DNA from: Escherichia coli
GTDB lineage: Bacteria; Pseudomonadota; Gammaproteobacteria; Enterobacterales; Enterobacteriaceae
Length of the DNA: 64,000 nucleotides
Reading direction: 5' to 3' (one strand)
Assembly: GCF_001677475.2 (NCBI RefSeq)
Contig: NZ_CP015229.1
Part shown: positions 1 through 64,000 of the stretch, piece after piece
Numbering within the stretch: position 1 is the stretch's first letter
Layout: the number at the start of each line of letters is the position of its first letter
Made by a program: the position numbers and the translations under genes
The notes under the pieces: model-generated
The model's database searches: none
What the model was told of the DNA's origin: nothing
Seen by the model: the letters and a program-made list of their open reading frames with translations, nothing else

Positions 1-25296: not shown

Positions 25297-26273
25297 TGGC
25301 GACCTCCGCGTAGCAACAAAAGCAGGAAAAACGGTGCGCCAACAAAAGCGGTCAGAATGCCAAGTGGGATTTCTGTTGTTCCAATGCTGCGTGCCAGCGT
25401 ATCGGTAAGCAGGAGCAGAATAGCGCCAGTACACATTGCCATAGGCAACAGCTGCTGATGGTTATGACCGGTCAACAAGCGGGCAATGTGCGGAACGACC
25501 AGACCGATCCAACCAATTATGCCCGCTATTGCTACCGTGCTGGCGGTGATTAGTGTGGCGCAGACAATCAATCCAAAGCGCAGACGCGTCACGTTCAGTC
25601 CCAGAGAACGGGCTTCGTCGTCGGAAAGCGTGAGTAAATTCATGCGCCAGCGGAGAAAAAACAGGGGCAAGGAGCCTATGAGAATGATCGGTGCAGCATA
25701 GCAGAGATCGCGTAAGGTCACGGTGGACAGTCCCCCCAGCAACCAGAAGGTAATTGACGGTAACTGGGTGTAAGGATCGGCCAGCGTTTTAATTAGCGAT
25801 ATCCCCGCTCCGCACAACGTTCCTAACGCAATGCCTACCAGCACCAGGGTTAAGATCGGATCGTGGCGGGTCACCCGACGCGTAATCAACCAGACGCCCG
25901 CGACCACCATCAGCCCGCCGCAAAATGCGTACAGCTGGATGTAAACAATGGATAATCCCCACAGGATTGCCGCGCAGGCACCAAGTCCGGCACCGGCGGA
26001 GACGCCTAAAATATCCGGTGAAACTAAGGGATTACGCAACATTCCCTGATAGGTGGTTCCGGCTCCTGCCAGCGCCGCGCCCAGTAACAGCGCAGCAAGA
26101 ATACGCGGCACGCGGATTTGCCAGAAGACAATTTGTTCCTGCACAGACACATTTTCTTGACGAAGAATTAGCGCCAGCAGTTGCTGCATATCGAGATGAT
26201 AAGCCCCACTTACGGCGGCAAAAGTGATACTGATAGCTGCCAGCAACAAAATACATCCGTTTACGATTCTCAT
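25293..26273 (-). CDS. FecCD-family ABC transporter permease
   Basis: 326 aa polytopic membrane protein; 1 nt overlap with the binding-protein gene. Confidence 0.8.
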   Translation of the reverse strand: MRIVNGCILLLAAISITFAAVSGAYHLDMQQLLALILRQENVSVQEQIVFWQIRVPRILAALLLGAALAGAGTTYQGMLRNPLVSPDILGVSAGAGLGACAAILWGLSIVYIQLYAFCGGLMVVAGVWLITRRVTRHDPILTLVLVGIALGTLCGAGISLIKTLADPYTQLPSITFWLLGGLSTVTLRDLCYAAPIILIGSLPLFFLRWRMNLLTLSDDEARSLGLNVTRLRFGLIVCATLITASTVAIAGIIGWIGLVVPHIARLLTGHNHQQLLPMAMCTGAILLLLTDTLARSIGTTEIPLGILTAFVGAPFFLLLLLRGGRQ

Positions 26274-27316
26274 TAGCTCGCCACCAATTTTTGATAGTCG
26301 GCATCACTGAGTGAACAATGCCAGAACAGTTGGGCGTAATGCTGCATGTCATTTTTAAACTGGCGATTGATGGCGGGCTCCAGCCAGGCGTGAAGTCTAC
26401 GTAATCCCAGAAGACGGTTGATTCCCGGCGGGGCATCCAGCCAGCCAAAGGGCAAGCCACTTAAAAATAAGATGCGTTGTTCCGCAACGGCTTTCACGCC
26501 CTGCCAGAGAGGATCACGACGAATAAAATCTGCAGTAACGGCCTCCTGAACCAGAATAATATCCGGCTGCCAGCGCAGGAGATTTTCCATGGAAACCTGT
26601 GTCAGGCCGTGGCGATCGGCTATTTGCGCGACGTTGTGCAAACCTAATAATTCCGCCGCCTCGGTATGCAACGAACCCTGTAAGCCCGTTTCCAGCCCTC
26701 GGGGACCGCGCGCAGCATAAAAGCGCAGGTTAGCGGCGGGTGAGGTGGCGAATGCCTGAGCTTCACCAACGAAGTGGCTGGCGAGATTGGCTTGTTCTGC
26801 GGCGCGGTGCTCTTCGCCTAACGTTTTGCCAAGCGTTGTTAACTGTTCTGCTGATTGCGCCAGTTTTCCGTTAAGCAATAACCAGGGGATTTGTGTCTGT
26901 TCGCTAACCTGCCGTGCCTGGGAGATCCAGGTTTCATCCGTATTGCCGCAATCAACGACCAAATCGGGATGTAACGCCATAAGCCCTTCCAGCGAGAGTG
27001 TGCTGGCGCGCCCGGCGAGTCGTCCCAGCCTGGGTAACTGGCGAATGTGCTCTGGCAATGGAATTAATGCCTGACGGGCAAAATCAAAAGAGGAAAAACC
27101 GACCATTTTTTCTGGCGCGACAGCCAGCAATAGCAAATCGGCGGGCGCGCCTGCGCTGACGATGCGTGTAATGTTTTGGGCTTCGGGAAGAGATTGCGAA
27201 GCAAAACGATTAACTGTTTGTGAAAAGGACGGTAGAGACTGCAGGAGCAGGGTAGATGCTAGTGCCTGCGCAAACGTCCGTCTGGTTATGGGCATGGTGA
27301 ACATCCTGAAAAGCAA
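26273..27316 (-). CDS. Periplasmic substrate-binding protein (siderophore/cobalamin type)
   Basis: 347 aa with N-terminal signal sequence (start may be the internal MPITRRTFAQ); first gene of the minus-strand operon. Confidence 0.7.
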   Translation of the reverse strand: MLFRMFTMPITRRTFAQALASTLLLQSLPSFSQTVNRFASQSLPEAQNITRIVSAGAPADLLLLAVAPEKMVGFSSFDFARQALIPLPEHIRQLPRLGRLAGRASTLSLEGLMALHPDLVVDCGNTDETWISQARQVSEQTQIPWLLLNGKLAQSAEQLTTLGKTLGEEHRAAEQANLASHFVGEAQAFATSPAANLRFYAARGPRGLETGLQGSLHTEAAELLGLHNVAQIADRHGLTQVSMENLLRWQPDIILVQEAVTADFIRRDPLWQGVKAVAEQRILFLSGLPFGWLDAPPGINRLLGLRRLHAWLEPAINRQFKNDMQHYAQLFWHCSLSDADYQKLVAS

Positions 27317-27644
27317 AATCGATATATACTTGCATATATAGCGATAAAAATCATGTTCAATATCAAAGTTTAGCTATTGAAAACATGAAGATGTGACGAC
27401 TTCCGCAAGCCTGTTGACTCTCTCTATCATTAAAAATGTATTTATCAGGTGGCTAATATTATTTAAATCATTTAAGGCTAAATTATTTAAATATGAATGA
27501 CATTATTGTTTTTTTATCGTCCGCGGTTATGCGATGTTGAAGTTACTTGTTTTATAATGAGCGATTTTTGATATCTCACCGAGAAGATTATCAGCATTCT
27601 CTCGTTTCAGTGTCGTGAATATACTGTTACCGGAGGTAAAAAGA

Positions 27645-28214
27645 ATGCTGGGGGTTATACAAAACCTATGTTGTTGTCGTCCGGACTCACCGCTTGCTGA
27701 TAGTAAGCAGCGTAACCAGAAGTTACCGCAACAAGACTTTGAGGATTTTAAGAACGACGTTATTAACGTCATTAACAACAATGAAAACATTTATTTTCTT
27801 CGAGAGGATAATTTACTGAATGCGTTTATTCGAACGTGCAAAAAAACAGATGATAACAGTTACAGAAATATGATATTTACGCTTTATTTTGATAACGACA
27901 TCTATGGAAACAGGATTATCAAAGCATCGCTGAACGGTGGAGAGTTGCAGTCATTAAGCACAGGGTGTAGCAATGATAACATTCTCCATTTTATTAATGC
28001 ATTTCTCATTCGGGTAAAATTTCCTCTACCTGGACGCATAAAACCGGAACTCTCGCCAAAAGCCGGGCACTCCGAAGGAATTGACGCGTTGCGCTGCTCT
28101 GTAACGGCGTTAACGCAAGCCATTTATTTCGCCAGCGACAATCCGCAGAGAACCAAACGCATCAGGAAACGACTGAGCACAATAAATACTGTATTGATCA
28201 ACATATTATACTGA
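27645..28214 (+). CDS. Hypothetical protein, AT-rich
   Basis: ATG preceded by GGAGG (MLGVIQNLCCCRPDS...); the track ORF begins at an upstream GTG. Asn/Ile-rich, low GC by eye. Confidence 0.45.
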   Translation: MLGVIQNLCCCRPDSPLADSKQRNQKLPQQDFEDFKNDVINVINNNENIYFLREDNLLNAFIRTCKKTDDNSYRNMIFTLYFDNDIYGNRIIKASLNGGELQSLSTGCSNDNILHFINAFLIRVKFPLPGRIKPELSPKAGHSEGIDALRCSVTALTQAIYFASDNPQRTKRIRKRLSTINTVLINILY

Positions 28215-28276
28215 CACCTCCAGCACGCAGTGAGAACACACTGTATCATCAGCGAATCTTACCACTGCGGATCTGG

Positions 28277-28801
28277 TTGAACGACTTTCTGAGCGAAATA
28301 AGTCGGTTCCCGGCAACAACAACAGAATCCTTTTTTAATTATTGTTTCATTGTTTTTGGTGTTGTTCAGAAAATAAATATTTTAGATAGTAGCCAGTCAG
28401 AGGTTAAAAAGGGGGCTAATAGTGAGACGGCTTTGGCTGCGCTTATTGAACATTTAGAATTGCTCAATCCTTCTGACAGATTAAGCCCAAATACCCGTTT
28501 GGCAATGCTTCAGTTACGCGAAGAGGAATGGTCTGAATTCTTTTATTGGTTGCTAAATTCTCTGGAGTGCCTGGATTATGTGATCATTAATTTAACTCCA
28601 GAAAGCAAAAAAACGTTGATGAGCGAACACCGTAACAATATTCAGGTAGCAATTGATGCTTTATATAGCCAACGTCGGCGTAAATCGCCGGGTGATGAAA
28701 GTGAAACACTTACCCGTAGAAATGACGCTATCTTCGGCAACCACATATGGCAAACATTTGCGCAATACTTCCCGCCAGGACTTGAAAAACCGTCTGTGTA
28801 G
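28277..28801 (+). CDS. Hypothetical protein, possibly a YcgY-related remnant or the 3' part of a split gene
   Basis: 174 aa ORF from a TTG start, different frame from the preceding ORF; occupies the K-12 ycgY position. Confidence 0.35.
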   Translation: MNDFLSEISRFPATTTESFFNYCFIVFGVVQKINILDSSQSEVKKGANSETALAALIEHLELLNPSDRLSPNTRLAMLQLREEEWSEFFYWLLNSLECLDYVIINLTPESKKTLMSEHRNNIQVAIDALYSQRRRKSPGDESETLTRRNDAIFGNHIWQTFAQYFPPGLEKPSV

Positions 28802-28879
28802 AAAAAACCATAGATATGGTGTTATCTGCCGACAACGCCATCCGGAGAAGCCGAATGACGTTGTCGGAGTAAGCGCTGG

Positions 28880-30577
28880 TTAAGGTGTGGGTTGTGCCTC
28901 TTTGGTTGAGGGTTGCGTCGTTGCTGACTTAACGGTCGGACGCGTCGCCGGAACATTGTCGCACGGTTGCTCTTTCGGGCAGATCAAATCCAGCATTTTC
29001 AGCGTCACGCCATTGGTCCAGCCAAAGCCATCCTGTAATGGATATTCGCCACCGCCGCCCCCCGTTCCGGTGGTGCTGACATCATATTTTTCCACCAGCT
29101 TTTTCTCCCGGTCATAGGTGTGCTGAACATTGGTCAGGAAGTGCCAGCTAATGTCCATCGCCACCTCTTTTTGCCCGTAGTTTTGTAATCCTTCTGTCGC
29201 GACCCACTGTAACGGTGCCCAGCCATTTGGCGCATCCCATTGTTGCCCACTTTTCACCGACGTGGTGTTCAGGCCGCCGGGTTGCAGCAGATGAGTTTTC
29301 GTCGCCGTCGCCATTTTGCTGGCGCGATCTTTCGCTGCCGCATTGACGTACAGCGGGAACAGGGCGGCAGCGGTTAACTGATTGCGCACTTTATGACTTT
29401 TCAGGTCGTAATCGGCATACCAGCCTTGTTGATCGTTCCACAGGTATTTTTCGATCCCTTTTTGACGGGCATTTGCCAGCGTTTCGTACTGGTTTGCCAT
29501 CGCGTTATCTCCGGCAGCCTTGCTGGCGCGGGCGAGGATTTTTTCCATTTTAAACATCAGGCTGTTCAGATCGACCGGTACGATGCTGGTGGTGCGTAAG
29601 GTATTTAACTGCTGCGGGTTGTCCATCCAGCGCGAGCTGAAATCCCAGCCAGACGCAGCGGCAGAGCGCAGGTCGCGGTAAATTTCAGTGGCAGGTCGAT
29701 TCGGATTGCTTTTGGCGGTGGCAATATCTTCCACCCATGACTCTGGTCGTGGCGTATCGCGATCGTCCCAGTAGCGGTTGAGAAGGGTACCATCCTGAAG
29801 TTTTACAACGCGTTTTTCCTGTTGTCCGGTTTGCAGGTTTTCAACACCGTCCATCCAGTAAGCATATTCTTTTTGCATTTGCGGCAGGTATTGCTTCAAC
29901 GCGGCATCGCCTTCATGCTGCGCCAGTAACTCTACCATCAGGGCAAAGAAGGGCGGTTGCGAGCGGCTTAAATAGTAACTGCGGTTGCCGTTGGGAATAT
30001 GACCGTAAGTGTCTATTTCATGAGCAAAATTGGCCACCATATCCGCGACTTTATCCCAGTGACCGCTTTCGGCAAGTCCTAACATGGTGAAGTAACTGTC
30101 CCAGTAATATACCTCGCGAAAACGTCCGCCTGGCACGACATAAGGTTCCGGCAGCGGTAACAGAGAATCCCATTTTTCGGTGTTTTCGGTAGAACGTGTT
30201 AATACCGGCCAAAGTCCGTCAATATGTTCGCGCAGTGACTGCCCTTCTGGCGGAACATATTTCTCGCCCTCTTTCGGCAGGGTGAAATTAACGTTAACGA
30301 AATGGCGTAGATCAAATCCGCTCTGGTTTTGCTGCATCCGATAATCAGCAAGGATCATCAGCGGATCGCTGTTCGGCACGGCATCGGCAAAGGTTTTTTG
30401 GTCCGGAAAAAGTTTGGCGTTTTGCACATCATTAAACAGCGGCCCTAATAAAATATCAGGCGGCTGTGGCGTTACCGGTGTTTCTTCTGCCTGCACCGAT
30501 AGCGCAGCGAAACACAAAAAGATGCAGGCTGGAATTAACGCCATTTTTAGCGGGCGAGAAGCTGCGGGGGATTTCAT
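28880..30577 (-). CDS. treA: Periplasmic trehalase
   Basis: 565 aa from [21 protein letters not shown]... Confidence 0.95.
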
Positions 30578-30895
30578 CAATCATTCTCCTTTGGCGAAAC
30601 CGAATAAAACGGTATTCAAGTATCAGAAAACCTTAGTTCAGGATCGCACTAGCTGCATGATCGAAATCTCATTCTGCGAACGGTCAGGCATTTTAGAAAA
30701 GGGAATTAAAGGGATAAATAACGGCGAAATAGAGTGATCAAATAATGTCTGTTTGTTAGCCAGCCAGCGGCGTTGGGTTCGCGATTAGCGAAGAAAAATC
30801 ATCACAAATTGGTGAAAAATATAACAGGTATTTAAAAACATCCGTGCAGAATAAATTGCCGGATGACATCAGAACGATGCCATCCGAACGGTGGC

Positions 30896-32314
30896 TTAAC
30901 CCTGACGGTTGAAACGTTGCGTTTTAACGTCCAGCGTTAGCGTTTCTTCTGGTTGTATCGCATACAGTTTCTCACCCTGCTGGCAAATCCAGCCAATCCC
31001 CAGCTCACGGGCGATCAGGGCGCTGTGGGATACCGGACTTCCGGCGCTAAGGCAGATACCTTTTACAACCGCCGGATCCAGTTGCAGTACTGTGGAAGGA
31101 TAAATGTTCTCCGTCAGTAGAATAGTTGGCGAGTTAAACTGCGGGAGTTCTTCTTTCGTTTGGGTCAGGTGGACCAGGGTGCGATGCAGAAGATCGTCCA
31201 CATCAATATAGCGAGCTTGTAGATATTCATCATCCAGTTGCTGGTATTGCTGGCTAAGTTCTTTAAGAACTTGCTGCCAGGCATATTCTGCCGTGCAATG
31301 TTCATGCTGAAGGAGTTCGCTTGCCGCCGCTAGCAGCTCCGGATCATCTAACAGTGTATGGTGACCAGAAAAGATTGCGGCAATATCGTCAAGCCCGCTG
31401 GCTTCTGCTTTCGCTGTTAACGTCATCAGATCTAATAACGTGAAGTCAATAGCCTGGCGTAATCGATCTTGTTCTTCTTCCACGGTCAGGGTTGATTTTG
31501 CCTGTACCGTACATAAAACCGGTTGATAATAAAAGGCTTTACCCGAAACAGGCGGAACGGGACGCAGAATAGGTGGAGCAACTTCCTCCGTTTCACCAAA
31601 GTTATCTTCAGCCAGCTGACGGAAAGCGATCAGTGCCTCTTCAGCTTCTGGCCCTTTCGCAATCAGGCGCAGCGTATCGTTATAGCGAACTTGTAGTAGC
31701 GCAATCTGGTTAATACTCTCCGGTGTGACGCATTTGCCGTTTTTCTCCAGCAACATATCGGCATTAAATGTCGATAAGGTATAAACCAGCCGGGAGGCCG
31801 GACGTACATGCAGGCCGTTACGGTTTTTAATGACCACCGCCAGAGAACGGGCTTCTTCATCGTACGGAGGACATGTGCCAGAGATTTCAGTATTGGAGGA
31901 GGGTAAACCCAGTTGTTCACGTTTGGCTTCCAGCGCATGCATGGCGTCAAAGATAACTTTGTCGATATCCGCCCCCGAGGCCGCGCTGACCGTTGCTGCC
32001 AGTGTACCTTCGACCAACGGCGCAGCACACAAACGTACTTTTGCGGCGATGTCGGGAGCCAGCAATTCCAGCGCAGTTTCAGCACTCAATAATGCGCTAC
32101 CCATATCCATCATGACCAGCACATGGTCGGCATCAGCAACAGATTCGATGGCCTCCATCACTTTGACGGCATCGGTTCCAATGGGATTTTGTGGATCGTC
32201 AATTCCCGCGGCAATGGCAATTTTACAATTATCACTCATTAACATCTGACGGGCTAATTCACCGACACCTTCTCCCAGTCGGCTGCTATGTGAAACTATG
32301 ACCAGGTTTACCAT
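30896..32314 (-). CDS. dhaM: Dihydroxyacetone kinase phosphotransferase subunit DhaM
   Basis: 472 aa from MVNLVIVSHSSRLGEG... Confidence 0.9.
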   Translation of the reverse strand: MVNLVIVSHSSRLGEGVGELARQMLMSDNCKIAIAAGIDDPQNPIGTDAVKVMEAIESVADADHVLVMMDMGSALLSAETALELLAPDIAAKVRLCAAPLVEGTLAATVSAASGADIDKVIFDAMHALEAKREQLGLPSSNTEISGTCPPYDEEARSLAVVIKNRNGLHVRPASRLVYTLSTFNADMLLEKNGKCVTPESINQIALLQVRYNDTLRLIAKGPEAEEALIAFRQLAEDNFGETEEVAPPILRPVPPVSGKAFYYQPVLCTVQAKSTLTVEEEQDRLRQAIDFTLLDLMTLTAKAEASGLDDIAAIFSGHHTLLDDPELLAAASELLQHEHCTAEYAWQQVLKELSQQYQQLDDEYLQARYIDVDDLLHRTLVHLTQTKEELPQFNSPTILLTENIYPSTVLQLDPAVVKGICLSAGSPVSHSALIARELGIGWICQQGEKLYAIQPEETLTLDVKTQRFNRQG

Positions 32315-32324
32315 CACCAATTCC

Positions 32325-32957
32325 TTACTCTTTTGCGGCTAACGCCAACATTTGCATCATAAACATCACCGAGGTCGCGCCGGGATCCTGGTGACCAATA
32401 CTGCGTTCACCGAGATAACTGGCGCGGCCTTTGCGGGCTTGCATCGTAATCGTACTTTGTGCAGCGGATTCGGCGATGCTACTGGCAGCTTCGAGCGCCG
32501 CCGGAACAGAGAGATTTTGCTCGCTGGACTGACGTAACGATTCCACCACCGGCACCCAGACATCACACATGGTTTTATCGCCAGGTTCGGCTTTCCCGCG
32601 ACTGATTACGCCTTCCACGCCATCGCGGAACATCTGATAAAGCTCTTCCAGCGTCAGGCTTTGCCGTGCCTGGGTCGCCTGTGCGGCGCGGATAAAGAAG
32701 GTACCGAACAGCGGACCACTGGCACCTCCGACGCTGGAAAGTAGCGTCATACCGGTATTCTTAAGAATGAAACCGATATCTTTATCTGCGATAGCAGGGA
32801 GTTTTTCCACCACTTTGCTAAAGCCTCGGTTCATATTTAGCCCGTGGTCAGCGTCGCCAATTTCGCGATCCAGTCCGGTAAGATACTCGCTCTCGGTGCT
32901 GAAAATATCGCCACAACGAGTGAGCCAGTTAACAATTTGAGTTCTGCTCAGTGACAT
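32325..32957 (-). CDS. dhaL: Dihydroxyacetone kinase ADP-binding subunit DhaL
   Basis: 210 aa from MSLSRTQIVNWLTRCGD... Confidence 0.9.
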   Translation of the reverse strand: MSLSRTQIVNWLTRCGDIFSTESEYLTGLDREIGDADHGLNMNRGFSKVVEKLPAIADKDIGFILKNTGMTLLSSVGGASGPLFGTFFIRAAQATQARQSLTLEELYQMFRDGVEGVISRGKAEPGDKTMCDVWVPVVESLRQSSEQNLSVPAALEAASSIAESAAQSTITMQARKGRASYLGERSIGHQDPGATSVMFMMQMLALAAKE

Positions 32958-32967
32958 AGCTATCTCC

Positions 32968-34038
32968 TTATTTACCCCAGTTAAGGGCCGGGGTGTGGAC
33001 CGGGGCGTCCCAGAGTGCCAGCGTTTCGTCATCAACTTTCAGTAAGGTGATTGAGAAACCGGTCATATCCAGTGAGGTGCAGTACGCGCCAATTAAATTA
33101 CGCTCGATAGTCAATCCCGCTTGCTGGCAACGTGTGGTCAGGCGGTTATAGACGCCGTACAGCTCAGAAAGCGGAGTTGCGCCAAGATTGTTAACCAGCG
33201 CAATCACCCGATCGCCAGACTGGAGCGGTTGTTTAGTTTGTGATTCTTCCTGCCAGCTGCCTTGTTGATAATCCCAGAAACGCAAAGTGCGATGGTATGA
33301 GCCATTTTCCAGCAGGGTGTCGAACATTTCATCGACGGTTTGATCAAGAGAAGAGAAGGGGCGTCGGTCAATACCCGGCTCACCATGAATGCCGACGCCA
33401 AACTCCATCTCATTGTCCGCCAGGGTAAAAGAAGGTTTGCCCGCGGCAGGAACGGTACAGGCACCGAGAGCGATACCTATTGAGTGGCCTTGATTATTCA
33501 ACTTACGCCCCAGTTCCGCACAGGCGTCCAGTGAGTCGCCACGTTCCGCCGCTGCGCCTACGAGTTTTTCAATTAATACGGTGTTGGCAACGCCGCGCCG
33601 CCCGGCGGTATAAAGACTGTCTTTTACTGCAACGTCGTCATCAATCACCACAGTGGTCACTTTTACGCCGCTATCGTGCAGTAACTCGGTCGCTGTTTCA
33701 AAGTTAAGAATATCGCCGGTGTAATTTTTGATAATTAACAGTACACCTTCGCCGCCATCAATTTGCATGGCGCATTCAAAGATTTTATCGGGCGTCGGTG
33801 AGGTGAAAATTTCGCCCGGACAGGCCCCCGAAAGCATCCCCTGACCGATATAACCGCAGTGCATCGGCTCGTGTCCGCTACCGCCACCCGACAGCAGGGC
33901 GACTTTTCCTGCCACGGGGGCATCAGCTCGGGTGACATACACCGGATCCTGATGCAGTGTCAGCGACGGATGCGCTTTCGCCAGTCCTGCCAGTTGTTCG
34001 TCCAGTACGTCTTGCACATCATTGATCAATTTTTTCAT
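32968..34038 (-). CDS. dhaK: Dihydroxyacetone kinase subunit DhaK
   Basis: 356 aa from MKKLINDVQDVLDEQLAGL... Confidence 0.9.
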   Translation of the reverse strand: MKKLINDVQDVLDEQLAGLAKAHPSLTLHQDPVYVTRADAPVAGKVALLSGGGSGHEPMHCGYIGQGMLSGACPGEIFTSPTPDKIFECAMQIDGGEGVLLIIKNYTGDILNFETATELLHDSGVKVTTVVIDDDVAVKDSLYTAGRRGVANTVLIEKLVGAAAERGDSLDACAELGRKLNNQGHSIGIALGACTVPAAGKPSFTLADNEMEFGVGIHGEPGIDRRPFSSLDQTVDEMFDTLLENGSYHRTLRFWDYQQGSWQEESQTKQPLQSGDRVIALVNNLGATPLSELYGVYNRLTTRCQQAGLTIERNLIGAYCTSLDMTGFSITLLKVDDETLALWDAPVHTPALNWGK

Positions 34039-34265
34039 TATTTTGCTCCAGCAATTACGGTAGGGCATGGATGATGTTCAACGACACGGCGACCACTGAC
34101 TGCCGATGAATCCATTGTGCATCAGGCAAGGGAAAAGAAAATTAGCCCAAATTATGTTTCATAGTGAAACATATGCTTTAATGAATGTTCCATATTGAAA
34201 CTTTTACGTGTATTAATACTTAAAATTGCGAGCCGGAACACCTTTTGTCATAAGGGATGCGGGAT

Positions 34266-36185
34266 ATGAGTGGCGCTTTTAACAACGATGGTCGGGGCAT
34301 ATCTCCCTTAATTGCAACCTCCTGGGAGAGATGCAATAAGCTGATGAAACGGGAGACATGGAACGTACCACACCAGGCCCAGGGCGTGACATTTGCTTCG
34401 ATTTATCGGCGTAAGAAAGCGATGCTGACGCTCGGACAGGCTGCGCTGGAAGATGCCTGGGAATATATGGCACCGCGAGAGTGTGCGTTGCTTATCCTCG
34501 ATGAAACCGCCTGCATTCTCAGCCGTAATGGCGATCCGCAAACCTTGCAGCAGCTAAGTGCACTGGGATTCAATGACGGCACGTATTGCGCCGAGGGAAT
34601 TATTGGTACTTGTGCGCTATCGTTAGCGGCTATCTCTGGTCAGGCCGTGAAAACGATGGCCGATCAACATTTCAAACAGGCACTCTGGAACTGGGCCTTT
34701 TGTGCAACGCCGTTGTTTGACAGCAAGGGCCGATTGACGGGAACAATAGCGCTGGCGTGTCCGGTTGAGCAAACTACCGCAGCTGATTTGCCGTTGACGT
34801 TGGCAATCGCCCGCGAGGTCGGTAATTTACTGCTGACGGACAGTTTGCTCGCTGAAACTAACCGTCATTTAAATCAACTTAATGCCCTGTTAGAAAGTAT
34901 GGATGATGGCGTGATTAGCTGGGACGAGCAGGGTAATTTGCAATTTATTAATGCCCAGGCGGCGCGGGTCTTGCGCCTTGACGCGACGGCAAGTCAGGGA
35001 CGGGCAATCACTGAACTCTTAACGTTACCCGCCGTATTGCAACAAGCAATAAAACAGGCACATCCGCTCAAACACGTAGAAGCAACCTTTGAAAGCCAGC
35101 ACCAGTTTATTGATGCGGTGATAACCCTTAAACCGATAATAGAAACGCAGGGAACCAGCTTTATTTTGTTGCTTCATCCTGTGGAACAGATGCGGCAGTT
35201 GATGACCAGTCAATTAGGAAAAGTCAGCCATACCTTCGCTCATATGCCACAGGACGATCCGCAAACCCGCCGTTTGATTCATTTTGGTCGCCAGGCGGCG
35301 CGCAGTAGCTTTCCTGTCCTGCTTTGTGGAGAAGAAGGCGTGGGCAAGGCACTGCTAAGTCAGGCAATTCATAATGAAAGCGAGCGTGCTGCAGGTCCTT
35401 ATATCGCCGTCAATTGTGAGTTATATGGTGATGCGGCGCTGGCGGAAGAATTTATTGGTGGCGATCGCACGGACAATGAAAATGGCCGTCTGAGTCGGCT
35501 GGAACTGGCGCACGGCGGCACGCTGTTTCTTGAAAAGATTGAATATCTGGCGGTGGAGTTACAGTCTGCTTTGCTTCAGGTTATCAAGCAGGGTGTTATT
35601 ACGCGACTGGATGCGCGGCGTTTAATAGCAATTGATGTCAAAGTGATTGCCACAACGACCGCGGACCTCGCAATGCTGGTGGAACAAAATCGTTTTAGTC
35701 GCCAGCTGTATTACGCGTTGCATGCATTTGAAATTACCATCCCGCCTCTGCGTATGCGGCGTGGAAGCATTCCAGCGTTGGTGACTAACAAATTACGCAG
35801 TCTTGAAAAACGCTTCTCTACGCGGCTGAAAATTGATGACGATGCCCTCGCTCGCCTGGTTTCTTGTGCATGGCCAGGAAACGATTTTGAACTTTACAGC
35901 GTCATCGAGAATCTTGCTCTGAGTAGTGATAACGGGCGCATTCGCGTCAGTGATTTGCCGGAACATCTGTTTACCGAGCAGGCGACAGATGATGTCAGCG
36001 CCACACGCCTTTCCACCAGTCTGTCATTTGCGGAAGTTGAAAAAGAGGCAATTATTAACGCAGCCCAGGTCACAGGCGGTCGCATTCAGGAAATGTCGGC
36101 TTTACTTGGAATCGGCCGCACTACGCTGTGGCGGAAAATGAAGCAACATAGCATTGATGCAGGGCAGTTTAAGCGCCGGGTATGA
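34266..36185 (+). CDS. dhaR: dha operon transcriptional activator DhaR (AAA+ enhancer-binding protein)
   Basis: 639 aa from MSGAFNNDGRGISPL...; divergent from dhaKLM. Confidence 0.9.
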   Translation: MSGAFNNDGRGISPLIATSWERCNKLMKRETWNVPHQAQGVTFASIYRRKKAMLTLGQAALEDAWEYMAPRECALLILDETACILSRNGDPQTLQQLSALGFNDGTYCAEGIIGTCALSLAAISGQAVKTMADQHFKQALWNWAFCATPLFDSKGRLTGTIALACPVEQTTAADLPLTLAIAREVGNLLLTDSLLAETNRHLNQLNALLESMDDGVISWDEQGNLQFINAQAARVLRLDATASQGRAITELLTLPAVLQQAIKQAHPLKHVEATFESQHQFIDAVITLKPIIETQGTSFILLLHPVEQMRQLMTSQLGKVSHTFAHMPQDDPQTRRLIHFGRQAARSSFPVLLCGEEGVGKALLSQAIHNESERAAGPYIAVNCELYGDAALAEEFIGGDRTDNENGRLSRLELAHGGTLFLEKIEYLAVELQSALLQVIKQGVITRLDARRLIAIDVKVIATTTADLAMLVEQNRFSRQLYYALHAFEITIPPLRMRRGSIPALVTNKLRSLEKRFSTRLKIDDDALARLVSCAWPGNDFELYSVIENLALSSDNGRIRVSDLPEHLFTEQATDDVSATRLSTSLSFAEVEKEAIINAAQVTGGRIQEMSALLGIGRTTLWRKMKQHSIDAGQFKRRV

Positions 36186-36284
36186 AAGACAGAAACGATT
36201 TCTGATACATCAGAGTGATCTATATTTCATTCCGGCGCACGTTAACATTTTTCAGCATCGTTTAAGGGTTTGTCTATCCCGCAC

Positions 36285-39170
36285 TTAAAAGCTGAAGCGA
36301 TATCCTCCGTTGACTTGCTTCTGATCAAAGAGGTTACCCTGCGTGTAATCCGCTTCGAGGTAGAATGTGTGCTGTTTGTAATACTGTGCACTGACTCCCA
36401 CGCCGTTATTCCAGCCATTACCTTTGAAACTGTACTTCTCCCGGGAGTTGTTCAACAGATATTCTGTATCCCCTGAAAACTCGCGGATAGCGCCAGTCTT
36501 CACATAGACATTCAGCTGGCTGTTGCCTGCGGTGATGTCATATCCCAGTATCATGCTGGCACGCCCCAGCAGCGATTTGTAGTGATTCAAATGTATATTG
36601 AGACCATTACTCGCCTTCAAAGCCATCTCATTCTGGTGGCTGTATGTGAGCTGGGTTTGCGGCTCTATATAGAATCCATAACCAGTAGGGGTCAGGTTGA
36701 ACCTCTGACCGGCTTCCAGGGAGATGCTCAATCCATTAGCAGTGCCGTTGGCGTTAACGCCGTTGTTCTGACTGTCCAGTACGTGGAAACTATTTTTCTG
36801 GCGCGATGCTTTTACAACGAGATCGCTGTAAAAACCGTTTTGTGCCATGTAACTGGCGTACATTCCCATGTAGTCTGAACGTGCGGTACCGTCGCCTCCG
36901 CTATAGTCCGGCGATGCATGTGTTGAGCCAATATACAGACCGACATACAACGGCATTACATCAGAGAGACGTTTATCCCCACCAAACTGGATACCGCTGT
37001 AACCCATGTCAAAGCCGCTCAGTTTGCCACTGGCGAAGGAGTCCAGACTTCCCCCATAACTGCGCAGCCAGATATTTCCGTCTTTACTCTGATTTCGCAG
37101 GTCACCCATCCGTTGCATCAGCGTACGGTTTTCAACATAGTTCAATAAGTAACCGACATTGAGATAATTGCCGCCAGCATCTGCGGTCGTGGTGGGTTTA
37201 GGTGTGGGAGTGGGGTTAGGCGTAGGATCGGGTTCAGGTGTAGGATCGGGGTTGACTATGGGAGGCTGAGCGGGAGCCGGTGTTGGTTCAGGATTAGGAG
37301 TCGGTTCCGGAACTGTCCCGGAAGCGTAAAGCTCCCAGTTAGTGCCATTTTTACGCACATCGTACAGATATCCCCCCAACTCAACCTGAGAAGACGCGCT
37401 GAACGAGGCCGCACCGTCAGTGGTTTTTACCACTGTCAGAACTTCATTTCCCGTAGTGGCCTCGCTGCCCTGGTTGCGGATGGCCAATACGTGATTACCA
37501 GCACTACTCCCGCTGATATTCAATAAATCCCCTTTATTATTAACGCCATTACCCTCGCCAACAACATCAGCACGCATAATAAAGGTACTGTTACCGCTCA
37601 GGTTCTCTACGTTTAATGTGGTAAATGTGCCGGCAGTTGACCCGTGGCTGGCAAAATCGACAGTTGAATGGCTCAGCGCCAGCGTGTCGAGATTAGAATT
37701 ACTTGTTACGTTCCAGACGCTGTTATTCATTGCAACGTCCAGTTTCCCGCCATTGACATTATCGCTGAGGGAGGAACCTGTCCAAACCGACCCAGGGTGC
37801 ATATCCAGATTGATTAGCCCACCTTTGGAGAGAACGCTACCGTTGATAAGCATACGACCCGAGGCGTTGATGCGGCTGGCGGCATAACCATCGTCATGTT
37901 GCGTTGCGATGGCCATCTGGTCGGGTGTACTCATATCAATGACCAGATCGCTCGTGAGGTCGATCTGGCTGTTGGTCATGGCATAAATCCCCCTAGCTCC
38001 TGCCGCGCCGGTGATAGCCAAACTGTCTCCGGTTATTCTACCGCCGCTGAGCGCCCACAAACCCAGCGCCAGACTGCCATTACGATCAACCGTAATATCG
38101 GTATTTTGCATGTTGACAACAGCCGTTGCCGTCTGGGCTGAGGCACCATAAGAACCGCTGGAAAAGATGCTGTTTCGTTGCGCTGCCGTGCCAGAAAAAT
38201 TGATTGTCGCGTCTGAACCACTGGTTACGAGGCCACCGCCCTGCGCGGAAGAAATATGGCTATCAGCACCGATAGTGGTTGTACCACCACGAACTTCGAC
38301 GCCATTTGCCGCGGCTCCAGTTACATCAACAGTGAGTGCATTCGCGCTCACCTGGCCAAAGCTCCAGAGGCCGTGTGCATTATCGCCATTGGTTGTAATG
38401 GAACTGTTTGTTCCGAGATCGACAACAGAGTTTTTCTGTACGTTTATCCCCATGGCGCTGTAGCCCTGAACATCGATTGTCAGGTCTGTCGCCGTAAAAC
38501 GCGCAGCACCATTGGCGTTATTGCCGTTGAGACCACCGATATAAACACCTGTACTTCCATCGGTCTTGATTTTACTTCCGCTTCCAAGATCGACACTGGT
38601 GCCATAGTCATTGATTGTTAGGCCTATACCGTTCGAGTTTTCAATGGTGAATTGAGTGGCTGTTAGTGTTGAGCTATGTCCAATAATGATGCCGTCATCG
38701 TTACTCTTAATGGTGCTGCCTGTGCCTAAGTCAGCATGGGTATAGTCACCAATTAAATTAATGCCGATGGCAGAGGTTTGACCAACAACATCTACTGTAA
38801 GTCGGTTAGCTGTCAGGGAGCTGTTCTTGCCCTGAATAATGATTCCCTTTGCATATCCAGAGGCGTCGTTGACATTGACGGTGACATCATTACCCAGGTT
38901 GATATTGCCAGGCGTGTTTCCTGCTGGGGTCATTACACCATAGAGGTTTCCTGATGGATCGGCGGTATCTCCTGTAATTCTGTCACCATCACTAATAGTA
39001 ATATTGGTGCCATTTTGACTTCCTAAATCAGCAGCTATCAGCAGGGGGGAAAAGATAATTGCATTCAAACCAATAGCGCCATATTTTATCAGTTGAATGG
39101 AGGGCGAACGGATTTTTAATTCAGCGAGACGATCGGCTTTGGTATTCCCATTGTGTTGTTTGATGCCCAT
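36285..39170 (-). CDS. ycgV: Autotransporter adhesin YcgV (AIDA-like)
   Basis: 961 aa; repetitive Gly/Thr/Ser-rich passenger, Pro/Thr-rich linker, C-terminal beta-barrel ending ...YRFSF. Confidence 0.85.
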   Translation of the reverse strand: MGIKQHNGNTKADRLAELKIRSPSIQLIKYGAIGLNAIIFSPLLIAADLGSQNGTNITISDGDRITGDTADPSGNLYGVMTPAGNTPGNINLGNDVTVNVNDASGYAKGIIIQGKNSSLTANRLTVDVVGQTSAIGINLIGDYTHADLGTGSTIKSNDDGIIIGHSSTLTATQFTIENSNGIGLTINDYGTSVDLGSGSKIKTDGSTGVYIGGLNGNNANGAARFTATDLTIDVQGYSAMGINVQKNSVVDLGTNSSITTNGDNAHGLWSFGQVSANALTVDVTGAAANGVEVRGGTTTIGADSHISSAQGGGLVTSGSDATINFSGTAAQRNSIFSSGSYGASAQTATAVVNMQNTDITVDRNGSLALGLWALSGGRITGDSLAITGAAGARGIYAMTNSQIDLTSDLVIDMSTPDQMAIATQHDDGYAASRINASGRMLINGSVLSKGGLINLDMHPGSVWTGSSLSDNVNGGKLDVAMNNSVWNVTSNSNLDTLALSHSTVDFASHGSTAGTFTTLNVENLSGNSTFIMRADVVGEGNGVNNKGDLLNISGSSAGNHVLAIRNQGSEATTGNEVLTVVKTTDGAASFSASSQVELGGYLYDVRKNGTNWELYASGTVPEPTPNPEPTPAPAQPPIVNPDPTPEPDPTPNPTPTPKPTTTADAGGNYLNVGYLLNYVENRTLMQRMGDLRNQSKDGNIWLRSYGGSLDSFASGKLSGFDMGYSGIQFGGDKRLSDVMPLYVGLYIGSTHASPDYSGGDGTARSDYMGMYASYMAQNGFYSDLVVKASRQKNSFHVLDSQNNGVNANGTANGLSISLEAGQRFNLTPTGYGFYIEPQTQLTYSHQNEMALKASNGLNIHLNHYKSLLGRASMILGYDITAGNSQLNVYVKTGAIREFSGDTEYLLNNSREKYSFKGNGWNNGVGVSAQYYKQHTFYLEADYTQGNLFDQKQVNGGYRFSF

Positions 39171-40013
39171 ACCACTCCTATATAGTACCCAGGCTATGGG
39201 TCTATGGATTTTGTCATTTTGTTTAAGTCAATGAATAATATCCTCTTATCATCATGATATTTGTATGGTGCAATCATGATGAGCTGCTCTGAGAATAATT
39301 CTCTATTACCGGGCAAAATCAGGAACACAGGAATTAATATATATTTAACATCCCCCTTACAAAGGTGAGCTTAGATCGAGTTATTCCCTAAGTTGTCGTT
39401 ACTTATTCCAATTCGTTACAATGAATATGACAAAAACATTACAACAAACAGCGGTTAAATAATTTGGTGAATATTTTTGGTAATAATCCTAATTGGTTAT
39501 GGGTTTTTCGCTTGATGTATCTGCATAACAAAAACAATATGAGCCATTTTTGCATTACTAATAAGAAAAAGCAAAAAACATCGATATTCATTTTTGATCA
39601 ATGGATTTTCTGGCATATCGTTATTATCGTGATACTGGTTATCATTTTCATCTTGCCAGCATCGCACGTAATCACGTTATTCGGGGATTTTATCTGCGGG
39701 ATATTACCCTTCAGGTAAGTCCTTTTCTCGCCAGCATATTGGAGCGTGATCAATATTGATCAGCTGTGAAGGGGGCTGATGTGTAGTGGAACAAAAAATT
39801 ACGTTATATCACTGCTAATGAGATATCCGTCATCTGAACATTTATGTCTTTAATTATTCTCGTGGTTCACTGTAGGCAATAAGCACAAAAGTGTAGGATG
39901 TTATAAGAATGGTTAGGACTCGGTGAAATGAAAAATCCACGCAATTGCGTGGATTTTATATACTTTTGCGCTCTTCATGAGATTTAGCGAAACCTCATGA
40001 GACAACAAATTAA

Positions 40014-41105
40014 TTAGACGTTGAACAGGAAGTTCATTACATCGCCATCTTTAACGATGTAATCTTTGCCTTCTGCACGCATTTTGCCTGCTTCTTTCGC
40101 GCCTTGTTCACCTTTGTAAGTGATGAAATCTTCGAACGAAATAGTTTGTGCACGGATAAAGCCTTTTTCAAAATCAGTATGGATTTTGCCAGCGGCCTGC
40201 GGCGCGGTTGCACCAACCGGAATGGTCCATGCACGTACTTCTTTCACCCCAGCGGTGAAGTAAGTTTGCAGGTTCAGCAGCTTATAACCGGCACGGATCA
40301 CACGGTTCAGGCCCGGCTCTTCCAGCCCAAGCTCCTGCATAAACTCGTCACGTTCTTCGTCGTCCAGTTCGGCAATGTCTGCTTCAACAGCAGCACAAAC
40401 CGGAACCACAACAGAACCTTCTTTCGCCGCGATTTCACGCACCTGGTCAAGATACGGGTTGTTTTCAAAACCGTCTTCGTTGACGTTGGCGATGTACATT
40501 GTTGGTTTCAGCGTCAGGAAGCTCAGGTAACGAATAGCCGCTTTCTCTTCAGCGCTTAAATCCAGCGCGCGCAGCATACCTGCGTTTTCCAGCTGCGGCA
40601 GGCATTTTTCCAGTACCGCCAGCTCGGCTTTCGCGTCTTTATCGCCACCTTTGGCTTTCTTCTGTACGCGATGAATCGCACGTTCGCAGGTGTCGAGGTC
40701 CGCCAGCGCCAGTTCGGTATTGATAACTTCAATATCATCCGCCGGGTTAACTTTGCCGGAAACGTGAATGATGTTGTCATTTTCAAAGCAGCGAACAACG
40801 TGACCGATCGCTTCAGTTTCACGGATGTTGGTCAGGAACTGGTTACCCAGACCTTCGCCTTTCGATGCGCCTTTTACCAGACCGGCGATATCGACAAATT
40901 CCATGGTCGTGGGAAGCGTACGCTGCGGTTTTACGATTTCAGCCAGTTGATCCAGGCGAGGGTCAGGCATTGGTACGACGCCTGTGTTCGGCTCAATGGT
41001 GCAGAATGGAAAGTTGGCCGCTTCAATACCGGCTTTGGTCAGCGCGTTGAACAGGGTAGATTTCCCGACGTTGGGCAAACCGACGATACCGCATTTGAAT
41101 CCCAT
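40014..41105 (-). CDS. ychF: Ribosome-binding ATPase YchF
   Basis: 363 aa; G1 motif GLPNVGKST. Confidence 0.95.
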
Positions 41106-41221
41106 GATTTAAATCACCTTAATATCTTAATAATCAACCTGTTATTGCTAACAGATTGCAGAAATGGAAATAACTTTGCCTATTATACACGGCACGCGGC
41201 AAAAATGCCGCAGACAACGAC

Positions 41222-41806
41222 TTATTGCGCTTTAAAGGCGTGCAATCGGTTCGTTGCCTTGGTCAAGCCATCTGTAAACCACATTTCAGTACAACGCGCC
41301 GCTTCGTCGATGGCTTCATCAATTAACTTCTGTTCACTAACAGGCGGTTTGCCTAATACAAAACCAACAACTTTATTTTTATCGCCCGGATGACCGATTC
41401 CGATGCGTAAACGGTGAAAGTTAGGGTTATTACCCAATTTACTGATGATGTCTTTCAGTCCATTGTGACCACCATGGCCACCGCCCAACTTAAATTTGGC
41501 GACGCCAGGAGGCAGATCCAGTTCGTCGTGGGCCACCAGAATTTCGTCCGGATTAATGCGGAAAAAACTGGCCATCGCCGCAACGGCTTTGCCGCTGAGA
41601 TTCATAAATGTAGTCGGGACTAACAGGCGGACATCTTCGCCTCCAAGGGTGACTCGCGAAGTATAACCAAAGAATTTAGCCTCTTCGCGCAGCGGAGCGC
41701 GCAATCGCTCTGCCAGTAAGTCAACGAACCAGGCACCAGCATTATGTCGCGTTGCGGCGTATTCAGCGCCGGGGTTCGCCAGGCCGACAATCAATTTAAT
41801 CGTCAC
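41222..41806 (-). CDS. pth: Peptidyl-tRNA hydrolase
   Basis: 194 aa from [24 protein letters not shown]... Confidence 0.95.
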
Positions 41807-42083
41807 GTTTTTTTGTCCTGAGTGTGTACATAACTGGCGCGTAGTTTACTGGTTGCGGCCCCGCTTGACAAAAAACTGCGTATTAAATGCAGATAACGCA
41901 ATAATTGCCTGAGTGGACTATTAGAAAGTCAAGGTGTTCAGGCGTTTATTTGTAAAGTTTTGTTGAACTAAGGGTTGTAATTGTGATCACGCCCGCACAT
42001 AACCCACAGGGTGTTGTCTATACTTTACACATAAGGAAGAGGGGTATTCCCTGTTACAACCCAGAAAGTTCCGGAGGTGACAT

Positions 42084-42362
42084 ATGAAACGCAAAAACGC
42101 TTCGTTACTCGGTAACGTGCTCATGGGGTTGGGTCTGGTGGTAATGGTGGTCGGCGTGGGGTATTCAATCCTCAACCAGTTACCACAGTTTAATATGCCC
42201 CAGTATTTCGCACATGGTGCAGTGCTAAGTATTTTCGTCGGTGCCATTCTCTGGCTGGCGGGGGCCCGTGTTGGCGGGCATGAACAGGTGTGCGACCGTT
42301 ACTGGTGGGTTCGCCACTATGACAAACGTTGCCGCCGTAGCGATAATCGCCGTCATAGCTAA
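42084..42362 (+). CDS. ychH: Small membrane protein YchH
   Basis: 92 aa; synteny. Confidence 0.8.
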   Translation: MKRKNASLLGNVLMGLGLVVMVVGVGYSILNQLPQFNMPQYFAHGAVLSIFVGAILWLAGARVGGHEQVCDRYWWVRHYDKRCRRSDNRRHS

Positions 42363-42416
42363 CAAATACTGCAGTTTGCTGACCAGTCAGTTTGCGCTGA
42401 CTGGTCAATCTCGTAC

Positions 42417-44096
42417 TTATAAATCCGCCATCGCCGCGCGACGATTCGGGAAGAACGCGAGGCGTCCCGGGATCGGTTGAATGCCTGCGCGAGCCATAGT
42501 GCGCAGAGGCTGGAATTCCACGTTGCACACGCGTAGTTCACATCCTTCGGGCAGACGCTTCACAAAACGCTGGAACGCATCAAGACCACCAGCATCAAGT
42601 ACCGGAACGGCATCCCACTTCAGAATCACAATCCGTTTGCCTTCAAGACGTGACTCCAGGTCCGTGAATAAGCCTTCAGCAGCAGCAAAAAACAGCGGGC
42701 CAATAACGCGCAGAACCAGGACATCGTCTGGAACATCTACGACTACCGGTGCCAGGCGAGTCATACGTGCGATACGACGCATAAACAGCAGCGATGCCAG
42801 CACGATCCCCACGCTGATGGCAATAACCATATCAAACAGCACGGTCAGCGACATGCACAGCAGCATGACAATGATGTCATCTTTCGGTGCATGACGCAGC
42901 AAGTCGACCACTTTGTGCGCTTCACTCATGTTCCACGCCACCATCAACAGCAGGGCAGCCATGGCGGAAAGCGGCAGCCAGGAGAGCAGCGGTGCCAGTA
43001 CCAGCAGGGCAAGAATAACCAGAATAGAGTGGATCACCGCCGAGATAGGGGAAGTTGCCCCGGCACGGACGTTAGCGGCAGAACGCGCGATGGCAGCTGT
43101 AGCGGTAATACCACCAAAGAACGGAGCGATAATATTCCCCAGTCCCTGTCCAACCAGTTCGCTATTCGCCTTGTGTTTTGTCCCGGTCATACCATCCAGC
43201 ACCACGGCGCAGAGCAGAGATTCGATTGCACCGAGCATTGCCATTGAGAATGCCGCAGGCAGCAGTGTGCGAATAGAATCCCAGGTTAGCGTGAATTCTG
43301 AATCAGGTAGATCCCACGGCAGCACCAGTTGTGGCAGCAATTGCGGAATACCGTTACCCTGAGAACCATCGGCCAGAACGTAGTGGAATTGCGAACCGAT
43401 GGTAGCTACATGTCCGCCGAGCAGGTTAACAATCCCCATCACCGCGCAACCAGCCAGCAAGGCCGGAAGGTGACCAGGCAAACGAATGCCCAGACGCGGC
43501 CAGAAAACCAGAATGCCAAGCGTCACAATGCCAATGGCAGCATCACCCACATTAATGGTCGGCAACGCCATAAATAATGCGCCGACTTTTTGTAGATAAT
43601 GCTCCGGGACATGGGCCATTTGCAGACCGAGAAAATCTTTAATCTGCATGGTACCGATGGTGATCCCGATACCCGAGGTGAAACCTAAGGTCACGGAAAC
43701 CGGAATATATTCAATCAAGCGTCCAAAACGTGCCAGCCCCATCAGGATCAAAAAGACACCTGACATGAGTGTCGCGACCAGCAGTCCTGCCAGTCCAAAC
43801 TGTTGCGAAACGGGATAGAGAATTACCACAAATGCCGCAGTCGGACCGGAAACGCTAAAGCGTGACCCACCCGTCAGAGCAATGACAATCCCCGCAACAG
43901 CTGCGGTATATAAACCGTACTGGGGTGCCACACCACTACCAATAGCCAACGCCATCGCCAGCGGGATAGCAATAATCCCGACGGTTATCCCGGCAATCAG
44001 GTCACGGGTAAACCGTGCGGCAGTATATTTTTCTTTCCAGCAAGCGTCGATCAGAGCGCGGAAAGGCATCACATGTGAGGAAAATATTTTGTTCAC
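42417..44096 (-). CDS. dauA: C4-dicarboxylate transporter DauA (SulP family, STAS domain)
   Basis: 559 aa; synteny with prs. Confidence 0.9.
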
Positions 44097-44220
44097 AATA
44101 ATGTTTCATCCGTGAGCGCATCATCTGTCAACTAAATGGCAGGTGAAGGAGGCATAGGTCATACAAATGGATATTACAGACAAAAAAACCCGCCGCAGCG
44201 GGTCTTTGAGCCGGGTTCGA

Positions 44221-45294
<1,074 letters not shown>

Positions 45295-45318
45295 TCACCG
45301 AAACTCAGCTTGCCCGGC

Positions 45319-46169
45319 TTAAAGCATGGCTCTGTGCAATGGGGAAAGATTAACGCCTTTCGCCACAAAGCCATTGAGCCATTCCGGGGCTTGCTCTAGC
45401 ACCTGGCGGGCTTCAGACTCTGTATCAAATTCAGCAAAGACACAGGCCCCTGTCCCAGTCAGGCGCGACGGGGCGTATTCTAACAGCCAGGAAAGCACCG
45501 CATCAACCTCGCGAAAACGTTTTCTTGCGATAACCTCGCAATCATTGCTGAATTCACATTTTAGCAACGTTTCTATTGACCTTTTTGGCGTATTGCGCGG
45601 GAGTTCAGGATCTTTAAAAATCACCGGTGTCGGAATACTTACACCAGGGTGCGCCACCAAGTACCACTTCTCTGGCGGATCCACCGGCGTTAGTATTTCA
45701 CCAACGCCTTCGGCAAACGCGGCATGCCCCCGAACAAAGACAGGAACATCTGCGCCCAGCGTCAGCCCCATTTCCGCCAGCTCATCCATGCTTAGCCCGC
45801 ATTGCCAGAGATGATTTAATGCCACCAGGACCGTCGCGGCATTGGATGAACCACCACCGAGACCGCCGCCCATCGGCAAACGCTTGTCAATGCTGATATT
45901 CGCACCGCTTCCCGTCGGAAGACGCCCGCTGTCTGCCGCAGTTTTCATCAACAACCGCGCTGCGCGAATGATCAGGTTATCTTGATGTTCCACGCCTTCA
46001 ACGGGCGTTAACAGACGAATATCCCCATCGTCACGAAGCTCAATGCTGATGGTGTCGCCGTAATCAAGAAACTGAAACAGCGTTTGCAGCGTGTGGTAAC
46101 CATCCGCACGCTGACCGGTAATGTATAAAAACAGATTAAGTTTTGCCGGAGAGGGCCACTGTGTCCGCA

Positions 46170-46170
<1 letters not shown>
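45319..46170 (-). CDS. ispE: 4-diphosphocytidyl-2-C-methyl-D-erythritol kinase
   Basis: 283 aa GHMP kinase; 1 nt overlap with lolB. Confidence 0.95.
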
Positions 46171-46862
<692 letters not shown>

Positions 46863-47006
46863 CTATGTTCAAGTTGTCTTAATTGCCAGAATCTAACGGC
46901 TTTCGGCAATTACTCCAAAAGGGGGCGCTCTCTTTTATTGATCTTACGCATCCTGTATGATGCAAGCAGACTAACCTTATCAACGTTGGTATTATTTCCC
47001 GCAGAC

Positions 47007-48263
47007 ATGACCCTTTTAGCACTCGGTATCAACCATAAAACGGCACCTGTATCGCTGCGAGAACGTGTATCGTTTTCGCCGGATAAGCTCGATCAGGCGC
47101 TTGACAGCCTGCTTGCGCAGCCGATGGTGCAGGGCGGCGTGGTGCTGTCGACGTGCAACCGCACGGAACTTTATCTTAGCGTTGAAGAGCAGGATAACCT
47201 GCAAGAGGCGTTAATCCGCTGGCTTTGCGATTATCACAATCTTAATGAAGAAGATCTGCGTAAAAGCCTCTACTGGCATCAGGATAACGACGCGGTTAGC
47301 CATTTAATGCGTGTTGCCAGCGGCCTGGATTCACTGGTTCTGGGGGAGCCACAGATCCTCGGTCAGGTTAAAAAAGCGTTTGCCGATTCGCAAAAAGGCC
47401 ATATGAAGGCCAGCGAACTGGAACGCATGTTCCAGAAATCTTTCTCTGTAGCGAAACGCGTTCGCACTGAAACAGATATCGGTGCCAGCGCTGTGTCTGT
47501 CGCTTTTGCGGCTTGTACGCTGGCGCGGCAGATCTTTGAATCGCTCTCTACGGTGACGGTACTGCTGGTTGGCGCGGGTGAAACCATCGAGCTGGTGGCG
47601 CGTCATCTACGCGAACACAAAGTACAGAAGATGATTATCGCCAACCGCACTCGCGAACGTGCCCAAATTCTGGCAGATGAAGTCGGCGCGGAAGTGATTG
47701 CCCTGAGTGATATCGACGAACGTCTGCGCGAAGCCGATATCATCATCAGTTCCACCGCCAGCCCGTTACCGATTATCGGGAAAGGCATGGTGGAGCGCGC
47801 ATTAAAAAGCCGTCGCAACCAACCAATGCTGTTGGTGGATATTGCCGTTCCGCGCGATGTTGAGCCGGAAGTAGGTAAACTGGCGAATGCTTATCTTTAT
47901 AGCGTTGACGATCTGCAAAGCATCATTTCTCATAACCTGGCGCAGCGTAAAGCCGCAGCAGTTGAGGCGGAAACTATTGTCGCCCAGGAAACCAGTGAAT
48001 TTATGGCGTGGCTGCGTGCACAAAGCGCCAGCGAAACCATTCGCGAGTATCGCAGCCAGGCAGAGCAAGTTCGCGATGAGTTAACCGCCAAAGCGTTAGC
48101 GGCCCTTGAGCAGGGCGGCGACGCACAAGCCATTATGCAGGATCTGGCATGGAAACTGACTAACCGCTTGATCCATGCGCCAACGAAATCACTTCAACAG
48201 GCCGCCCGTGACGGGGATAACGAACGCCTGAATATTCTGCGCGACAGCCTCGGGCTGGAGTAG
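47007..48263 (+). CDS. hemA: Glutamyl-tRNA reductase
   Basis: 418 aa from [21 protein letters not shown]...; the track ORF extends upstream. Confidence 0.95.
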
Positions 48264-48304
48264 CAGTACATCATTTTCTTTTTTTACAGGGTGCATTTAC
48301 GCCT

Positions 48305-49387
48305 ATGAAGCCTTCTATCGTTGCCAAACTGGAAGCCCTGCATGAACGCCATGAAGAAGTTCAGGCGTTGCTGGGTGACGCGCAAACTATCGCCGACCAG
48401 GAACGTTTTCGCGCATTATCACGCGAATATGCGCAGTTAAGTGATGTTTCGCGCTGTTTTACCGACTGGCAACAGGTTCAGGAAGATATCGAAACCGCAC
48501 AGATGATGCTCGACGATCCTGAAATGCGTGAGATGGCGCAGGATGAACTGCGCGAAGCTAAAGAAAAAAGCGAGCAACTGGAACAGCAATTACAGGTTCT
48601 GTTACTACCAAAAGATCCTGATGACGAACGTAACGCCTTCCTCGAAGTCCGTGCCGGAACCGGCGGCGACGAAGCGGCGCTGTTCGCTGGCGATCTGTTC
48701 CGTATGTACAGCCGTTATGCCGAAGCCCGCCGCTGGCGGGTAGAAATCATGAGCGCCAGCGAGGGTGAACATGGTGGTTATAAAGAGATCATCGCCAAAA
48801 TTAGCGGTGATGGTGTGTATGGTCGTCTGAAATTTGAATCCGGCGGTCATCGCGTGCAGCGTGTTCCTGCTACGGAATCGCAGGGTCGTATTCATACTTC
48901 TGCTTGTACCGTTGCAGTAATGCCAGAACTGCCTGACGCAGAACTGCCGGACATCAACCCAGCAGATTTGCGCATAGATACTTTCCGCTCGTCAGGGGCG
49001 GGTGGTCAGCACGTTAACACCACCGATTCGGCAATTCGTATTACTCACTTGCCGACCGGGATTGTTGTTGAATGTCAGGACGAACGTTCACAACATAAAA
49101 ACAAAGCTAAAGCACTTTCTGTACTCGGTGCTCGCATCCACGCTGCTGAAATGGCAAAACGCCAACAGGCCGAAGCGTCTACCCGTCGTAACCTGCTGGG
49201 GAGTGGCGATCGCAGCGACCGTAACCGTACTTACAACTTCCCGCAGGGGCGCGTTACCGATCACCGCATCAACCTGACGCTCTACCGTCTGGATGAAGTG
49301 ATGGAAGGTAAGCTGGATATGCTGATTGAACCGATTATCCAGGAACATCAGGCCGACCAACTGGCGGCGTTGTCCGAGCAGGAATAA
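48305..49387 (+). CDS. prfA: Peptide chain release factor RF1
   Basis: 360 aa; GGQ motif (SGAGGQHVN). Confidence 0.95.
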
Positions 49388-50220
49388 TGGAATATCAACA
49401 CTGGTTACGTGAAGCAATAAGCCAACTTCAGGCGAGCGAAAGCCCGCGGCGTGATGCTGAAATCCTGCTGGAGCATGTTACCGGCAGAGGGCGTACTTTT
49501 ATTCTCGCCTTTGGTGAAACGCAGCTGACTGACGAACAATGTCAGCAACTTGATGCGCTACTGACGCGTCGTCGCGACGGTGAACCCATTGCTCATTTAA
49601 CCGGGGTTCGAGAATTCTGGTCGTTGCCGTTATTTGTTTCGCCAGCGACCTTAATTCCGCGCCCGGATACGGAGTGTCTGGTGGAGCAGGCACTGGCGCG
49701 GTTGCCTGAACAGCCTTGCCGTATTCTCGATCTCGGGACGGGTACCGGGGCGATTGCGCTTGCGCTGGCTAGCGAGCGCCCGGACTGCGAAATTACCGCT
49801 GTAGATCGTATGCCCGATGCTGTCGCCCTGGCACAACGTAATGCCCAGCATCTGGCGATCAAAAATATCCACATTCTGCAAAGCGACTGGTTTAGCGCGC
49901 TAGCCGGGCAGCAGTTTGCGATGATTGTCAGCAATCCGCCGTATATTGACGAGCAGGACCCACATCTTCAACAAGGCGATGTCCGCTTTGAGCCGCTCAC
50001 TGCGCTGGTTGCGGCAGACAGTGGAATGGCAGACATCGTACATATCATCGAACAGTCGCGTAACGCGCTGGTATCCGGCGGCTTTCTGCTTCTGGAACAT
50101 GGCTGGCAGCAGGGCGAAGCGGTGCGACAGGCATTTATCCTCGCGGGATATCATGACGTCGAAACCTGTCGGGACTATGGTGATAACGAGCGTGTAACGC
50201 TCGGCCGCTATTATCAATGA
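49387..50220 (+). CDS. prmC: Release-factor glutamine N5-methyltransferase PrmC (HemK)
   Basis: 277 aa; NPPY motif; overlaps prfA stop by 1 nt. Confidence 0.95.
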   Translation: MEYQHWLREAISQLQASESPRRDAEILLEHVTGRGRTFILAFGETQLTDEQCQQLDALLTRRRDGEPIAHLTGVREFWSLPLFVSPATLIPRPDTECLVEQALARLPEQPCRILDLGTGTGAIALALASERPDCEITAVDRMPDAVALAQRNAQHLAIKNIHILQSDWFSALAGQQFAMIVSNPPYIDEQDPHLQQGDVRFEPLTALVAADSGMADIVHIIEQSRNALVSGGFLLLEHGWQQGEAVRQAFILAGYHDVETCRDYGDNERVTLGRYYQ

Positions 50221-50609
50221 CAAGTTTTTCTACGCTGCTTAGCGTTCATCTCATTAGTATCGCGCTTTCTGTTGGGCTATTGACCTTACGTTTCTGGCTA
50301 CGTTATCAGAAGCATCCACAGGCATTTGCTCGCTGGACGCGCATTGTGCCGCCGGTTGTCGATACGGTGTTATTGTTAAGCGGCATTGCGTTGCTGGCTA
50401 AAGCGCACATCCTGCCATTTTCCGGGCAGGCACAGTGGCTGACTGAAAAGCTGTTTGGAGTTATCATTTATATCGTTTTGGGTTTTATTGCACTCGATTA
50501 TCGTCGTATGCACAGTCAGCAGGCGCGCATTATTGCCTTCCCGCTGGCGTTGGTGGTGCTGTACATCATCATTAAACTCGCCACCACAAAAGTACCGTTA
50601 CTGGGGTAA
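50217..50609 (+). CDS. ychQ: Inner-membrane protein YchQ (SirB2 family)
   Basis: 130 aa; 4 nt overlap with prmC. Confidence 0.85.
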   Translation: MTSFSTLLSVHLISIALSVGLLTLRFWLRYQKHPQAFARWTRIVPPVVDTVLLLSGIALLAKAHILPFSGQAQWLTEKLFGVIIYIVLGFIALDYRRMHSQQARIIAFPLALVVLYIIIKLATTKVPLLG

Positions 50610-50612
50610 GTC

Positions 50613-64000: not shown

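Follow-up and report, generated by a model that had tools for sequence, protein, structure and literature searches.

Organization of the locus

The window analysed here, a stretch of 64,000 nucleotides of Escherichia coli DNA, carries two plus-strand open reading frames (ORFs) in different frames between an uptake gene cluster and treA: ORF1 at 27645-28214 (frame 0) and ORF2 at 28277-28801 (frame 2), with a gap of 62 nt between them. The first-pass annotation had described the two as lying about 60 bp apart, AT-rich relative to their flanks, the first preceded by a good ribosome binding site and beginning with a cysteine triplet, the second with a TTG start only, and all of these features were recovered. 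The Shine-Dalgarno sequence GGAGG lies at 27633-27637 (plus strand), 7 nt 5' of the ATG at 27645, and is kept in E. albertii as well as in the loci L003 and L005. The ORF1 product begins MLGVIQNLCCC. ORF2 has TTG as its only start and no Shine-Dalgarno sequence upstream of it. The GC content of 27645-28801 was computed as 0.41, compared with 0.52-0.53 in the flanks (0.53 in the uptake cluster and 0.52 in treA) and a window mean of 0.50, and only 3.6% of same-size segments within the 64 kb are equally AT-rich. In the intergenic region upstream of ORF1 the value falls to 0.31.

In a three-frame translation, the open stretch of the ORF2 frame reaches back to about 28085, and the two frames therefore overlap at the end of ORF1 by approximately 130 nt, which is the expected outcome of a frameshift.

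The lowest-GC kilobase of the window is found elsewhere, at 39001-40000 (0.365). It contains no real-looking ORF and is situated upstream of a 961-aa autotransporter-like ORF (36285-39170), in the gap before a 363-aa GTPase-like ORF (40014-41105).

A single-nucleotide deletion splits one gene

We aligned the DNA of the window to four intact loci, L003 from E. coli, L008 and L009 from S. flexneri and L004 from E. albertii, and found a single difference that breaks the frame: one T is absent at 28110-28111 (plus strand), within codon 156. This codon reads TTT in the intact E. coli and S. flexneri references, CTT in E. albertii and TT in the window. A further difference, of 3 bp at 27676-27678, goes back to a deletion that only L003 has. 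Adding one T to the window restores an ORF of 385 aa. The proposal that the pair is one gene split by a frameshift is thus borne out by this single missing T together with the intact orthologues, which are single ORFs of 384-385 aa; the homologues do not show two independent conserved genes, and a counterpart of ORF1 is found in the relatives.

In the native frame, the 5' portion (27645-28111, plus strand) comprises codons 1-155 (27645-28109) and two bases of codon 156, is colinear with residues 1-155 of the intact orthologues, and takes in the N-terminal Cys motif and the whole α/β N-domain predicted by a low-confidence AlphaFold2 model. From 28112 to 28214 (plus strand) ORF1 continues as a tail of 33 wholly out-of-frame codons that ends at the stop codon TGA (28212-28214), and the residues past ...SVTAL have no counterpart in the intact proteins. 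The 3' part in the native frame (28112-28801, plus strand) contains codons 157-385 and a TAG stop, aligns with residues 157-385 of the intact orthologues, and encodes a Q/E/T-rich linker and a C-domain predicted to be all-helical. The TTG of ORF2 (28277-28279, plus strand) is no genuine start; it corresponds to a Leu codon inside the intact gene, the L in ...LRIWLNDFLSE...

Since what distinguishes the broken allele is a short T run altered in length by 1 nt, one could suppose an artefact of sequencing or assembly and a gene that is actually intact in this genome. The T run is, however, merely 3 nt long, and the identical 189-aa product of ORF1 recurs on 21 contigs that all share the gene neighbourhood and include a 5.5-Mb record; the assembly GCA_033729275.1 is an example of a genome with this allele. 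The same product is deposited at NCBI as an E. coli hypothetical protein, under several protein accessions, and is present in Logan assemblies. The presence of the broken allele on 21 contigs therefore speaks against a sequencing error, which we consider highly improbable. The broken allele is fixed in a lineage represented by many assemblies.

The overlap of about 130 nt between the frames would also accommodate programmed -1 ribosomal frameshifting, by which the full-length protein could be restored. Against this, no X XXY YYZ slippery heptamer is present at or near GCG TTA ACG (28100-28115), the orthologues are unshifted and no Rfam element was found, so that the likelihood of this explanation is next to negligible.

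In this lineage, the gene was broken by the loss of one T from the TTT of codon 156, within the predicted disordered inter-domain linker. Translation from the conserved promoter, GGAGG and ATG would then proceed through 155 native codons and a short out-of-frame tail to the stop at 28212-28214. The downstream 229 native codons (linker and helical C-domain) are most likely untranslated because they have neither a start codon nor a Shine-Dalgarno sequence of their own. Since the promoter, the Shine-Dalgarno sequence and the complete N-domain are intact, a truncated ORF1 protein could be made and could retain some activity.

Orthologues and selective constraint

As query for a search of 5.8 billion proteins, ORF1 was joined to the extended ORF2 frame. 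An E. coli protein of 384 aa (P0001) matched this joined query with 88% identity at 100% coverage, and an E. albertii protein of 385 aa (P0002, WP_241215842.1) with 61% identity; the repaired window protein is 96% identical to P0001 and 63% identical to P0002. Two further single-ORF proteins of 385 aa were obtained by cluster look-up: P0021, an S. flexneri "Uncharacterised protein" present on at least 621 contigs, and P0024 (CTT20176.1) from E. coli. Among P0021, P0024 and P0002, only P0002 was aligned with the repaired window protein. Four other E. albertii proteins of 385 aa besides P0002 are single ORFs too. Intact single-ORF copies are thus seen in E. albertii, in some S. flexneri and in a few E. 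coli.

An exhaustive phmmer search of 1.8 billion representatives yielded no non-YcgY relatives, its matches being pieces of the same gene from Escherichia/Shigella; one additional match, to a repetitive 1,415-aa protein, was judged spurious, as it arises through the repeats of that protein. In a scan of genome contigs, matches were obtained in E. albertii only.

The dN/dS ratio relative to E. albertii, calculated by the Nei-Gojobori method for the genes of the E. coli lineage, lies at 0.14-0.17 for the gene as a whole; four segments taken singly give 0.11-0.22, with 0.11-0.16 for codons 1-125 and 0.12-0.22 for the 3' part (codons 157-385). For comparison, treA gives 0.07 and the substrate-binding gene 0.09. 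These values, low in each segment, establish that the ancestral gene was protein-coding and exclude a non-coding or half-coding reading. Likewise, the existence of orthologues and the dN/dS of about 0.15 mean that ORF1 and ORF2 are not chance products. The dN of full-length ycgY is about 3.6 times that of treA, and the protein is therefore a fast-evolving one. Within E. coli, the comparison of the window with L003 gives a dN/dS of 0.54 from 26 substitutions only, a value that fits a recent relaxation of constraint and noise alike.

The first-pass annotation had also suggested that the gene was acquired horizontally, which is plausible on composition only. Because E. albertii shares the order cluster-gene-treA, any such acquisition predates the split of E. 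coli and E. albertii.

Predicted protein architecture

Searches of Pfam, NCBIfam, PADLOC and PHROGs with both ORFs and with three intact proteins, and a profile search against PDB sequences, gave nothing under E = 0.09. A CT_584-like match (E = 0.12) was taken as chance. The AlphaFold2 model of the full-length protein is unreliable (pLDDT 36.6), and the layout that it proposes, an α/β N-domain at residues ~29-123, an unstructured Q/E/T-rich linker at ~124-196 and a helical C-domain, is of low confidence; the C-domain modelled as seven helices reaches a pLDDT of 56.6. The intact protein would accordingly appear to be soluble and two-domained, with an N-terminal Cys-Cys motif followed by an α/β domain, a Q/E/T-rich linker and a helical bundle. 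The N-terminal cysteines also led us to consider a bacterial lipoprotein, for which a positively charged n-region, a hydrophobic h-region and the lipobox L-[AS]-[GA]-C are expected. This was rejected, as the cysteines at positions 9-11 follow straight after MLGVIQNL, with no charged n-region or adequate h-region.

Elsewhere in the window, a 488-aa ORF on the minus strand (14085-15551), located between dadX and cvrA, gave weak matches to leucine-rich repeats (LRR_4, E = 6e-6) that fall slightly short of the Pfam cutoff. Elsewhere in E. coli its annotation is hypothetical or "leucine-rich repeat domain-containing protein", and its exact sequence is absent from the protein collection searched.

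Promoter, 5' UTR and the convergent hairpin

In the comparison with E. albertii, the best-conserved part of the locus is 27540-27660, which comprises the core promoter, the 5' UTR and the first codons. The conserved core promoter and 5' UTR (27540-27644, plus strand), with a TATAAT at 27553-27558, show 85-89% identity, compared with about 50% in the intergenic stretch 27390-27510 and 55-87% in the coding sequence, whose synonymous sites are saturated. Examined as a structured RNA, the 5' UTR gave no Rfam match, and its folding z-scores of -0.86 and -0.73 are unexceptional. In the window, a perfect pairing that spans the start codon is possible between the UTR stretch CAGCAUUC and GAAUGCUG, while the UTR of E. 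albertii pairs CCUCC with GGAGG instead. Judging from these complementary stretches, a pairing that masks the Shine-Dalgarno sequence or the start codon could act as a translational control hairpin. A scan for promoters and terminators yielded a number of sites not above that in shuffled sequence.

The 78-nt convergent gap between ycgY and treA contains a stable hairpin at 28818-28877, with core arms at 28829-28837 and 28859-28867. Its minimum free energy is -29.1 kcal/mol (z = -4.65), none of 200 shuffled sequences folds equally well, and K-12 has the same core arms and loop. The hairpin was missed by the terminator scan because it has no T-run. It is probably a shared terminator or a REP-like element.

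ycgY of K-12 is a remnant

A relation to K-12 ycgY had been proposed tentatively in the first-pass annotation and is confirmed by alignment: window 28300-28900 matches K-12 DNA at 96%, and K-12 YcgY (146 aa) is 91% identical to the C-terminal 146 residues. In K-12, L003, L005, E. albertii and S. flexneri alike, the gene is the direct upstream neighbour of treA, with the two in convergent orientation, which places the locus in the YcgY family. The segment that survives in K-12 as ycgY corresponds to 28300-28801 (plus strand). The similarity to K-12 starts at window 28300, where 43 bp connect it to the DNA downstream of ymgE (window up to 20892). The annotated GTG start of K-12 ycgY is an internal Val codon, at which the window (28361) reads GTT, and no Shine-Dalgarno sequence precedes it. 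K-12 ycgY is a promoterless, 5'-deleted remnant that consists of the last 146 codons of the 385-codon gene. Our literature search found no paper that describes ycgY as truncated or that describes the full-length gene.

The abundance of YcgY in K-12 has been given as 0.564 ppm (PMC9841429). Overexpression of the K-12 C-terminal fragment is reported to raise the MIC of nalidixic acid more than 12-fold, the only published phenotype (PMC12924614), and YcgY fragments are thus not necessarily inert.

At K-12-type loci the ycgY frame continues without a stop through the deletion junction as far as an ATG downstream of ymgE, and gene callers therefore sometimes predict a chimeric N-terminus. One such K-12-type protein, P0009, begins MPLSAFTSERILDTCFTGEKINIALRYPIK followed by SVPVTTTESFF...

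Loss of the gene in Escherichia and Shigella

The ancestral gene order is ymgE, the TonB receptor-modD-methyltransferase-ABC cluster, full-length ycgY and treA; by synteny, this arrangement is found in E. albertii, in S. flexneri and in the window. Loci of the L003 type have about 160 bp in place of the cluster and an intact gene. In the K-12 type a further stretch of about 1 kb, the 5' part of the gene, is deleted, and of the 5,426 complete E. coli genomes searched, 3,135 have the resulting junction. The cluster-only type, seen in 2,139 of the 5,426, has 267 bp in place of window 27372-28878. ORF1 was found in none of these complete genomes (0/5,426), the nearest of which are 98.4-98.5% identical to the window. 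The disrupted S. flexneri copies that we examined (L006 and L007) carry an IS1 at about nt 355 of the gene, and L007 has a 3' frameshift in addition. Truncated variants of 113, 133 and 344 aa occur in E. albertii.

The uptake cluster itself (20869-27316, minus strand) encodes a TonB-dependent receptor, ModD, a class I SAM methyltransferase, an ABC ATPase, a permease and a substrate-binding protein. Its presence varies, with 2,149 of the 5,426 complete E. coli genomes carrying it. The totals of the K-12 and cluster-only types (3,135 + 2,139 = 97%), which are sums over genomes and not per-genome pairings, suggest that the cluster and the ycgY remnant rarely occur together. In E. albertii the gene for the TonB-dependent receptor appears split (L004 1294-1941 and 1948-3234).

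In the cluster-only E. coli 14EC033 (L002 10373-10638), 267 bp of unrelated sequence stand where ycgY was. The adjoining 3' end of treA in cluster-only E. coli is 86% identical to window 28879-29040. This is far under the ~98% of the flanks, and therefore suggests that the treA allele at the deletion edge is recombined or divergent.

The gene was probably dispensable in most E. coli. Its AT-richness suggests that it is probably H-NS-silenced accessory DNA, subject to loss by several independent routes.

The position of the lesion raises the question of whether the window instead represents a functional split, a gene fission in which the two domains are made as separate working polypeptides. 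The lesion does lie in the predicted disordered linker, leaving the N-domain intact and the C-domain almost intact, and the C-terminal fragment of K-12 has an overexpression phenotype. ORF2, on the other hand, has neither an ATG or GTG start nor a Shine-Dalgarno sequence. Because its TTG is an internal Leu codon, it also misses the 55 native codons 157-211, and with them about half of the first C-domain helix of the model. Moreover, the split is limited to one lineage, and other lineages destroy the gene in different ways. Taken together, we regard fission as very unlikely.

Assessment as a type III secretion substrate

Another reading concerns the ancestral function: full-length YcgY could be a "fossil" substrate of a type III secretion system, or host-directed effector, of an Escherichia ancestor, with the Cys-Cys(-Cys) motif lipidated by S-palmitoylation in the host. 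If true, this would account for the restriction of intact copies to S. flexneri, E. albertii and a few E. coli, and for the stronger conservation of the promoter and 5' UTR relative to the coding sequence. Several properties are in line with it, namely the low GC content (0.41), the lack of a signal peptide or known domain, and an N-terminus that is rich in Ser, Pro, Gln and Asn with a conserved CC at residues 9-10. In addition, both S. flexneri and E. albertii, in which intact copies persist, have type III secretion, and there is a published precedent in icaR, icaT and yccE (PMC9241512, PMC9769918).

The DNA upstream of the gene also contains a MxiE-box-like sequence, TTATTGTTTTTTTATCG, at 27503-27519, of which the T7 core is kept in E. 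albertii. Its agreement with a genuine box is nevertheless incomplete. It has three mismatches, and 0.54 matches with three mismatches or fewer are expected per window by chance. The positions G1, G6, T7-10, T12, A14 and A16 are strictly conserved in MxiE boxes (PMC3299695); TTATTGTTTTTTTATCG agrees at seven of these nine essential positions and carries T instead of G1 and C instead of A16. The exchange G1T cuts activity 2-fold and A16C 6-fold (PMC3299695). The spacing would not fit either, if the only conserved TATAAT (27553-27558) is the -10 element: the end of a MxiE box is expected about 33 bp ahead of the transcription start, roughly 20 bp before the -10 element, but TTATTGTTTTTTTATCG is separated by 33 bp from this TATAAT.

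The main text of the RNA-seq study of the MxiE regulon names yccE, yfdF and yjgL and not ycgY, and most S. flexneri copies are disrupted. The evidence against a type III secretion substrate is stronger than the evidence for it, and we consider this reading unsupported and unlikely.

Discussion

Our analysis indicates that window 27645-28801 is very probably a pseudogene of a gene of approximately 385 codons that is specific to Escherichia/Shigella and is the full-length form of ycgY. The ORF pair as such is an ordinary pseudogene and an ordinary case of gene decay, with a correction of the K-12 annotation as its useful by-product. ycgY is a "y-ome" gene of K-12 but amounts to the 3' 38% (146/385 codons) of a longer gene, and we propose that it be treated as a remnant. 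This status alters how overexpression phenotypes of the fragment are to be read, for instance the reported rise of the nalidixic-acid MIC by more than 12-fold. The interval between ymgE and treA is a compact case of parallel gene loss, with one or the other of two deletions in almost every complete E. coli genome, and the state of the locus could act as a lineage marker.

The comparison with the intact orthologues P0021, P0024 and P0002 shows colinearity over 385 codons and the same gene neighbourhood as in the window; these orthologues are uninterrupted ORFs, whereas the window has a 1-nt deletion. K-12 ycgY, annotated as "protein YcgY" and uncharacterised, shares with the window gene its position beside treA. 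It has lost the promoter, the Shine-Dalgarno sequence and the first ~239 codons, while the window retains the whole gene in frameshifted form.

Among characterized systems, the AT-rich chromosomal genes icaR (yjgL), icaT (yfdF) and yccE of S. flexneri and E. coli belong to the MxiE regulon of Shigella, and two of their products, IcaR and IcaT, are demonstrated substrates of the type III apparatus (PMC9241512, PMC9769918). Like these three, full-length ycgY is an AT-rich y-gene with a patchy distribution and frequent disruption in E. coli and Shigella, and, like yccE and yfdF, it is probably silenced by H-NS. Unlike icaR, icaT and yccE, to which it has no sequence similarity, ycgY is preceded by a MxiE-like motif that departs from the functional box at two essential positions and apparently in its spacing.

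Follow-up and report, generated by a model that had tools for sequence, protein, structure and literature searches.

The AT-rich spacer between ycgV and ychF of Escherichia coli: probable silenced control DNA of ycgV joined to a conserved ychF terminator

The window analysed here is a 64,000-nucleotide stretch of E. coli DNA, in which ycgV (961 aa; 36285..39170) and ychF (40014..41105) both lie on the minus strand and are separated by a spacer of 843 bp (39171..40013) that carries no annotated feature. An earlier reading of the letters alone (hereafter the sequence-only reading) had described about 840 bp without an annotated gene between the ycgV start and ychF, and this description was accurate. 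The AT-richness that it reported is equally clear, as the GC content of the spacer is 0.352 (35%) and is lowest at 39300-39700 (0.275-0.345), compared to approximately 0.5 in ycgV and ychF. Among the RefSeq E. coli matches listed, no feature annotation underlies the spacer, and nothing is annotated between the two genes in strain 7/2, in a K-12 derivative or in the curated MG1655 record (NC_000913.3). A megablast search of 5,426 complete E. coli genomes revealed most of the spacer in 4,094 E. coli genomes (4095 records) with identities of 95-99.6%, the closest relative among the matches listed being strain 7/2 (99.6%); in 604 E. coli records the terminator part of the spacer was kept and the rest was gone. 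Comparison of the 64-kb window with itself returned two palindromes and nothing else, and a distant search with the spacer among plasmids matched nothing but chromosomal records that had been mislabelled. With Rfam, run on the spacer at a permissive threshold, no family scored above threshold; matches to Leu_leader (31 bits compared to a 50-bit cut-off), mir-454 and CrcZ were sub-threshold and driven by the terminator, and were rejected.

The 84-aa ORF that had been pointed out at 39464..39718 is indeed present, on the plus strand and with a TTG start, and 67 of its codons follow an ATG at 39515. Its description as largely hydrophobic is correct for residues 45-84 (GRAVY +1.78), where there is one TM-like stretch (residues 46-72), and incorrect for residues 1-44, which have a polar, basic character (GRAVY -0.23). 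When the spacer was shuffled 2000 times with dinucleotides preserved, an ORF of at least 84 aa arose in 14% of the shuffles and an ATG-started one of at least 67 aa in 27%. No GGAGG-like Shine-Dalgarno sequence was detected within 20 nt upstream of the starts at 39464, 39515 and 39539, and a Pfam search with the ORF found no family. Thymine occupies 48% of the second codon positions, and the ORF therefore contains runs of Ile, Phe, Leu and Val.

The alignment of 11 alleles (the window, strain 7/2, K-12, O157:H7, O145 and six others) revealed that the frame is not conserved in K-12 and the other strains. A TAG interrupts codon 11 (39495 G>A) in nine of the 11 alleles, which leaves the full 84-aa form to the window and strain 7/2 alone. 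When translation is read from the ATG at 39515, none of the 11 alleles has an interrupted frame, and its length ranges from 59 to 84 codons: 67 aa in seven alleles, 59 aa in the three with a 75-bp deletion, and 17 additional codons through stop loss (TAA>CAA) in one. Predicted homologous proteins in a collection of 5.8 billion proteins also include frameshifted C-termini and A-run frameshifts, and the alleles and predicted proteins together have at least four kinds of C-terminus. All 85 source-named protein matches are from E. coli or Shigella, are called 'hypothetical' and measure 49-90 aa. Among the 26 changes observed in the ORF across the 11 alleles, 17 replace an amino acid, 7 are synonymous and 2 affect a stop; the synonymous fraction was not in excess (neutral expectation 0.23; p = 0.37), and codon positions 1, 2, and 3 were changed 11, 6, and 7 times, respectively. 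Counted from the ATG at 39515, 6 of 21 changes were synonymous (p = 0.33), and the hydrophobic core itself has I/V, H/P/L/Y and I/L replacements among alleles. As a control, the last 100 codons of ychF in the same alignment had 15 changes, all of them synonymous and at third positions (p = 1.6e-9). A six-frame screen of the spacer also returned a synonymous excess in frame +2 (p = 0.002), which was rejected because it lies in an indel-rich patch (39768-39841), includes stops and is out of frame between strains.

Because five independent tests, of length, frame conservation, selection, start signals and composition or family, agree, the 84-codon ORF is, judged from these sequence data, a chance reading frame and a by-product of T-rich DNA rather than a gene. 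The conserved frame and ends, the purifying selection and the ribosome-binding site that characterize small-protein genes are all missing from it, and in its T-rich second codon position, its length within the range of shuffles and its lack of selection it is like the spurious hydrophobic ORFs of AT-rich intergenic DNA, from which no difference was found. The earlier proposal of an unannotated small membrane protein thus finds no backing, given the neutral changes, the absent Shine-Dalgarno sequence, the chance length and the unconserved frame.

No gap interrupts the alignment of the K-12 spacer with positions 39171-39654 of the window, and K-12 coordinates were transferred with an offset of +777 between U00096.2 and U00096.3, which we take to be the right one and which agrees with the other coordinates found. 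By this transfer, the AT-rich core of the spacer (approximately 39328..39628) is the ortholog of the K-12 promoter island 1255333_301 (PMC3661553, Table 1), and its position coincides with the GC trough. Panyukov and Ozoline listed 78 such 'promoter islands' in K-12, among them 1255333_301 with the context ycgV(-)ychF(-), its H-NS code 'A' meaning that it was bound in all ChIP studies considered, and tied this island to a predicted foreign gene (PMC3661553). Promoter islands bind RNA polymerase, yield short abortive products only and are silenced by H-NS (PMC3661553, PMC7054387), and yfaL/ypaB is likewise among those listed (PMC3661553). The region studied here thus qualifies as a promoter island because it corresponds to one of the 78 K-12 entries: it is orthologous to 1255333_301, about 96% identical and flanked by the same genes, and, as in the K-12 islands, it is AT-rich, has, by a simple scan, dense promoter-like hexamers compared to its neighbourhood and lies beside a horizontally acquired gene, ycgV and the spacer being absent from ST131. 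It differs in that this strain has kept 75 bp, located immediately beyond the island, which K-12 has lost, and the H-NS binding and abortive transcription are K-12 data. The promoter islands are reportedly to be credited to Shavkunov et al. 2009 as well.

A simple consensus scan placed 3 of the 13 sigma-70-like matches of a 20-kb region inside the 843-bp spacer, a local enrichment of approximately 7-fold. Dinucleotide shuffles of the spacer contained 5.0 +/- 2.5 such matches, and since the observed matches are no commoner than in shuffles of the same composition, the promoter-island property appears to be compositional. The high-affinity H-NS motif TCGATAAATT, searched with up to two mismatches, was not enriched over the whole window (66 matches compared to 68.6 expected), and its only match in the spacer is at 39981-39990, within the ychF 3' UTR. 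In addition, a genomic SELEX study recorded an RpoH-holoenzyme peak in the ycgV-ychF spacer.

On the ycgV side, a Shine-Dalgarno sequence AGGAG (TATAGGAGTGGTATG; 39175..39179, minus strand) was read from the sequence, with 4 nt between it and the ATG at 39170. Repression of ycgV in APEC is exerted by the LysR-type regulator YbdO, which shifts a 126-bp promoter probe in EMSA (PMC11681634). The primers of this probe (PMC11681634) map to 39171-39190 with 0 mismatches and to 39277-39296 with 2 mismatches, and thus its equivalent here is the ycgV-proximal promoter and operator segment at 39171..39296 (minus strand). This segment contains a perfect 10-nt inverted repeat, TCATCATGAT-N14-ATCATGATGA (39249..39282, no strand), which is inside the only 58-bp block without polymorphism among the 11 alleles (39228-39285) and which we consider a candidate operator within the YbdO probe. 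The published sigma-54 and GalR sites tied to ycgV are within the gene, outside the spacer. The first 100 codons of ycgV (38871-39170) showed 8 non-synonymous and 5 synonymous changes in the 11 alleles (p = 0.25 compared to neutrality), and in the RefSeq records of O157:H7 and O145 the gene is marked as a truncated pseudogene; by this comparison ycgV seems weakly constrained.

The spacer is more polymorphic than its surroundings, with 8.8% variable sites among the 11 alleles compared to 4.3% at the end of ycgV and 5.0% at the end of ychF. The 75-bp indel polymorphism (39655..39729, no strand) is bounded by 12-nt direct repeats at 39651-39662 (TCTTGCCAGCAT) and 39726-39737 (TCTCGCCAGCAT); the segment, present here, is missing from K-12 and from roughly every second genome with the spacer, the latter estimate being 13 of 26 evenly spaced full-length rows that had a two-piece 93% match. 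A hypervariable patch of 50 bp around runs of G and A (39771-39820) has 14 polymorphic sites, along with several indels of 1-3 nt. Self-comparison also revealed a perfect 16-bp palindrome, TGATCAATATTGATCA (39747..39762, no strand), approximately 580 bp upstream of ycgV, which contains two Dam GATC sites 10 bp apart, at 39748 and 39758, and is imperfect in K-12 (position 39755). A preprint has tied differentially methylated GATC sites to ycgV in evolved K-12 lines, possibly other sites than those of TGATCAATATTGATCA.

The ychF-proximal 89 bp (39925..40013, minus strand) are a separate, deeply conserved element, which the sequence-only reading did not mention. On the ychF strand, the segment 39905-40016 folds into two hairpins with a combined dG of -33.2 kcal/mol (z -5.6). 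The structure of the first hairpin (39965..40009, minus strand; inner stem 39972-40002) is conserved across genera, with four pairs that have double changes, some of them compensatory. The second (39932..39957, minus strand) is a palindrome with 13-nt arms that forms 11 stem pairs and a 4-nt loop; it lies 56 nt after the ychF stop codon and is followed by UUUUU on the minus strand, as is characteristic of Rho-independent terminators. This 89-bp unit is the sole part of the spacer kept in ST131 and other B2 genomes, where only 39925-40011 is retained. It is the core-genome 3' UTR of ychF, whose second hairpin is a strong intrinsic terminator that would halt the co-directional pth-ychF transcript before ycgV; an insulating role is what we infer for it. 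A literature search on a ychF sRNA in enterobacteria found nothing relevant.

Taken together, the spacer is very probably composite non-coding DNA, made of a silenced ycgV control region and the ychF 3' UTR with its terminator, in which the ORF arose by chance. The anatomy of the spacer, the neutrality of the ORF, the orthology with the K-12 promoter island, the mapping of the probe and the fold and conservation of the terminator were established directly. The suggestion that the spacer holds ycgV regulatory sequence of the AT-rich, H-NS-silenced kind is supported by the K-12 island orthology and the YbdO probe mapping, with H-NS and YbdO evidence that is carried over from K-12 and APEC CE1. 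This main finding is already published, as a K-12 promoter island with H-NS binding and as a regulator-bound fragment. According to the proposed mechanism, positions 39171 to approximately 39924 would be part of an accessory ycgV module (approximately 36179..39924), in which the 126 bp beside ycgV hold the ribosome-binding site and the YbdO repressor site, and the AT-rich core would serve as an H-NS nucleation platform, which would hold RNA polymerase at numerous promoter-like sites but yield no productive transcript and would keep the Ag43-like autotransporter gene ycgV silent. H-NS occupancy and weak transcription as known for K-12, and YbdO binding as known for APEC, presumably apply in this strain too.

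A long AT-rich upstream region is also found in other H-NS-silenced cryptic adhesins, such as the autotransporters yfaL and ypjA and the chaperone-usher fimbriae, and the spacer may be regarded as another case, known for K-12, in which E. coli silences an acquired adhesin through AT-rich, H-NS-bound DNA. It differs from these adhesins in that, to our knowledge, no regulator relieves the silencing of ycgV, the sole reported one being the repressor YbdO. For annotation purposes, the ORF is best left unannotated and the region labelled as ycgV regulatory DNA and ychF terminator.

Two other products of the spacer were weighed against the composite non-coding reading, and both appear very improbable. 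The ORF, or its 59-84-codon version from the ATG at 39515, could be a real and young single-pass membrane peptide specific to E. coli; some gene callers predict it, a few records say 'membrane protein', the frame from this ATG stays open throughout the alignment and the C-terminal part has its TM-like stretch. However, a peptide under selection would have to be reconciled with the lack of a synonymous excess and with replacements in the very hydrophobic core, with a C-terminus altered by stop loss, by the 75-bp deletion and by frameshifts, and with a length within chance and no Shine-Dalgarno sequence; it is also absent from the curated MG1655 annotation and would sit in DNA reported to be transcriptionally silent (PMC3661553). 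The spacer could otherwise encode a regulatory RNA, either a long structured leader of ycgV or an sRNA on either strand, and this we hold to be no more credible than the peptide. A leader of approximately 450 nt would start from the only consensus-like promoter on the minus strand (39651..39623), but its predicted fold is not more stable than those of shuffles (z -0.56), no Rfam family reached threshold, and the proportion of polymorphic sites in the spacer exceeds the 4-5% of the flanking genes.

The interval between dhaR and ychF has a different content in ST131. In strain 4224 of this lineage, a 27.7-kb island extends from the ychF terminator to dhaR and replaces positions corresponding to approximately 36179..39924 of the window. 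The island encodes a tyrosine integrase, IS3-family elements, a second integrase, RadC and DUF2787, together with genes of an ABC-three-component system and the reverse transcriptase of retron Ec67. The domains of the island integrase are PF13356, PF22022, and PF00589, which is the P4 type.

The exact 20-nt palindrome of the terminator, ATCCACGCAATTGCGTGGAT, was searched in one genome per species, counting exact matches only, and this search revealed 88 occurrences in 87 DNA stretches, nearly all from Enterobacterales and from many genera, including Yersinia, Serratia, Pantoea, Erwinia, Xenorhabdus, Photorhabdus, Edwardsiella, Citrobacter, and Klebsiella. Sixty-eight of the 88 occurrences lie 41-93 nt (mode 61) past the stop codon of ychF. 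At 15 of the ychF-adjacent sites, a homolog of the ST131 integrase begins approximately 130 nt beyond the hairpin, and the arm between hairpin and integrase is conserved and has repeated GAGTACA motifs. Another 15 copies without adjacent ychF consist of the last ~12 nt of ychF (TTCAACGTCTAA) and the whole 3' UTR. Paired copies were found on one contig at distances of 7.56 kb in Salmonella diarizonae, 22.4 kb in Kluyvera, 22.5 kb in Erwinia typographi, and 1.5 kb in Citrobacter R56. Direct repeats flanking an integrase island, as expected for an attB site, are thus present in other genomes, and the window has a single copy.

Integrative islands with P4-type integrases classically target the 3' ends of tRNA and tmRNA genes and carry a replacement end. 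The islands described here are alike in that, in other genomes, they sit right after the ychF terminator, with the integrase approximately 130 nt further on and a second copy of the ychF end and UTR at the far end, and differ in that their target is the 3' UTR and terminator of a protein gene rather than a tRNA; the window itself has a single attB-like copy and no integrase. Because of the second UTR copies and the adjacent integrases, this arrangement has the attL/attR signature of elements that target 3' ends, and the ychF 3' UTR appears to be an island attachment repeat with the terminator palindrome as its invariant core, the recombination itself being a prediction. A literature search for a ychF attachment site in enterobacteria found no description, and island catalogues may list it.

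A broader proposal can be put forward only tentatively, and we give it clearly less than an even chance. In this proposal, 39925..40013 would be the conserved attachment site for islands with P4-type integrases, a family widespread in Enterobacterales that includes defence islands such as those with retron Ec67 and the ABC-three-component system in ST131; the palindromic terminator would double as the recombination core, and ycgV and the spacer would be old cargo stranded after loss of the integrase. The identity of the ychF terminator across many Enterobacterales genera, marking an integration hotspot, is the only point that goes beyond the published record. The attachment site would help to delimit islands in other genomes, and with a hotspot at the ychF terminator, the dhaR-ychF interval would therefore differ between E. 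coli lineages, holding ycgV in most E. coli compared to the 27.7-kb defence island in ST131.

The origin of the AT-rich DNA itself bears on this point. It could be what remains, after decay, of the inner end of an ancient, integrase-borne element that brought ycgV to the ychF attachment site, an explanation that is compatible with the composite non-coding reading and adds an origin to it, and which we find rather unlikely. The ycgV gene, flagged as foreign (PMC3661553), and the spacer do fill the exact slot that P4-type-integrase islands occupy in ST131 and at least 15 other species, and the variable segment begins directly after the terminator, at approximately 39924. The 8 nt past the T run (CATTTCAC) match the consensus of the island arm, and the profile alignment extends to approximately 39899, but once the terminator was left out, the arm profile matched the window only at a non-significant level (E = 96, 39898-39930). 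Moreover, tblastn of the ST131 integrase against 36000-40013 revealed no integrase remnant (best E 1.4), and no second attachment repeat was found near dhaR.

Some of the palindrome-bearing contigs deserve separate mention. A metagenome-assembled contig labelled 'Actinomycetes bacterium' has an E. coli ychF (99.7% aa identity) and a K-12-type spacer, and in a 'Chryseobacterium sp.' contig the palindrome lies 61 nt past the stop codon of a homolog of ychF (E<=1e-5 to E. coli YchF); both contigs are probably the result of contamination or mislabelling. On a Candidatus Spechtbacteria contig, the palindrome lies in an unrelated context. In S. enterica subsp. diarizonae CCUG 30040, the two ychF-UTR repeats enclose the 7.56-kb island, whose integrase is split into ORFs of 199 aa and 111 aa, and because of this split the element looks decayed.
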